This document shows positions 1-64,000 of a stretch of DNA of 64,000 nt, piece by piece. The stretch covers positions 1-64,000 of the forward strand of contig CAWFQK010000001.1 in the NCBI GenBank assembly GCA_963817955.1, read 5' to 3'. The first letter of the stretch is position 1. The number at the start of each line of letters is the position of its first letter. This DNA comes from an uncultured Gemmatimonadaceae bacterium (lineage in GTDB: Bacteria > Gemmatimonadota > Gemmatimonadetes > Gemmatimonadales > Gemmatimonadaceae). A model generated the notes under the pieces. That model saw nothing but the letters and a program-made list of their open reading frames with translations. It did no database searches and was not told the DNA's origin. Position numbers and translations under genes: made by a program.

Positions 1-1
1 T

Positions 2-919
2 CTATTGGCGGTCCCGTAAACGCCGAAACCCGTGCTTATCTGACCGAGCGCGGTGGCGGCTCGGCGCGTTGAGTTGAACGAACGTGAACGGGTACTCGAC
101 ACGCTGGTCCACGGTGCAGCCAAGAATTGTCGCCGGCGCGAAACGCTGTTTCGCCATGGCCACGAAGGCGGAGCGGACGAATTCCATTGACGTCGCCCGC
201 ACCACTTCGACAGTCCCAAGGTCGGGTTCGCCGCTTCGAAGGACGACGAAACGGAAGACGACCTCTCCGCTTGATGTGCCGAGTTGGGTTTCAATTTCGG
301 GAAAGGCGGCGATCGGATTGTCGCGACGCGGTACCGCATCGACCACGCGCACGCGTGGGAAGAACGCATAGTTCATCCGCCGCGCGCCGGCGCTCGAGTC
401 GGTCGTGAGCCGGACCTCGATGTCCATCTCAGACTCACCGGCTGCCATCTGGAACGTGTCGGGTGTCAGGGTCGCCACACGAATTGCCTCGATCGCCGCG
501 GAATCGAAGCCAATCATCAACGACTCCCGTTTGACCTGAACCTCAGCCGCAGCCTCCTCTGCGTGCACCATGAAGCGGTAGATGCCGGTCAGCGTCGGCT
601 GACGCAGACCGGATATCGAGTCGCCGGTCACGGGACGGAGGTTGCGCGTGAGGGCTGGTCCAGAAAACGTCGAGAGGCGGAAGGGCCGCGGCTGAATGAA
701 CGCCGTGGCGATGGTGCTGCCGATGATATCCGCACGGGAATCCTGGAGATCACCGCCGTCGAACCGTTCTACTTTTATGAACAGGCCCGCCGGGACCGTG
801 TCGACGCGCGACGCAGCAACGATTGAATCACACCCGGTGGTGTCGGGACGTTGCGCGCCTGCCGCGTGGACTGCACTGGCAACGGCAATGCACAGGCCAA
901 GGAATGCAGCGCGATTCAT
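2..919 (-). CDS. TonB C-terminal domain-like exported protein
   Basis: Signal-peptide-like start MNRAAFLGLC (ATG 919, overlapping the upstream TAA); C-terminal 'FP...SSGEVVFRFVV..SGEPD..TVEVV...FAPA..LGCTVDQRVEYPFTF' has the TonB_C pattern. Confidence 0.65.
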   Translation of the reverse strand: MNRAAFLGLCIAVASAVHAAGAQRPDTTGCDSIVAASRVDTVPAGLFIKVERFDGGDLQDSRADIIGSTIATAFIQPRPFRLSTFSGPALTRNLRPVTGDSISGLRQPTLTGIYRFMVHAEEAAAEVQVKRESLMIGFDSAAIEAIRVATLTPDTFQMAAGESEMDIEVRLTTDSSAGARRMNYAFFPRVRVVDAVPRRDNPIAAFPEIETQLGTSSGEVVFRFVVLRSGEPDLGTVEVVRATSMEFVRSAFVAMAKQRFAPATILGCTVDQRVEYPFTFVQLNAPSRHRARSDKHGFRRLRDRQ

Positions 920-1623
920 TATTGGCTTGTACGCGGCGTCGGTGAGCGCCACTCCTGTACGATGCGCGCGGTCTTGATGTAATCGAGCTTCGGCCACCCG
1001 CGAGTCACGTATGCGTTCCCCTTCACCATGATCGAATCCTGATTTGGTCCTGCTCGGCCGGCCTGCGGACCGGTCCGCGGAGCGGCCTCGCCGTAGCCAG
1101 CATACAGCGAATCGACCACGTTCATCCCAAGGGTGACCTCGGCGATCGGCGGGAAGCCGAAGCCGCTGAGCGTATCGAGCCGTGGGTTGTCCCTGAGATT
1201 GATGAACAGCTGCACCGAGCGCGTGCCTGGGCCACCCCGCGCGTAGGAGATGATGCCACGCGAATTCGTGTGACGTACGGGTTCATCGGCGATGGAGCGA
1301 ATCTTCCATGCCTCGTTCACGTTCGGATCGCCGGACAACCCGAACTGAGCCACGAAATTCTTCACCACGCGAAAAAAACGCGCGTCATCAAAATGCTTGG
1401 CGCGCACCAACGTATAGAAGCGATCGACGCCGATTGGCGCCCACTGCTTCCGCGCCATCACGTCGAACCGGCCGCGACTCGTCTCGAATGCAACGACAAA
1501 GCTGTCGGGCGCGGCCACGTTCGGGCTCAACGCTCCCGGCTTGCAGCCGAATGGCCCGGACATGCACGATGTAACCATCACCGTGGCGGCGGCAATGAGA
1601 ACAACGGAACGGGCACGACGCAT
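919..1623 (-). CDS. Cyclophilin-type peptidyl-prolyl cis-trans isomerase, probable lipoprotein
   Basis: Motifs FFRVVKNFVAQFG, SYARGGPGTRSVQLFINLRDNPRLD; lipobox-like VTSC. Confidence 0.9.
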   Translation of the reverse strand: MRRARSVVLIAAATVMVTSCMSGPFGCKPGALSPNVAAPDSFVVAFETSRGRFDVMARKQWAPIGVDRFYTLVRAKHFDDARFFRVVKNFVAQFGLSGDPNVNEAWKIRSIADEPVRHTNSRGIISYARGGPGTRSVQLFINLRDNPRLDTLSGFGFPPIAEVTLGMNVVDSLYAGYGEAAPRTGPQAGRAGPNQDSIMVKGNAYVTRGWPKLDYIKTARIVQEWRSPTPRTSQ

Positions 1624-1645
1624 TGGTCACGTCTCCTGAAAGGCG

Positions 1646-2155
1646 CTACGGTGAATTCGGCTGCGGCGGTCCCGCGGTGATCGCGTCTGATACGCGTTCC
1701 CGCTGATGGTCATTGATACTGGTGAGCAGCGCGATCACGTTGGCCGACTCGATGAGCGTGCGCTCGCGCTTGATGGTCTGCGGCGCGCCGGCACCGACGA
1801 ACTGCGACCGATCGAGCTTGCGTGCGTCGGCCAAGCGAGCCACGGAGTCCGGATAGAGGTAGAGCTCGAGCGTCGCGGTGAGGCCGATCTTGAGGAGTAG
1901 CGGCGTGCCGGTGAGCGTTTTCTCAGACGGCGTGGCCGCGGAATCGACGTGCGGCGCCAATCCTGAACGCTCGAGCCGATAGAGGATCGTACACGGTTTC
2001 CATTCGCCGGTTGCGGAACACCCTGGTCCGCTGACCGGGCCGCTCGTCGCGTTCGCTGCGGTGTTAGCCGGCGGCGGCGGCGCCTTCGATGGCGAACAGG
2101 CGGCGAGCATCACCGCCGCCAGTATGCCGCGAAACCGATAAACGCCGTCACGCAT
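1646..2155 (-). CDS. Hypothetical lipoprotein
   Basis: Lipobox LAAC followed by a Pro/Ala linker; co-oriented with and overlapping the upstream gene; start approximate. Confidence 0.6.
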   Translation of the reverse strand: MRDGVYRFRGILAAVMLAACSPSKAPPPPANTAANATSGPVSGPGCSATGEWKPCTILYRLERSGLAPHVDSAATPSEKTLTGTPLLLKIGLTATLELYLYPDSVARLADARKLDRSQFVGAGAPQTIKRERTLIESANVIALLTSINDHQRERVSDAITAGPPQPNSP

Positions 2156-3416
2156 CGGGAGACGATGCCGGTTCGATCGCCGGAACCGCAACGCCCCGCC
2201 TCGCCACCACGGTTGCCACCACGAGATCGGCCGTCACATTGGTCATCGTGCCAAAGAGGTCCGGAATGGTATCGACCGCGATCAGGAGCGCCACGCCTTC
2301 GGGCGGAATGCCATACGTCACGAGCAGCGGCGCGAGCATGAGCTGCGCCCCTTGCGGCACTCCGGGAATCGTCAAGCTCAGAGCGATCGCGGTGACGGCA
2401 AGCGTCAGCAGTGCCGGCGTACCGATCGCCACGCCATAGAGCTTCGCCAGGAAGAGCGTCCCAACGATCCAGGTGATCGGCGTCGCGGCCTTGAAGGTGG
2501 ACACCGCCAGCGGGAGCACAAATCCGGTGACCGCCAGGGGCAATTCGAGCGCGCGTCCCCCTTCGACAAGTGCCGGCAGCGAGGCGAGTGACGAGCTCGA
2601 GCTGATCGCAACCGCCTGCGCCGGGAGCACGCCGCGCGTGAACCAGCCGAGCGGAATGCGCCCCACCATCGCCGCGATGGGATACAGCAGGAATGCGAAC
2701 AAGACCAGCGCAGCGACGATCGCGATGATGTAGTACGCCATGGCACCCGCCAACGCCGCACCGGCGCGACTGGCTGCCGCGACGACGAGCGCGAAGATAC
2801 CCACTGGCGCCGCAGCGATGATCCACTCGACCACGCGGGTCATCGCGCCACCGATCGCCGCAAAGAACCCAATCAACGCCTGACGGAGCGACTCGTCGAT
2901 GGCGCGCGTGGCAAGCGCAAAGAGGAGTGAGAAGACGATGAGCGGCAGCATCGCACCGTCAGCCGCGGCCTTCAGCGCGTTGGCCGGAACGAGGGAGGTC
3001 ACCCATGCTCCGAAGCCGGGAAGCTGCGTCACCTGAGCAGCCGTCGTCCCCGCACCGACGCCCGCCGACGCGCGCAACGATGAGGCCGCGTCGGCTCCGA
3101 GCTTCATGTCGTCCATCAATGGCGGGCCGAGCAGCACGGCAAAGATCGCCGCGAATACGAGGAGCGCGAAGAACGTCGCGATCGTGCCGGCGGCGATGCG
3201 GCCGATCCCGTCGCTCATGTCGCGCGATGCCACGCTCACGAACAGCAGGGAGACGACGAGCGGCACAACGGTCATCCGAATCGCATTGACCCACAGCTGC
3301 CCGACCGGTTCGAGCAGCGATACGATCCTCAGAGCGGCCGCGGTATGCGACGCGCCCAGGATGCTACCGACGATGAGTCCTGAAATCAGACCGATGACGA
3401 CGCGATGAACGCGCAT
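2148..3416 (-). CDS. Dicarboxylate/amino acid:cation symporter (GltP/DctA family)
   Basis: Multiple TM helices; AIRMTVVPLV, SSSSSLASLP, FVLPLAVSTF, GTMTNVTAD. Confidence 0.9.
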   Translation of the reverse strand: MRVHRVVIGLISGLIVGSILGASHTAAALRIVSLLEPVGQLWVNAIRMTVVPLVVSLLFVSVASRDMSDGIGRIAAGTIATFFALLVFAAIFAVLLGPPLMDDMKLGADAASSLRASAGVGAGTTAAQVTQLPGFGAWVTSLVPANALKAAADGAMLPLIVFSLLFALATRAIDESLRQALIGFFAAIGGAMTRVVEWIIAAAPVGIFALVVAAASRAGAALAGAMAYYIIAIVAALVLFAFLLYPIAAMVGRIPLGWFTRGVLPAQAVAISSSSSLASLPALVEGGRALELPLAVTGFVLPLAVSTFKAATPITWIVGTLFLAKLYGVAIGTPALLTLAVTAIALSLTIPGVPQGAQLMLAPLLVTYGIPPEGVALLIAVDTIPDLFGTMTNVTADLVVATVVARRGVAVPAIEPASSPDA

Positions 3417-3428
3417 CGGTCTGTGGCG

Positions 3429-3968
3429 TTAGCGCTTCTTCACGGACTTGCCACGTGCGACGGGGCGTTTCGCGCGCGCAACCACGCCCTTCTTCGCTGC
3501 CGTCTTCTTTGCCGGCGTGGCGGTCCTGGCTTTCACCGGTGCCTTGGCGGCATGTTTCGCGGCCGGGCGGGGCTTCTTGCCAGCCGACGCCTTCTTGGCA
3601 GGCGCGGCCTTGGCCTTGGCCTTGTCCACTGCGGCTGGCTTGAGGTGTTTAGCCTTTGCGGGAGGCGCCGCCGTCACGGGAGCGGCCTTCTTTGCGACCT
3701 GGGCCACCGGCGCGATCGGAGCGGCTGGCGCGGCGGCCGCGGCCGCCGCCGCGGCTTGCGCCGCCTTCACCCTTGCCGCTGCCGCAGCAGCCGCAGCCGC
3801 CGGGGTACTTTTTGGACGTCCACCTTTGCGAGCTAACTGTGCGTCTGCCAACATCTTAGCAAAGGCTTCCTTTGCCTCGGTCATCAGCTGAGCGTGCGAG
3901 ATCCGCCGCTCCTGGAGAGCACGCGCTTTTTCTTCGCGGTAGATCGACAGGGCCGTGGAGCCGTCCAT
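3429..3968 (-). CDS. Histone H1-like Lys/Ala-rich basic protein
   Basis: Helical N-terminus, KGGRPK, poly-Ala, then repeated PAKK/AAKK motifs. Confidence 0.6.
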   Translation of the reverse strand: MDGSTALSIYREEKARALQERRISHAQLMTEAKEAFAKMLADAQLARKGGRPKSTPAAAAAAAAARVKAAQAAAAAAAAAPAAPIAPVAQVAKKAAPVTAAPPAKAKHLKPAAVDKAKAKAAPAKKASAGKKPRPAAKHAAKAPVKARTATPAKKTAAKKGVVARAKRPVARGKSVKKR

Positions 3969-4082
3969 TAGTCACCGGGCCGATTGGTGAAAACAAGGTC
4001 CTTCGTAATCTGCTAATCTACCGTACGGACCCCTATTGAGGGAGCCTCAGCCGCTGAGTTCCGGAATGGGACACTGAGCGGA

Positions 4083-4499
4083 TCACGCCTCGGAGGCGGG
4101 TCGAGATGCACGCCGGATGTGATTGATCCGGTTGATCATTGCTGCCAACTCCGGCTGTCTATCCGGGTTGTCGCGGATCATGTCATCGAGAAGCGTGGAC
4201 GTTTCGTCGTCGCTCACGACGCACGGATCAGCGGAAAAACGCTGGTTTCCCATGTGCCGCATCGGGTCAATGGACACCGGGTTCTCGAGCACGATGTCAT
4301 GATCCTCATACTGCACGCGCACGGCGAAGAACTTCTTGCCGGACTTTTCCATGTATCCCACGCGGATCCCGTCAATGTCATCCGGCCACTGCGGCAGAGC
4401 CCGTGTTTCGCCTTCGGTGCTCTTGTACGTGGTGGCGCCAGGCCGGAGTCCGCTGTAATTCAATTCGAACGCGCCGTTGTACATGTATGCGTGACGCAT
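4083..4499 (-). CDS. Hypothetical protein
   Basis: 138 aa ORF with protein-like composition; GAGGA just upstream of the ATG. Confidence 0.6.
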   Translation of the reverse strand: MRHAYMYNGAFELNYSGLRPGATTYKSTEGETRALPQWPDDIDGIRVGYMEKSGKKFFAVRVQYEDHDIVLENPVSIDPMRHMGNQRFSADPCVVSDDETSTLLDDMIRDNPDRQPELAAMINRINHIRRASRPASEA

Positions 4500-4565
4500 T
4501 GATCCTCGTCAAAGATTTGTTAGTTGTATAACTGAATGAAAATGAGGCGGATCCGGGGCCGAGGG

Positions 4566-4787
4566 CTAGTGGTATCCCTGTGCAGACCGGCGCTTTCGGC
4601 GCGCCGACGCGGTGCGAATATTCACCACTCCGCGCAGCATAAACACGATGGCGAACGACATATCGAGCCATCGAGCACCAGTCAGCACGGCGTTATGGGT
4701 CCAAAGCGGTCGCAGCGCGACGACCAACCCAATCGCGATCATGGCGACGCCCAGGAGGAACGTCAGGACCCAGCGGGTGCTGGTCAT
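4566..4787 (-). CDS. Small two-TM membrane protein
   Basis: Two hydrophobic segments and a basic tail; GAGG upstream. Confidence 0.55.
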   Translation of the reverse strand: MTSTRWVLTFLLGVAMIAIGLVVALRPLWTHNAVLTGARWLDMSFAIVFMLRGVVNIRTASARRKRRSAQGYH

Positions 4788-4890
4788 GGGTGAGGGTTAC
4801 CTCTCTAAGGAAGCGGCCGCGAACCGGACCTCGCCAAGCTATGTGACTCCGGATACCCGGCAAAGGTCGATCCCAGCTTCACACTGTCCA

Positions 4891-4919
4891 TTGCCAAAGC
4901 GACCACCCCCCTTTACATT
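4891..4919 (+). promoter_or_regulatory. Sigma70-type promoter of the cold-shock gene (long 5' UTR)
   Basis: TTGCCA (4891-4896)-N17-TACATT (4914-4919), about 210 nt upstream of the ATG, as is typical of cspA-like leaders. Confidence 0.55.
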
Positions 4920-5133
4920 GTGTCAGCGACGAAAATTCCATCGCGCGAACACGTTCCAGATGTTATCTCGGGGCCTTCGCAAATCGCGAGGCTCCTTTTT
5001 AATGTCACCGGAAATCGTAGAGGATTTCCATGGAACGAACCCATCGTGAGGGAAGATCACGAGTAACTGTGGGTCGGTGCGTACGGCATGTTCCGGTACT
5101 CCGACGACACAACAACATCTTAGGGGTACTGCA

Positions 5134-5346
5134 ATGGCACGCACGACCGGCACCGTAAAGTGGTTCAACGACGCGAAGGGCTTCGGCTTCATCACCCCCG
5201 AAGGCGGTCAGAAGGACTGCTTCGTCCATCATTCGGCCATCCAGGGCAGCGGGTTCCGCACCCTCGCCGAAGGCGAGCGCGTGGAGTTCGACATCGTCCA
5301 GGGTGCCAAGGGCCCCGCGGCCGAAAACGTTGTAAAGCTCGGGTAA
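5134..5346 (+). CDS. Cold-shock protein (CspA family)
   Basis: [15 protein letters not shown] (RNP1) and CFVHHSAI (RNP2). Confidence 0.97.
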
Positions 5347-5384
5347 TTCGCCTGGTCTCACAGGTTCAATGCCCGTGAAGTAAG

Positions 5385-5416
5385 AAGCCGGGCCGATGGT
5401 TATCGGCCCGGCTTTT
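5385..5416 (+). terminator. Rho-independent terminator
   Basis: AAGCCGGGCCGAT-ggtt-ATCGGCCCGGCTT followed by TT. Confidence 0.8.
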
Positions 5417-5454
5417 CGTACCACTTCTTTCACTGTCATCATCCCGAGAATTCG

Positions 5455-5661
5455 ATGATCGAAGTCACGCTCGGCGAAGCCGATCGCCTTGACTGGGCCC
5501 TCAAGCAGTTCAAGCGCAAAGTACAGAAGGCCGGCGTCCTCAAAGATCTGCGCAAGAAGCGCCACTACGAGAAGCCGAGCGAAGTGCGCCAGCGCAAGGC
5601 TGCGGTAGCTCGCCGCCGCGTAACCACCGTCGCTCCCCGCAAGCCAAAGAAAACCGTCTGA
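5455..5661 (+). CDS. rpsU: 30S ribosomal protein S21
   Basis: ALKQFKRKVQKAGVLKDLRKKRHYEKPSE. Confidence 0.93.
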   Translation: MIEVTLGEADRLDWALKQFKRKVQKAGVLKDLRKKRHYEKPSEVRQRKAAVARRRVTTVAPRKPKKTV

Positions 5662-5671
5662 GGTGCCGGGG

Positions 5672-5926
5672 CTACCGGCCCCGGCGTGCCTTGCGAATGC
5701 GTTTCATCATCGTCGTCACGACGATGAGCGTCAGCACTACCCAGACTGCCACGAACGTTTCCTGCGTTCGAACTGGCCGGAGTGGGATGTGTGCGGCGTA
5801 ATAGACGCCGATGATCGTGCCGTCGAGTACCACGACCGCCGCGACGAGTATCACGAGAAGTCTCTTCGCCTCTTTCGACGGGGCGGAGCTGTGCGCCGGA
5901 CCTGAGGGTGGAAGCATGCGGTGCAT
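5672..5926 (-). CDS. Small two-TM membrane protein
   Basis: Two hydrophobic helices and a basic C-terminus. Confidence 0.55.
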   Translation of the reverse strand: MHRMLPPSGPAHSSAPSKEAKRLLVILVAAVVVLDGTIIGVYYAAHIPLRPVRTQETFVAVWVVLTLIVVTTMMKRIRKARRGR

Positions 5927-6159
5927 CCTAGCCGCTATTTTGCGGGATGGCCATGCCCGCCTTCGCCCTGCGTCGTCCCGCCGAGCCCGTACGGATAGCG
6001 CTCCACCGGAACGACCTGGAGCCAGGCGAGCCCACCGTGTATTTGGAAGGCATTTCGGACCTGCTCGCGCTCCTCACGTAAGAAAGCGCTCGCTGCATTC
6101 AAACCTTCCGCCTCGTGGGACCATCCAAGTCAGTGCAACGGATGGAGCGTCCACGACTC

Positions 6160-6738
6160 ATGGCTACCTTGGCCATTCACGAAGCATCTTCGGCCCATTT
6201 GGGAAAGCCTGACTCAGACGTCGCACGCGCGGCGGCTGGAGATCGAAGTGCCTTCGAAGGGCTGTATCGGGAGCACGTGAATCGGGTCTTTTCCCTCTGC
6301 GCCCGGATGGTCGCTGACCGCGGTCGCGCCGAGGAGTTGACGCAGGACGTGTTTGTCCGTGCATGGGAAAAGCTGCATTTGTTTCGCGGGGAGAGCTCGT
6401 TTGCGACGTGGCTGCACCGTCTGACGGTGAACGTGGTGCTCAACGCGCGAAAGAGTGATGGGCGGCAGCACATGCGATTCGAGGAGAACGACGACGAAGC
6501 AGGCGGCATGGATGCGCATGCTGGTGTCGTCGGTATGCCTCTGGCGCCCGGAGACCTGCTCGACCTGGAAGAGGCGATTACGCGGCTTCCCCCTGGTGCA
6601 CGACGCGTGTTCGTGCTGCACGACGTGGAAGGCTACAAGCATGAGGAGATCGCCGAGATGCTCGGCGTGACGTCGGGAGCCACCAAGGCGCAATTGCACC
6701 GCGCGCGGCTCCTGTTGCGGGAGGCACTAAACCGATGA
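6160..6738 (+). CDS. ECF RNA polymerase sigma factor
   Basis: AEELTQDVFVRAW, FRGESSFATWLHRL (region 2); LPPGARRVFVLHDVEGYKHEEIAEMLG (region 4). Confidence 0.95.
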   Translation: MATLAIHEASSAHLGKPDSDVARAAAGDRSAFEGLYREHVNRVFSLCARMVADRGRAEELTQDVFVRAWEKLHLFRGESSFATWLHRLTVNVVLNARKSDGRQHMRFEENDDEAGGMDAHAGVVGMPLAPGDLLDLEEAITRLPPGARRVFVLHDVEGYKHEEIAEMLGVTSGATKAQLHRARLLLREALNR

Positions 6739-7511
6739 CTACTTCAATGACTTGCGACGAGTTCTCCGATACGCTGGCGGATTTCCTCGAGGGTGACGTC
6801 GATGACGGGACGGGCGCCACCGTGGAAGCGCATGCACTGCGGTGCGCGGGGTGCGGAGCGTTGCTCGCCGATCTTCGCGAGCTGCGCCTAAGTGCGTCGC
6901 ATCTTCCCGAGCTCGAGCCGAGTCGCGACCTGTGGGATGGTATCGCTCAGCGTATCGAGACGCCGGTCGTCGCGCTCGGGACCGGACTGGCCGGGCCGCC
7001 GGCACGCCGGCGCGCGCCCGGACTGTGGTACGGCCTGGCGGCCGCGGGTCTCATTGCCGTCACGGCGACCGTGACCCACGAGTTGACCAAGCGCTCAGTG
7101 GCTCGGCAATCATCGGTTCGGGTCGCATCGACCGTCGTCGTACCCCGCGATACCGGGGGCGTTGCAGTGCAACCGCCTGCGGCCACGACGCCAGAAACAC
7201 AGGCGACGCCCCAGTCTCCCGGCCGGCCCAGGGCATCGCTTGCCTCCCGCCGTCCCAGCCCAGAGCAGACCTACGATCAGGAGATTCGTCGCCTCAAGGA
7301 GATCGTGTCCGGCCGTCGGTCGTCGCTCGATTCATCGACTGTTGCCGTCATCGATCAGAATCTCAAGGTCATCGACAACGCCATTGCCCAGTGCCGACAG
7401 GCGCTCAAGAAAGATCCGGCCAGCCGCTTCCTCATCGAGTCGCTCAACGACGCGATCGACAACAAGGTCCAACTGCTTCGCACGGCGGCGCTGTTGCCGT
7501 CCAAGACATGA
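6735..7511 (+). CDS. Zinc-finger (zf-HC2/ZAS) transmembrane anti-sigma factor
   Basis: C...HALRCAGC (HxxxCxxC), a single TM segment, ATGA overlap with the sigma gene. Confidence 0.9.
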   Translation: MTTSMTCDEFSDTLADFLEGDVDDGTGATVEAHALRCAGCGALLADLRELRLSASHLPELEPSRDLWDGIAQRIETPVVALGTGLAGPPARRRAPGLWYGLAAAGLIAVTATVTHELTKRSVARQSSVRVASTVVVPRDTGGVAVQPPAATTPETQATPQSPGRPRASLASRRPSPEQTYDQEIRRLKEIVSGRRSSLDSSTVAVIDQNLKVIDNAIAQCRQALKKDPASRFLIESLNDAIDNKVQLLRTAALLPSKT

Positions 7512-7521
7512 GCATACATCA

Positions 7522-8469
7522 ATGAAACTTTTCTTCCGCATGTTCAGCCGGTTCGCGATCCCGGCGCTCACCGCCGCCCTCGTGGCGACGGCGACGGCTG
7601 AAGCCGGCGCGCAGCAGTCGCGGCGCACCGACACGGCACGCATCGACACCACCTACACGTTCAACAAGAACGGCGCGATCACCGTGAGCGCCGAGAGCGG
7701 CGACGTGGTGATCACCGGCTGGGCGCGGGATCAGATCCGCATCCACGCCGAGAGCGACGAGAATGACATTCGCTTCGAGACCACGTCGGACCGCATGACC
7801 CTGGGGATCGCGGGCGGCCGTCGCCACGGCGATACGCGATTCGAGGTCACCGTGCCGTACGGCGTCCGCGTCGACGCTCGGACGCAGTCGGGCGACATCT
7901 CGGTGCGCGGCACCCACGGCGCGGTGGACGTGCACGCGCAGAGCGGCGACATCCGGGTCGATGACGTCGTCAACCTGCTCGGCATCACAACGGTCTCCGG
8001 CGACGTGACCGCAGCGAACGTGAACGGCGACGTGGCGATCTCCACCATCAGTGGCGACGTCACGCTCACCGATGCTCGCGGCACTATCGATGCGGCTTCG
8101 GTGAGCGGCAGCATCGTGCTCCGTGAGATCACGTCGCGGCTGGTTCGCGGCAAGACCACGAGCGGCGATGTCACCTACGACGGCACGATCGATCGCGCCG
8201 GGCGCTACGATCTCACGTCGCATTCAGGAGACATTAGTCTGCACATTCCGCGCGACGCGGACGCGCAGCTCACGGTCTCGACCTGGAACGGCGGCATCGA
8301 CAGCCAGTTTCCGATCACGGTGAAGCCGGGCGAGCACGTCATGGGCTCGGGCGTCTCCAAGCACATCACCTTTCAGATCGGCGGCGGCTCGGCACGTATC
8401 AACGTCGAGACGTTCAACGGCGACATCACGATCTCGTCCAACGGCCGCGGCGCCAGCGGACGACCGTAA
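7522..8469 (+). CDS. DUF4097 family beta-strand repeat exported protein
   Basis: Signal peptide; many T-x-SGD-I/V repeats. Confidence 0.85.
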   Translation: MKLFFRMFSRFAIPALTAALVATATAEAGAQQSRRTDTARIDTTYTFNKNGAITVSAESGDVVITGWARDQIRIHAESDENDIRFETTSDRMTLGIAGGRRHGDTRFEVTVPYGVRVDARTQSGDISVRGTHGAVDVHAQSGDIRVDDVVNLLGITTVSGDVTAANVNGDVAISTISGDVTLTDARGTIDAASVSGSIVLREITSRLVRGKTTSGDVTYDGTIDRAGRYDLTSHSGDISLHIPRDADAQLTVSTWNGGIDSQFPITVKPGEHVMGSGVSKHITFQIGGGSARINVETFNGDITISSNGRGASGRP

Positions 8470-8491
8470 TCACTCAACCCGAGATACACCC

Positions 8492-9274
8492 ATGATACGC
8501 AAACTCGTCTCGTTCGCGCTCGTCGCAGGCCTTGCCACGCCGGCCCTCGCGCAGACGCCCAACTTCCATTGGGAGAAGGTCCTGCCCGCCGGACAGCAAG
8601 TCTCGATTCACAACGTCAACGGCGACGTGAAGGTGACGCCGTCCACCACAGGTCGTGTCGAAGTGGTCGGCATCACGCGCGGCAGGGGGAGCGCGGTCGA
8701 TCACATCAAGGCAGAGGTAGTGCCGACGTCGAAGGGAATCGTCGTGTGTGTGCTGTACGACGATCAGGACTCGCGGTGCGACGACGCGGGCATGCATTCG
8801 CACGGGCGTCACGATTGGAGCGACGCGCAGATGGACCTCGAGGTGGCAGTCCCGACCAACCTCACGGTGGCCGCCAACTCCGTGAGCGGAGACGTCAGCG
8901 TGTCCGGTGCACAGGGGAACGTCATGGCCAAGAGCGTCAGCGGCAACGTGCATCTCGATCACCTCCGCGTCAGCGCGGTGACCGCGTACAGCGTGAGCGG
9001 CGACGTCGATGTGCGCGTAGAGGCCTTCACCGGCAGCGGCGATCTGTCGGTCAAGACGGTGAGCGGCGACGTCACCCTCGCGCTTCCCCGCCAGTTCGAC
9101 GCCGACGTCTCGATGACAAGCGTCAGCGGCTCCATGAACACTGATTATGCCTTGACACTTGACAACGGCCGAATGAGCCGGCGTCACATCAACGCTCGCA
9201 TTGGCAACGGCGGCCGCCGTCTCGAGCTGAGCACGGTGAGCGGCGATGTGAAGTTGGGAATGGCGAAAGAGTAA
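8492..9274 (+). CDS. DUF4097 family beta-strand repeat exported protein
   Basis: Signal peptide; repeated SVSGDV/TVSGDV. Confidence 0.85.
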   Translation: MIRKLVSFALVAGLATPALAQTPNFHWEKVLPAGQQVSIHNVNGDVKVTPSTTGRVEVVGITRGRGSAVDHIKAEVVPTSKGIVVCVLYDDQDSRCDDAGMHSHGRHDWSDAQMDLEVAVPTNLTVAANSVSGDVSVSGAQGNVMAKSVSGNVHLDHLRVSAVTAYSVSGDVDVRVEAFTGSGDLSVKTVSGDVTLALPRQFDADVSMTSVSGSMNTDYALTLDNGRMSRRHINARIGNGGRRLELSTVSGDVKLGMAKE

Positions 9275-9357
9275 CCCGTGACCCCGGTCGCCTTCGACGT
9301 AACTTTATCTCCTTCCGCTCCGTATTGGCGTGTGGGCCTGAACGTCGGAGAACACGC

Positions 9358-10206
9358 ATGAGATACGCATCCATGGCAGCCGTCGCCGCAGTCGTAGCTA
9401 TCACCGCCGGCGGTTGTCGAAGATCTGGCGAGGACGTCGCGGCATTCAAATGGACGAATGATCTCCCCGCGGGCACGGTGGTGCACTTGCGCGACGGCTT
9501 CGGCAACATCACGGTTCAGCGCGCAGTGGGCCAGACTGCGTCCATCACGGGCAGCCGTCGCTGGCGTCGCGGCCGCTCGAGCGACATTCATTTCGTTGTA
9601 AACCAGATCGGCAAAGATTACTACATCTGTGCGATGTGGAAGGCGAGCGGCCAGTGCGCCGACAGCGGCTACAGAGGCCGGCAGACGGGTGGATTCCTCT
9701 CGATATTCAGCCTCTTCCATCGCGGCAGCGATGCGACCGCCGACTTCGAGGCGGCGCTGCCGGCGAACGTCGTGCTCGACGCGCGCACGTCGAACGGCTC
9801 CGTGACGATCGACGGCCTTACCGCCGGTGTGAGCGCGCGCACGGCGAACGGCACCGTGCGGGCAGTCAATGTTGCGGGGCCGCTCGAGCTCACTACCACA
9901 AACGGCGACGTGCGCCTGAGCACGGATGCCCTGGCAGCCAACGACCCCGTGAAACTCACGACCACCAATGGCACCGTTCGCGCCGAGCTCCCAGCCAATC
10001 TTCAGGGGCAGATCGACCTGTCCGTCGTAAACGGAGGCGTACGGAGCGATTTTCTGGTTCCCGCTACCGGAAACAAACGGGTGGGAAGACGTCTGTCGGG
10101 TCAGATCGGCACGTCGACGCGCACCATCAAGTTGCGCGCGGTGAATGGGCTCGTTTCGCTCACCAGCCTCGGGGGCGTGACGCCCGCCGCCCCAACCGCG
10201 CGCTAG
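9358..10206 (+). CDS. DUF4097 family beta-strand repeat lipoprotein
   Basis: Lipobox-like AGGC; repeated T-x-NG-x-V. Confidence 0.8.
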   Translation: MRYASMAAVAAVVAITAGGCRRSGEDVAAFKWTNDLPAGTVVHLRDGFGNITVQRAVGQTASITGSRRWRRGRSSDIHFVVNQIGKDYYICAMWKASGQCADSGYRGRQTGGFLSIFSLFHRGSDATADFEAALPANVVLDARTSNGSVTIDGLTAGVSARTANGTVRAVNVAGPLELTTTNGDVRLSTDALAANDPVKLTTTNGTVRAELPANLQGQIDLSVVNGGVRSDFLVPATGNKRVGRRLSGQIGTSTRTIKLRAVNGLVSLTSLGGVTPAAPTAR

Positions 10207-10267
10207 CCGCTCGGGGGGCTCAAACACCCGTCCCGACGCCGGCACCGACCCCCGGCGTCGGGGTATA

Positions 10268-10999
10268 TTGAGCAACGCAACCCCAACGGAGTTCGAGCTC
10301 GACATGGGCTATTCCCGCTATTCGTACGCACCGGCAACAGTTCAAGTCCGATCCGGCACCGAGCGTGCGACGCTCGTCCGTCGCACGTACGCGCTCGTCT
10401 TTCTCAGCGTCATCGTCACGATGCTGGGCGCCGCGTTCGCGTTCACCCAACCTGCGCTGCTCGGGGCCGTCTCCGCGCACCCGTTCATCACCTTCATCTG
10501 TATGTTCATCCCGCTGATGATGGCGCAGCGCGCCGCGCGGGAGTTTCCCAAGAACGTGATTCTGACGTTCCTGTTCACGTTCATCGAGGGCATCTGGCTC
10601 GCGCCGTTCCTGCTCCTCGCCGAGAGCAGGGCGCCGGGTACGGTCAACCAAGCGCTGCTGCTCACCTTTGTCGCATTTGGCGGCCTTTCCGCTTACGCCC
10701 TGGTCAGCCGTCGCGATTTCAGCGCATGGGGCAGCTTCCTCATGGTGGGCGTGCTCGTGCTCATCGTCGCGTTGATCGTCAACGCGTTCCTTCCCAACTT
10801 CGTCGCCGGCATGTGGATCTCCTCCATTGGCGTGCTGATCTTTAGCGGTCTGCTCGTGTTTGATACGTCACGCCTCCTGCGCTCCAACGCGCTGGGGCAG
10901 GACGATTACGTCATTGCCGCGGTGCAGATCTACCTCGATCTGCTGAACATGTTCATGTTCCTGCTCATGCTGCTTGGCGGCGGAAGAAATCGGCGGTAA
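10268..10999 (+). CDS. Bax inhibitor-1/YccA family membrane protein
   Basis: About 7 TM; LVRRTY, RRDFS, FDTSRL, AAVQIYLDLLNMF; alternative start ATG 10304. Confidence 0.92.
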   Translation: MSNATPTEFELDMGYSRYSYAPATVQVRSGTERATLVRRTYALVFLSVIVTMLGAAFAFTQPALLGAVSAHPFITFICMFIPLMMAQRAAREFPKNVILTFLFTFIEGIWLAPFLLLAESRAPGTVNQALLLTFVAFGGLSAYALVSRRDFSAWGSFLMVGVLVLIVALIVNAFLPNFVAGMWISSIGVLIFSGLLVFDTSRLLRSNALGQDDYVIAAVQIYLDLLNMFMFLLMLLGGGRNRR

Positions 11000-11005
11000 T
11001 CGCAG

Positions 11006-11290
11006 CTACTTCCCCGCTGCCTCGACCTTTTTGGCGAGATCCAGGTCTTTCTGCGTGACCCCGCCGGCGTCGTGCGTCGACAACGTCGTCGTCACCTTGG
11101 TGTAGCGGATGTCGATGTCGGGGTGATGTACCATGGCATCCGCCGCCCGGGCCACGCGGTCAACGAATGCAATGCCGTCGGCGAATCGCTCGAAGGTAAA
11201 CGTTTTGGTCAGTGCATCACCGCGGCGAGACCAGCCGGTAAGCCCGGTGAGTGCGCGCTGGATCTCGAGATCGGAAAGCTTCTGTGGCAT
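11006..11290 (-). CDS. Pterin-4-alpha-carbinolamine dehydratase
   Basis: HHPDIDIRYTKV and LSTHDAGGVTQKD. Confidence 0.93.
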   Translation of the reverse strand: MPQKLSDLEIQRALTGLTGWSRRGDALTKTFTFERFADGIAFVDRVARAADAMVHHPDIDIRYTKVTTTLSTHDAGGVTQKDLDLAKKVEAAGK

Positions 11291-11360
11291 TGGCGTCAGG
11301 GTTACGGGTTCGTGGCTTGGAGTAGAGATTCCAGCACGAACCGTTCTTGAGTGAGCCATC

Positions 11361-11972
11361 GTGACCTTTTGCATATCCTGCCGGCGCATCGCGCTCGCAC
11401 TAATCGTACTCGCTCCCGCCACGGCGCACGGCCAGGCCGGCGACTCGGTGCGGCTGTCGACGAACTACTGGTGGCGCATTGCGCTCGGCGCGACAACAAG
11501 CGTGCTGATGCACGAAGCGGCCCACATAATCACGGCAGCTGCCCTCGGCGGACACCCCCAGGTGGGATTCGACGAGGCGCGCCCCACGATCTACTCCGGC
11601 ATCGATTCGCATGTCCAGCCGCACAAGCAATTCTTGTTTTCGGCGTCAGGACTCACCATGCAGTCGCTGATCGACGAAGCGATTCTCGACATTCCCCATA
11701 CGCACGGAAGCGCCATCGAGCGCGGCGTGCTTGGCGGCGGCATTGGCACCACAGTCTTCTACCTGACCATCGGCCGCCGCGGCTCGGTTAGCGACGTAAC
11801 CTTCATGGTGCGCAGCCACGCCATGACGGCAACGCAGATCACGTTGCTGTTTGGCAGCGTGGCGGCGCTCCACACGTTGCGCGTGACACGAGACAAACAC
11901 TACGCGAACTTCTTCGTCCGGCCACGCACCGATGGCCGTGTCGATATTGGGGTGAATATCAGCGATCTCTGA
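11361..11972 (+). CDS. Hypothetical exported/membrane protein with an HExxH motif
   Basis: Signal peptide; MHEAAH within a hydrophobic helix. Confidence 0.6.
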   Translation: MTFCISCRRIALALIVLAPATAHGQAGDSVRLSTNYWWRIALGATTSVLMHEAAHIITAAALGGHPQVGFDEARPTIYSGIDSHVQPHKQFLFSASGLTMQSLIDEAILDIPHTHGSAIERGVLGGGIGTTVFYLTIGRRGSVSDVTFMVRSHAMTATQITLLFGSVAALHTLRVTRDKHYANFFVRPRTDGRVDIGVNISDL

Positions 11973-13479
11973 TCGCGATCGGCGGCCCGTACACCGTTCC
12001 GTCGCTCAACCGTGCGATGGTTCGCAAATGCGCCATCGCCGCCAGGCTATCCGGTGGAACGCCATCCGGGCTCGGCACGTCGAAGGCGATGACGACGGCG
12101 TTGCGTCGTGCCAAGGTGTCTGCAAAGGCACGCAGCTCGGTCGGTTTGCGGGCGTTGGGCAGTTCGCGCGTCGGACGGTGCAGGTAGAAGTACGCCGCCA
12201 TTGGCCAGTTGGAGTAGAGTGGCATGGAGGCTCCGCTCTCGCGCGCCCAGCGGAGCAGGGACGACGTACGCCACTGCTCACCGGCGAAATCGGCGCCGTT
12301 CGTCGTCGCCCACTCGATATCCTCACTGCTTGCCGAGGCGGACATGGCCGCCCAGGCGATCGCCGCCGCGGCAATGACGCCGCGCAGCAGCAATCCCCAC
12401 GTTCGCCATTCGACGGCGATCGCCGCGACCACTGCCACCGTGAGCACGAGCAGCAGCGGCGCAAGAATACGCTCGTCGAAGGGTATACCCGGATCGGCGG
12501 TGAGCCGAGACCCCATGATGACGACCACATAGCACACGCTCATGGCTGCGCACGCAGCGAGCAACCGTGCCACCGGGAGTTGCCGCCGGATCGTCGCACG
12601 CACACCGAGTGTCGTCACTGCCACGAGCAGCAGGACGGCAAGCGCGCCTAGCCAGAGCGACAGCACGCTCGGCGCCTCACTGGTAGGAATGAGCCACGCA
12701 GCGACGGTGTGCCAACCCTCCGCCAGCGTGCTCGAAAGACCCGGGTACATGCCGAAGCTGCGAATGACCGTTGGTCCCTTGGTGTGCAGCATCCAAGCGC
12801 CCTGCAGCACGAGTGTCGGAAGCCCGGCGAGAACGGCCCGCGTAAACCGACGGCGCGGGGTGCCCGGCTCGATCAGTTGCCACAGCACCACGGCGCCACT
12901 CACCGCGATGCCTGCATAACGCACCAGCGCCGAGAGTGCGGCCAACAGACCTGAGGTGAGTGGATGCGCGCGACGCACCATCGCGGCGAGCGTCAGCGAC
13001 ATCAGCGCGAGAAAGAGCGGTTCGCTCAGCACGGACAGGTGCACGAGTACGAGCGGGCGCGCCACGAGCAGGGCAACTCCCAGCACCAGACCGGCAATCA
13101 TGCCTGCCTCCGATGCAACGAGCAGTGCCAGGATCGCCACGGTCACGCCGAACGAAATTGCCTCAATGAGTCGCGCTCCCTGCAACGGCTCCATGCCTGC
13201 CGCGAGTGTTGCGGCGACCGCCAGAGGGAAGCCTGGCGGAAAGTGCGCCAGGCTCGATGTCGAGTCTGTGCTGGGCCACGCGGCCATGGGAATCCGTAGA
13301 CCTGAACCGTTCTTAAGTGATTCGGCGGCACCAAGATAAGATGCCGAATCGGGGTCCAAGCCTGGGCCGGGCGCATGGGTTGTGTAGAGGACTTCGGCCG
13401 GTGCAATGAGCAGGAACGCAAAGGCGAGTGCCTTGCATCTTCGGCGAATGTTCGGTATGGTCCTGACCCCGATCTTCAC
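11959..13479 (-). CDS. GT-C type (ArnT-like) multi-TM glycosyltransferase
   Basis: DPDSASY, HFPPGFP, SEPLF, VRYAG and many TM helices; start uncertain (GTG 13479). Confidence 0.7.
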   Translation of the reverse strand: MKIGVRTIPNIRRRCKALAFAFLLIAPAEVLYTTHAPGPGLDPDSASYLGAAESLKNGSGLRIPMAAWPSTDSTSSLAHFPPGFPLAVAATLAAGMEPLQGARLIEAISFGVTVAILALLVASEAGMIAGLVLGVALLVARPLVLVHLSVLSEPLFLALMSLTLAAMVRRAHPLTSGLLAALSALVRYAGIAVSGAVVLWQLIEPGTPRRRFTRAVLAGLPTLVLQGAWMLHTKGPTVIRSFGMYPGLSSTLAEGWHTVAAWLIPTSEAPSVLSLWLGALAVLLLVAVTTLGVRATIRRQLPVARLLAACAAMSVCYVVVIMGSRLTADPGIPFDERILAPLLLVLTVAVVAAIAVEWRTWGLLLRGVIAAAAIAWAAMSASASSEDIEWATTNGADFAGEQWRTSSLLRWARESGASMPLYSNWPMAAYFYLHRPTRELPNARKPTELRAFADTLARRNAVVIAFDVPSPDGVPPDSLAAMAHLRTIARLSDGTVYGPPIAIRDR

Positions 13480-13700
13480 GAGTCGAGTAGCTGATGGCAG
13501 TGAGAATGGAGCAAGGCGCACTCCCGCCCTGGCTCGCGTTCGAGCAGAAACGCCGCGGAGGCTCTGCGAAAGGTGCTCCGTTCCGGCTCGGAGCGGCACC
13601 TCGCCCTGCTTCGTGGTGCAGCGATTCGCTGGGGCAGTCGGCCAGTTGGCGTTCGGCTTTGCGTCCTGAGAATGTTTGTGATATGCCCTAGGCACCACTC

Positions 13701-13730
13701 TTGCCTTCGGTTTGTGTTCGGCATACGTTG
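13701..13730 (+). promoter_or_regulatory. Sigma70 promoter of imuABC with an overlapping candidate SOS operator
   Basis: TTGCCT-N17-TACGTT overlapped by CTTC-N7-GTTC-N7-GTTG (11-bp period). Confidence 0.55.
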
Positions 13731-13760
13731 ATATCACTTTTCCACACGCCGTAACTTTCC

Positions 13761-14453
13761 ATGGCCACATCCCTCGCCGCGCTCCGCGCGCTCATCGAGC
13801 AGCGATTTCCGGATGCGACGCCGCTCACCGGCGGGACGCAGACAACGGAGCACGTCGGCACCGGCATTGCCGCGCTCGATCAGGTGCTGCCGAACGGAGG
13901 ATTGCCACGCGGCCGGTTGTCGGTGTGGGTGCCACATGGCGGGGCGACGGCCATTCTCCGCGCCTCCTGCCATTCCGTCATCGCCAACGGCGAGCGTGCC
14001 GCATGGATCGATGGCGACAACACCGTCGCCGGCGCGTTCTGGGCAGAGGGTCCCTATCTCGTGAAACCCCGGTCGCGCATCCATGCCCTGCGCGCGGCGG
14101 AAGAGCTGCTGCGCTCGGGCGGATTCTCGCTCGTCGTCGTCGCCGGCGCCGAGCCGCAGGGGACGGAGACCGTCCGCCTCACGCGCGCAGCACGTGAAGG
14201 AGGTACGGCGCTCATCGCCGTCGGCACATCGGCATCAATGGCGAGTCTCCGGCTGACGTCACGTCTTCTGCGATATCGCTGGCGTCACACACCATTCGGC
14301 GATCCAGCGGAAGCCCAGGAGGCGATGGTGCGTGTGCACGCGCGCTCGGTGGGGTGGAACGCGCACGTCGATTTTCCTCTTCCGGTCATGCATCATGCAG
14401 TACGTCTGTCTCTGGAGTCCGAGCTGGCCGACCGGCGCGGACTTCCGCGCTGA
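13761..14453 (+). CDS. imuA: ImuA-like RecA-fold mutasome protein
   Basis: TGIAALDQVLPNGGLPRG, AAWID, AAEELLRSGGF; no Walker A; first gene of the imu cassette. Confidence 0.8.
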   Translation: MATSLAALRALIEQRFPDATPLTGGTQTTEHVGTGIAALDQVLPNGGLPRGRLSVWVPHGGATAILRASCHSVIANGERAAWIDGDNTVAGAFWAEGPYLVKPRSRIHALRAAEELLRSGGFSLVVVAGAEPQGTETVRLTRAAREGGTALIAVGTSASMASLRLTSRLLRYRWRHTPFGDPAEAQEAMVRVHARSVGWNAHVDFPLPVMHHAVRLSLESELADRRGLPR

Positions 14454-15705
14454 TCTCGTCGCTGGCCTGCTCGTGCATGCGCCGCGCGTCGCCGTCGGCG
14501 AGCGCGGACTCGTCTGGGCCGATGCGCGCGGTCTGCACAGCCCGCAGCTCGCGGACGTGCTGCTCCAGGTGGCGAGCGATTATGGCCATGACGACGCACA
14601 CGCCGGTGTGGCACTCACGCCCGTTGCCGCCGAAGTCGCCGCGACGCAGGGCAGCACGCCGCTCGTCGTCGTGAAGGCGGGACAGGACCGGGCCTTTCTC
14701 GCACCCTACCCGCTCGCCGTCCTCTCCCCATCGGAGCCGCTCGCCACATTGCTCCGCGGGCTCGGAATCGAGACGTGTGGCGCCTTCGCCGCGCTCGACG
14801 CTGAAGCCATCGAAGTGCGGCTTGGCCTCGACGGTGTACGGCTCTGGCAACGCGCCCGAGCCGACGATGCGCGTTGGCTCTTTCGAATTCCTGTACGAGC
14901 GTTGCCGAGCGCCTCGCTGGAGTGGGTGGAATACGGATTGAAGGATCCGGAGCGACTGCAATTCGTCATCAACTCGCTCGCCGGCACCGTCTCCGCGTCG
15001 CTCGTGACGCGCGGCGAGCGCGCCCGTGAGATGGCGCTCGTCTTCTCGCTCGGCAACCGGACGCAGCGCACGCATCTCATTCGTTCGTCACGACCAAGCG
15101 CCGAACAGAAGCGCTGGATGCGCCTCGTGCGCGAGGCGCTCGACACCATCACGCTCCCCGATGCCGTGATGGGAGTGACGCTCCGCGTCGAGTCGGTGAC
15201 GGGCAACGACGGGGCGCAGGGCGATCTGTTCGACCGCGGTTTCGCCAGCGCGCCGATGGTGGAAAACGCGATCATCCAACTCACCGACGATCAGGGCGAT
15301 GTCGTCGTGGAGCCGGTGAACACGGAGCATCCACTGGTGGAGGAAAGGACAACGTGGAAGGGAGTGGCGAGTAGCGCGGACCGAGAGGCGAGCGGTCGGA
15401 CCGGCGCGCGGCCGCTCGTCGCGCGTCCCTCGCTCACCCTGCAACTGCTTCCCACGCCCAAGGTCGTCACCGTGGACACACAGCCGCGCCGAGATCACGA
15501 CGTGCCGGTGCGCTACATGGATGGCAATGAGTGGCACGATATCGTCGAGGCGGCGGGCCCGGACCGCGTTTCCGGCGGTCATTGGTACAGCGCCTACGCT
15601 CGCGAGTATTTCCGCTGCGTGCGCGAGGACGGGATGATGGTGTGGTTGTTCCGCGGTACCAGGCAGCAATCGTCGGACTGGTTTCTCCACGGCTGGTGGG
15701 ACTGA
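14395..15705 (+). CDS. imuB: ImuB, inactive Y-family polymerase-like protein
   Basis: LGIETCGAFAAL thumb motif, clamp-binding QGDLF, GPDRVSGGHW, REYF, C-terminal LHGWWD. Confidence 0.85.
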   Translation: MQYVCLWSPSWPTGADFRADLVAGLLVHAPRVAVGERGLVWADARGLHSPQLADVLLQVASDYGHDDAHAGVALTPVAAEVAATQGSTPLVVVKAGQDRAFLAPYPLAVLSPSEPLATLLRGLGIETCGAFAALDAEAIEVRLGLDGVRLWQRARADDARWLFRIPVRALPSASLEWVEYGLKDPERLQFVINSLAGTVSASLVTRGERAREMALVFSLGNRTQRTHLIRSSRPSAEQKRWMRLVREALDTITLPDAVMGVTLRVESVTGNDGAQGDLFDRGFASAPMVENAIIQLTDDQGDVVVEPVNTEHPLVEERTTWKGVASSADREASGRTGARPLVARPSLTLQLLPTPKVVTVDTQPRRDHDVPVRYMDGNEWHDIVEAAGPDRVSGGHWYSAYAREYFRCVREDGMMVWLFRGTRQQSSDWFLHGWWD

Positions 15706-15724
15706 CACGGGACACGGGACACGA
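15704..15724. repeat. GACACGG heptamer x3
   Basis: GACACGG GACACGG GACACGA fills the whole imuB-dnaE2 spacer. Confidence 0.85.
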
Positions 15725-18700
15725 GTGTACGTCGAGCTGCGCGCACATACCTGCTTCTCCTTCTCCGACGGTGCCGTTTCTGCGGAGTCGCTGGCGAAGC
15801 ACGCACGTGCGCTCGGCTACTCGCACCTTGGCATTACCGACACCGCGGACCTCGGCGGCATCGCGAAGTTCGCCGTCGAAGCGATGTCTCCGCTCAAGGA
15901 TCCCATGTGCCGTGGAGCGGACGAGCACACCGACGAGCCGTGCGTCGTCTGCCAATATCCGGTGCGGCCGATCGTCGGCGCGGAGCTCAACGTCGACGGC
16001 CATCCCGCCGCGTTTCTCGCGCGCACGGCGAAAGGCTACCAGAACCTTTCCGCGCTCGTCACGCTGTCGCGCGTTGGCCAGTGGGACGAGTGGGAGAAGA
16101 AGACGCAGGGCAAGCGGCGCGGCCGGCCCAAGGTGACGTGGGCGCAGCTCGCCGCGCACGCGACCGATCTGCATGCACTCACCGGCCCCGCGTCCGGAGC
16201 GCTCGCGTCGCTGTTGCGTGCCGGCCATGCGAGCGATGCCCGCCAGTATCTCGATCGCTGGCGCGAAGTCTTCGTGCCCGGCACACTCTCCGTGGAAGTC
16301 CAGCTCCATCACGTCGGCGGCCATGAGGCCGCGCTCGCCGCCGAGTTGATTGCACTGGCCGACGACAATGGCGTGCCGTGGGTGGCGACGCAGAATCCGC
16401 GCTACGTGGATGAACGCGGCCGGCTCGTGCACGACCTACTCACCGCACTGCGCCTGGGATTGACGATCGACGTCGCTGCCGAACGCGGGCTGCTGCATCC
16501 GAATGGCGAATGGCAATTGCTGTCGCCACGCGAGATGACACGTCGCTGGCACGGGCGCGAGGAGGGATTGCGCGAGAGCGTGCGCGTGGCCGACGAATGC
16601 ACCGGATTCCTGCTCGACTGGATGCGCCCTCCCCTGCCTGACTTCCGCAAAGCCAAGCTCGGCGCCGGCATGAGCGACACCGACGACCACCACGCGTTGC
16701 GCCTGTGGACATACGAAGGCGCGCGCGAGCGATGGGGCGCGCTGTCCGCCGCGCAGGAACATCAGCTGGAGCACGAGCTGGAGCTGATCGGACGGCTTGG
16801 TTTCGCCGGCTTCTTTCTCGTCATGGCCGATGCCGTTCGCTTCGCGCGACGCAAGGGCATTCTGTGCCAGGGGCGCGGCAGCGCCGCGAACTCCGCCGTC
16901 GCCTTCTGTCTCAGCATCACGGCGGTCGATCCGGTGAAGCATGGATTGCTGTTCGAGCGTTTTCTCTCCGAGGCGCGCGTGACCGGCAACGCCGAGCCAC
17001 CCGACATCGACGTGGACTTCGAGCACGAACGGCGCGAGGAAGTACTCGACTACATGTATGCGAACTACGATCGCGCACACGCGGCGATTACGGCGGTCAC
17101 ACAGTGCTACCACGCGCCCACCGCGGTGCAGGACGCCATGCGCGCCCTCGGCTACCCGGTGGCACAGGCGTTGGAGCTCTCCAAGCGCGTGCACGGCCAC
17201 GAACCTGCCGAGTGTCTCGACGCGGTGCGCGAGCTGGCGCAGGCGCGCGGTATCGCGTTGCAGGATGCGCGCGGACACGCATTGCTCATGGCACTCGAAG
17301 GCTTCGATGGGCTGGCCCGCCTGCGCTCGACGCACGTCGGCGGTTTCGTCTTGTCGGCACAGCCGTTGGGCAATTATCTGCCCGTGGAACAGACGACCAT
17401 GGGCCGCACGATCATCCAGTACGACAAGGACGATCTCGACATGATCGGCGTGCCGAAGTTCGACTTTCTCGGGCTGGGTGCGCTGAGCATGGTCCGCAAG
17501 GCGTACGATTGCATAGAACAACGCACCGGCACACGGCCGCAGATGTACGCGGTGCCCGAACCGGACGCCAAGACCTACGACCTCATTCAGCGCGGCGAAA
17601 CAATCGGCACGTTTCAGATTGAGAGTCGCGCACAGATCAATTCCATTCTGCACACGAAGCCCGACCACCTGTACGACATCGTCGTCCAGGTGGCGCTCAT
17701 CCGGCCCGGGCCGATCCAGGCGAGCTTTGTGAAGCCGTACACCGAGCGCAGGCTCGGGCACGAGCCGGTGACGTACCAACATCCCGACCTCGAGACAATC
17801 CTCGTACGCACCCAGGGCATTCCGATCTTCCAGGAACAGGCGATGGCGATCGCCATGCAACTCGGCGGTTACACGGGCGGCCAAGCCGACGCGCTGCGGC
17901 GCACGATGGGCAACATTCGCAAGAAGGGCCGTCTCGAGGCGGCGCTCGCGGATATGAAGAGCGCCATGCTGGCACGCGCGGCACGCGGCGAGATCGCCCC
18001 CCTCAGCACGGAGATGGCCACGAAGATCTGCGAAGACCTGCTCAGCTTCTCGAACTACGGCTTTCCTGAATCACACGCCTGGAGCTTTGCGCTCATCGCC
18101 TATGCGACGACGTACCTCAAGGCGCACCACCCCACCGAATTCTTTCTCGGTCTGCTCAACGCGCAGCCCATGGGCTTCTATCCCGTTTCGACGCTCGTGC
18201 ACGACGCGCGTCGCCACGGCGTCGACGTGCGGCCGCCCTGTCTGGCAACCGGTAGCTGGGAATGTACCGCAGAAGAAACCGATGACTGCGCGCGTCCGGC
18301 ACTGCGCATTGGCTGGCGTTTCGTGCGCGGCATTGGGGACACCGTGATCGCGGCGCTACGCGACGCCAACGCACACGCGCCATTCCGCTCCATTGCCGAC
18401 GTCGTCGAGCGCGCCAAGCTCACGCGTGGCGGTGTGCTGGCCTTCGCACAGGCCGGCGCATTCGCGGCGTGGGCGCCGGATCGGCGGCACGCGGCGTGGG
18501 AAGGTCTACGCGCCAGCGGCGACGTGCTCCCGCTCGCACCGGCCACGGTCACCTATCATGATCCGGTGCCACTGAATCGCGAGCAACTCGTCTTCCTCGA
18601 TTATCATGCCGTTGGCATGAGCATTTATGGTCATCCTATGGAGTCGGTGCGCGAGAAGCTGACGAGCGGCGGCGCGATCGACAGCACGCAACTCGCCACC

Positions 18701-18988
18701 ATGCCGAATGGCCGCATGGTGACAGTCGGCGGACTCGTCACCGTGCGCCAACGCCCGGCGACAGCAGGCGGAACCATCTTCCTGCTGCTCGAGGACGAGC
18801 ACGGGTATATGAACATCATCGTGCCGAAGCCGCTCGTCGCGCCAAACGAGGAAGTGGTGAAGCGCGCGCCGTTCGTGCTCGTACAAGGACGTGTGGAGAA
18901 TGACGGCGCGTCAATCTCGGTCGTCGGCAAACGTTTCAAGGAGCTGGAGGTAGGCGAGCTGACGCACCGGGGGCACGAGTTCCGCTGA
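15725..18988 (+). CDS. dnaE2: Error-prone DNA polymerase DnaE2 (ImuC)
   Basis: YVELRAHTCFSF (PHP domain), QGRGSAANS, PPDIDVDFEH, KFDFLGLG, YGFPESH, RQRPATAGG, C-terminal HEFR. Confidence 0.96.
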   Translation: MYVELRAHTCFSFSDGAVSAESLAKHARALGYSHLGITDTADLGGIAKFAVEAMSPLKDPMCRGADEHTDEPCVVCQYPVRPIVGAELNVDGHPAAFLARTAKGYQNLSALVTLSRVGQWDEWEKKTQGKRRGRPKVTWAQLAAHATDLHALTGPASGALASLLRAGHASDARQYLDRWREVFVPGTLSVEVQLHHVGGHEAALAAELIALADDNGVPWVATQNPRYVDERGRLVHDLLTALRLGLTIDVAAERGLLHPNGEWQLLSPREMTRRWHGREEGLRESVRVADECTGFLLDWMRPPLPDFRKAKLGAGMSDTDDHHALRLWTYEGARERWGALSAAQEHQLEHELELIGRLGFAGFFLVMADAVRFARRKGILCQGRGSAANSAVAFCLSITAVDPVKHGLLFERFLSEARVTGNAEPPDIDVDFEHERREEVLDYMYANYDRAHAAITAVTQCYHAPTAVQDAMRALGYPVAQALELSKRVHGHEPAECLDAVRELAQARGIALQDARGHALLMALEGFDGLARLRSTHVGGFVLSAQPLGNYLPVEQTTMGRTIIQYDKDDLDMIGVPKFDFLGLGALSMVRKAYDCIEQRTGTRPQMYAVPEPDAKTYDLIQRGETIGTFQIESRAQINSILHTKPDHLYDIVVQVALIRPGPIQASFVKPYTERRLGHEPVTYQHPDLETILVRTQGIPIFQEQAMAIAMQLGGYTGGQADALRRTMGNIRKKGRLEAALADMKSAMLARAARGEIAPLSTEMATKICEDLLSFSNYGFPESHAWSFALIAYATTYLKAHHPTEFFLGLLNAQPMGFYPVSTLVHDARRHGVDVRPPCLATGSWECTAEETDDCARPALRIGWRFVRGIGDTVIAALRDANAHAPFRSIADVVERAKLTRGGVLAFAQAGAFAAWAPDRRHAAWEGLRASGDVLPLAPATVTYHDPVPLNREQLVFLDYHAVGMSIYGHPMESVREKLTSGGAIDSTQLATMPNGRMVTVGGLVTVRQRPATAGGTIFLLLEDEHGYMNIIVPKPLVAPNEEVVKRAPFVLVQGRVENDGASISVVGKRFKELEVGELTHRGHEFR

Positions 18989-18995
18989 GCAACGC

Positions 18996-19024
18996 GGGCC
19001 TTCGCCGATCACCGGCGAAGGCCC
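18996..19024. terminator. Hairpin between convergent genes (possible bidirectional terminator)
   Basis: GGGCCTTCGCCG-atcac-CGGCGAAGGCCC, 12-bp perfect stem, no long U tract. Confidence 0.6.
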
Positions 19025-19034
19025 CCCATCTCGT

Positions 19035-19610
19035 TCAACGAATGTGATACGCTAAGCCGAGCGAGAACCCCAGATCGTTACGGGTGCTATTTGAGGCCGT
19101 GAGTGGCGACTTGAAGCAGCTCACGTAGTCGCGCGCCTCCAACCGAATGGCGACGAATTTCCGTTGGAACTCCGAACCCACTGCCCCATAGCCGGCCGAG
19201 CACGTATTGCTGCCGATGCCTGACGCAACATAGTCGTACGTGCGACCGCCGGCGCCAATGCCGACGAGCGGCCGGAACAGCCATTCGTCGTTGATCGGAC
19301 GAATGAGATTGAACTCGAGGCCGACGTCATACTGCCAGATGTACGTTCGGTTGCTCGAGAAGCCGCTGAACGTATTGTGTGCCGACGCCCAGCCAACCGA
19401 ACCGAGCAGGTGGATGTTGTCGTTGAACTCGTGCGCGACCTGCGCACCGAGCATGGCGGCCGTCCCGAAATCGGTGCTCTGCGCGCCGGTAGGCACGAAG
19501 GCACCGACGAACGTCCGCACTTCCAGGCCGTTGCCAACCGGGCCCGTCTGTGCTCCAAGGGTCGCCGCCGCGCTGAGAGCGATGGCGGCGAGGAGCGAGA
19601 TGCGACGCAT
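19035..19610 (-). CDS. Outer-membrane beta-barrel protein (OmpA/OmpW-like)
   Basis: Signal peptide, alternating amphipathic strands, C-terminal FSLGLAYHIR. Confidence 0.75.
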   Translation of the reverse strand: MRRISLLAAIALSAAATLGAQTGPVGNGLEVRTFVGAFVPTGAQSTDFGTAAMLGAQVAHEFNDNIHLLGSVGWASAHNTFSGFSSNRTYIWQYDVGLEFNLIRPINDEWLFRPLVGIGAGGRTYDYVASGIGSNTCSAGYGAVGSEFQRKFVAIRLEARDYVSCFKSPLTASNSTRNDLGFSLGLAYHIR

Positions 19611-19809
19611 AGGTCCTCCTGGATCGAGTGGACACACATTCATCTAAATGTGCCGCCTGCCAACGCTCGCCGTGGCGCCACCAGGCAGTTTCGATAGTAG
19701 GATTGCGTGACAAACCGCGTGTCAGCGATTCATGACTGTTTGGTCCGTGGTCCGCTGGCGGCGGTCGTCAGTGTGCAGAGTCAAGAGTGACGTTTGTAGA
19801 TTCCGGCCC

Positions 19810-21141
19810 ATGCCAATCTCCCTGAACCGTTCCGCGTTTCGCGCCGCTGCACTGTCGCTCGCGGTACCAGCAATGCTCGCCGCACAAGCGGCCTCGTCCC
19901 TCACCGCGACAGAACGATCCATCACTCGCGCTGTCGACGTGCACAACGCCGACGCGCTGGCGCTGCTCGAGCGTGTCGTCAACATCAACAGTGGCACGCT
20001 GAACGTTGGCGGCGTTCGTCAGGTGGGGCAGATCTTCCGCGCACAGCTCGACTCGCTCGGCTTCACCACGGAATGGGTGGACGGCAGCGCGTTCAATCGA
20101 GCCGGACATCTCGTCGCCGAGCATCCCGGGCCGGGACCCAAGATCGTCCTCATCGGGCATCTCGACACGGTATTCGAGCCGAGTAGTCCCTTCCAGCGCT
20201 TCGAGCGCTTGAACGACTCGACGGCCCGCGGCCCGGGTATCATCGACATGAAGGGCGGCGACGTGATCCTGCTGCACGCACTGAAGGCGATCAAGGACGC
20301 GGGCGCGCTCGACCGCCTCAACGTCACCATCGTGTACGACGGAGACGAGGAGGAGCCGGGTGCACCGCTCGAGGCGGCGCGGCGCGCACTCGTCGACGCA
20401 TCGAAAGGGGCCAGTACCGCATTGGGGTTCGAGGACGGAGCGGCAGATCCGCGGACTGCGGTCGTCTCGCGGCGCGGTGCCGGATCGTGGACGCTTCGTA
20501 CCACAGGCACGCCGGCACACTCGTCGCAGATCTTTCAACCGGAAGTTGGCGCCGGCGCCGTGTACGAAGCATCGCGCATCCTGCACGAGTTCTACACGCA
20601 GCTCTCGCGCGAGCCGTATCTCACGTTCAATCCCGGTTTGGCCATCGGAGGCACAGCGGTGACGCTCGATACGACCGGAACAGCGGGCTCGGGGTCCGGC
20701 AAGCGAAACGTCGTTGCGGAGCACATGGAAGTCGCGGGCGATCTGCGCACGCTGTCGCCTGAGCAGTTGGCGAACGCCAAGCGCACCATGCGGCAAATCG
20801 TGTCGCGTCATCTGCCGAAGACGTCAGCCGCGATCACGTTCGATGACGGCTATCCGCCGATGGCGCCAACCGCTGGCAATCGCCGCCTGCTCGCGTCGTA
20901 CGACAAGGCCAGCCGCGATCTCGGATTCGGCGGAGTCGTGGCGGTCGATCCGTCACGGGCCGGCGCGGCCGATGTGTCGTTCGTGGCCGGCTTCGTGCCG
21001 ATGATCATCGACGGCATCGGACTCTCGGGCCACGACGATCACACCGAGAAGGAGACCGCCGACCTCCGCATGCTTCCCCGGCAGACGAAGCGCGCGGCGC
21101 TCCTGATCTACCGACTCTCGCAGGCCGCCGTTCACCCGTAA
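19810..21141 (+). CDS. M20 family metallopeptidase (carboxypeptidase G2-like), exported
   Basis: GHLDTVF, GPGIIDMKGG, DEEE, GFE, DHTEKE. Confidence 0.92.
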   Translation: MPISLNRSAFRAAALSLAVPAMLAAQAASSLTATERSITRAVDVHNADALALLERVVNINSGTLNVGGVRQVGQIFRAQLDSLGFTTEWVDGSAFNRAGHLVAEHPGPGPKIVLIGHLDTVFEPSSPFQRFERLNDSTARGPGIIDMKGGDVILLHALKAIKDAGALDRLNVTIVYDGDEEEPGAPLEAARRALVDASKGASTALGFEDGAADPRTAVVSRRGAGSWTLRTTGTPAHSSQIFQPEVGAGAVYEASRILHEFYTQLSREPYLTFNPGLAIGGTAVTLDTTGTAGSGSGKRNVVAEHMEVAGDLRTLSPEQLANAKRTMRQIVSRHLPKTSAAITFDDGYPPMAPTAGNRRLLASYDKASRDLGFGGVVAVDPSRAGAADVSFVAGFVPMIIDGIGLSGHDDHTEKETADLRMLPRQTKRAALLIYRLSQAAVHP

Positions 21142-21212
21142 CATGGAATGCGGAGTCGGCGAGCGGTGTCCATGTTTCGTGCGCACCAACCTTCAGGCAA
21201 CGCGCTCATTGC

Positions 21213-21800
21213 ATGGCCGATCTGGCGACTGACACTGAGCTGATTGCTCGCGCCCGCACCGGCGACGAGCGCGCATGCCGCGCGCTGGTTGCACGATATG
21301 AGGGTGCGGTCGCGGCGACGGCGGTCGGCATGCTCGGCCAGGGCGATGACGCCGATGACGTGGGTCAGGAAACGTTCATTCGCTTCTTCCGATCGCTGGA
21401 CCGGTTTCGCGGTGAGTCGTCGCTCAAGACGTATCTGGTGCACATTGCCATGAATCTCTCGCTCAATGCGCTCCGATCGCGTCGCCGGTCGATCCATCGC
21501 TTCATCAGCCGCGATGAAACGCCCATGGAACTGCCCGAACCGCGCGTCGGTCCGGACGGGGAACTAGACGCACGCGAACTGCGACAGGCCGTACAGGCTG
21601 CCGTCGCGCACCTCGGCGAGAAACATCGAACCGTCGTCGTGTTGCGACTCTTTCAGGACTACTCGACGAAAGAAACCGCCGAGATACTCGGCATACCAGA
21701 GGGCACCGTCATGTCGCGACTATCGCGGGCGATGAAGGAACTCGAAGTACAGCTCGCGCCGTACGTGCACCAGAGCGGCGCGCTCCCGGAGGCCATTTGA
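21213..21800 (+). CDS. ECF RNA polymerase sigma factor
   Basis: DADDVGQETFIRF, FRGESSLKTYL, ETAEILGIPEGTVMSRLSRA. Confidence 0.93.
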   Translation: MADLATDTELIARARTGDERACRALVARYEGAVAATAVGMLGQGDDADDVGQETFIRFFRSLDRFRGESSLKTYLVHIAMNLSLNALRSRRRSIHRFISRDETPMELPEPRVGPDGELDARELRQAVQAAVAHLGEKHRTVVVLRLFQDYSTKETAEILGIPEGTVMSRLSRAMKELEVQLAPYVHQSGALPEAI

Positions 21801-22135
21801 TGATCCCCCACCGACCGGTACCGCAAGAAGCGCTCGAGGCACTCGTTCGCAGTGCCGCGCCCACCGAGTTCACCGGAGGTTTCGCCGATCGCGTGCTGTC
21901 GCGGATGCGCGATGAACGCACGATTGCCACGACGCTTCAGCGACAGTTCGTGCGCATCGTGCCCATCGCCGCGGCCGCGTCGCTCCTGCTCGCCGCGCAT
22001 AACTGGTGGGGGGGACGTCACGTCACCAACTCCACGATCGAGGCGGCGCTCAATCTGCCGCCAGTCACACTGGCCACAGCGTACACGCCAGTCTCGCTCT
22101 ATGGGACCGTGGTGGTTCCGACGGAGACACCATGA
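21797..22135 (+). CDS. Small single-TM putative anti-sigma factor
   Basis: Overlaps the sigma stop; GFADRVLSR followed by one TM segment. Confidence 0.6.
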   Translation: MMIPHRPVPQEALEALVRSAAPTEFTGGFADRVLSRMRDERTIATTLQRQFVRIVPIAAAASLLLAAHNWWGGRHVTNSTIEAALNLPPVTLATAYTPVSLYGTVVVPTETP

Positions 22136-22581
22136 CGACGAACACCAAGTCCTTGCTGCTCCTGGCCGCGACACTGTTCTCCGGTTTCGCGCTCGGGTTA
22201 TTCACCGACGCAACGCTCGTCCGCGACCGACGCGAACGCATCAGCCAACTGCGGCGACCGCCGGGGTTCGTGGCCCACATGGAGCAGATCATCCAGCCAC
22301 ACAGCGACGCACAGCGTGATTCCATCCGTCCGTTGATCGAGAAGGTGGCAAACCAGAATGCCGCCGTGATTCGCGAGACGAACGCCCGGCTCCATGCCGC
22401 CGTCGATTCCCTGCGCATGGCACTCGCACCGATGCTGGATTCCGATCAGCGCGAACGCCTGGCGCGCGATTGGGACCGAATGCCCGGTCCCTTCCGGCCC
22501 GGCGGGCGGGGCGGTCGAGGGGGTCGAGGCGGGCGGGGCGGCCCGCCTGAAGAACTTGACGGAGGACGGCCACCGCTCTGA
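22132..22581 (+). CDS. Membrane-anchored helical protein (Spy/CpxP/ZraP-like) with an RGG tail
   Basis: N-terminal TM; SDAQR and LDSDQR (LTxxQ-like) motifs; GGRGGRGGRGGRGG. Confidence 0.6.
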   Translation: MTTNTKSLLLLAATLFSGFALGLFTDATLVRDRRERISQLRRPPGFVAHMEQIIQPHSDAQRDSIRPLIEKVANQNAAVIRETNARLHAAVDSLRMALAPMLDSDQRERLARDWDRMPGPFRPGGRGGRGGRGGRGGPPEELDGGRPPL

Positions 22582-22712
22582 ACACGGGCGTGCCTAGCGG
22601 ACGACCGCGCAGGACCCCAGAATCAGGGGGCAATGCAACGTCATCACGCTCCCGAGCGTTGCATTATGGCGACCGTTGCCGCTCTCTGCCTCGACCCCCT
22701 CAGAGGTTCTTC

Positions 22713-25058
22713 ATGTCTCGCGCTTCCCTTCGTTTCTCCGCCATCGCGATGGCGGCTTTCGCGCTCCCTATCGGCGCTCAACTTCGGCCGGCGAATCCCC
22801 CCCGGATGCCTTCGCCGACCACGCATACCACCGCCTACACGATCGATCAGTTTCTGTCGCCTGCGTCGCCGCTCGAGGTCAGCGCTGCGCGGAAGACGGA
22901 CAAGATCGCCTGGGTGTCGTACGAGCGAGGCATGCGGAACGTCTTCGTCGCCGCGGCGCCCGCGTTCAAGCCCGTTCGCCTGACGAAGTTCATGGACGAC
23001 GACGGCGTGGACGTCAGCTCGGTGCGCCTCTCGGACGACGGTTCGATCGCCGTGTTCATTCGCGGATCCGGACAGAATCGCGCCGGATGGGTCGCGAACC
23101 CGTCGCACGATCCGGCAGGGGGCGAACGTGCCATCTGGGCCGCGCGCACCGACGGAAGTAGCGCATGGCGGCTTGCCGTTCTCACTGGCACCGAACTTCC
23201 CGGCTTCGGCCGTGGCGGCGGTCCCGAGCTGTCCCCCGACGGCAAGTACGTCGCGTTCGTCAAGGACGGCCAGATCTATCGTGTGCGCACGACGCGCGGC
23301 GCCACCGCGGCCATGGATACGGGCAGCGTGCCGTTCATCAAGGAGTGGGGACGCCAGAGTAACCCTCAATGGGCGCCGGACGGCTCCAAGCTCGCCTTCG
23401 TCACCACACGCGACAATCACGCGTTCATCGGCGTGTATGACGCAAAGTCGCGCACGGTCAGGTATCTCTCGCCAAGTGTGGACTTCGACGGGAGCCCGAC
23501 ATGGTCGCCCGACGGAAAGCGAATCGCCTTCGTCCGGCGTCCCGGCACGCCGTTCGGCATGCAGGCACAGCAGGGCCAAGGTGGCATTGGCAATCCGGCT
23601 GGCCCGGCCGCAGGGCGTGGCGCTCCGGGTGGTGGTGGTGGACGGGGCGGGCGCGGTGGCCAGAATGATACGACGTCGCAGCGCCCAGACGGTCTCCGTC
23701 GCGCTGCGTTCGTCGGCGGCTACACACTGTCGTTCATGGTGGCGGACGTCGCCACCGGCAAGGCGCAGGAGGTCTGGCACAATCAACCGGCCGACCGCGT
23801 CTTCAGCAACATCAACGCGATCACGTGGGCCGGCGATCACCTGGTCTTCTCCGCGACGCCGCCGAACGACGAGTGGGACCGCTACTACTCGGTGAGCGTG
23901 TCCGGTGGGCAGCAGCAGCCAGTGCTGCTCACGACGACGGACGGGCTGATCAATGACAGCGTGGCAGACCGCACGTTCGTGACGACCGCCGTGTCGCCCG
24001 ATGGCAAGACGTTCTACTACTGCACCAACGCGAAGGACATCGAGAAGCGGCACATCTGGGCGGTACCGACGGCCGGCGGCACGCCGACGCAGATCTCGAC
24101 GGACGACGGGGTGGAGGTGTCGCCGACGCCGCTCGCATCGGGCAAGCAACTCGCGGTGCTCTACTTCAACGCGACGCAGCCGGCGTCGATCGGCCTCGTG
24201 CCGGCGAACGGCGGTCAGACAAAGATCGTCTTTCCAACGCTGACGAAGGATTTCCCGCAGGCGGCGCACGTGACGCCCGAGATCGTGATCACCCACGCCG
24301 CCGACGGCCTGGAGATTCACAACCAACTCTTCCTGCCGAAGGATCTCAAGCCCGGCGAGAAGCGTCCGGCCATCGTGTTCGTGCACGGCGGACCACAGCG
24401 CCAGATGCTGCCGGCGTATCACTACATGCAGTTCTACCACTGGGCGTACGCGTACAATCAGTGGCTGCAGTCGCAGGGCTACGTGGTGCTGTCGATCAAC
24501 TACCGCAGCGGCATCGGCTACGGCAACAAATTCCGCCGGGCGCCGAATACCGAGGGGCGTGGCAACTCGGAGTATCAGGACGTCGTTGCCGGCGCGAAGT
24601 ATCTGCAGTCGCGCGCCGACGTCGACACGACACGCATCGGCATCTGGGGATTGTCGTACGGCGGCCTGCTCACGTCGCAGGCGCTGGCGCGCAATTCCGA
24701 CATCTTCGTGGCCGGTGTGGACCTCGCAGGCGTACACCTGTACGGCAATTCGGTCGATTCGACGAACCTCGCATATCGGTCCTCGGCCGCGGCACACGTC
24801 GACACGTGGAAATCGCCGGTCTTCCTCGAGCAGGGCGACGACGATCGCAACGTGGACTTCTCACAGATGATCGGATTGGTCGATCTCCTCCGGACACACG
24901 GCGTGTACTTCGACCTGACCGTCATCCCCGATGACGTGCACGAATCGCTGCTGCACAGCCGGTGGATCGACATCTTCAGCCGGAGCAGCGACTTCCTGCA
25001 TCGCTTCGTCTGGGACAAGCAGGCGCCGCCCGTGATGACCACGACCGGAGCGAAATGA
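22713..25058 (+). CDS. S9 family peptidase with TolB/PD40 propeller
   Basis: SPDGK/WSPDGK repeats, VHGGP, GLSYGG nucleophile, DDRNV, DDVH. Confidence 0.93.
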   Translation: MSRASLRFSAIAMAAFALPIGAQLRPANPPRMPSPTTHTTAYTIDQFLSPASPLEVSAARKTDKIAWVSYERGMRNVFVAAAPAFKPVRLTKFMDDDGVDVSSVRLSDDGSIAVFIRGSGQNRAGWVANPSHDPAGGERAIWAARTDGSSAWRLAVLTGTELPGFGRGGGPELSPDGKYVAFVKDGQIYRVRTTRGATAAMDTGSVPFIKEWGRQSNPQWAPDGSKLAFVTTRDNHAFIGVYDAKSRTVRYLSPSVDFDGSPTWSPDGKRIAFVRRPGTPFGMQAQQGQGGIGNPAGPAAGRGAPGGGGGRGGRGGQNDTTSQRPDGLRRAAFVGGYTLSFMVADVATGKAQEVWHNQPADRVFSNINAITWAGDHLVFSATPPNDEWDRYYSVSVSGGQQQPVLLTTTDGLINDSVADRTFVTTAVSPDGKTFYYCTNAKDIEKRHIWAVPTAGGTPTQISTDDGVEVSPTPLASGKQLAVLYFNATQPASIGLVPANGGQTKIVFPTLTKDFPQAAHVTPEIVITHAADGLEIHNQLFLPKDLKPGEKRPAIVFVHGGPQRQMLPAYHYMQFYHWAYAYNQWLQSQGYVVLSINYRSGIGYGNKFRRAPNTEGRGNSEYQDVVAGAKYLQSRADVDTTRIGIWGLSYGGLLTSQALARNSDIFVAGVDLAGVHLYGNSVDSTNLAYRSSAAAHVDTWKSPVFLEQGDDDRNVDFSQMIGLVDLLRTHGVYFDLTVIPDDVHESLLHSRWIDIFSRSSDFLHRFVWDKQAPPVMTTTGAK

Positions 25059-25540
25059 GCTGGTTCCTCCAGGGGGCGATGGTCCTCGTCACGAGCGTCC
25101 TGGTATTACAGAACACCAAACAGGCGCTCCTGCCGGCCCGTCAAACCCCGGTGTTGTGGGGCGCGGAGCTCGCCGTGATCGTCGGCGTCCTCATCCTGCG
25201 GTCGGGGTGGGGGCGCGACGCCCACTGGCGCACGGCACAAGCAGAGCTCGGTACCCTGGCGAACGACTACTACGAGCCACGCCGCGACGCGCTCACCAAC
25301 GGGTGGGCGATCGGCGTCGGCGTGTTCTGCAGCCTCTGGTGGGCGGTGGCGACATGGGGCGTTGTGTTGACGGGAATGCGACGTGGCGTCGAATCGAGAG
25401 GGCTCCTCGACTTCGAGGTCGCCGCGCTCGTCGGGGCGTTGACGGGCGGCGTGATCGGCGCAGTCATTGGACTCGCCGTTGGCGAGGTGTGGGAGCGGCG
25501 GCATAGGCGTCACCGCCAATCGACCGCCAGCCATGCCTGA
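25055..25540 (+). CDS. Hypothetical 4-TM membrane protein
   Basis: Hydrophobic segments; ATGA overlap with the S9 gene. Confidence 0.65.
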   Translation: MSWFLQGAMVLVTSVLVLQNTKQALLPARQTPVLWGAELAVIVGVLILRSGWGRDAHWRTAQAELGTLANDYYEPRRDALTNGWAIGVGVFCSLWWAVATWGVVLTGMRRGVESRGLLDFEVAALVGALTGGVIGAVIGLAVGEVWERRHRRHRQSTASHA

Positions 25541-26012
25541 TCCCGGCAGCCGGCGCGCCACCAGCTCGGGACTGCTGTTGTTCCGGCGGGCGCGCGGAAC
25601 CCTTGAAGTCTTTCTCGCGCATCCTGGCGGTCCGTTCTGGGCCGGTCGTGACGCAGGCGCGTGGACAATTCCCAAAGGGGCGGTCGAGGAGGGCGAGGAC
25701 CTTCTCGAAGGCGCACGACGCGAGTTCGCGGAAGAGACCGGAATCGTCGCACCGGGACCGTTCATCGCACTCGGCTCGATCAAACAGAAGAGCGGCAAGA
25801 CCGTGCACGCGTGGGCCTGGGAGGGCGACGCCGATCCCGATCGCACGACGGCCAACACCGCGCGCGTCGAAGTTCCGCGGGGATCCGGACACTGGCTGAC
25901 GTACCCGGAAATCGATCGCTGCGAGTGGTTCGACGTGTCGACCGCGCGCGAGAAGATCAACCCGGCTCAGGCAGAATTGATCGATCGCCTCGTGGCCATC
26001 CTCGAGCGGTAG
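25533..26012 (+). CDS. NUDIX hydrolase
   Basis: AHPGGPFW and the Nudix box WTIPKGAVEEGEDLLEGARREFAEETG. Confidence 0.93.
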   Translation: MPDPGSRRATSSGLLLFRRARGTLEVFLAHPGGPFWAGRDAGAWTIPKGAVEEGEDLLEGARREFAEETGIVAPGPFIALGSIKQKSGKTVHAWAWEGDADPDRTTANTARVEVPRGSGHWLTYPEIDRCEWFDVSTAREKINPAQAELIDRLVAILER

Positions 26013-26033
26013 CGAGAGATCAGCGCGTTCCCG

Positions 26034-26738
26034 CTACGGCTTCTTCTTGTTCGACGCAACCGACGTAGTGTCGGTAATGAGAAAGGTGAACTGCTGCTCC
26101 ACGAGCTGCCGCACCTTGAGTGGGCCGATCTTCGCCGGCCGAAATCGCATGTTCGGCAGGGCCTGGCGCACCGCCACCACGAAATCCGGATTGGTCGCCT
26201 GCATCACGGTGAACGAGCTCGAGTCGGCAAATCCAGTGGTGTCGACCACGTACTGCGCGTTGACGAAGCCGGTGATGTGCGCATTGAGCAACTTGAGCGG
26301 ATACGTCGGCGCGGCACTGATGCTCGATCGCACCACTGCCGTATCCACTTCGAGCACCGAAAAAACGGAGTCGGGCTTCACTGGAATGGCCGGCAGCCGT
26401 TCGCTGCTCACCGTATCCGCGTTGGCACGACCGACGGTCTGGTCGAGGGTCGTCGCCCGGGCGTTCCCCATGAGTCTCGGACCGTCGCCGCTGCCGGGGC
26501 CCTGCAATGCGAGATCGACATAGCGCACCGATTCACGCGTCGGGCGCTGCCCCGGCACCCGGTCAGGCGGTGGAATGAAGTACGGCCGATTCTCAATGCC
26601 CTTCACCGCGAGATTCGCGGGCGGCAGGGTGCCGTAGACGCACGCGGCGATGACCACCAGATGCGCGGCCACGCTGAGCATCGCACTCGTGATGACCGGC
26701 GTCGATTTCGTGTGCGACTCCACCCACAATCGCATCAT
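26034..26738 (-). CDS. Energy transducer TonB-like protein
   Basis: N-terminal TM with SxxxH; YP..L...ITGFVNAQYVVDTTG...RFRPA..VRQLVEQQFTF. Confidence 0.85.
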   Translation of the reverse strand: MMRLWVESHTKSTPVITSAMLSVAAHLVVIAACVYGTLPPANLAVKGIENRPYFIPPPDRVPGQRPTRESVRYVDLALQGPGSGDGPRLMGNARATTLDQTVGRANADTVSSERLPAIPVKPDSVFSVLEVDTAVVRSSISAAPTYPLKLLNAHITGFVNAQYVVDTTGFADSSSFTVMQATNPDFVVAVRQALPNMRFRPAKIGPLKVRQLVEQQFTFLITDTTSVASNKKKP

Positions 26739-26780
26739 AAGCCCCCCAACCGCCGTACGGAGACGCGCGGCGCGCTTTCG

Positions 26781-27311
26781 TTACACGACGAAATACCGCT
26801 CCTGGAACAACGCGGCGTGATGTCGTTCGTGTCCGGCGATGATATAGAACAACGCGCGCACCGTGACAAAGTTTCCGCTCACCCTGCCGCGATGTGCCAG
26901 CGCCTCCTCGTCAAGGTGCTCGGCGAGAAGCACGGTCGAGGCACGCACCACCTGCAACTCCTCGAGAAGATCCGCCAGCGTGCGGCGCCCAAAGTTCGCG
27001 TTCGCGACGTAGGCGTTCTCGTCGACGCTCGCCAGCTCGGTGGGATCGTTCCGCGCAATGCGCAACGCGCGGTAGCTGAACACGCGCTCAATATCGATGA
27101 TGTGGCCGACGACTTCCTTGATCGTCCATTTGCCCGGCGCATAGGCGTAATTCGCACGCTCCGGCGACAGGTCCTGCAAGAGCGTCACGGTGCTCGTGAC
27201 CTGTTCGCGAAGCACGGCGACGAGATCGCCGTCCGGTACACGCGCGATGTATGAACGGTAGTGCGGCGCGTATTCATCAACCTGCGGCCGAACGATTGCT
27301 GTGGCTGTCAT
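26781..27311 (-). CDS. DinB family protein
   Basis: YAPGKWTIKEVVGHIIDIE and IAGHERHH. Confidence 0.9.
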   Translation of the reverse strand: MTATAIVRPQVDEYAPHYRSYIARVPDGDLVAVLREQVTSTVTLLQDLSPERANYAYAPGKWTIKEVVGHIIDIERVFSYRALRIARNDPTELASVDENAYVANANFGRRTLADLLEELQVVRASTVLLAEHLDEEALAHRGRVSGNFVTVRALFYIIAGHERHHAALFQERYFVV

Positions 27312-27329
27312 GGAATGGCGGGTGAAGGT

Positions 27330-27540
27330 GGTGCCGCGATCTGGCCCGTTCTGGGGTCCACTGAAGGAATCAGCCCCGGCGGGTGCTTCGTCAACCGTCA
27401 TCGCATTCATTTCGCAGTCGGAATGTGACCCCTGCGGCAATCGCCCTGGCGTTGCTCCAACGTGAGCACCCGTACGGAGACCGCCCGAACGCTCTCTAGC
27501 GTGGATCCGCCGCCGGGATAGGTTCTGAGGCAGCATAGGT
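27330..27540. ncRNA. Candidate structured RNA, family unknown
   Basis: Nested complementary segments CCCGGCGG/CCGCCGGG and CGGGTGCT/AGCACCCG plus several short hairpins in a 256-nt divergent spacer. Confidence 0.3.
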
Positions 27541-27567
27541 CCACGTCGCTCATCCCCTGGGGTTGTC

Positions 27568-29277
27568 ATGCACCATCACCGCACCCTCGCGATCGCCAGC
27601 TCGATTGCCCTTCTCGCCCCGCCGCTTGCCGCACAGCAGTCGGACGCACCGGTCAGCTCGCGCCATGGCATGGTCATCTCGACATCGGCGCCAGCGTCGG
27701 ACGTCGGCGCCGCAATCCTGCGCAAAGGCGGAAACGCCGTGGACGCCGCAGTCGCGACGGCATTCGCGTTGGCGGTGACCCACCCGAGCGCCGGTAACAT
27801 TGGCGGCGGCGGCTTCATGGTCGTTCGTCCAGCGAACGGCGCGGCGGTCACGATCGATTACCGAGAGCGCGCGCCGCTGAAGTCGACCCAGACCATGTAT
27901 CTGGACTCGGCGGGAAAGATCGCGCGGCAGCGAACGGCAACGGGCTACCTCGCGCCCGGCGTACCAGGAACCGTCCGCGGTCTCGCCACAGCGCACAAAC
28001 GCTACGGCAAGCTCTCGTGGAAGGACGACGTCATGCCTGCGGTGGAGCTGGCGGAGAAAGGGTTCGTGCTGTCGGACGCGCTCGCACGCTCGCTCAATCG
28101 CGAGGTATCGGGGGCCATGGCCCGGTATCCGGCATCGGTGGCAGCGTATGGCAATCCCCGCGGCGGAGACTGGCATGGCGGTGATACCATCGTGCTTCGT
28201 GATCTGGGACGTACACTACGGGAAATCGCGACGAAGGGACCGAGCGCGTTCTACACCGGGTGGATTGCCGACAGCATTGCGTCGACGATGGAAAAGAACG
28301 GCGGATTGATCAGCAAGCGTGACTTGGCAGCGTACCAGGCGAAGGTTCGCGCACCGATTCGCGGCAACTACCATGGCTTCACACTGATCACCATGCCGCC
28401 GCCGAGCAGCGGCGGGGTCGCCATGATCGAGATGCTCAATATCCTCGAGCGCTTCGACCTGCCGAAACTCGGCGCCATGTCGCCACAGGCGCTGCACTAC
28501 GAGATCGAAGCCATGCGTCGCGGCTACCTCGACCGTGCACGCTACTTGGGCGACCCCGATTTCGTGAAGATGCCGCTCGAGAAGCTGACGTCAAAGGCCT
28601 ACGCGAAGACGCTCGCCGCGTCGATCGACCCGAACCACGCGTCGAGCAGCGTCGAACTGGGAAAGGACATCGTATCGCAGGTCGCCGCAACCGAACACGA
28701 TGAGACGACCCAATTCTCCATCGTCGACAAATACGGCAACGCGGTGTCGAACACGTACACACTGGAAGGTGGGTTCGGGTCGCACGTCGTCGTGCCGGGC
28801 GCCGGATTCATTCTCAACAACGAGATGGGCGACTTCAACAAGAAACCTGGCGAGACCAACACTCAGGGTGACATCGGTACAGCGGCCAACCTGATCGCGC
28901 CGGGCAAGCGCATGCTCAGCTCGATGAGCCCCACGATCATCACGAAGAACGGCAAGCTGTTCATGGTGACCGGATCACCAGGCGGTCGCACGATCATCAA
29001 TACCGTCATGGAGATCGTGCTCAACGCGCTCGACTTCAACATGGACGTGCGGCAAGCCGTGGACGCCCCACGATTCCACCATCAGTGGCTGCCCGACGAA
29101 GTCACCTTCGAGCGCAACGTGCTTCCCGATTCGACGGCGAAGCGCCTGCAGGCCATGGGCTACACCATCCGGTCTGCCGGCGTGCAGGGCGACGGCCACT
29201 CGATCATTCTGAAGGACGGAGTGGCGTTCGGAGCCAATGATCGGAGAAGTCCCGATTCAAAGGTGAGCGTGCCGTAG
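27568..29277 (+). CDS. ggt: Gamma-glutamyltransferase
   Basis: GGNAVDAAVA, ETTQFSIVD (Thr nucleophile), LNNEMGDF, RMLSSMSPT, GSPGG. Confidence 0.95.
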   Translation: MHHHRTLAIASSIALLAPPLAAQQSDAPVSSRHGMVISTSAPASDVGAAILRKGGNAVDAAVATAFALAVTHPSAGNIGGGGFMVVRPANGAAVTIDYRERAPLKSTQTMYLDSAGKIARQRTATGYLAPGVPGTVRGLATAHKRYGKLSWKDDVMPAVELAEKGFVLSDALARSLNREVSGAMARYPASVAAYGNPRGGDWHGGDTIVLRDLGRTLREIATKGPSAFYTGWIADSIASTMEKNGGLISKRDLAAYQAKVRAPIRGNYHGFTLITMPPPSSGGVAMIEMLNILERFDLPKLGAMSPQALHYEIEAMRRGYLDRARYLGDPDFVKMPLEKLTSKAYAKTLAASIDPNHASSSVELGKDIVSQVAATEHDETTQFSIVDKYGNAVSNTYTLEGGFGSHVVVPGAGFILNNEMGDFNKKPGETNTQGDIGTAANLIAPGKRMLSSMSPTIITKNGKLFMVTGSPGGRTIINTVMEIVLNALDFNMDVRQAVDAPRFHHQWLPDEVTFERNVLPDSTAKRLQAMGYTIRSAGVQGDGHSIILKDGVAFGANDRRSPDSKVSVP

Positions 29278-29285
29278 GCACCGAC

Positions 29286-29684
29286 TTACTTCTTCTCTTC
29301 CAACCTCAACGACGCCGAGTTCACGCAGTACCTCAGGCCCGTTGGCTCTGGCCCGTCCTCGAAGAGGTGCCCGAGGTGGCAGCCGCACTTGGCACAGTGA
29401 ATCTCTGTACGACGCATGAAGTGCGTGTCGTCGTTCTCGGCCTCGATGGCATTGGGATCGAGCGGCGCGAAGAAGCTCGGCCATCCGCTGCCGGATTCGA
29501 ACTTCGTGGCGGAGTCAAAGAGCGGCTCGCCGCAGCAGACACACCTGTAGACACCCGTGGCGTGGCTGTCCCAGTATTGTCCAGTGAATGCACGCTCGGT
29601 ACCCTTTTTCCGCGTGATTCTGAACTGATCCGGCGTGAGCTCCTTGGCCCATTCAGCTTCGGACTTGTCGATCCGGTCGCCCAT
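29286..29684 (-). CDS. msrB: Peptide-methionine (R)-S-oxide reductase
   Basis: GTERAFTG, SGSGWPSF, HLGHLFEDGP, RYCVNS and two CxxC. Confidence 0.97.
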   Translation of the reverse strand: MGDRIDKSEAEWAKELTPDQFRITRKKGTERAFTGQYWDSHATGVYRCVCCGEPLFDSATKFESGSGWPSFFAPLDPNAIEAENDDTHFMRRTEIHCAKCGCHLGHLFEDGPEPTGLRYCVNSASLRLEEKK

Positions 29685-29860
29685 CAGAACTCGCGTTTCT
29701 TCATCTGCTCAAAGAGTTCCTGCGCTTCATCATCCTTCTCCGTGCGCGGCCGCCGCGTCACGTCGAGGGTCGCATCGTAGGTCCGGCGTTGCAGCGACTT
29801 GGGCCTGCTGGCCTTTTCCACGGTCTTCTTCACTAGTTTCGCGAGTTGCTTTTCGTCCAT
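29684..29860 (-). CDS. Small charged hypothetical protein (58 aa)
   Basis: MDEKQLAKLVKK...; stop overlaps the msrB ATG; GAGGG upstream. Confidence 0.55.
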   Translation of the reverse strand: MDEKQLAKLVKKTVEKASRPKSLQRRTYDATLDVTRRPRTEKDDEAQELFEQMKKREF

Positions 29861-30048
29861 TGCCCTCGACTCCCTTCCAGGGGTGCGCGACGTCGTTCCA
29901 GATAAGCTATTCTTCGGCATCTCATCCAGACAGACCTCGCGCGCATCAGGGCGGTTTGGGCGCCCCATGGCCGAACCCGCTGGGGTGGCGCGCCGCGTCG
30001 CCGCTCGTTGTATTCTTCACTTGGGACCCGCGCCGAGAGCGGAGCAAC

Positions 30049-30396
30049 ATGGCACGATTGACACGCAAAAAAGGCACACCAGCTAGCAAGAAGCCGCGGA
30101 CGGACAAGTCCGACTACTTCACGCAGCCCGGAAAGCGTGGCGCGATCATCGTGCTGCGGAAGCCGATCGGCAACCGTGCGGCGGCCAAGGTCTGCGGCGT
30201 CATGCCGAGCCGGGTGCACGCCAAGATGCTGATGACCCAGCTCGAGCGTGCGGAATCCGTGGTCAAAGACCTGTTCCTCGAGGCGACGGACGACGGCATC
30301 GAGGCGCTCGAGGCGGTCCTGGCCGCCTGCTGCAAAGAGGTGCTGGACAAAGGCCCCAAGGTGCGCCAAAGCGACAGCTCAGGGGAGAGCGTCTAG
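30049..30396 (+). CDS. Hypothetical protein with a basic N-terminus
   Basis: GGAG RBS followed by MARLTRKKG; coding-like GC3. Confidence 0.6.
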   Translation: MARLTRKKGTPASKKPRTDKSDYFTQPGKRGAIIVLRKPIGNRAAAKVCGVMPSRVHAKMLMTQLERAESVVKDLFLEATDDGIEALEAVLAACCKEVLDKGPKVRQSDSSGESV

Positions 30397-31337
30397 GCCG
30401 GTTCCGTATCGCTCAGCTTCCGCACATCGATACTCACGACACCTTGCTGGTCGATGGGATTGTAGATGTTCACGAAGCGGTGCCCGAACACGACCTCATC
30501 CGGCTTGTACGATGAGCGCGCGTGCACCGTCTGCGCGAACGTTTCGTCCGTGCCGGCCAGCAGGATCATGAACTCGGCCTCCTTGGCCACGAGATCGGCG
30601 AGCGTCAAGCCGAAGAGCGGACTTCGCTCGCTGATCGGGTGAACGATGGTCCAACTCAGCGGAAAGAAGACGACGCGTGCGCGCTCGAGGACGAGTTGGT
30701 CGTACGTGCGAGACGTCCCCTCGATGCGAGTGAACAACACGCTCGCCTCGAGGTTCAACAGTTGATTGGTCCGCTCGTTGACGATGCGGAACTCGAAGGC
30801 GGTCATGCCGCGGTACGGGGCGACGACCGCGCGGTCGCTGAACACCACGGCGGCGGTGGGTCGGGCAAAACGGGCGAAGAGGATGCCCGTTCCGAGCGCG
30901 AACACGAGCAGACCGGTGAGCGACTCAACGGTCATCACAAAATGCGCAGGCAGCCCATTCGGCGTCACAGTGCCATACCCGATCGTGCCCAGCGTTTCGA
31001 CGCTGAAGAAGAACGCGCGCCAGAACCCGTCGCCCAGTGCAGTACGCGGCGGCCCCATCAGCGATCCAGTCCCGCAGGCGAGATAGGCCAGCGCGAACAC
31101 GACATTCGCGCCAACGTAGCCCGCTAGAATCAGCGCAAAGAAGCGCGGCCAACCGATCGTCAGAAAGTAGTGGTAGAGACTCAGCGACCGAAGAAACGAC
31201 AGCCCTTTGCGCTGTGGACTGAACGTTCCGTCGCGATTGAGCAGCCGCTTCTCATTGACACCACCAACGACGGTGCCGAAGCCGAGATCCTGGGGTTCGT
31301 CTTGAAAGCCAGGCATTGGGCGCTGGACGTTAGACAT
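30393..31337 (-). CDS. Inward-rectifier potassium channel (KirBac-like)
   Basis: AFFFSVETLGTIGYG selectivity filter, FARFARP, WTIVHPI..SPL. Confidence 0.93.
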   Translation of the reverse strand: MSNVQRPMPGFQDEPQDLGFGTVVGGVNEKRLLNRDGTFSPQRKGLSFLRSLSLYHYFLTIGWPRFFALILAGYVGANVVFALAYLACGTGSLMGPPRTALGDGFWRAFFFSVETLGTIGYGTVTPNGLPAHFVMTVESLTGLLVFALGTGILFARFARPTAAVVFSDRAVVAPYRGMTAFEFRIVNERTNQLLNLEASVLFTRIEGTSRTYDQLVLERARVVFFPLSWTIVHPISERSPLFGLTLADLVAKEAEFMILLAGTDETFAQTVHARSSYKPDEVVFGHRFVNIYNPIDQQGVVSIDVRKLSDTEPA

Positions 31338-31368
31338 TTGACGCTCAATAAAGAGAAAGAACCATGCT

Positions 31369-31411
31369 GCTATGGAAACGGCACACCGTCTCGGTGTGCC
31401 GTTTCCATAGC
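31369..31411. repeat. Perfect 20-bp inverted repeat
   Basis: GCTATGGAAACGGCACACCG-tct-CGGTGTGCCGTTTCCATAGC. Confidence 0.9.
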
Positions 31412-31454
31412 CAATCACATTGCCAGCGTCGAACGTCTAACGTTTACACGAGTA

Positions 31455-34400
31455 TCATGGCACCACAGGCGGCACCACCGCCGGCTGCGCCGCTTTCAGC
31501 TGCTTCCAGTAATCGTCCATCTGGATGCGCGGTATGCCCTTGGTCATCCAGTCCGGGGCCGGCGTGCCCATGAGGTAATGATCGAACCAGTCCCGCTGGC
31601 GCATGGCGTAGTCCTTCTGGTTCACCGGGCGCGCGAGACCGTGATTCTCGCCGACGTACTCGAGCAGGATGACGTCCTTGCCCATCTGACGGAGCGTGTT
31701 GAAGTATGTGATGCCCTGATTGAAATCCACCGCGCCATCCTTGTCATCGTGCAGGATGATGAGCGGCGTCTTCACGTTCTTCGCGTGGAAGACCGGCGAG
31801 TTCCGAATGTAGGCTTCGTAATTGTCGGCCACGTTGCCCTTGAAGCGGCCCTGGCTCGATTCGAAGATCGCCTGGTTGGTGCCACCGGAATTCCAGTAGA
31901 TCGAGCTGTACATGCTCACCATGTCGGTGAGCGGCGCTCCGGCGATCGCGGCCTTGAAGATGTTCGTCTGCGTGACCATGAACGCCGTCTGGTAGCCGCC
32001 CCACGAATGGCCCCACAGACCCACCTTGGCCGAATCCACGATGCCCGTCGCGACGGCCGCCTTCACGGCCGGGACCAGCGCCCAAACGGCCGACATGCCG
32101 GGATCATTGATCTTGTACACGATGTCCGGGTCGAGCACCGCATACCCGTGGCTCGTGTAGATGCTGCGGTTTGGCGTGCTCGTCTCGTTCAGCGTGACGT
32201 AGCTGTTCGCCAGGTTTGACCGCTTCTCGTAGATGGTGACGAGCAGTGGGTACTTCTTCCCTGGCTCGTAATTCGCCGGCAGGTACAGCGCGCCCTGCAG
32301 CTTGTCGCCTTTCGCCGTGGTGTAGCTGATCAGCTTGACGCCGCTGGTCCACGCGAAGTCCTTCTGCTGCGGATTGGCGTCGGTGATCTGCTGGCCTGGC
32401 TTGAACGACGCGTCCGTCACGTAGTAGTTCGGAAAGTCGATTGCCGTCTGCCTCGTGTACACGAACACATCGGCATCCTTTGCCTTCTGGTACGCGAGCT
32501 TCGCATCGTCCCACACCAGACGCTGCGCCCCAGGCTTGGACGGGTCGACCTTTGACACGCCTTCCTTCTTGGTCCACTCGCCATACGTGCTGAAGTAGAC
32601 TGGCTTCGAAAGGTCGATCCCGTTCGCCGCCTGCCCGCCGCGACCACCGCGGCCGCCGCTCACCGCCGGTCGGTCATTGTCGAACGCGTACACACGCTGG
32701 TAGCGGATCTGCTCCTTCTTGCCGTTCCCCGTCAGATTCACCGGCGCGCCGCCGTGGACCGGCACCTTCCAGACGTCAAAACCATCTGAGAGAAGCACGG
32801 CGCTCCCGTCCTTGGACCAGCCGAGCGGCGGCACCGGGGGCGGCACGAGGTTGTTGTGGTCGTCCGACGTATCAGCGAACACCGTTGGTGGGTTCTTCAT
32901 CAGCAGATGCTTCTCACCCGTCGCAACGTCGCCAATCCACCACTTTGCGTCATCGCCCCAGTACAGGAGGTTGCGACCATCGGGTGACGGCAGCGTCACC
33001 GACGCCAGATGCTTCTTGAGCAGCAGCTTGCGCTCGCCTGCCTTGAGGTCGACGGCATAAAGGTCCTCATAGCGGCGTCCGCTGTAGCTCGCCTGCTGAT
33101 CGTAATCGTGAGTATCGACGCCATACGCGAAGTGATCGTGGCCAGCCGTTGAAACCGTGCGCAGAGCGTCGTCGGACAACCGAACGAACTTGTTGTCGGC
33201 AACGCGATAGAACGAGAGGTAGTTGAACGCGCGGTCCTGTGCTTCCTGCACGATCTGCTGCGACTGCAGCCGCGGGTCCTTGGCATTCCAGAGGATCAGC
33301 GTCGGATTGTCATCCGGTGTATCGCTGACACGCGGTTGGTTGACGGTTCCACCGACGCCTGGTGCGCCCGCCTGAATCATGTTGTTGTTCCCGCGACCGT
33401 TCGCGGCGACCGTGCGATCATTCGCCGGCGCCTTTTTCGCCTCCCGAATGCCAAAGAACAGGGTGCCCAGGTCGTCTGAGAAACGCGGCGCACGGTCGGC
33501 GACAATCTTCATTCCCTTCGGGAAGTCACTGTGCTGTGCCGGATCGAACACCACTTTCTTGGGCGACGGCACGCTCACGTTGTTGAAGCTCACGACGGAG
33601 AACAGCGTATCGTGCGTCGTCGAGTCGGCCTTGCCGCGCAGCACCACGAGTGCGTATGCGCTGTCGGACCAGACGAGATGCCGGTACAGCGCGTGATCGG
33701 AATCGACGGCGCGCACGACATCCGTGCGCATGTTACGCAGCTGCACGCCGTTTCCGATCTGGTCCCGCGCGTCGATGGTGTATGCGAGCCACTCGCCCGT
33801 GTCGTCGAAACTGAACTCGGCCACGTTGCCCACGTTCACGGCATCGCCGCTCGACAGATTGTAGAGCACCACGTCGCTGCCATCGACGCGAGCCTGTGGC
33901 GCGCCACCAGCACCGCCACGACCGCCAGCGGCGGGTGCCGCGGCGCCGGCCGGCGCGGACTGAGCCGGATAGCTCTGCATCGCCACCCAAGTTGGCTTGT
34001 CGCCGTTGAACACGAAACGACGCACCCGGTCGAAGTCTTTCTTCTCGCCCGTGGCGAGGTTGACGAGCGCCATCTTGTTCTGAGTCGGAGCTGCCGGAGG
34101 CGCCGCCGCGGCGCCCGGCGGGCCGCCCCGACCGGCGCCGCGACCGCCGCGACCGTTCGTCGAGGGTGGGTACACCGTGAACGCCACCCAGCGCGAGTCG
34201 CCGCTGATCGAGAGCGACGCGCTGCCTCCGCCGGCGCCACCACCGGCGCCACCACCACCCGCGTCTCCGATCGGGAACTTCATCTCCTTCCCATCGGCGC
34301 CGGTCGAACGAATGATGACATTGGCGTCGCCTTCGTTGGGCGCCAAGACGTAGGCGAACCATTTGCCATCGTTCGACAGCACTGACTGGCGAATGCTCTT

Positions 34401-34559
34401 CCACGCCTTGAGGTCGGCGGCCTGCAACTGCTTCGTTCCGCGCGACGGCGTTGTCTGCTGGGCCCGCGCGATTGGCGCGAACGCAAGAAGGAGGGCGGCG
34501 GGAGCGCAGGCAAGGCGAATCTGCCAGGCTCGCGCGCGCGGAGGGGGTGCAAGGCGCAT
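31455..34559 (-). CDS. S9 family peptidase, large exported
   Basis: GHSWGG nucleophile, DGAVD, ENHG; propeller-like N-terminus with Gly/Arg inserts. Confidence 0.93.
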   Translation of the reverse strand: MRLAPPPRARAWQIRLACAPAALLLAFAPIARAQQTTPSRGTKQLQAADLKAWKSIRQSVLSNDGKWFAYVLAPNEGDANVIIRSTGADGKEMKFPIGDAGGGGAGGGAGGGSASLSISGDSRWVAFTVYPPSTNGRGGRGAGRGGPPGAAAAPPAAPTQNKMALVNLATGEKKDFDRVRRFVFNGDKPTWVAMQSYPAQSAPAGAAAPAAGGRGGAGGAPQARVDGSDVVLYNLSSGDAVNVGNVAEFSFDDTGEWLAYTIDARDQIGNGVQLRNMRTDVVRAVDSDHALYRHLVWSDSAYALVVLRGKADSTTHDTLFSVVSFNNVSVPSPKKVVFDPAQHSDFPKGMKIVADRAPRFSDDLGTLFFGIREAKKAPANDRTVAANGRGNNNMIQAGAPGVGGTVNQPRVSDTPDDNPTLILWNAKDPRLQSQQIVQEAQDRAFNYLSFYRVADNKFVRLSDDALRTVSTAGHDHFAYGVDTHDYDQQASYSGRRYEDLYAVDLKAGERKLLLKKHLASVTLPSPDGRNLLYWGDDAKWWIGDVATGEKHLLMKNPPTVFADTSDDHNNLVPPPVPPLGWSKDGSAVLLSDGFDVWKVPVHGGAPVNLTGNGKKEQIRYQRVYAFDNDRPAVSGGRGGRGGQAANGIDLSKPVYFSTYGEWTKKEGVSKVDPSKPGAQRLVWDDAKLAYQKAKDADVFVYTRQTAIDFPNYYVTDASFKPGQQITDANPQQKDFAWTSGVKLISYTTAKGDKLQGALYLPANYEPGKKYPLLVTIYEKRSNLANSYVTLNETSTPNRSIYTSHGYAVLDPDIVYKINDPGMSAVWALVPAVKAAVATGIVDSAKVGLWGHSWGGYQTAFMVTQTNIFKAAIAGAPLTDMVSMYSSIYWNSGGTNQAIFESSQGRFKGNVADNYEAYIRNSPVFHAKNVKTPLIILHDDKDGAVDFNQGITYFNTLRQMGKDVILLEYVGENHGLARPVNQKDYAMRQRDWFDHYLMGTPAPDWMTKGIPRIQMDDYWKQLKAAQPAVVPPVVP

Positions 34560-34745
34560 GGTGACTCCCCGTCACTGTGAGACGGCACTACAGGGTGAAG
34601 TGAAGCCAGGAACGTACGGATTGGGCGCTTACCTGTCCATCTACGGAAAACGCTAAAGCCCCCCACTTTACTGACCGATACTTCTTCGTGGAAGGTCTTA
34701 CCCCCGGCTGAATTCGGTCGGGGTACTCGCATGGCCGGGAGCATT

Positions 34746-35312
34746 ATGCGGAAAACGATCATGGGCGCCGCCGTCTTTGGCGCCGCGGCGCTGATAAGCT
34801 ACGGCTGCCACCAGGCGCCGCGCCCGTCGCACATTCCCGACGCGTTGGGTAATGCCGCTCCAATCCGGGACGTGACCGCGGAGGCGCACATCCGGGACAT
34901 TGAAATGGAGCCATACGACGCGGTGGACCATCTCTACCGGAACGCCAAGAGCCAGCTCCCAACTTCGGTGCGCCTGGCCGTCCTGGACACGGCGGATTGG
35001 GATGCGATCTGGAAGCGAATGGTCGGCACGAACCCCCCAGCACCCCTTCCGCCCGTGGATTTCTCGCGTGAAATGCTGCTCGTCGTCGGCATGGGTCAGG
35101 CGCCTTGCATGGGCTACCAGATCAGCGTCGACACGGTGTTCCGTGACAAGGACAAACGCATCTACGCCGTCGTTCGCGAGCGGCATCACGGCTCGCGCTG
35201 CGGTTGTCTGAACGAAGTCGTCTCGCCAGTAGACGTCGTCCGCGTGCCGCGCACAGTGCGGCCGGTGACCTTCCTCGAGCGGGCGGAGACGAATGTGTGC
35301 GAGGAGCGCTGA
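34746..35312 (+). CDS. PrcB C-terminal domain lipoprotein
   Basis: Lipobox SYGC; PPVDFSREMLLVVGMGQ..MGYQISV, SPVDVVRVP. Confidence 0.75.
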   Translation: MRKTIMGAAVFGAAALISYGCHQAPRPSHIPDALGNAAPIRDVTAEAHIRDIEMEPYDAVDHLYRNAKSQLPTSVRLAVLDTADWDAIWKRMVGTNPPAPLPPVDFSREMLLVVGMGQAPCMGYQISVDTVFRDKDKRIYAVVRERHHGSRCGCLNEVVSPVDVVRVPRTVRPVTFLERAETNVCEER

Positions 35313-35377
35313 CGGCTGGGCGAGACGCTAGACGCTAGTTGGTCAAGAAGGCACACGGGAACCCCGTGTGCCTTCTA

Positions 35378-36610
35378 TCATTCGCCCCCGAAAACCACCC
35401 CGTGTCGCTCGCGCCCCATCCAGGCGGCAACGGCGCCGAGGCTGAACACCGTGATCGCTGTGAACGCCATCGCGGTCGCATAGGTCATGTGATCGGCGAA
35501 CACCGCCTCGATGAACGCCACGGATCCCGCCACCGCCACGCCGCACTGGTAGGCGAATCCCGGCAGGAAGCCGCGGACGGAATCGGGTGCCAACTCGTTG
35601 ATGTGGACCGGGATCACGCCCCAGGCGCCCTGCACCATGAACTGCATCACGAATCCACCGACCATCAGCAGCGGCACCGTTGGGGCAAAGGCCCAGAGCG
35701 GAATGGCCACGATGGCCAAACACAGGGCAATCACGATCGATTTTCGCCGCCCAATGCGATCGGAGAAATGGCCGAATAGAATACCGCCGGTGATCGCGCC
35801 CAGGTTGGCGATCATCGTCACGATCGCCACCCGTTGCGGTGTGAAGTGCCAGTCGCGCTTGAGGAAGGTGGGGTACATGTCCTGTGTGCCGTGCGACACG
35901 AAGTTCATGAGCGCCATGAACACGAACAGATACAGGAACAGCTTCCAGTGCGACGCGAGGCCGCGCACGTACTCCGACCAGCTCTTGCGGGGCGTCCGCT
36001 CCCAGACCTCCGACTCCTGCACGAAGCTGCGTACGTACAGGGCAACGAGTGCGGGAATGCCGCCGATGAAGAACATCGGGCGCCAGCCCCATCGCGGGAA
36101 CACGAAGAAGTAGCAGATCGCCGCGAGAAGATTTCCGCAGGCGTATCCTTCCTGCAGGAGACCCGAGAAGATGCCGCGCCTGTGCCGAGGCGCCTTCTCC
36201 ATTGCGAGCGACGCGCCGACCCCCCACTCGCCGCCCATGCCAATGCCGAAGAGCGCGCGCAGTACGAGGAACGTCGTGAAGTTGTGCGCAAACCCGGTCG
36301 CCACTTCGACCACCGAGTAGAACACGAGGTCGATCATCAGTGGAATCTTCCGACCCCAGCGATCGGCCATCAGGCCGAAGACGAACGCCCCAACCGGACG
36401 GAACATCAGCGTGATCGTCAGCGACAGCGCGATCGCTTTGTCCGTTTGGCCAAAATCTTTGGCGATCGCGGTCAGCGTGTACGTGACGAGGAAGAAATCG
36501 AACGCATCGAGCGTCCAGCCGAGGAAGCTGGCGATCACCGCCGCGCGGTGGCCTTGCGCGACTGGCGCGTCGTACGACGCGCCCTTTGGCGGAGTCAAGG
36601 TTGCGCCCAC
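35378..36610 (-). CDS. MFS transporter (sialate/lactate SHS, Jen1-like)
   Basis: FLGWTLDAFDFF, DRWGRK, GMGGEWG, SHGTQDMYPT, GAWGVIP; start uncertain. Confidence 0.92.
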   Translation of the reverse strand: MGATLTPPKGASYDAPVAQGHRAAVIASFLGWTLDAFDFFLVTYTLTAIAKDFGQTDKAIALSLTITLMFRPVGAFVFGLMADRWGRKIPLMIDLVFYSVVEVATGFAHNFTTFLVLRALFGIGMGGEWGVGASLAMEKAPRHRRGIFSGLLQEGYACGNLLAAICYFFVFPRWGWRPMFFIGGIPALVALYVRSFVQESEVWERTPRKSWSEYVRGLASHWKLFLYLFVFMALMNFVSHGTQDMYPTFLKRDWHFTPQRVAIVTMIANLGAITGGILFGHFSDRIGRRKSIVIALCLAIVAIPLWAFAPTVPLLMVGGFVMQFMVQGAWGVIPVHINELAPDSVRGFLPGFAYQCGVAVAGSVAFIEAVFADHMTYATAMAFTAITVFSLGAVAAWMGRERHGVVFGGE

Positions 36611-36770
36611 GCCTAGTTGCCGCCCTTCGGAACCGCGCAGATCGCGACCTGCACGTCGAAGGTGTGATTCTGTGAACGGCGCATCGGACTCCCTGAGATC
36701 CCGTGTGAGTCGGGAATATGATGCGCCGTTCGGCTGCTCGCTACCAGTTGGCGGCTCAAGCGACGTCTCG

Positions 36771-38462
36771 TCAATAGCCGGCTGCGTGCCCGTCCTTTCG
36801 CGGGTCGGAGCCGGCCACATAGCCCCTCCCCAGCCTGATGATTGCCTGGCTGCCGCCGAACTGCGACGGCCGCGACACCACGACATCATGCCCCATGGCG
36901 CGAAGCTGTGCCACGACGCTGTCGGCAATGACGGGCTCGACGAGCACGCGCACGCCATCCATGTGGCGGAAACGGCCAGCGTCCATGGCCTCCTGCACGT
37001 TCATCCCGAACACGAGAATGTTGATGAGAAACTGTGCATGACCCTGCGCCTGCATTGCCCCACCCATCAGCCCAAAGCTCATCCACGGCTCGTCGCCCGT
37101 GCCGTCCGGCGCAGAGCGCGGGCCCGGCTTCGTGACGAATCCCGGAATGAGCGTGTGAAACGGACGCTTGCCCGGCGCAACGGTATTCGGTAGCCCCGGC
37201 TCGAGCGTGAATCCCGCTCCGCGATCGTGCAACGCGAACCCGGTCCCCGGCACCACGACACCCGATCCAAACTCGTCAAACAGGCTGTTGATGAACGACA
37301 CCATGTTGCCGTCCTTATCGGCAACGGTGAGATACACGGTCTCGCCCGACGTGCGCTCGGGACCCGGCTCAGCATGCACCTGCGGCTTATGCTCGTCGAC
37401 ATGCGACCGGCGCTCGGCAATGAATGCATCGCTGAGCAGATAGCTGGGCGGCACCGTGAGATGCTCGGCGTCGCCCACGTACCGTCCGAGATCGGCGTAG
37501 GCGAGCTTCTTGGCCTCGATCAAATGGTGCAGATACGGCGCGGAATTCTGTCCCATGGCCTGCAGGTCATATGGGTCGAGAATCCGCAGCATCTCCAGCG
37601 TGGCAATTCCCTGGTTGTTCGGGGGCAACTCCCAGACGCGGTAGCCCTTGAACATCGTCGAGATGGGCGTGACCCACGTCGGCTGATTGTTCTTGAGATC
37701 ATCCAGCGTGAGGAATCCGCCGAGTTTCTGTATGTGCTGCACGATGCGCTGGCCAAGCGCGCCCCCGTACAACGCGGCTGGTCCTTCCTTGGCCACTTGG
37801 CGCAGGGTAGCCGCATAATCAGGGTTTTGGAACCACTGGCCAGCCTTTGGCGTTGCGCCATTCACCAGGAACGTCGCACGAGCGCCGTCGTCATTCGTGA
37901 GTTTGCGTTGCTGGCCGAGCCAGTCGCCGGCAATGACGGGCGTGACGGGGAAACCCGTTTCCGCGTAATCGATCGCCGGTTGAAGCGCCTGCGCGAGCGT
38001 GATCGTGCCGTATTTGCGGAGGAGCTCGTTCCATCCGGCGAGTGCGCCGGGAACGGTCACCGTTTCAATGCCACCGGACGGCATGCGCGTGCGGCCGCGT
38101 TTGAGCAACGTCTCGCGCGTCATCAGCGATCCCGCACGGCCGCTGGCGTTGAGCGCCACGAGATGCTTCTCCTTGGCGCTCCAGATCAGCGCGAACATGT
38201 CGCCGCCAATGCCGGTCATCATCGGCTCGACCACAGACAGCACCGCCGCCGCGGTCACCGCCGCATCGATCGCATTGCCGCCGTGCTGCAGCACGTTGAG
38301 CGCCGCGGCCGTGGCGAGCGGCTGGCTCGTTGCGGCCACTCCGTTCGGCGCATATACGGGCGATCGTCCGGCCATCGTGGCGGCGCGCTGCGCGTCAGCC
38401 GCGGCGGGAATGAGCAACAACGCGGCGGCGCTCACCGCGCGACAGAAGGCAACTCGGGGCAT
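36771..38462 (-). CDS. Gamma-glutamyltransferase family (YwrD-like)
   Basis: GGNAIDAAV, GETVYL, SFINS, KRPFHTLIP, GLMGG.MQAQGH, GSDPRKDG. Confidence 0.93.
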   Translation of the reverse strand: MPRVAFCRAVSAAALLLIPAAADAQRAATMAGRSPVYAPNGVAATSQPLATAAALNVLQHGGNAIDAAVTAAAVLSVVEPMMTGIGGDMFALIWSAKEKHLVALNASGRAGSLMTRETLLKRGRTRMPSGGIETVTVPGALAGWNELLRKYGTITLAQALQPAIDYAETGFPVTPVIAGDWLGQQRKLTNDDGARATFLVNGATPKAGQWFQNPDYAATLRQVAKEGPAALYGGALGQRIVQHIQKLGGFLTLDDLKNNQPTWVTPISTMFKGYRVWELPPNNQGIATLEMLRILDPYDLQAMGQNSAPYLHHLIEAKKLAYADLGRYVGDAEHLTVPPSYLLSDAFIAERRSHVDEHKPQVHAEPGPERTSGETVYLTVADKDGNMVSFINSLFDEFGSGVVVPGTGFALHDRGAGFTLEPGLPNTVAPGKRPFHTLIPGFVTKPGPRSAPDGTGDEPWMSFGLMGGAMQAQGHAQFLINILVFGMNVQEAMDAGRFRHMDGVRVLVEPVIADSVVAQLRAMGHDVVVSRPSQFGGSQAIIRLGRGYVAGSDPRKDGHAAGY

Positions 38463-38507
38463 GAGGACAGTCCACGGTGTCAGGTGATGAGACTCGACGC
38501 GAGCATG

Positions 38508-39080
38508 CTAGCTGCCGAGCGCTCGCAGGTCGTCCGGCGTATCCACGTCGCGCGGCATGGGTGCATCGACATCCACATAAGCCACCGAGCGGGCGCTCCG
38601 CTCAATGAGCAGGCGCGCGCCGGCGTCGCCGTGCAGCTCGCACAGCGCGGGAAACAGCGCGCGTGCGAACAGCACGGGGTGCCCTCCAATACCACGATAG
38701 CGCGCGCTCACGATGGGTTTCCCGGTCTCACGCCAGCAAGCGATCACAGCCTGAATCACGCCAGGGTCGATGCTGGGTTGGTCTCCCATCGCGATCACTG
38801 CCGCTTCGGCATCGTCGCCCAACGCAGCAATGCCACGAGCCAGTGAGCCGCCCAGTCCATCTATCCAGTGTGCATTCTCGACGATCGACAGATCGAGGCT
38901 GGCCAGTGCGGTACGCACCTCATCCGCGGCGCTGCCGACCACAACGATGCATGCGTCGGTCACGCCGCTCAGCGTTTGCGCAGCATGGCGCACGACCGGC
39001 TTGCCGTGGAGCGGCGCGACGAGCTTCTGCGCCCCGAAACGGCGAGCTCCGCCGGCGGCGAGCAGCACGCCGGCGATCAT
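38508..39080 (-). CDS. Molybdenum cofactor cytidylyltransferase-like nucleotidyltransferase (MocA family)
   Basis: LLAAGGARRFG..K, MGDQP, GHPVLF, GDAGAR, DVDTPDD. Confidence 0.9.
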   Translation of the reverse strand: MIAGVLLAAGGARRFGAQKLVAPLHGKPVVRHAAQTLSGVTDACIVVVGSAADEVRTALASLDLSIVENAHWIDGLGGSLARGIAALGDDAEAAVIAMGDQPSIDPGVIQAVIACWRETGKPIVSARYRGIGGHPVLFARALFPALCELHGDAGARLLIERSARSVAYVDVDAPMPRDVDTPDDLRALGS

Positions 39081-39442
39081 GCGAGCGATGCGATTGCGCG
39101 ATGCATGGTGTCCAGGGGCAGCGTGGCGCACTTGCGACGCGCCGGCGGCGGCTCGCCTTCCAACGCGTTGGCGATCCATGCCGCGTCAATGCCCCGCAGT
39201 TCGCTCAGCGACAGGCCCCGCACCTGCTCCGTGAGCAGCGACGCCGATGCAATGCACAGCGCACAGGCGTCGGCAGTGAATTTCGCATCGGTAATCCGGT
39301 CGCCTTCGGTGCGCAGCTGAACTCGAATGCGATCGCCGCAGAGCGGATTTGCGCCCTCGGCTTCGGCCGTCGCGTTGGCAAGCGGCCCTCGGTTTCGCGG
39401 CTGGCGAAAATGCTGGAGCACGACAGCGCGGAATGTCGTCAC
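39077..39442 (-). CDS. IscU/SufU-like Fe-S scaffold protein
   Basis: HFRQPRNRG, NPLCGD, ACALCIASAS, RRKCA. Confidence 0.9.
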   Translation of the reverse strand: MTTFRAVVLQHFRQPRNRGPLANATAEAEGANPLCGDRIRVQLRTEGDRITDAKFTADACALCIASASLLTEQVRGLSLSELRGIDAAWIANALEGEPPPARRKCATLPLDTMHRAIASLA

Positions 39443-40407
39443 ACGCGTTTGCCGTTTCTTATGGCGACGATCTCTGCGAGAATCGCCAAGGCGACTTCGG
39501 CCGATTGTTTGCCGCCGAGGTCCAACCCGATCGGCGTGTGGATACGCGCTATCTCGTCGTCGGAGAACCCTTCATCTCGCAACATGTCGCGTACCGCCCC
39601 ACCGCGCTTGCGACTGCCGAGCAAGCCGAGATAGCCGAGCGGCGTGCGCAACAACTGGCGGAGCACCGGTAACTCGTACTTATAGTCGTGCGCCACGAGC
39701 AGCACCGCCGTGTTCTTTCCCGGCGCGAGCTCGGCGACGATTTCCGATGGCATGCCGACGCGAATGGAGTCCGCATCGGGGAAACGCGCCTTGGTGGCAT
39801 ACCGCTCGCGCCCGTCCACGACGATGCTGCGCATGTCGAGTGCGCGCCCGAAGTGTGTCAGCGACATCGCAATCTCACCGGCGCCAACAATGATCAGCGT
39901 GAGCGGCGGCGCGAGATGATCCACGAAGACGCGCTCGTCCACCGCCCCCGCATCGCGCACGGCGTCTTCCGCCACGACGCGCGGCGCGGTGCTGCCTTCG
40001 AGCGGGGTGATGATCGCCGCGGATTCGCCCCGTGCAAGAAGTGCCGCGGCCTCCTGGTGCGCCACGATCACGGGATCAGCCGGGTCCGCGGGACAGACGC
40101 GCTCGAGCAGCACGTCGATACGTCCGCCGCAGGTCAAACCGATTTCCCATGCCTCGTCATCGTCGAGCGAAACGGACAACAGCGTTCGGTTGCCACCGTC
40201 GGTCATACGGTCGGCCGCGTCGATGACTTGCGCGTCTACGCATCCGCCAATCGTCACGCCGCCGAGCAGCTTTCCACTCGCGCCGACGATCATCTTTGCG
40301 CCGACCTTCTTGGAGGAGCTACCGCTAGCCGCGACGAGCGTAGCGAGGACGATGCTCGTTTCGCCCCGCAGTGCCGGATCGGTTGGATCGAGAAGGAAGT
40401 GGGACAT
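39439..40407 (-). CDS. XdhC/CoxI family molybdoenzyme maturation factor
   Basis: TIGGCVD, GLTCGG, AHDYKYE, YLGLLGSRKR, PIGLDLG. Confidence 0.93.
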   Translation of the reverse strand: MSHFLLDPTDPALRGETSIVLATLVAASGSSSKKVGAKMIVGASGKLLGGVTIGGCVDAQVIDAADRMTDGGNRTLLSVSLDDDEAWEIGLTCGGRIDVLLERVCPADPADPVIVAHQEAAALLARGESAAIITPLEGSTAPRVVAEDAVRDAGAVDERVFVDHLAPPLTLIIVGAGEIAMSLTHFGRALDMRSIVVDGRERYATKARFPDADSIRVGMPSEIVAELAPGKNTAVLLVAHDYKYELPVLRQLLRTPLGYLGLLGSRKRGGAVRDMLRDEGFSDDEIARIHTPIGLDLGGKQSAEVALAILAEIVAIRNGKRV

Positions 40408-40413
40408 GGTGTC

Positions 40414-41178
40414 TCAAGTCTGCGTCGAAGCCTGAAGAACGTCCAGCCAGAGGTGCCGGAGCTCGCTCGCCCCGCGTGCGTTCGGCTCGATCAGCGACCG
40501 GCGCCAATACCATCGCTCGCCTTCGGGCGCCGTCAGGCCATGTCCGAGAAAATGCGCGTGTGCGTCGGCGAGCACCACGTTCGGCGTGCCGCTGGCGAGT
40601 GTGCGAATGTGATCGTTCAGGGTGTCCAGCATGTCGATCGGCAGCGGCGCACCGTCGTAGACGCCAGGAATGCAACCTGTGCGATCTGAAGGATCGTACG
40701 CCGTGGTGAGTAGGACCGTGGCGTTTGAAAAGCGGCTGCGCAGGTTGTCCACGAGAAAGTCATACGCCTCGACGATATCAGCGACGAACTTCTCGAGTAG
40801 CGGCCGGCGCGGCCGGCTGCCATACGCGCTGAGCAGGTCGTTTCCGCCGACCGTCAGCGTAATGAGCATTGCCTCGTCGCGGTCCTCGAGTTGCGAGAGC
40901 TGCTCGCCGAACACCCCACCGATCGTCGCGTCATCGGTCGTCAGATTCTCGAACGCAATGCCGGGGTACAACGACACGAGGTCGTTGCCGAGGTCCTCCG
41001 GCCAACGCTCTTCGGCATTGTGATACAACAGTGAGGCCGCGCCGAGCTGCGCCACGCGACCGGCAGCCGGCACGCGCTCGAGGGCGACCGCCACGTCGAT
41101 CTCACCGGCATCGAGCGCGGGATAGAGATCGATCGACATCGAATCGCCGAGGGCGATGTAGCGAGTGAAATCAGTCAT
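40414..41178 (-). CDS. SGNH/GDSL hydrolase
   Basis: YIALGDSMS and TVGGND; C-terminal IEPNARG in place of DxxHP. Confidence 0.85.
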   Translation of the reverse strand: MTDFTRYIALGDSMSIDLYPALDAGEIDVAVALERVPAAGRVAQLGAASLLYHNAEERWPEDLGNDLVSLYPGIAFENLTTDDATIGGVFGEQLSQLEDRDEAMLITLTVGGNDLLSAYGSRPRRPLLEKFVADIVEAYDFLVDNLRSRFSNATVLLTTAYDPSDRTGCIPGVYDGAPLPIDMLDTLNDHIRTLASGTPNVVLADAHAHFLGHGLTAPEGERWYWRRSLIEPNARGASELRHLWLDVLQASTQT

Positions 41179-41192
41179 GACGTGCGTAGGCC

Positions 41193-42410
41193 TCAGACGG
41201 GCGCCCGCAGTCCCCGCGTCGCCAGGATTCGCCCGACTACGTCGCCGATCATGTTGTTCGGCGTACTCGCACCGGCGGTGACGCCGATGCGCACCGGACC
41301 GGCCGGCAGCCAGTGGGCTGCGTCGGTCTCCACGTGCTTGATCAGGGAGGCGCGGAAATGGATGGACTTCGCGTCGGGATCAATTGCCGACGAATTCTCG
41401 ATGTGGTACGTCGGCACCTCGCCGGCACACAGCGCGGCAAGTGAGATGGTGTTGCTCGAATTGAATCCGCCGATCACGACCATGACGTCGACGCCTTCAC
41501 CGAGCAGCTCGCGTACGGCGTCCTGCCGCTCCTGTGTGGCGCTACAGATGGTATCGAAACTACGAAAGCTCGTCGCGCGTGCCTCTTCCCCGCGCGCCTT
41601 GGCGATCGACGCTCCGATCTGCTCGGCGATCGCCAACGACTCGCGCGCCAGCATGGTCGTTTGATTGGCGACGCCAATTCGCTGGAGGTGCTTGGCAGGA
41701 TCAAATCCCGGCGATACGGCCTTCGCGAAGGTCGTCATCAGCGACTCGGCGGGCAAGCGACCTTCGATGTAGTCACAGACGAGCAGCGCTTCGTCCATGT
41801 TGCGCACCACGAGGTAGTGCCCCTCGGGATATTTCTGCACCTGCGATGCCGTGGCGCGCGTCTCCTCGTGGTAGTACTTGCCATGGATCACGGCCGTGAA
41901 GCCGTCGCGCGCGTAGCTGTCCACGCGCTTCCAGACATTGAGCACCGACCCACAGGTCGTATCCACGAGCACGGATCCGATCGTGCGTAGCGCCGAGAAG
42001 TCCTCGATCGTCACGCCGAACGCGGGCATGATCACCACGTCTTCGGGCGAAATGCCACTGAAGTCGAAGGCGCCCATCGGGTCGTCCTTCGACAGGATGG
42101 TGACGCCCATTTCCTTCAAGCGATCGTTGACGTGCGGGTTATGGATGATCTCGCCAACGAGGAAGATGCGCCGGTCGGGGAACTTGCGCCGCGTCTGGTA
42201 TGCGTACTCGACCGCGCGCTCGACGCCATAACAGAAGCCGAATTCCCGCGCCATGCGGATCGTGACGTCCCCGACGGTGAGGGTGTGGTCGTTCGACCGA
42301 AGGAAATCGACTATCCGTCCATCATAATCGGCTGCCAAGTCGTCCTGAACGGCGGACTGGAGCCCGAAACCCTTTCGGAAATAAGTAGATGGCTCTCTTG
42401 GCGACGTCAT
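41193..42410 (-). CDS. ispH: 4-hydroxy-3-methylbut-2-enyl diphosphate reductase (long type)
   Basis: FGFCYGVERA, EIIHNP, DTTCG, HEET, NQTT, TICSATQERQ, SSNT, AGASTP. Confidence 0.96.
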   Translation of the reverse strand: MTSPREPSTYFRKGFGLQSAVQDDLAADYDGRIVDFLRSNDHTLTVGDVTIRMAREFGFCYGVERAVEYAYQTRRKFPDRRIFLVGEIIHNPHVNDRLKEMGVTILSKDDPMGAFDFSGISPEDVVIMPAFGVTIEDFSALRTIGSVLVDTTCGSVLNVWKRVDSYARDGFTAVIHGKYYHEETRATASQVQKYPEGHYLVVRNMDEALLVCDYIEGRLPAESLMTTFAKAVSPGFDPAKHLQRIGVANQTTMLARESLAIAEQIGASIAKARGEEARATSFRSFDTICSATQERQDAVRELLGEGVDVMVVIGGFNSSNTISLAALCAGEVPTYHIENSSAIDPDAKSIHFRASLIKHVETDAAHWLPAGPVRIGVTAGASTPNNMIGDVVGRILATRGLRAPV

Positions 42411-42447
42411 GGTTGTAAATGTAGCGGCGCTCCTGTAGGATAGCGGA

Positions 42448-44376
42448 ATGACCTCCCAATCCGAGCCGCGTCGCGCCATCGGCAGCGATGCGCTTTCAGT
42501 ACGCCTTCAGGCGGCGCTCGCCGGAGAGTACTCCATTGAATGCGAGCTCGGCCGCGGTGGAATGGGCGTCGTTTATCTGGCGCGTGAGGTGCGCCTGACG
42601 CGGGAGGTCGCCATCAAGATCCTCTTGCCCGAGGTGGCGGAACAAGCGGGCATGCGCGAACAGTTCGTTCGCGAGGCACAGACCGCGGCGCGGCTGTCGC
42701 ACCCGAACATCGTCGCGATCCATCGCGTGGACGAGGCAGACGGCATCGTCTACTTCGTCATGGCGTACATCGCCGGCGAGACGCTGGCTCATCGCGTCGC
42801 CACACGCGGCGCGCTGCCACCGCATCAGGCAGCGCGCGTGCTGCGCGACGTGGCATGGGCGCTGACGTACGCACACGCGAGTGGGATCGTGCACCGTGAC
42901 ATCAAGGCCGACAACATTCTGATCGAGCAGTCCACGGGACGCGCGGTCGTGACGGACTTCGGCATTGCGGGTGTGACGAACGCCGTTGCGCGCACCGACA
43001 ACGGCCAGATCGTTGGCAGCCCCCATTACGCCAGCCCCGAACAGATCTCCGGCCAGCCGCTGGATGCCATGAGCGATCTGTATTCCCTGGGCGTCGTGGG
43101 GTATCTGTCGCTGACCGGTCGCCTGCCCTTCGATGCGCAGACACCGCAGGACGTGTTGATGATGCATCTCAACGCCCGGCCGGCGGCGATTGCCACGCTC
43201 GCGCCCGCGGTGCCGCCCCGACTGACGCAGGTGATAGAACGGTGCCTGGCCAAGCGCCCGGAACATCGCTTCCCGAGCGCAACCGCCTTTGCCGACGCGC
43301 TGGACCAAGCGGTCGATCCGCCGCGTGAAATCCCCGCGCCACTTCGCGTCTGGCTCGCGCGCACGAATCGGAACCCCCGCGCAGAGCTGATCGCGGGCGC
43401 TTTCCTCACATTGACGATAGGCGTGCCGTTGGCAACAGAGGGGGGCAACCCCTGGGCTGGACTGGCGGTCTCCCTGGCCTCGATTGTTGGCCTCGGCATC
43501 CTCCCGTCGGTGGCGCGGATGCGGCGCGTCGTAAAGGCTGGTTATGAGATCGACGATGTGCGCGTGGCTGTGCGCGAGTTCTGGATGAGGCGACGTGAAG
43601 AAGTCATGTACGAGCTGCAGGAGCGGCCGCGCGCCTTTGGACCACATGGCCTCCGATATCTTTTTGGCGCAAGTGCGCTGGGAGCGGTCGCGTTTTGGGC
43701 ACTCGCAAACGAGGGTAGAGTGTTCCCGCTGGTCGCCGCCATCACGTGCGGAGCGGCTGCCGTCGGCTCCGGCTTGTTGGCGATCGCCGATTCGCAGCGC
43801 GCCTGGCGCATCCACAGTATCGGCGGCGCGCAACTCAAGTTCTACGGCGGCAAGTGGGGTGAACGCTTGGTCCGCGTGGCCGGTTGGGGCGTGAAGAACA
43901 AGGGCAAGGCGTCCTCGCTGCCGCAACTCACCGAGGTCGCGCTCGGACGCGCGACCGATGCGCTGTACAACGCATTGCCAAAGGCTCTCCGCAAGCAGCT
44001 CAAGTCGCTGCCAAATACCGTGCGTCGGCTCGAAGTGGATGCACAGAAACTCCGCACGCAGATCGACCATCTCGACGAATCAATGGTTTCGCTCCAAGGC
44101 GACGCCGGCTCGGACGCGCGCGATCGCCTGCTCGCCGATCTGCGCCTGACGCGGGAGCGCGGGAGCGACCGTCTTTCAGCCACCGTCGCGGCACTCGAGA
44201 ACATCCGGCTGGATCTGATGCGGTTGCAGCTCGGCAACGGCCACATCCAATCCGTCACCGCATCGCTCGAATCGGCGCAGCAAGTGGCCGCCGATCTCGG
44301 TGCGTATGTCGATGCGGCACGCGAAGTGGAGGATCTCCTCGGTGCCGGCCCGTCTCCGGCGGCAGATCCCGCGTGA
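42448..44376 (+). CDS. Membrane Ser/Thr protein kinase
   Basis: GRGGMGVV, VAIK, HRDIKADN, DFG, SPEQ; about 4 TM segments and a coiled-coil tail. Confidence 0.95.
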   Translation: MTSQSEPRRAIGSDALSVRLQAALAGEYSIECELGRGGMGVVYLAREVRLTREVAIKILLPEVAEQAGMREQFVREAQTAARLSHPNIVAIHRVDEADGIVYFVMAYIAGETLAHRVATRGALPPHQAARVLRDVAWALTYAHASGIVHRDIKADNILIEQSTGRAVVTDFGIAGVTNAVARTDNGQIVGSPHYASPEQISGQPLDAMSDLYSLGVVGYLSLTGRLPFDAQTPQDVLMMHLNARPAAIATLAPAVPPRLTQVIERCLAKRPEHRFPSATAFADALDQAVDPPREIPAPLRVWLARTNRNPRAELIAGAFLTLTIGVPLATEGGNPWAGLAVSLASIVGLGILPSVARMRRVVKAGYEIDDVRVAVREFWMRRREEVMYELQERPRAFGPHGLRYLFGASALGAVAFWALANEGRVFPLVAAITCGAAAVGSGLLAIADSQRAWRIHSIGGAQLKFYGGKWGERLVRVAGWGVKNKGKASSLPQLTEVALGRATDALYNALPKALRKQLKSLPNTVRRLEVDAQKLRTQIDHLDESMVSLQGDAGSDARDRLLADLRLTRERGSDRLSATVAALENIRLDLMRLQLGNGHIQSVTASLESAQQVAADLGAYVDAAREVEDLLGAGPSPAADPA

Positions 44377-45311
44377 CCACACCGCTCCTCCGACCACCGG
44401 CCATCGTGAAGGGCGACTCCATTGGCATCGTGTCGCCCTCCTACGCGCCGAAGCACGCCTGGCTTCAGCGGGGCATCAGCGCACTCGAGCGCGCGGGCTT
44501 CAACGTGCTCCTCGATCCCAATATCGAAAAGTCGCCGCGCTTCAAACGCGTCGAGGACAAACGGCGCGCCGAGCAGCTCATGGCCATGTGGCTCAACCCA
44601 CAGGTGAAGGCGATCATCGCCAGCACCGGCGGGTACGGCGCCGTTCGCCTGCTGCCGCATCTCGATCCCGCGGTGTTCCGCAACAATCCCAAGTCGTTCG
44701 TGGGCTACTCGGACATCACCGCGCTGCATCTGTGGCTCATGCGCCTCGCCAATCTGCGCAGCTTCCATGGCCCCACCGTGGACGATCTCATTCCGAGCAT
44801 GCGCGATCCCACAATGGTGTCGTTGCTTGCTGCCCTCACGACGCCCTGTCCGACGCAGAAGATCGGCCGCGAGCTGTCGCGCGGCGTCGTGCCGGGACGC
44901 GCCACGGGTCGCTTGGTGGGCGGCAATCTCTCGCTGGTGCAGCAGACGATCGGTACGTCGTACCAGGTGGAGATCGACCACGCCATCCTGTTCATCGAGG
45001 AGACTCGTGACCCCATGTCGGTGGTGGACGAGCGTCTGGTACACATGCGCGCCGCGGGATTGCTCGAGCGCGTCTCGGGGATCGTCTTCGGTCAGCTCTC
45101 GCTCGATCGCTCGGAGGAAGACGAATTCGAGGATTTTCTACTCGACCTCATCTCCGATCTGCACGTGCCCGTGCTCATGGACTTTCCAGCCGGTCATGAA
45201 AACCCTAATCTGACGCTGCCCATCGGCACCGAGGTGGAGTTGGTCGTCGAAGAGCAGCGGGGCTGGATCGTCTATCGCGAAGACGCGTTGAGTGCTCCGG
45301 TGGGTGTGTAG
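44373..45311 (+). CDS. LD-carboxypeptidase (S66)
   Basis: GGYG, GYSDIT, HGP, GGNLS, LFIEE, PAGH; GTG overlaps the kinase stop. Confidence 0.93.
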   Translation: MTTPLLRPPAIVKGDSIGIVSPSYAPKHAWLQRGISALERAGFNVLLDPNIEKSPRFKRVEDKRRAEQLMAMWLNPQVKAIIASTGGYGAVRLLPHLDPAVFRNNPKSFVGYSDITALHLWLMRLANLRSFHGPTVDDLIPSMRDPTMVSLLAALTTPCPTQKIGRELSRGVVPGRATGRLVGGNLSLVQQTIGTSYQVEIDHAILFIEETRDPMSVVDERLVHMRAAGLLERVSGIVFGQLSLDRSEEDEFEDFLLDLISDLHVPVLMDFPAGHENPNLTLPIGTEVELVVEEQRGWIVYREDALSAPVGV

Positions 45312-45345
45312 CGATGGTCGCCCTCCTTCTGCTGTCGCCGCCGCT

Positions 45346-46806
45346 ATGAGCGAGGCATACGATCTGGTCGTGATCGGCGCCGGGCCCGCGGGCGAGAAGG
45401 GCGCAGCGCAAGCTGCCTACTTCGGGAAGCGTGTCTGCATCATCGAGCGCGCGCCCAGACCCGGCGGCGCCGCGATCAACACCGGCACCGTCCCATCCAA
45501 GACCCTGCGCGAAACGGCGCTCTACTTCTCGGGTCTGCGCCAACGCGGCCTGTACGGCGTCGATTATCACGTCAAGCGCAATATCACGATTAGCGACTTC
45601 ATGTTCCGCGAGCGCTCGGTGATCGACGCCGAGTGGAAGCTGATCGACGAGAACATCCGCACGCACGGCATTGCGCAGATCCAGGGCTCGGCAAGGTTCA
45701 TCGACCAGCAAACTGTGGAGGTCGCGCGCTACGGGACCGAGCCGCGGCAGATAACAGGCCAGGCGTTTCTCATCGCCACAGGATCGGCGCCGTTGCGGCC
45801 GCAAGGGGTCGTTGTGGACGGTAGCGTGATCGTGGACAGCGACTCGTTGCTCCGACTCGAGAAGATTCCGGCGTCGATGATCGTCGTGGGCGGGGGCGTG
45901 GTCGGATGCGAGTACGCGTGCATCTTCGCCGCACTCGGCGTGCACGTGTCGATCATCACGTCTCGCCCGCGACTGTTGGCGCATCTCGACGCCGAGGTCA
46001 GCGACGCGCTACGACAGCAGATGACGTCGCGGCTCGGCGTTCAGGTGCACGTCGGCACCGATATCGCCCAACTGGCGGTGGAGAATGGGCGCGCCGTGAT
46101 CACGCTCGCCGGCGGCGATCAACTGAACGGCGATTGCGCGCTGTACTGCGCGGGACGCACTGGCGCATCGAACGGACTTGGTCTGACAGAACTTGGTGTC
46201 CACACCAATTCGCGCGGCTTCATCGAAGTCGATGAGCATTATCGCACCGCCGTGCCGGGGATCTACGCGGCCGGCGACGTGGTCGGCTTCCCGACGCTTG
46301 CGTCCACGTCCATGGAACAGGCACGCGTTGCGATCTGTCACGCCTTCGATCTGCGGTACAAGCAGGCAATGGCGAACGTGATTCCCTACGCCGTCTACAC
46401 GATCCCGGAGATTGCCACGGTCGGCATGACGGAAGAGCAGCTCAGAAGCAGAGGCATCGATTACGAGATCGGCCGCGCGTCGTTCCGCAACAACGCACGC
46501 GGCCAGATCATTGGAGATCTCGACGGATTCGTGAAGCTGCTGTTCCGGTCCGAGGATCAGAGCCTGTTGGGCGCATCGATCGTCGGCGAGTCCGCGGCCG
46601 AATTGATCCACGTCGCGATGGCCTGCCTGTCGTTCGGCGGAACGATCGACTTCTTCATACAAAGCGTATTCAACTATCCATCGCTCTCAGAGACGTACAA
46701 GTACGCGGCGTACGACGGACTGCAGGCGCTGGCGCGCCGTCACGCCAGGCAGCCGGGGCTGCCGAGCGAGGACAGGCACAATGTGGATTGGACTCCGGAT
46801 CTCTGA
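45346..46806 (+). CDS. sthA: Soluble pyridine nucleotide transhydrogenase
   Basis: GAGPAG, GTVPSKTLRE with no redox disulfide, LASTSMEQ, FNYPSLSETYKYAAYDGL. Confidence 0.9.
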   Translation: MSEAYDLVVIGAGPAGEKGAAQAAYFGKRVCIIERAPRPGGAAINTGTVPSKTLRETALYFSGLRQRGLYGVDYHVKRNITISDFMFRERSVIDAEWKLIDENIRTHGIAQIQGSARFIDQQTVEVARYGTEPRQITGQAFLIATGSAPLRPQGVVVDGSVIVDSDSLLRLEKIPASMIVVGGGVVGCEYACIFAALGVHVSIITSRPRLLAHLDAEVSDALRQQMTSRLGVQVHVGTDIAQLAVENGRAVITLAGGDQLNGDCALYCAGRTGASNGLGLTELGVHTNSRGFIEVDEHYRTAVPGIYAAGDVVGFPTLASTSMEQARVAICHAFDLRYKQAMANVIPYAVYTIPEIATVGMTEEQLRSRGIDYEIGRASFRNNARGQIIGDLDGFVKLLFRSEDQSLLGASIVGESAAELIHVAMACLSFGGTIDFFIQSVFNYPSLSETYKYAAYDGLQALARRHARQPGLPSEDRHNVDWTPDL

Positions 46807-46835
46807 CTGGCCGGATGTCGCCGGCTGCGCCGTAG

Positions 46836-47396
46836 TCAGTACAGCTCCTCAGACAGAAACGGCGCCAGCGCGTAGCTGACGAGCACTTCGTACGCGCGCT
46901 GCCGGTCGACGAGTCCGCGGGTGAGAATGCCGACCGCGCCCTTGCCGCGTTTCGTGTCATGCTCGCCGATCAGGCGATCCATTGCATGGCCGAGTTCCAT
47001 GCCACCGCGAATCAGCCCGGCGACGGCCGGCGGGAGCGGGACGCACAGGGATCCACCTACCCCTTGGCGTCCGTCGCGCGACACGATTGCGGCCCAGGCA
47101 CAGGTGCGCATCGAACCATCGGGCTGCTCCACGACGCCACCTTCAATGCCGACGCCGAGGTCCGCGTCGAGGGCTTCGCGTGCAGCGATGGCGCGGGCGA
47201 GTGCGCCTCGGATCGTTTGCTCGTCACCAACCGGTTGCTCCGGTACACCCGACGCGACGTTCAGGCCCTGGACCACGGCCAGCGGCGCGACGGCGCCGAG
47301 CACGGCGCGCACCGCGCCAATCTTCACCGGGTTGGTGGAACCCACTACGATCGTCTTGTGCGATGCGAGCGGCGGTGGCGGAACGTCAGCAGTCAC
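46836..47396 (-). CDS. yjjX: Inosine/xanthosine triphosphatase (YjjX/DUF84)
   Basis: VGSTNPVK, SGVPEQP, GIEGG, ELGHAMD, GAVGILT. Confidence 0.88.
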   Translation of the reverse strand: MTADVPPPPLASHKTIVVGSTNPVKIGAVRAVLGAVAPLAVVQGLNVASGVPEQPVGDEQTIRGALARAIAAREALDADLGVGIEGGVVEQPDGSMRTCAWAAIVSRDGRQGVGGSLCVPLPPAVAGLIRGGMELGHAMDRLIGEHDTKRGKGAVGILTRGLVDRQRAYEVLVSYALAPFLSEELY

Positions 47397-47570
47397 AATC
47401 AATAAGTATCGTTTCGTTCACAATTCACGTTGCGACGGGCGAGAAATGTACCTCGCGTCGTCACACTCCGTTAGATGGCGACGTAAGAACCGTAAACGGT
47501 CGTGCCGCCGCCGGCTTCGCTTGCTGCGAGTCCGTCCGCGAGATATGCTTGACGTCCCTTGTCGAACACG

Positions 47571-48236
47571 ATGCTGACGATCACTCCGTCCTCCGACTCC
47601 GCCGCGGTACCACTCGCCGGTTCCCATTCGACGACCGACCAGTCGCCGTTTGTGTTCATCGGAGAACGCCTCTGGCTGGATTTCGTAAACTGTGAATACG
47701 GGCTGCGTCGCCGGGACGCGCTGAATGATTTCGAGACGCTCGTGCGCTGGCTCGAGGTCGCCGGGGTGCTCGACGTGGATCGCGCCAGTGGAATCCGCCG
47801 GAGGGCCGAGCAGCAGCCGGCTGGTGCAGGAGTGGCGCTCATCGAAGCACGGCGCGTGCGCACCGCCCTTCGGTCGCTCGCCGAGCGCGGCCCAATGAGC
47901 GAGCGGATGCGCAACGAAGGACTCGTCGAGATCAATCGGGTGCTGGGCCGTAGCGCGGGTACGCGCCGCGTCGACCTGCGCCAGGACGGCACGTTCATCC
48001 GCTCCTTCGTACCGGTGGGCGATGCGTTCGCCGGTCTCATGATCCCCATCGTCGAGTCGGCCGCCGACGCACTCATTCTCGGCGAGCTGTCGCGCGTACA
48101 CATCTGTGCGGACCCACGCTGTCAACGCGTGTTCTTCGATGGCACCAAGAATGGACGCCGCCGCTGGTGCGACATGGCCACCTGTGGCAACCGCGCCAAG
48201 GCGGCACGCCACCGGGAGAAGCTGAAGTCGCAGTGA
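47571..48236 (+). CDS. ABATE/CGNR zinc-finger protein
   Basis: LWLDFVN, CADPRC..VFFD.TKNGRRRWCDMATCGNRAK. Confidence 0.93.
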   Translation: MLTITPSSDSAAVPLAGSHSTTDQSPFVFIGERLWLDFVNCEYGLRRRDALNDFETLVRWLEVAGVLDVDRASGIRRRAEQQPAGAGVALIEARRVRTALRSLAERGPMSERMRNEGLVEINRVLGRSAGTRRVDLRQDGTFIRSFVPVGDAFAGLMIPIVESAADALILGELSRVHICADPRCQRVFFDGTKNGRRRWCDMATCGNRAKAARHREKLKSQ

Positions 48237-48748
48237 GCCCGGTTGTCGAAGTCCTGCGGACCTACCTCGAGCTGCGCTCGCTCGATCAACTCCACGGTAC
48301 GCCCGCCCGCGACGACATCCGATTCGTGCAGCGCGTTGGCATTTCCGTAACGGAATACCGGCGGCTCTATCTGCTGGTCGGCGACCAGTGGTATTGGCAC
48401 GATCGCAATCGCTGGTCAGACGATAAGCTCGCGGCGTATCTGGCTGATCCCAGTGTCTCTGTCTGGGAGGCGCTGGTCGGCGACGACAGTGCTGGCTATT
48501 TCGAGATTCAGCGCGACAGCGACGACTCGGCGGAGATCGCGTACTTCGGCCTTGCGAGCGAGTTCATTGGCCGCGGACTCGGCAAGGTCATGCTGGCACG
48601 GGCCGTTGAAGAGGCATTCGCGCTGGGCGTGCCGCGCGTCTGGCTGCACACGTGTACACTCGACTCTCCGCACGCACTACCGAACTACCTGGCGCGAGGG
48701 TTCGAGCCGTTCAGGCAGGAGACGTTCGTGGTGCAGCTTCCGGAGTGA
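48233..48748 (+). CDS. GNAT family acetyltransferase
   Basis: YFGLASEFIGRGLG, VWLHTCTLD, NYLARGF. Confidence 0.9.
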   Translation: MSPVVEVLRTYLELRSLDQLHGTPARDDIRFVQRVGISVTEYRRLYLLVGDQWYWHDRNRWSDDKLAAYLADPSVSVWEALVGDDSAGYFEIQRDSDDSAEIAYFGLASEFIGRGLGKVMLARAVEEAFALGVPRVWLHTCTLDSPHALPNYLARGFEPFRQETFVVQLPE

Positions 48749-48875
48749 TCGGGGGCAGCGGTTGGGGCTACGCAACATCCAATGTGCGACTTCACATGTC
48801 GTCGGTGCTACGCTGCAAGCGTCGCGGTTGTTTTGCGCGCTTCCGCAGCGTATAGTGACCACCTCTTGCCGTTAG

Positions 48876-49340
48876 ATGTCACCAGATGATCGTGCGATGG
48901 CAGAAACTCCATTCGGTTTCAATCCCCAATCGGACGCGGGCTCCGGCGACGCGCTCTTGCAGCTTCGTCGCGAGGATGTCGCCGCCCTCGCCGCGGTCTA
49001 CCTCCGGGATAGTCGTGCCCCGCGCCAATGGGCGGGAGTTGCTGCCGGTCTTGGCGGCCTTGCTCTTGGTCCGCTCCTCATGACGCTGGGCGCGCATCTG
49101 GGATGGCCGGCCACCCTTGAGCCGTATTTCTTCTTTGGCGGCTGGGCGATCATGCTGACTTGCGGAGTAGCCGTCTGGCGGCGGGAACGGGTGCTACGCT
49201 TGCGCTACCGGTTTCAGTGCCCGTCGTGCGATACCGCACTTCTCAACGGCATCCGCGACCAAGCCGGGCTCGCACGTGTTGAGTTGATCATCGCCACAAG
49301 CACGTGCCCGCATTGTGGTTCACGGATTCTCGCGCCGTGA
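48876..49340 (+). CDS. Cassette-borne 2-TM protein with a C-terminal zinc ribbon
   Basis: Two TM segments, CPSC...CPHCG; bounded by GTTAGAT (48871) and ATCTAAC (49342). Confidence 0.7.
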   Translation: MSPDDRAMAETPFGFNPQSDAGSGDALLQLRREDVAALAAVYLRDSRAPRQWAGVAAGLGGLALGPLLMTLGAHLGWPATLEPYFFFGGWAIMLTCGVAVWRRERVLRLRYRFQCPSCDTALLNGIRDQAGLARVELIIATSTCPHCGSRILAP

Positions 49341-49341
49341 C

Positions 49342-49535
49342 ATCTAACGAGGATGTAGAATTGGTCCCATCGCTAGTTCTGCGATCGCGATGTTGAAAAC
49401 TCGACGTCGCCCGAAGCTACAGGATCGACGATCCTCACCTCGGGAATGATCTGACGACAGCCAAATTCGGAGGTCGCGGAATGGTGGGGACATATTCTAC
49501 ATCGTCAACATACGCTGAAGCCGACCGCGTTAGAC
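49342..49535 (+). repeat. attC-like foldback element
   Basis: ATCTAAC at the start, GTTAGAC at the end; internal arms GATGTAGAAT/ATTCTACATC and GTCCCA/TGGGAC; longer than a typical attC. Confidence 0.6.
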
Positions 49536-49589
49536 AACACTCCAAGCATCGCGACAACGAAGGGACTGCCGGGCCGAGGCCCTCTCTCG

Positions 49590-50042
49590 ATGACCGTTGA
49601 GCGCATTGAAGGCGAGGCGATCCAAGCGCTGCTCCCCCACCGCTATCCGTTCCTTCTCGTTGACCGCATCGATGTCATCGAGCGCGGCCGGCATGTCGTC
49701 GGATCGAAACAACTCTCGGCTGGGGAGTGGTGGTGCGCGGGAGCAGCGCAGACTTCCATCTTTCCATTCGGTTTGGTCGTCGAGGCGCTCGCGCAGACGA
49801 GCGGCGCAATCGTCCGGGATCTAACCGATGGCGAGGGCGGCGCCATTGCTTACTTCATGGGCGCGAACCGCGTTCGGCTACGCCGACCTGCGCATCCGGG
49901 CGAGGAACTCACGATGACCGTTGTCCTTCGTCAGTGGCGTCGCGGACTCTGTCGCGCATATGGTGAGGCAACCGTTCATGGCCACCTCGTGGCGGCCGCG
50001 ACACTGACAACGATGGTGCGCGTGTTGTCCGACGAAGGCTGA
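49590..50042 (+). CDS. FabZ-like hotdog-fold protein
   Basis: LLPHRYPFLLVDRI and EALAQ; lacks FxGHFP. Confidence 0.85.
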   Translation: MTVERIEGEAIQALLPHRYPFLLVDRIDVIERGRHVVGSKQLSAGEWWCAGAAQTSIFPFGLVVEALAQTSGAIVRDLTDGEGGAIAYFMGANRVRLRRPAHPGEELTMTVVLRQWRRGLCRAYGEATVHGHLVAAATLTTMVRVLSDEG

Positions 50043-50063
50043 ACTTGTCGAGCGATTTATGGA

Positions 50064-50120
50064 AGCTCGCTACGCTCGCATTCAATTGAGCTCGCTTGCG
50101 AGTTAGCTCGGGCGTCAGGC
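50064..50120 (+). repeat. attC-like right half (family B, copy 1)
   Basis: AGCTCGCTACGCTCGCATT...TAGCTCGGGC-GTCAGGC; similar to 52714-52770. Confidence 0.6.
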
Positions 50121-50155
50121 ACCTACCAATACTTCAATCGCGATTGGAGATCCTG

Positions 50156-51071
50156 TTGCGTCGAGGTCGTACGGCCTTGCTCGTCCTGCTCTGGACTGCC
50201 GTACAGTTGGGCTGTCGGGCGGGCCACCTAAACAACAGCAGCGGTCTGCCGGCTGGCGAGGCGCCATCCTACCGCATCGACAGCGGGTCGGTGCGCGTCA
50301 ATGGCACGCGTCTCTTCTACGAGGCAGCCGGGAGCGGATCGGTCGTCGTCCTCCTTCACGGCGGGAACCTCGACCGCCGCATGTGGGACCCGCAGTTCCT
50401 GCCGCTCGCGCGCGAGCACCGGGTCATCCGCTACGACCTGCGCGGCTACGGGAAGTCGGGACCGGCGGACGCGCCCTTCCAGCCACGAAGACCTGCGCGC
50501 CCTGCTCGAAGCCCTCGGCGTCGTGCGCGCGTCCCTCGTCGGCCTCTCGGGTGGTGGGCGCATCGCCATCGACTTCGCGCTGGCCCACCCGGAGATGGTG
50601 AATCGCCTGGTGCTGGCCGCGCCCGGGCTCAGCGGCTGGCAGTACTCCACGAGTGACACGGCGTATTTCCCGGAGGCACGGCGCGCGCGCGACCGCGGCG
50701 ACGCGGCGGGCCTAGGTCTCGCATGGCTCGGGAGCGCCTATCTGCTGCCCGCGATGGAGCACCCCGAGCTGGTGTGGCGGCTCCGGGAAATGGCGGCCGA
50801 CAACGGCGGGAACTGGATGGGCCTATTGAAGCACGGCGACCTCGAGCGCGTCGCCGACCCGTCTGCGCTCCATCAGACGGCCATGCTTCGGGCGCCGACC
50901 CTGCTCGTGGTCGGCACCCGGGACGTGCCAGACATTCAGGCCATCGCCGACACCCTGACGGCCCACGTCCCCGGTTTGCGGCGCGAGACCTTCGTCGGAG
51001 TCGGGCACCTCGTGAACATGGAGCAGCCCGAGCGCTTCACGACGCTGGTCCTTGACTTCCTGCGCCGGTAG
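50156..51071 (+). pseudogene. Alpha/beta hydrolase split by a +1 frameshift near 50480
   Basis: The first frame has [15 protein letters not shown]; the +1 frame continues [25 protein letters not shown]. Confidence 0.8.
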
Positions 51072-51267
51072 CTGCCTCCCAGGAGGCGTCATCTGTCACG
51101 TCCGTTAGAAAAGACTCGTTGAGGGGCACGATCAATAACACGGCCCCTCGCTGTTACATCTCCCGCCACCATTCCCACGTCGAGCGTCTGGAGCACGCGG
51201 GCCGGCATGGTCCGCACGCGCCTTGATTTGACTCGTTCGCAGCTGAACTCGGGCGCGAGCTAGCCGC

Positions 51268-51306
51268 ATAGTAACGCTTGACGTTATGGTCGCGACGCGT
51301 TACTAT
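51268..51306 (+). promoter_or_regulatory. higBA promoter with a palindromic operator
   Basis: TTGACG-N17-TACTAT; inverted repeat ATAGTAACGC/GCGTTACTAT. Confidence 0.8.
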
Positions 51307-51311
51307 TCGTT

Positions 51312-51593
51312 GTGATCAAGAGCTTCGCCGCCCACGACACCGAACGCCTCTTTGGACGGGAGCCCGTCCGGCGCTATCCGGCCGAGCTTCAGCGCACCAT
51401 GCTCCGCAAACTCATTGTCGTGGACGCGGCGGAGCAGCTCGAGGATCTCCGGAGCCCGCCGGGGAATCGCCTGGAAAAGCTCCACGGCGACCGGGCCGGC
51501 CAGCACAGCATTCGCATCAATGACCAATGGCGGATCTGCTTCCGCTGGAAGGATGGCAATGCGTACGACGTCGAGGTCGTTGATTACCACTGA
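51312..51593 (+). CDS. higB: HigB toxin (RelE/ParE superfamily)
   Basis: PPGNRLEKLHGDRAGQHSIRINDQWRICF...VDYH. Confidence 0.95.
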   Translation: MIKSFAAHDTERLFGREPVRRYPAELQRTMLRKLIVVDAAEQLEDLRSPPGNRLEKLHGDRAGQHSIRINDQWRICFRWKDGNAYDVEVVDYH

Positions 51594-51600
51594 GGCCCAC

Positions 51601-51906
51601 ATGGCGCACCGCAAACTGACTCCCATCCATCCCGGCGAGGTACTGGCTGCCGACTTCCTCGAGCCGCTGGGCTTGTCGCAGTATCGCTTGGCCAAGGATA
51701 TCAGCGTGCCCGCGCGACGTGTCAACGAGATCGTGCATGGCACGCGGGCGATCAGCGCCGACACCGCGCTGCGGCTCGCGCGGTATTTTGGCACGAGCGA
51801 TCGCTTCTGGCTGAACCTCCAAGCCCGATATGATCTTGAAGTCGAACGCGATCACCTGGGTGCCCGCCTCGAAAAGGAAGTTCGAGTGTTCGACCGAGCT
51901 GGCTAG
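51601..51906 (+). CDS. higA: HigA antitoxin (HTH)
   Basis: PIHPGEVL, ISADTALRLARYFGTS..FWLNLQ..YDL. Confidence 0.95.
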   Translation: MAHRKLTPIHPGEVLAADFLEPLGLSQYRLAKDISVPARRVNEIVHGTRAISADTALRLARYFGTSDRFWLNLQARYDLEVERDHLGARLEKEVRVFDRAG

Positions 51907-51909
51907 CGA

Positions 51910-51929
51910 GCTAACGAGGATGTAGGAAA
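51910..51929 (+). repeat. GCTAACGAGGATGTAGGAAA element end (family A)
   Basis: Identical to 52481-52500; shares 15 nt with 49344-49358. Confidence 0.85.
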
Positions 51930-52059
51930 GGCCGTTCGGAGGTGATGGCGCGCGGCCGCGGAGATGCCGTCGGACGTCGGAACCTTCGGCGGCTACGGTT
52001 CGGTGTGGGAGGGTTCTAATCCGCGCCGGGCGGGCATTAAGTTGAAGTCGGAGGGTCGA

Positions 52060-52257
52060 ATGAAATACAAAGTTGCGGTGCGCCACGACGAGGAAGGCTA
52101 CAGTGTCTCCGTCCCAGGCTTGCCCGGTTGCTGGTCGCAAGGCGCCACCGAAGCGGAAGCCGTGGACAACATCGCCGATGCGATTCGGGAATACCTGGCC
52201 GCGCGCGACGAGATGATCGGCGGCAGTGACGTGCGCGAGATCGAGGTTGCCGTCTAG
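52060..52257 (+). CDS. hicB: HicB family antitoxin (short form)
   Basis: EGYSVSVPGLPGCWSQGATEAEAVDNIADAI. Confidence 0.92.
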   Translation: MKYKVAVRHDEEGYSVSVPGLPGCWSQGATEAEAVDNIADAIREYLAARDEMIGGSDVREIEVAV

Positions 52258-52260
52258 CGC

Positions 52261-52473
52261 GTGGGAAAGATTCCCGGCGTCAATCATCTCCACGCCATCC
52301 GTGCGCTCGAGAAAGCGGGCTTCCGCATCGTTCGGGAAGGCAAGCATACCGTGATGTCGGACGGTGAGCGTATCCTCACTATCCCTCGGCACAACCCCGT
52401 CAATGCCTTCACGATGGGCGGTATCGTACGCGATGCCGGGTTGACCGCCGACGAGTTTCGCAAGCTCCTCTGA
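52261..52473 (+). CDS. hicA: HicA family toxin
   Basis: ALEKAGFRIVREGKH..M...LTIPRH...IVRDAGLT. Confidence 0.92.
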   Translation: MGKIPGVNHLHAIRALEKAGFRIVREGKHTVMSDGERILTIPRHNPVNAFTMGGIVRDAGLTADEFRKLL

Positions 52474-52480
52474 GCGGCCG

Positions 52481-52500
52481 GCTAACGAGGATGTAGGAAA
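52481..52500 (+). repeat. GCTAACGAGGATGTAGGAAA element end (family A)
   Basis: Identical to 51910-51929; 7 nt after the hicA stop. Confidence 0.85.
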
Positions 52501-52568
52501 ACCCCAATTGGCCGGCGAGCCGACCGCGCCGCGTCGTCGATGCCCGGCGGCGGCGGAACTGGTCACGC

Positions 52569-52692
52569 GTGTGGCGGCGCCCGGAGGGCAAGACGCTGGA
52601 GTTCAAGCGCGATCTCTCCTCCCCTGACGACGCCTTGAAGACCCTAGTCGCCTCCGCGAATACGGCCGGCGGCACGTTGCTCGTGGGAGGGG
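52569..52692 (+). pseudogene. N-terminal fragment of an AlbA_2/Schlafen-domain protein
   Basis: EGKTLEFKRDLSSP..LKTLVASANTAGGTLLVG; similarity then ends shortly before an attC-like repeat. Confidence 0.75.
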
Positions 52693-52713
52693 TGCATGCG
52701 AGCCAACTTCCGG

Positions 52714-52770
52714 AGCTCGCTGCGCTCGCATTTTGTTGGATGTGCTCGCAGGCTAGCTCGGGCATTTGGC
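52714..52770 (+). repeat. attC-like right half (family B, copy 2)
   Basis: AGCTCGCTGCGCTCGCATT...TAGCTCGGGC-ATTTGGC. Confidence 0.6.
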
Positions 52771-52862
52771 GGACAACAGCCACGCACGACAGGTCCGACC
52801 AGCCGAGGGCGCCGAGCCCCGCGCCGTGGCCTCGGGTTCGACCCGGCATTATACCTCCAAGC

Positions 52863-53081
52863 ATGACAAAGCTGATGGAACAAGCGCTGCGCGCCGTCGC
52901 CGAGCTGCCCGAGGCTGAGCAGGACGCGCTTGCCGTTTCGATTCTAGCCGAAGTGAAGGGCGAGGAGGCGTGGGATCGCCAGTTTCAGGACTCCGCGCGG
53001 CAGCTCGAGCACCTAGCCGACGAGGCGCTCAGCGAACACGGCGAAGGTCGCTCCACGCCGCTCGACCCTGACGCGCTGTAA
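52863..53081 (+). CDS. Putative antitoxin-like protein (orphan)
   Basis: MTKLMEQALRAVAELPEAEQDALA...WDRQF...LADEAL.EH.EGRSTPLDPD resembles small proteins encoded upstream of RelE/ParE-like toxins. Confidence 0.7.
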   Translation: MTKLMEQALRAVAELPEAEQDALAVSILAEVKGEEAWDRQFQDSARQLEHLADEALSEHGEGRSTPLDPDAL

Positions 53082-53419
53082 CGCCCGATCGGTCCGCTCA
53101 TCTCGCACTCGCGGACGACCACGCGGTTTCGTGAGCGGACTACGACCGTTTGCTGGCGACCTTGCGCTAGGTTCGGAATCACGAGCCGCTCGCGGGCAAA
53201 CGGAACCGCTCGCCGGCAAGCACGAATCCCTCGCGGTCAAAGACGAATCCTCGCAAGCGACACGGGACCTCGCGGCCGTGTCGGAGGTTTCACGGCTCGT
53301 CTAGCTCGGATGCCGGCGTGCTCACGATCAAGGGCTCGCCGTGCCGGAGGGATCCAGCCGTTCAGGCAGCAGACCCTCCCCGTAAAGCGCCGTAAAGGCA
53401 GAACGACTCACCTACACGC

Positions 53420-53881
53420 CCCCCAGCCTCCCAAATCCCCCCCGCAGCCCGCCGAAAAACACCCGTGGTCTTGCGGATTGCAAACGTAACCCGCCGGAAC
53501 GCCCCCGTAGACCAGCTGATCGCGCCCGTAGGTCGCCGGAACACAAAAGTATCGCTAAAATCTGCTCCGATATGACGCAAATCGACACAAGGATGCGCCC
53601 GGAACGTCCCCGTGGTGCGCCTGTTCGTGCCCGTAGGTCGCCTGTGCGTGCCCGTGGTGCGCCTGTTCGTGCCCGTAGGTCGCCTGATCGACTCCGTCAT
53701 GTTGCAAATTGCGAAAAGTATGGGCCGAATCGAGGTGAGGGAGCAACTGTTCGCCCCCGTGGGGCGACTGAACGGGGTGCACGGGCACCTGTTCGACCCT
53801 ATCGAGTACCGAGGCGAGGCGAGCTTGCCGCGGAACAAGGTGCAGGCCCGCCTGATCAGCCCTATTGGGCAGCTGGCAGTC
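53420..53881. repeat. Degenerate 21-bp tandem repeat tract
   Basis: Core units CCCGTGGTGCGCCTGTTCGTG / CCCGTAGGTCGCCTGTGCGTG at 53609-53692; register is kept at 53441, 53462, 53504, 53525, 53756 and 53861. Confidence 0.8.
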
Positions 53882-53914
53882 GTTCCAGACCGACTATCCT
53901 CGAACTAAGCGCGA

Positions 53915-56650
53915 CTAACCGCGCCGCCCCCCGCCCTTGCGCCCCTTACCGCCCGGCGCACTGAACCGACCGCCCGACTTTTTTCGCCGACCGGGGAACT
54001 CGGAGCCTGTGGCCTGGCGATGGTCTTTCAACTCTCCGCCCGCTTGGCGGGTGTGTCGCCCGCGCTTGCGATCGAGACGGTCGCGACGGTGATCATCCTG
54101 CGTCCGTTCGAGTTCGGAGATCTCCTGCGCCGTGAAGGGCCGGTCGAGTTCGGCCTGTAGTTCATCGAGTGTCGCCGCCCGCGCCGCGCCGCGGGCGCCG
54201 CGGGTCACGATGAACCGGAGCGGCCGATCGAGTTGCGGAAGCTCCTCGGGCGCCAGCGTGCGAGCCAGTTTCTCGGGAAGGCGCAGCCGCACCACGCCAA
54301 TGTTCCCGTCCGGGGTCTCTTCGACCTCGTAATGGATCTCGACGTCGCGATCGCGAATGGACGTCGACGTCGGCAGCGAGGCATAGCGGTCGCGCACTTC
54401 GCGCGGCACGATCTCGTCTACATCCACATGGACCGCCGTCTGACGGAACTCCGTCATCGAGCCTACAGCCGCGAGCTGTTGCTCGTAGAGTGCGGTCAGG
54501 TCGGCAAGGTTCAGCCTGGGCGTCTGTCCGCCCGACCGGCGATACGTCTCGCGCACTGCCTCGATCGCATCCTGATTCCGCTTCGCGCCCGGGTGTCGCG
54601 CGTCGCCCCGGGCCAGCGCTTCGGCGAGTACGTGGCGCGCGCGATCGGCAAGCTCCGGCGGAAATTCATCGATCGGTTCGATCTCGCGCTCGAGCTCGAA
54701 TCCGTGATACTGCACGCGGCGCCTGAGCACGAGCGGCGAGCGGCGACTCTCCGGATTGTAGACCAGCTCTCCTTCCATCACTACCGCGTGCTGGCGGAGC
54801 AGCTCGAACGGGATCTGCGTTCCCTCGATCGACGCGCGCGGGTTGCCGAACTTGTCGGCGAAGTAGCGTAGCTCGCCGGTAATCGGCCCCCAACTTCCAC
54901 AAACGCTCGTCTTCGATACGCGTGCGTCGTCGCCCGAGAGGGTCTGCTCGTCGATGACGAGTGTGAACGGCAGGTACGCGGCGAGCAGTTCCTGGAATGT
55001 GCGCAGCACGTCGTCGCCGCCGTTTGCCATGCGCGCGGGCAATGGCACTCCGATCGACCGATAGATGCTCGCCATGCCCAGCGCCGCGTCCTCGATCGAT
55101 TTCACGAGCGCGCCGCGGCGGTCCGCCCACCGCTGGATCTTCTCTTCGTCGAACAGATGCCGCGGCAGGCCGTACACTGTTCCCATGCGACCGGCGTGCC
55201 GGTAGGCCTCCGCATACAGATTGTACGCGGTGAGGTGGTCGCTGCCGGGCACGATCAAACCAGTGAGATCGCGCTCTTCGCGCGTCATGCGGTGCAACGA
55301 CTCCACGGAGCTCATCACGGCCAGGAAGGGCAGCAGCTCGTCACTGCCGTGCACCAGCAATTCGGCCCACGCGCGTTCCACCGGCATGGCTTCCACCGCC
55401 TTGCCATAACCCGTGAGCCGTCCGTGCTCCACGATGCCGCGCTCTTCCAGCAGCGCCAGCGCCTGCCGGTACGCCAGCTTGTCGAGTGGCACCGGGAGAT
55501 CCAGCTCGTCGGCGCGCACGCCCAGCGCCGCACAGGTGATGGCGACGCGCTCCGAGTCGCCCGCGAGCTGGAACTCCGGCTCGGTGGGCTGGAGGTGCTC
55601 GAACTGGATGTCGCGATCGGACAGGATGAAGACGCGTCCGCCTTCCACTCGGCCGTGCACGCGCCCCGCCATCTGCAGGATCTCGTTGGCGCCGAGGTGC
55701 TCCTGTGAGAGCACATTGCGCCCGCGGTCGATGGCGTTGAAGAACTTCTTGTCGTCGATGATCACCGTGTCCAGGCCGTGCACGTTGAGTGCGCTCTGGC
55801 CGGCCGCGGTCATGGCGAGGAAGTACGGTTTCTGCTCGCCGCCGTCGAGAAATGGGCGCAGGATGCGAATCGGCTCACCGCCATGATAGAACGCGGTGTT
55901 GATTCGCGGCGCCAGGTGCCGCACGTGCTCGGCGGCATCCTCGACACCGCGGCGCGTGGGGACGAACAACGCCACGCCGCGCTTCTGTTTCACGAGCTGG
56001 CGCAGAAACGCTTCATCGAGGAACGCCGGCGCCTGCTTGCGAATGACGCGCACCTGCGCCGCCTTCTTCGGGTCGAACTCGTAGACCTCGAGGACGTCCG
56101 CCGAGTTTAGATATTTGGCATAGAACGCCGGATTCACGGTTGCCGAGAGCCAGATGTAGCGGCAGCCGACCCGCTTGCCGAGGGCGAGGCACAGCTCGAG
56201 CTCCGCCGACGTCTGGTGGATCTCGTCGACGACGATGGTGTCGGTGGTGAGGATGTCGCCTTCCTCGAACCAGCGGCGCGCAATGCCCGTCGTGACGATG
56301 ATGACATTCCACGTGGGCGTCTCCGGCGTCGCCTCGCGCTCCCGATTCACGACGCCCACCTTGAGCTCCGTCGTGCCGAGGATCTCCTCGGCGATTGGCC
56401 GAATGGCGAGGGTCTTTCCCGTGCCAGTGCCGGCGACGATGCCGAAGCCTCGGCCGGAGCGCGCGAGCGCTCGCACGCGCGGGCCGTGGTGCTGTTCGAG
56501 ATAGGTATTGATGTGGAGTCCCACCGCGAGCTCAATGGTCTCGCAGGCCGCGCGCGTGGGCGCGATCACGATCACGCGGCCGGTGGCCGGCTCGCTCTGA
56601 ACGAAGGAATCGTGATCGGGGAGGTATGGATCGCGGACGTTTCGAATCAC
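53915..56650 (-). CDS. DEAH-box (HrpB-like) SF2 helicase
   Basis: GTGTGKT, DEIH, SAT, QMAGRVHGR; basic C-terminal tail. Confidence 0.88.
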   Translation of the reverse strand: MIRNVRDPYLPDHDSFVQSEPATGRVIVIAPTRAACETIELAVGLHINTYLEQHHGPRVRALARSGRGFGIVAGTGTGKTLAIRPIAEEILGTTELKVGVVNREREATPETPTWNVIIVTTGIARRWFEEGDILTTDTIVVDEIHQTSAELELCLALGKRVGCRYIWLSATVNPAFYAKYLNSADVLEVYEFDPKKAAQVRVIRKQAPAFLDEAFLRQLVKQKRGVALFVPTRRGVEDAAEHVRHLAPRINTAFYHGGEPIRILRPFLDGGEQKPYFLAMTAAGQSALNVHGLDTVIIDDKKFFNAIDRGRNVLSQEHLGANEILQMAGRVHGRVEGGRVFILSDRDIQFEHLQPTEPEFQLAGDSERVAITCAALGVRADELDLPVPLDKLAYRQALALLEERGIVEHGRLTGYGKAVEAMPVERAWAELLVHGSDELLPFLAVMSSVESLHRMTREERDLTGLIVPGSDHLTAYNLYAEAYRHAGRMGTVYGLPRHLFDEEKIQRWADRRGALVKSIEDAALGMASIYRSIGVPLPARMANGGDDVLRTFQELLAAYLPFTLVIDEQTLSGDDARVSKTSVCGSWGPITGELRYFADKFGNPRASIEGTQIPFELLRQHAVVMEGELVYNPESRRSPLVLRRRVQYHGFELEREIEPIDEFPPELADRARHVLAEALARGDARHPGAKRNQDAIEAVRETYRRSGGQTPRLNLADLTALYEQQLAAVGSMTEFRQTAVHVDVDEIVPREVRDRYASLPTSTSIRDRDVEIHYEVEETPDGNIGVVRLRLPEKLARTLAPEELPQLDRPLRFIVTRGARGAARAATLDELQAELDRPFTAQEISELERTQDDHRRDRLDRKRGRHTRQAGGELKDHRQATGSEFPGRRKKSGGRFSAPGGKGRKGGGRRG

Positions 56651-56679
56651 GCGATCACTGGAGACTTTGACAGTGCGCT

Positions 56680-57048
56680 CTACTCCGGAGGTCGTTTCGG
56701 AAAGAATGTCTGCGGCGGCCGCTTCACATCGGTGAATCCCTTGATGTTCGGGGGCAGCTTGGTCTTGTCGTCGCCCTTCGCCTTGGTCGAGTCGGAATAA
56801 TCATCCCCGAAGATCACGCGCGCATTTGCCGGACGGTTCTTCACTGCCGTCGGGCAGTCTGTTGCAGCGGGCTGCTGCGCCGCGGGCACATCATCGATCC
56901 AGATCCGGCACATGCCCTTTGGCGGCCGGGAGTCGGCCGGGATGGCCGGTTTTCGGGCGCTCTCCTTGAACGTCCGCTGCTGCGCCATGGCGGGCGCTGC
57001 AGTCGCGACGATCAGGCCAAATGTGAGTACCGTGCTGAACCGCGTCAT
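56680..57048 (-). CDS. Small exported hypothetical protein
   Basis: Signal peptide (APAMA-Q); IPADSRPPKGMCRIW...QPAATDC; GGAGG RBS. Confidence 0.75.
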   Translation of the reverse strand: MTRFSTVLTFGLIVATAAPAMAQQRTFKESARKPAIPADSRPPKGMCRIWIDDVPAAQQPAATDCPTAVKNRPANARVIFGDDYSDSTKAKGDDKTKLPPNIKGFTDVKRPPQTFFPKRPPE

Positions 57049-57094
57049 CTCCCCTCCATCTACTTCCCGAACACTGGGTGCGCTGACCAGTAAG

Positions 57095-57159
57095 GCAGAG
57101 CCAATGCCAATCCCCGACGCAGATCGCGCGGTTGGAAGACTAACGATTTCAAGCACTTA
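57095..57159 (-). promoter_or_regulatory. Candidate sigma54 promoter with an IHF-like site
   Basis: Minus strand TGGCATTGGCTCTGC (GG-N10-GC) at 57109-57095; TTTCAAGCACTTA at 57147-57159 is one mismatch from WATCAANNNNTTR. Confidence 0.45.
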
Positions 57160-57228
57160 GGGGAAACAGTGTATACATATATCGTAGACGGCTGTCTCTG
57201 TCGAGGGAAAAGGGTGTCCGTTCAGAGG

Positions 57229-57287
57229 GACACGAGACACGGGACACGGGACACGGGACACGGGACAACGGGACAACGGGACAACGG
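57229..57287. repeat. GACACGG x5 plus GACAACGG x3 tandem array
   Basis: Read directly (the first heptamer is GACACGA); begins 2 nt after the pfkA stop. Confidence 0.92.
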
Positions 57288-57289
57288 CA

Positions 57290-58369
57290 TCAGTCGCCAA
57301 AGCTGATGCCCGTCGCTCTTGCGGTCAGCACAATGTCGTGGGATGGATCGACTCGCTTGGGCTGGCGGAGCGCCTCCTCGATCGGGATCGTCACGATGTG
57401 CGGCGATTGTAGGGCGACCATCTGTCCCCATTTCTCGTCGGCCACCGCACGTACCGCAGCCCCGCCAAAGCGTGTGGCGAGCAGACGATCGTAACCAGTC
57501 GGCATTCCGCCGCGCTGCAGATGGCCGAGCACGAGCGAGCGCGTCTCCTTGCCGCTGATGCGCTGGATCTCCCGCGCCACCGTCTCGCACACGCCGCCAA
57601 GGCGGCGTGATTCACCGGGCAACGAGTCGCCGATGAGCGATACTTTGCCGCCCGCGGGAAAAGCGCCCTCGGCGACGACGACGATGGAGAAGTGCCGGCC
57701 CGCGCGATCGCGGGCCATGATCTTCTCACACACCTTCTCGATGCTGTACGGAATCTCAGGAATGAGAATGACGTCGGCAGTCCCGGCAACGCCAGCGTTC
57801 AGCGCAATGAAGCCCGTGTCACGCCCCATCACCTCTATCACGATCACGCGATCGTGCGACTCGGCGGTGGTGTGCAGCTTGTCGATGGCGTCGATGGCGG
57901 TGTTGACGGCCGTGTCGAACCCGAACGTCGTGATCGTGCCGCTGACGTCATTGTCGATCGTCTTCGGCACGCCGACGATCTTCATCCCCTTGTCGCAGAG
58001 CAACTTGGCGATGGTCAGCGAGCCGTCACCGCCAATGGCAATGAGTGCATCGATACCGAGTCGCCGCGCGTTTGCGATCAGTTCGTCCGAACGATCCTCC
58101 TCCACCACGCTGCCATCGGCGCACTTGCGCGGGTAATGGAACGGGTTGCCCCGATTCGTCGTCCGCAGGATCGTGCCGCCGAGGTGCGCGATGCCGCGCA
58201 CGGAGTCCTTGGTGAGCGGCACGACTTCGTCTTCGCCCATCAACCCGGCGTAGCCACGCTTGATCCCGAGCACGTCCCAGCCGCAATTGATGGCGGAGAG
58301 CACGGCGGCGCGAATGACAGCATTGAGCCCGGGAGCGTCGCCGCCGCCGGTGGAAATGGCAATTCTCAT
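57290..58369 (-). CDS. pfkA: 6-phosphofructokinase (PfkA, group III-like)
   Basis: TGGGDAPGLN, GGTIL, GGDGS, PKTIDND, EVMGR, LGHLQRGG. Confidence 0.95.
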   Translation of the reverse strand: MRIAISTGGGDAPGLNAVIRAAVLSAINCGWDVLGIKRGYAGLMGEDEVVPLTKDSVRGIAHLGGTILRTTNRGNPFHYPRKCADGSVVEEDRSDELIANARRLGIDALIAIGGDGSLTIAKLLCDKGMKIVGVPKTIDNDVSGTITTFGFDTAVNTAIDAIDKLHTTAESHDRVIVIEVMGRDTGFIALNAGVAGTADVILIPEIPYSIEKVCEKIMARDRAGRHFSIVVVAEGAFPAGGKVSLIGDSLPGESRRLGGVCETVAREIQRISGKETRSLVLGHLQRGGMPTGYDRLLATRFGGAAVRAVADEKWGQMVALQSPHIVTIPIEEALRQPKRVDPSHDIVLTARATGISFGD

Positions 58370-58415
58370 GGCAGAAACTTCGGCGGCAGCGACGTCAGAT
58401 CCAAGGGCTGACAGT

Positions 58416-58643
58416 TCACCATCGCTGTTCCAGCAGCCGAACGATCTCTCCCGGCTCGGCGTGCCGTTTGGCCTTCGATTTCTCGAATACGGGTTCGCCG
58501 TCGGCGAGCACCTCGAACCGCCCGCCGCTTGACGGAATCATCTCGATCTGGGCTTCGGGAAAGCGTTCACGAATCTCGGCCGCCAGCCTGGAGGCCCGAG
58601 GTTCGTAGTTTCATATGGTGCAGTATTCAATGGAGAGATGCAT
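58416..58643 (-). CDS. Selenoprotein W-like (Rdx family) protein, CxxU, 75 aa
   Basis: MHLSIEYCTI-TGA-NYEPRASRLAAEIRERFPEAQIEMIPSSGGRFEVLADGEPVFEKSKAKRHAEPGEIVRLLEQRW; in-frame TGA at 58613-58611. Confidence 0.9.
58569..58606 (-). promoter_or_regulatory. Bacterial SECIS-like hairpin
   Basis: ACGAA-c-CTCGG-gcctccaggctggcgg-CCGAG-a-TTCGT, starting 4 nt after the UGA, with a G-containing apical loop. Confidence 0.7.
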
Positions 58644-58701
58644 AGGTAGCTCGTGGTTGATTGTTCGGTGCGTCTGCGTCTGGAGCGTCTACGTCCGGTC
58701 C

Positions 58702-58935
58702 CTACTTGGTCGGAATGTGGTTCACTTCGGCGATTCGCGCGATGACCGTATCCTGGTGGGCGACGACCTGGCGAAGGGAATCGACGTTCGCCTGGACCTG
58801 CGCGACGTCGTTCTTCAGGTCGCCGATCTGGGTAGCGGCGTCGTTGAGGGCCTGGATCATGTTGGCCTCAGCGCGCGGATTGGTGCAGGCCGAGAGCAGC
58901 AGTGCGGCAGAGAGCAGTAGGCGCGTTGGGCGCAT
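58702..58935 (-). CDS. Small coiled-coil lipoprotein
   Basis: Lipobox LSAC; heptad helix. Confidence 0.75.
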   Translation of the reverse strand: MRPTRLLLSAALLLSACTNPRAEANMIQALNDAATQIGDLKNDVAQVQANVDSLRQVVAHQDTVIARIAEVNHIPTK

Positions 58936-59018
58936 GGCGAGCGAAAGTGAAAGTGAAAGAGGTTGCTCGATGCAAAATGGTGCTGAGTTATAGCCCCGTC
59001 GAGCTTCTTTTGCGACGC

Positions 59019-59438
59019 ATGCGCCGGGCATTCACACTTCTCGAGCTCACCGTTGTCACCACGATCGCCGGCCTGCTCATGGCGATGGCCTTGCCGCACC
59101 TTGCCGGGCTCCGCAACAGTGCGGCGGTTCGCAGCGCCATGAGCGATCTGGGCGCCACGTTCTTCCAGGCACGGCAGCTGGCGATGGGGCGGCGGCTGGC
59201 TGTGGCGGTGGTGTTCGACACGGCCCACGGCACCGTCGAGCTCAGGGCAAATCGCCGACTTCTTGTCCGGCGAACCCTGAAGTCGACATACGGGATCAGT
59301 CTTGGTGCCAACCGCGATTCGGCGGTGTATGACGCGAGGGGACTGGGCTATGGTGTGTCTAATATCACCGTTACGGTTCGGCGCGGTGAATACACCGACA
59401 CGTTGACCATGGCGCGGCTCGGCCGCGTGAGGTGGTGA
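59019..59438 (+). CDS. Type IV pilin-like/pseudopilin (FimT/GspH-like)
   Basis: Prepilin motif RRA-FTLLEL plus a hydrophobic helix; ARQLAM, YDARG. Confidence 0.85.
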   Translation: MRRAFTLLELTVVTTIAGLLMAMALPHLAGLRNSAAVRSAMSDLGATFFQARQLAMGRRLAVAVVFDTAHGTVELRANRRLLVRRTLKSTYGISLGANRDSAVYDARGLGYGVSNITVTVRRGEYTDTLTMARLGRVRW

Positions 59439-59558
59439 CAAGTGCTTATTCTGCCGATGTTTCGTCCCATATTTCGGATGGGATAGCACCACAGCCGATC
59501 ACCGCGGGCAAAGCCCGATGTGACGTTCGCCGGACGGGGGTGGGTTATAGAGCCAGAG

Positions 59559-60098
59559 ATGAGCGACGATGCAGCCGACGTTCAACGCGTGTTGGCGGGA
59601 GACGCTGATGCATACGCCGCACTCGTTGACCGGTATTACGATCGGTGTGCTCGATTCGCGGTTCGCATGTTGGGAAGCCGCGACGACGCGGAAGATGCGC
59701 TGCAAGCCACCTTCTTGCGGGCGTATCGGGCACTTGATCGGTATCAGGAGCGCGATCGATTCAGTGCGTGGCTGTATCGGATTCTGGTGAATCAGTGCCG
59801 GAGCGTCGCCGCGCGCCGCGCGCATCGTGATCGGGTGTTTGTACGCGAGGAAGCATTGCTGCTGAATGCACCGGATCTGTCGGTGTCGTGGTCAGCGGAA
59901 GACGAGGAATATGTTCAGCGCGTGCTCAATGAGTTGGACCCGTTGTTGCGAGAAGCATTTCTGCTGAAGCACATCGAAGAGTTGAGTTACGAGGAGATGT
60001 CGGCGTTGACCGGTGTTGGAGTCTCCGCGTTGAAGATGCGTGTCAAGCGCGCGTGCGATCGGCTGCGCGAAAGGTGGGAGCGGATCAAGGATGATTGA
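59559..60098 (+). CDS. ECF RNA polymerase sigma factor
   Basis: DAEDALQATFLRAY, FSAWLYRILVN, LSYEEMS..TGVGVSALKMRVKRA. Confidence 0.93.
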   Translation: MSDDAADVQRVLAGDADAYAALVDRYYDRCARFAVRMLGSRDDAEDALQATFLRAYRALDRYQERDRFSAWLYRILVNQCRSVAARRAHRDRVFVREEALLLNAPDLSVSWSAEDEEYVQRVLNELDPLLREAFLLKHIEELSYEEMSALTGVGVSALKMRVKRACDRLRERWERIKDD

Positions 60099-60687
60099 CT
60101 CGAATCAGGACTCGCAGGACACATATATCGAATGGCTCGCCCGTGAGGCACGCCGCCCGGTCGCAACTGACCCTGCGGCGCGTGCGCGCATCATGGCGGC
60201 TGTTCGCATGGAGCCCGTCCCGCATCGCCACCACGGCTTCTGGGCGCGGCTCGGCGAGCCACGCGCGTTCTCCTTGAGTCCCGTCGGCAGCGTGTTGCTC
60301 GCGGCCGGCCTCGTCGGCATCGGAGTCGTTGTCGGCGGGATCACGAATAACCGGGACGGCCGTCAGGCCGGGCAACCTTCGGTTGCTGTTGCTCCGCAGC
60401 TCCCGGTTTCTGACACGGTCGTCAAGTTTGTCTTCATCGCTCCGCAAGCCGGACAAGTCTCGGTGGTTGGTGATTTCAACGGCTGGGATGCGACGAAGAC
60501 GCCCATGGTTCGCGCAGCAAACAGCGGACTGTGGACGGTGGCATTGCCACTGACGGCTGGTCGCCATGTGTACGCGTACGTCGTTGATGGTTCCTGGAGT
60601 GCCGATCCGAGCGCGCCGCTCGCGCCCGATGATGGGTTCGGCCATGCCAATTCCGTCAAGATCGTTCGGAAAGGATCTGCGCTGTGA
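60091..60687 (+). CDS. Putative anti-sigma factor with a C-terminal CBM48 (glycogen-binding, AMPK-beta-like) domain
   Basis: Overlaps the sigma gene; one TM; AGQVSVVGDFNGW, GLWTVALPL..GRHVYAYVVDG.W..DP, DDGFG..NS. Confidence 0.85.
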   Translation: MIDSNQDSQDTYIEWLAREARRPVATDPAARARIMAAVRMEPVPHRHHGFWARLGEPRAFSLSPVGSVLLAAGLVGIGVVVGGITNNRDGRQAGQPSVAVAPQLPVSDTVVKFVFIAPQAGQVSVVGDFNGWDATKTPMVRAANSGLWTVALPLTAGRHVYAYVVDGSWSADPSAPLAPDDGFGHANSVKIVRKGSAL

Positions 60688-61376
60688 TTCCCGACGTCGG
60701 ACTCTTTCGGATCCCCTCATTCTTCCGCCGCACGGTGGGACTGTCCATTCCCACAGTCGCCTTCGTGTTGGCGACTGCGTTACCGCTCGCGGCGCAAGAC
60801 CCCGATCCGTTCGCTCGCCTCGAGCCGAACGTGCGGTTCTCCATCGAGTTGCTCATGGACTCGGCGGCCTCCTCGGGGCTTCCCGCGCAGGCGCTGCGGT
60901 CCATGGCGCTTCAAGGCATCGCCAAGAAGGCGGATGGCAAGGACATCCTCAGGGCGGTGCACAAGGAATTCATTCTGCTGCGCGTCGCCCACGCCACGCT
61001 TGGCTCGGTGGACGCGGGAGAGCTCTCGGCGGCGGCGGCCGTTCTGCAGGCAGGCGCCAAGCAGAACCAGCTCGCGGCGTTCAAGGGCCGGCAGAAGGGT
61101 CGCAACGATCTCGAGGCATTCACCGTGTGGGCCGACCTGATCACACGGGGAGTTCCCAGTGAAGATGCGTCCTCAGCCATTACCAAGCTCTGGCAGGACG
61201 GGGCCGATGACGAAACGTTCCTCAGCTTGTGGAAGAACGTACAATCGGACATACTCCAAGGATTGAATCCGGGCGCTGCACTGCAGAACCGGATCCGGGA
61301 GACCCCCACCCCCGGGCGGACACCACCAAAAGTTTCGCCGCCCGCGGGGCAGCAGGAGAACCAAAGCTCGAGATAA
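60684..61376 (+). CDS. Exported helical hypothetical protein
   Basis: Signal-like segment ending PLAA-Q; GTGA overlap with the upstream gene. Confidence 0.7.
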   Translation: MIPDVGLFRIPSFFRRTVGLSIPTVAFVLATALPLAAQDPDPFARLEPNVRFSIELLMDSAASSGLPAQALRSMALQGIAKKADGKDILRAVHKEFILLRVAHATLGSVDAGELSAAAAVLQAGAKQNQLAAFKGRQKGRNDLEAFTVWADLITRGVPSEDASSAITKLWQDGADDETFLSLWKNVQSDILQGLNPGAALQNRIRETPTPGRTPPKVSPPAGQQENQSSR

Positions 61377-61377
61377 A

Positions 61378-62664
61378 ATGGACGAGCCGAAGGTCGCCAT
61401 CCTGATACTTGCTGCAGCGCTGCTGGTTCCCGTGAGAGGGGAGCTTGCAGCGCAGATTGTCTCCAAGGTGGAGGCCGGGCAGTACACAGTATCGAGCGGT
61501 GCCCTTCCGGTGAGTGCGTTGCGCTTTGCGCCCACCGTCCAATTCGAGGCGCCCTATACCAAGATCACGGCGCACGGCTCCGCGCTCGTCACGGAGCAGA
61601 ATCTCCAGCTCGCCGATGGCATTGTTTCCGGCACGTTCACGTCGCCTACTGTTTACGGTGTCCGCGCCGAGATGATCGGCAATGCTAGCCGAGCGATGGA
61701 TGATCGCTCGCTGGGCACCGATCAGGTGGACGTCCAGACACGCGTGCATGTGCTCTTTCACCAACACGGCGGCGTCTGGTTCGGCGGCGGAGTGGCGCGG
61801 CCCTGGCGTGTTGCCGTGATCTCGTCGGCCGACCTGACCGACGCCGGTGCCTGGGCAAAAATGGGCGGCGCAACGTCCAGATTCGGCGCTGCTACGTTGA
61901 CCGCCACATTCACGAATTTCTCGTTCACGAAAGTGGCTTCGGTCACTGACAGCGGAATTACATCGTTGTCGTGCGCGACTGGTTCCCTGACGCCCGATGT
62001 CAGCAGCAACAGTGTCCGTCCGCTGTTCGTCGAAAGCGTCAATCCGAGTGCGTGCGAGCGGCAGTCTCGATTCGGCGACCTCGAGGGGTCGGTCCATTGG
62101 GAGATCGGCGTCATCGAGCTGAATGCCCAGGTCGGCCGACGCTTCGGCGACTCATACGACGTGACGCCAGACTCCCGTGAGTGGAGCGCCGCGAGCGCGA
62201 CGATCTGGCTCAACGACCGAATCGCAATCGTCGGCGGCGGTGGCCGTCAGCCCGCACTACCCTTGCGCGGACTTCCCGCGCGGAGCTACGCCATGGGCGG
62301 CATCGAGCTCGCCTACTGGCCGATATCGAGGCCAGCGAGCGTTCCAGTTTCCCTGCCGCGCGCAGCGTTGTTGAAGAGCTTCGAGGTACGCCCTGCTGCG
62401 ATGGGCATGCAGAAGCTCACCATTCGCGTGGGCGGTGTGGAGACGGTAGACGTCATGGGCGACTTCAGCGATTGGAGCCCGCTCACACTGGCCCGCAAGG
62501 GACGCGACCTGTGGGAGCTGTCTATCCCCCTGTCAGCTGGCATGCACCAAATCAACGTGCGCGTCGATGGCGGTCCGTGGATGGCCCCGCCGGGAATCCC
62601 GTTGATGCACGACAACTTCAATGGTGATGTGGGGCTGATCGTGGTGACCGGGGATAGGCTGTAA
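61378..62664 (+). CDS. Exported beta-rich protein with a C-terminal CBM48 glycogen-binding domain
   Basis: Signal peptide, amphipathic strands, VDVMGDFSDW...LWELSIPLSAGMHQINVRVDGGPW..DNFNG. Confidence 0.8.
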   Translation: MDEPKVAILILAAALLVPVRGELAAQIVSKVEAGQYTVSSGALPVSALRFAPTVQFEAPYTKITAHGSALVTEQNLQLADGIVSGTFTSPTVYGVRAEMIGNASRAMDDRSLGTDQVDVQTRVHVLFHQHGGVWFGGGVARPWRVAVISSADLTDAGAWAKMGGATSRFGAATLTATFTNFSFTKVASVTDSGITSLSCATGSLTPDVSSNSVRPLFVESVNPSACERQSRFGDLEGSVHWEIGVIELNAQVGRRFGDSYDVTPDSREWSAASATIWLNDRIAIVGGGGRQPALPLRGLPARSYAMGGIELAYWPISRPASVPVSLPRAALLKSFEVRPAAMGMQKLTIRVGGVETVDVMGDFSDWSPLTLARKGRDLWELSIPLSAGMHQINVRVDGGPWMAPPGIPLMHDNFNGDVGLIVVTGDRL

Positions 62665-62681
62665 GGCCTGGACGAGGTTCG

Positions 62682-63056
62682 TTACCGTCCATCGCCCGTC
62701 AGTTCCGACCAGCGATCCACCGCTCGCCGCATGTGCGGAATGACGATCGACCCACCGACGATCAAGCCGATGGACAGCGTTTCGAAAATGGCGTCGCGAG
62801 CCACTCCCTCCTCGGCGCAACGCACCAGGTGATACGTCACGCAATCGTCGCAGCGTAGCACCAGGGATGCGACGAGTCCCAGCAGCTCCTTCGTCTTCAC
62901 GTCCAACGCGCCCGCCTCATAGGCACGGCCGTCGAGTGCGAAGAAGCGGTTGATCACGAGATTGTCTTCGCCGAGTATCTCGGCGTTCATCCGCTCCCGA
63001 TACGCGCGAAATTCGGAGAGTGCGTTGCCATGGGCGTGATCGGTGGTATCGCTCAT
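62682..63056 (-). CDS. Carboxymuconolactone decarboxylase/AhpD family protein
   Basis: ALDVKTKELLGLVASLVLRCDDCVTYH. Confidence 0.9.
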   Translation of the reverse strand: MSDTTDHAHGNALSEFRAYRERMNAEILGEDNLVINRFFALDGRAYEAGALDVKTKELLGLVASLVLRCDDCVTYHLVRCAEEGVARDAIFETLSIGLIVGGSIVIPHMRRAVDRWSELTGDGR

Positions 63057-63667
63057 TGTTTCCAGCTCCTCAGGGTGTCGAGCGTCTGTTCGACTGCCAG
63101 CCGCTGTGCCGGGTGCTCTGCCTCGGCGAGCAAGCCTTCGTACGTGGCAATGGCCAGTTCGAGCGCCACCGGATCCTCCTCGTCGTTCGCCAGGCTGGTG
63201 GCGTTGTCAGCCAGCGCCGCGCGCGCCAGCTGATCGGCGGGAAAGTGCTTCGTCACCTCCCGCCAGCGATCGACGCGCTTACGCAGATCGCTTTCCGCGA
63301 GTGCCCACATGTGCCAGGCGCCCCGGTTCTCAGGGTCGATCTGCTTGGCCCGCGCAGCGAGTTGCCCGACGACAGCCGGGCCGCGCCCCGTGAGCCAGTA
63401 CGAATTTGCCAATACCACCATCGCCTGCGCGTCGTTCGGCAACTCGCCAACGATCCGCTCGTACAACGGAATGATGACTTCGGGCATCTCGCGGTACGAC
63501 TGTGCAGCCGTCTCGAGGGCCTCCGGTGCTGTTCGACTGGCGAGCGCCTTGAGCCGGTCGAGGAGAATTCCCAGGTCGCCGGAACGTTGGTATTCCTCCA
63601 CGTAGGAGGTCAGTTCGTGCGAGGGATCAGACACGGGATCGAGATACGGGATTGAGACACGGGACAC
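63053..63667 (-). CDS. Helical (TPR-like) hypothetical protein
   Basis: All-helical pattern; overlaps the AhpD-like start; its own start lies within the heptamer array. Confidence 0.7.
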   Translation of the reverse strand: MSRVSIPYLDPVSDPSHELTSYVEEYQRSGDLGILLDRLKALASRTAPEALETAAQSYREMPEVIIPLYERIVGELPNDAQAMVVLANSYWLTGRGPAVVGQLAARAKQIDPENRGAWHMWALAESDLRKRVDRWREVTKHFPADQLARAALADNATSLANDEEDPVALELAIATYEGLLAEAEHPAQRLAVEQTLDTLRSWKQ

Positions 63668-63726
63668 GGGACACGGGACACGGGAAACTCACAACGCATA
63701 ACGCACCACTGGAAACTCGAAACTCG
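63656..63726. repeat. Heptamer repeat cluster
   Basis: GACACGG x4 (63656-63683), then GAAACTC, ACAACGC ATAACGC and GAAACTC x2. Confidence 0.85.
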
Positions 63727-63862
63727 CCGACCGGCGGGCCGGTCGGTACGGAGCAGCCAGCGACATCCAGCCAGACTAGAGGCCGGAGTCCAATCTCGCT
63801 GTACCGGCCGGCGGGAGTGGCCGGCAAACCACGCCCCCCCGCGCGACGATTATGGAGTCGCG

Positions 63863-64000
63863 TTAGCCATCGCGGAGCTTGTCGCGCAGCGCATCTACGC
63901 GCGCCAGGAGGGCCTTGGGGTCGGGTGGTGTGGCCGCCACGACCTGTTCGAGGGCCACGAGGATCTCGCTGTTCAAGCTGCGGCGATGCTCGGCGGGGCG
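63863..64000 (-). CDS. Arc/FitA-like ribbon-helix-helix protein (3' part; not in the ORF track)
   Basis: ...RPAEHRRSLNSEILVALEQVV...ALLARVDALRDKLRDG*. Confidence 0.75.
   Translation of the reverse strand, partial: RPAEHRRSLNSEILVALEQVVAATPPDPKALLARVDALRDKLRDG

Follow-up and report, generated by a model that had tools for sequence, protein, structure and literature searches.

The interval between a GNAT acetyltransferase gene and a helicase gene in the window (the whole stretch of 64,000 nucleotides analysed here, from an uncultured Gemmatimonadaceae bacterium) is best explained as an eroding gene-cassette array that has kept a copy of the genome's integron leader and probably lost its intI, and in which three attC sites were struck at the AAC of their R'' boxes by an IS1182-family transposon and its MITE, probably homing to the foot of the attC hairpin. 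We regard this reading as a whole as probable. The array itself is an ordinary, textbook CALIN; the attC-homing DDE transposon would be new relative to the literature found, with a mechanism that is proposed here from sequence comparison.

The cassette array and its empty site

The insert measures 5.2 kb and is flanked by conserved genes that lie outside it, the GNAT acetyltransferase on the left (48233..48748, + strand; Pfam PF00583) and a DEAD/DEAH-type helicase on the right (53915..56650, - strand). In 16 of the 19 loci compared from the genus these two genes are adjacent, and the cargo of the insert is absent from all 19, the gap in relatives being occupied by varied inserts. The first-pass annotation had called the region a decaying cassette array (CALIN) between housekeeping genes, and this call is supported by the empty site and by attC model matches; neither a shared cargo order in relatives nor an array devoid of such matches was found. 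The right border region is taken up by a truncated member of a dispersed repeat family (53174..53354; 12 copies lined up), and the edges of the insert are marked by dispersed repeats and a direct repeat of 28 nt. The 28-nt repeat was considered as attL/attR of an island and rejected, because 8 of its bases are part of the dispersed repeat and an integrase is absent. The insert as a whole is not enclosed by a transposase or by element ends, and an Rfam search of positions 46000-57000 returned one irrelevant weak match and nothing relevant. A plasmid collection yielded two unannotated Pseudoalteromonas records at 42% identity.

All cargo lies on the + strand, as had been noted before. Cassette 1 (48871..49348) opens with the R' box GTTAGAT (48871-48877), which overlaps the ATG at 48876 of an ORF of 154 aa (48876-49340), and closes with its exact complement ATCTAAC (49342-49348), one base after the stop codon TGA (49338-49340). 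The protein carries CxxC pairs and has 18 homologs at 45-90% identity; its earlier zinc-ribbon label is backed by sub-threshold hits only, and neither it nor the 72-aa ORF described below belongs to a family in Pfam, NCBIfam or PHROGs. The gene of cassette 2 (49590..50042, +) encodes a FabZ/FabA-like hot-dog protein that passes the Pfam cut-off (PF07977, 55.8 bits) and falls below that of the NCBIfam FabZ model (NF000582, 109 bits against 113). Cassette 3 (50114..51110, +) contains the predicted hydrolase, an alpha/beta hydrolase by Pfam, in two reading frames, with a frame shift near 50485 that is either real or a sequencing error; GTTAGAA occurs at 51104 and its attC is unrecognisable. The two toxin-antitoxin modules, a higBA cassette (51255..51915, +; higB 51312-51593, higA 51601-51906, R'' AGCTAAC) and a hicBA pair (52060..52486, +; hicB 52060-52257, hicA 52261-52473, R'' GGCTAAC) that has lost its 5' cassette boundary, bear out their earlier identification, with HigB, HigA, HicB and HicA all over cut-off (Pfam/NCBIfam). 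A promoter scan predicted a higBA promoter at 51278-51306, inside a palindrome, and the module is 74-82% identical to the higBA copy in the complete integron found elsewhere in this genome, on contig C4. The AlbA_2 gene fragment (52577..52692, +) was likewise recovered by Pfam/NCBIfam and is 94% identical to a longer copy at C1:545737, on the same contig as the window. The last gene is a conserved ORF of 72 aa (52863..53081, +), putatively antitoxin-like, with 85 homologs that have neither a family nor an informative name; a broken reading frame follows at 53085-53170.

The attC sites were located with a covariance model trained on 15 sites outside the window, whose pairs are supported by compensatory change and which detects 24 sites in the genome. 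The array holds one full, one collapsed and two half sites. The full-length attC2 (50027..50120, +) scores 74.7 bits (E 4e-20) and shares 81.5% identity across 92 nt with an attC in the complete integron; its core boxes are degenerate (R'' GTCCGAC; R' GTCAGGC, the word previously listed at 50114). The rest of attC1 (49507..49535, +) ends in the GTTAGAC reported at 49529, has lost its centre so that 33 nt remain including R'', and gives no match to the model; similarly collapsed sites occur at C4:1378018 and 1387915. The distal half of a decayed attC (51160..51261, +) scores 14 bits (E 0.13 in 64 kb) and shares 51 nt at 80-82% with intact attCs; its R' GCGAGCT (51255-51261) differs at two positions from the complement of the R'' of the higBA cassette, and the C4 higBA copy begins with GTTAGCT. 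A further distal half (52700..52770, +; model match 52641-52770, 22.3 bits, E 0.00038) has a degenerate R' (ATTTGGC) and is 83% identical over 53 nt to C4:1394728. By our own model the array thus contains no fewer than two attC sites grouped on a single strand, as expected of a CALIN, of which only 50027-50120 is full length. Heptamers of the form GTTRRRY/RYYYAAC number eight in the 4.6 kb array (1.75 per kb versus 0.9 and 0.66 in the rest of the window) and, being only about twice as dense there, are by themselves weak evidence. This low contrast is what favours regarding the core-like words as chance occurrences in an ordinary island, an idea refuted by the 74.7-bit attC, the leader, the complementary R' and R'' and the cassettes common to the complete integron, and to which we give practically no credence. 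The real support for the array is the covariance model, the leader homology and the empty site.

The integron leader and the origin of the array

Between the GNAT gene and cassette 1 lies a putative attI (48748..48877, +; crossover G/TT at 48871-48873), a role assigned from its homology to an integron platform, which the first-pass annotation missed. Over 124 nt it shares 89.5% identity with the stretch that follows intI in the complete integron (C4:1374665), and the homology ends at the GTT crossover position, so that conserved DNA beside intI stops at the GTT of the first cassette. The genome contains five leader copies, all with homology ending at this position; in three of the five the R' of the first cassette is the exact complement of its own R''. 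Their left ends are nested, with other copies retaining 46 nt of intI or beginning 10 or 100 nt behind the intI stop. Among 30 genomes of the genus searched for the leader, G012 was the sole match, and there too it lies behind intI. A possible Pc promoter (TATAGT near 48851) can be read in the window leader, which the promoter scan did not flag.

The earlier description of the array as integrase-less holds locally. No tyrosine recombinase was found on contig C1, which starts 48.7 kb upstream of the insert, with PF00589, TIGR02249, tblastn or blastn, and no intI adjoins the array. Contig C4, however, encodes a full IntI (414.6 bits with the integron-specific model, cut-off 265) with the RHRHY residues present. 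The array could be serviced in trans by this enzyme, since the same type of leader lies behind its gene; the former alternative of 'serviced in trans or orphaned' is narrowed accordingly.

How the array came to lack intI can be explained in more than one way. Loss of intI is likely: IntI would have built the array at this attI, and the left side would have been trimmed afterwards, as in the other leader copies. In-place loss is counted against by two observations, namely that the leader abuts the GNAT stop codon and that the window holds no intI remnant. The same two observations favour a block that never had intI at this locus, its leader and cassettes having been copied or moved from a different integron of the lineage into a hot spot between convergent genes, through rearrangement or horizontal transfer; the varied inserts in relatives and the repeats at the insert borders fit this origin, and rearrangement is listed as a route to CALINs by Cury et al. 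(PMC4889954). One of the other leader copies still carries the 3' end of intI, which indicates that whole integrons have eroded in this genome, and the insert is not enclosed by transposase or element ends, so that we hold the transfer of a ready-made block to be somewhat unlikely. IntI-mediated cassette insertion into an ordinary GWT site of the genome (attG) without any attI, a route shown in E. coli (10.1101/2022.09.11.507474) and compatible with so short an array, is largely refuted and very improbable here: the 125 nt that precede the first GTT are missing from the empty sites of relatives and match the integron leader. Under the preferred reading, an eroding array with a lost intI, the two toxin-antitoxin pairs would probably slow the loss of the block.

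IS1182-type ends at attC sites

Three R'' boxes of the array carry IS1182-family ends, in the form of a 158-bp MITE and two truncated ends, all overlooked in the first-pass annotation. The MITE (49349..49506) has IS1182-type terminal inverted repeats and is inserted in the R'' of cassette 1, with duplicated AAC at 49346-49348 and 49507-49509. It is short and gene-less and has one copy in this genome, with related elements of 156-168 bp in others (the G084 copy is 78% identical across 118 nt). Consensus folding of eight MITEs confined pairing to the terminal repeats and revealed no internal structure, so that the interior gives no support for an RNA guide; compared with the non-coding ends of full elements, the interior gave one weak partial match and otherwise none. 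A metagenome scan with the 16-nt end of the MITE returned 80 loci, all chance matches with no second repeat, which served as a control in that AAC/GTT was present in only 3 of the 80. The sequencing runs listed for the sequence comprise no RNA run. Short contigs from small shares of five DNA sequencing runs included no MITE-free or empty-site joint and did not extend over the frame shift of the hydrolase gene; one 180-nt contig, which may come from the source sample, equals 49305-49484 with zero differences and argues against an assembly slip at the MITE junction. The second end (51916..51928), identified by its 13 nt only, lies directly behind the higBA R'', and the ~130 nt after 51928 have no match among the sequences compared. 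The third is a 93-nt right end (52487..52579, - strand), 94% identical to copies in the complete integron and fused to the AlbA_2 fragment at a 3-nt overlap. Exact TAAC|GAGGATGTAG junctions number five in the genome (three in the window, two in the complete integron), and all five lie behind a cassette gene, at R'' and with the right end outermost. The single near-whole element is bordered by AAC on either side, and the attC behind it scores 79.5 bits; the genome's own IS1182 transposase is broken and scores with NF033551 in pieces.

Relatives were gathered by transposase alone, blind to the target. Their ends lie at AAC/GTT in 78 of 83 cases on the left and 74 of 76 on the right, 51 of 54 have 3-bp duplications, and the combination of this target and duplication recurs in relatives from several phyla. 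An adjacent attC was matched by the model in 44 of 69 hairpin-side flanks, 43 of them at R' (the other 25 flanks lack such a match), and the hairpin side is constant, with attC at 44 right ends and at none of 56 left ends. Unlike the junctions of this genome, 43 of 44 classified relatives use R', the left end lying outermost; tree support for the group that uses R'' is only moderate (84/99). A model-free hairpin test was failed by 8 of 67 flanks, a test that 33 of 150 random TAACG sites also pass. Further IS1182-like elements from these hosts served as a control; they are flanked by CTAG and lack attC. The NF033551 (IS1182) match is near full length, with 15 of 20 intact relatives reaching the 270-bit cut-off and five at 268-269.8 bits, and the transposases combine DUF772 and DDE_Tnp_1_6 (Pfam). 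D141, D297 and E463 are invariant in 24 sequences, and we take them to be the catalytic DDE triad.

These data make it likely that the lineage targets attC hairpins at their foot, as far as junction sequences can tell. An element with a short sequence preference alone (about YTAAC|G, on either strand) could also accumulate at attC, because each attC offers the word twice outside coding sequence and insertions at other places are purged. Such an element would fit the concentration of target information at positions -5 to +1, the use of both R' and R'' in both polarities, the reuse as targets of IS ends that recreate AAC (L075) and the few flanks that are not attC-like (L102, L145, L278). By itself the target word is worth ~11 bits, and at the 10th-percentile score 2833 occurrences are counted in this genome, genes included. 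Yet the genome has 2000 TAACG words against 24 model-detected attC sites and all five junctions lie at cassette ends, R' is preferred 43:1 though both boxes carry the word, and the hairpin always lies on one side of the element; a preference for sequence alone is therefore unlikely. Under hairpin-foot homing, the DDE transposase would read the short (Y)TAAC|G word plus the neighbouring attC arm and cut with a 3-bp stagger. Duplication of the conserved triplet would leave the attC behind the element with its AAC, so that genes would be spared and the element could be carried within a cassette (R'') or ahead of one (R'). Later deletions would have removed most element bodies and attC halves, so that the majority of junctions in this array have probably ceased to be recombinable.

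Comparison with known attC parasites

Half of the CALINs described by Cury et al. (PMC4889954) lie in genomes encoding IntI elsewhere, and 12% contain IS. The present array resembles them in its two or more attC, its shortness, the lack of intI nearby, the IntI elsewhere in the genome and the IS inside; unlike the usual CALIN it keeps an attI/Pc-like leader, has one full-length attC and was called with our own model rather than that of IntegronFinder. The lineage agrees with the IS1182 family (NF033551; IS1272/TnSha1, PMC4923244) in its ~510-aa DDE transposase with DUF772 and DDE_Tnp_1_6 and in its terminal inverted repeats. IS1272 is also described as targeting the foot of hairpins, there of terminators without sequence consensus, part of the stem being deleted with no duplication (PMC4923244), whereas the lineage here uses the AAC/GTT of attC with a 3-bp duplication. 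Like the IS1111-attC group (ISPa21, ISPst6), which is specialised on attC and mostly antisense to the array (PMC3001079, PMC11089894), it is an insertion sequence that is probably specialised on attC. IS110/IS1111 elements, however, have DEDD recombinases, subterminal repeats and an RNA guide (PMC11187229), and our lineage has DDE domains, terminal repeats, a target duplication and a MITE interior without conserved RNA structure, which places it outside that group. Group IIC-attC introns insert between cassette gene and attC, opposite to the array, like the copies in this genome, but are retro-elements with a reverse transcriptase and without inverted repeats or a DDE transposase (PMC3001079); the array contains no reverse transcriptase ORF or Rfam intron match.

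In the searched literature, as far as its available text goes, the only attC specialists are the RNA-guided IS1111 elements and group II introns. The available text of PMC9137128, PMC12444791 and PMC11089894 does not describe IS1182 in attC, and no description of IS1182 targeting attC was found in the literature covered; ISfinder/TnCentral, subscription journals and the Siguier 2015 review lie outside it and may record the habit. We tentatively propose, at a strength that falls a little short of probable, that this widespread IS1182 lineage and its MITE family form a third class of attC parasite, one that needs no guide, reads the hairpin foot with a DDE enzyme, duplicates the triplet used by IntI so that the site stays recombinable, rides on cassettes and switches between R' and R'' among sub-lineages.

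The array is useful mainly in that its retained attI-like leader shows one way in which CALINs arise. A DDE transposase with an attC habit would add a further route to targeting attC hairpins and would account for attC sites that are missed or called in pieces in environmental integrons. It would offer a simple system in which to test how a structured target is chosen by a DDE enzyme. Provided that the site remains active, such an IS could spread through the integron's own shuffling.

The cassette array between the GNAT and helicase genes

The genome comprises 4.53 Mb in nine contigs, of which C1 opens with the window. The first-pass annotation had described an integrase-less cassette array with attC-like boundaries, inserted between housekeeping genes, and a sequence check with Pfam and NCBIfam found the core words and genes at the places it gave. 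Since core heptamers by themselves are weak evidence, the array was tested in three further ways (empty site, attC model, and integrase with its leader). The array (~48748-53354), between a GNAT gene (48233-48748, +) and a helicase gene (53915-56650, -), is a real feature, and in itself belongs to a known category, the CALIN.

The region is matched in all 24 genus genomes drawn, and 19 loci were fetched in addition to the genome's own. The GNAT end adjoins the helicase end in 16 of the 19 (in 15 the alignment ends are 52-297 nt apart; in one, where the helicase alignment ended early, 748 nt); the gap in this genome is 5173 nt. GNAT is not matched in two of the remaining three loci, and the third contains ~2 kb of different genes with no attC match. 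The array cargo is absent from all 19 loci compared, and this empty site bears out the proposed insertion. The convergent GNAT-helicase gap is an insertion hot spot; the equivalents of 48748-53915 in five relatives (L037, L038, L041, L046, L047) contain short hairpin repeats that differ between relatives. A 28-nt direct repeat (25/28 matching; 48696-48723 and 53347-53374), a possible relic of insertion or of deletion, brackets the entire insert. Its first copy lies within the GNAT 3' end, and its second consists of 8 nt of a dispersed repeat followed by 20 GNAT-like bases, exactly where that dispersed copy is cut off. The stretches 53174-53354 and 53462-53754 belong to two families of dispersed repeats, both with a 21-nt period; among 12 aligned copies of the former, two lie near other cassette arrays (C4:478462, C4:1407400).

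attC sites, integrase and leader

A bottom-strand attC model was built from 15 intact sites, all from elsewhere in the genome and none adjoining the IS described below. In the alignment, 86% of cells pair (slid controls, 24-36%) and both partners vary in 16 of 23 pairs, figures favoured by the structure having been drawn from the same 15 sequences. Genome-wide, the model finds 24 sites, including the 15 training sites. An unfiltered search of the window gives six matches at E<=1: attC2 (50027-50120, the best at 74.7 bits), attC distal halves at 52641-52770 (22.3 bits) and 51160-51261 (14 bits), a short palindrome (51269-51305), and, beyond the array, two of 14.6 and 11.7 bits that are treated as noise. 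The palindrome overlaps the higBA promoter and is likely an antitoxin operator. The complete integron on contig C4 contains counterparts, 74-83% identical, of the higBA cassette and of two attCs. The attC model does not match attC1 (in 49342-49535), which is collapsed to 33 nt; similar collapsed sites recur in the complete integron (C4:1378018, C4:1387915), as if the centre had been lost between both L boxes.

The absence of an integrase holds for contig C1, where no tyrosine recombinase match was found, but not for the genome, which has one full IntI (C4:1373624-1374562; TIGR02249, 414.6 bits, cut-off 265) in the same orientation as its array. This IntI reads ...MIYTPVLNRGG, and that of another genome, G012, reads ...MIYTHVLNRGG, a difference that may be real or a sequencing error. 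Window positions 48748-48868 are 89.5% identical to the DNA behind the C4 intI. This leader exists in five copies in the genome, in all of which the homology stops where the first cassette has its GTT, and also lies behind intI in G012. The copies begin at differing points (one retains 46 nt of the intI 3' end, another begins 10 nt behind the intI stop, and that of the window 100 nt behind), which suggests attI/Pc platforms remaining from eroded integrons. Behind another leader copy, the first 'cassette' (C3:120532-122046; L017) consists of a recombinase fragment and a second mobile gene, also broken; its boundaries are GTTGAAC and GTTCAAC.

An IS1182-family element and its MITE at attC sites

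The genome has five instances of the junction TAAC + GAGGATGTAG, all behind a cassette gene (49345, 51912, 52483, and two in the complete integron). At C4:1392183-1393802 it forms the right end of an element of 1620 bp whose DDE transposase is broken; this element has AAC on either side and an attC of 79.5 bits behind. The window contains a 158-bp MITE with AAC on both sides (49349-49506), 93 nt of an element right end that share 94% identity with the C4 copies (52487-52579), and an end of which only the repeat is kept (51916). A further C4 transposase element with subterminal repeats (C4:1394778-1396340; L014 5779-7345), presumably IS110/IS1111-like, begins at the GTT of an attC. A similar end flanks the IS1182 element in L086, L087, L102, L137 and L295, so that two attC parasites are stacked at one junction.

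Relatives, sought by protein alone, come from 19 of 401 phylum genomes and 79 loci of a species-wide collection (by title, Gemmatimonadota, Pseudomonadota, Myxococcota, Eisenbacteria and Actinomycetota). These gave 107 loci with 104 candidate left ends and 97 candidate right ends, from which 20 duplicates, 14 with short flanks, 3 at contig edges and 5 without the repeat were removed. AAC abuts 78/83 left ends (TAAC in 71), the same triplet abuts 74/76 right ends, and 51/54 paired elements have a 3-bp duplication. By the attC model (70 loci), an attC begins 3-4 nt inside the element end at 44 of 69 long-flank right ends (43 at R', one at R'') and at none of 56 left ends. A model-free hairpin test is passed by 59/67 flanks versus 33/150 random TAACG sites. 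In five genomes picked as holders, repeat matches abut AAC/GTT in 16 of 19 cases, GAC in two and GCT in one. One locus (L088, 107 and 1888) contains a rearranged single element with attC bodies on either side and no duplication; in another (L075, near 313), an element adjoins the end of one inserted earlier, the recreated AAC having been used again.

Intact transposases match NF033551 over nearly the whole length of that model (15/20 over the cut-off) and contain DUF772 and DDE_Tnp_1_6 domains with an invariant D-D-E. Among ten more distant IS1182-like control loci of these hosts, CTAG clearly flanks the ends of four, one of them in this genome, and none of the ten has an attC-model match. In a 41-row transposase tree (34 of the 49 intact ORFs; the other 7 rows are partial sequences or controls), AAC-flanked enzymes split from two CTAG ones at 100/100 with long branches; the enzyme of this genome falls in one group with L083 (an R'' user), L079 and L295, supported at only 84/99. 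Two Pseudoalteromonas records (42% identity) likewise abut AAC/GTT, with weak attC matches nearby; with the right end outermost, and apparently placed at R' in the same sense as the array, they make up a fourth arrangement (L302 3880-5718, L303 5584).

Of 401 genomes, this one and six others match a MITE pattern demanding AAC on both sides (none matches the reversed control), and an attC-model match adjoins the MITE in four of the six. Target-blind searches add one of 30 genus genomes, G429, where the MITE lies at the R' of an unambiguous attC, and three copies, with AAC on at least one side, in loci already chosen for the IS. MITE interiors have short motifs in common, and comparison of family members revealed no RNA structure there.

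Proposed course of events and known attC-targeting elements

The attI behind the GNAT gene would have been filled by IntI, and the intI at that locus would then have been trimmed away. A transposase from a then-intact copy would have made a 3-bp staggered cut at TAAC. Through the duplication of AAC, the element end and this triplet together continue to form an R''-like box, which the 79.5-bit C4 site illustrates, and IntI might still use such a site. Subsequent deletions would have removed element bodies and attC halves. Most cassette junctions of the window array are probably dead, and any activity in trans that remains is likeliest at attC2. Three observations count against this course: no intI trace was found at the window array, the polarity of the element in this genome is opposite to that in most relatives, and the target word is so common in the genome that sequence preference combined with selection may account for the element at attC. 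Homing to attC by the IS1182/MITE lineage is well supported as a pattern, its mechanism being hypothetical.

CALINs, IS within them and routes of their origin are described in PMC4889954 and 10.1101/2022.09.11.507474, as is attC-targeting by IS1111-attC elements and group IIC-attC introns in PMC3001079. IS1272, of the IS1182 family, also targets the foot of hairpins, without duplication or consensus (PMC4923244). A search of the main text of openly accessible papers found none on IS1182 in attC. The novelty lies in the attC-homing IS1182/MITE lineage, as a variant on known attC-targeting and IS1182 elements.
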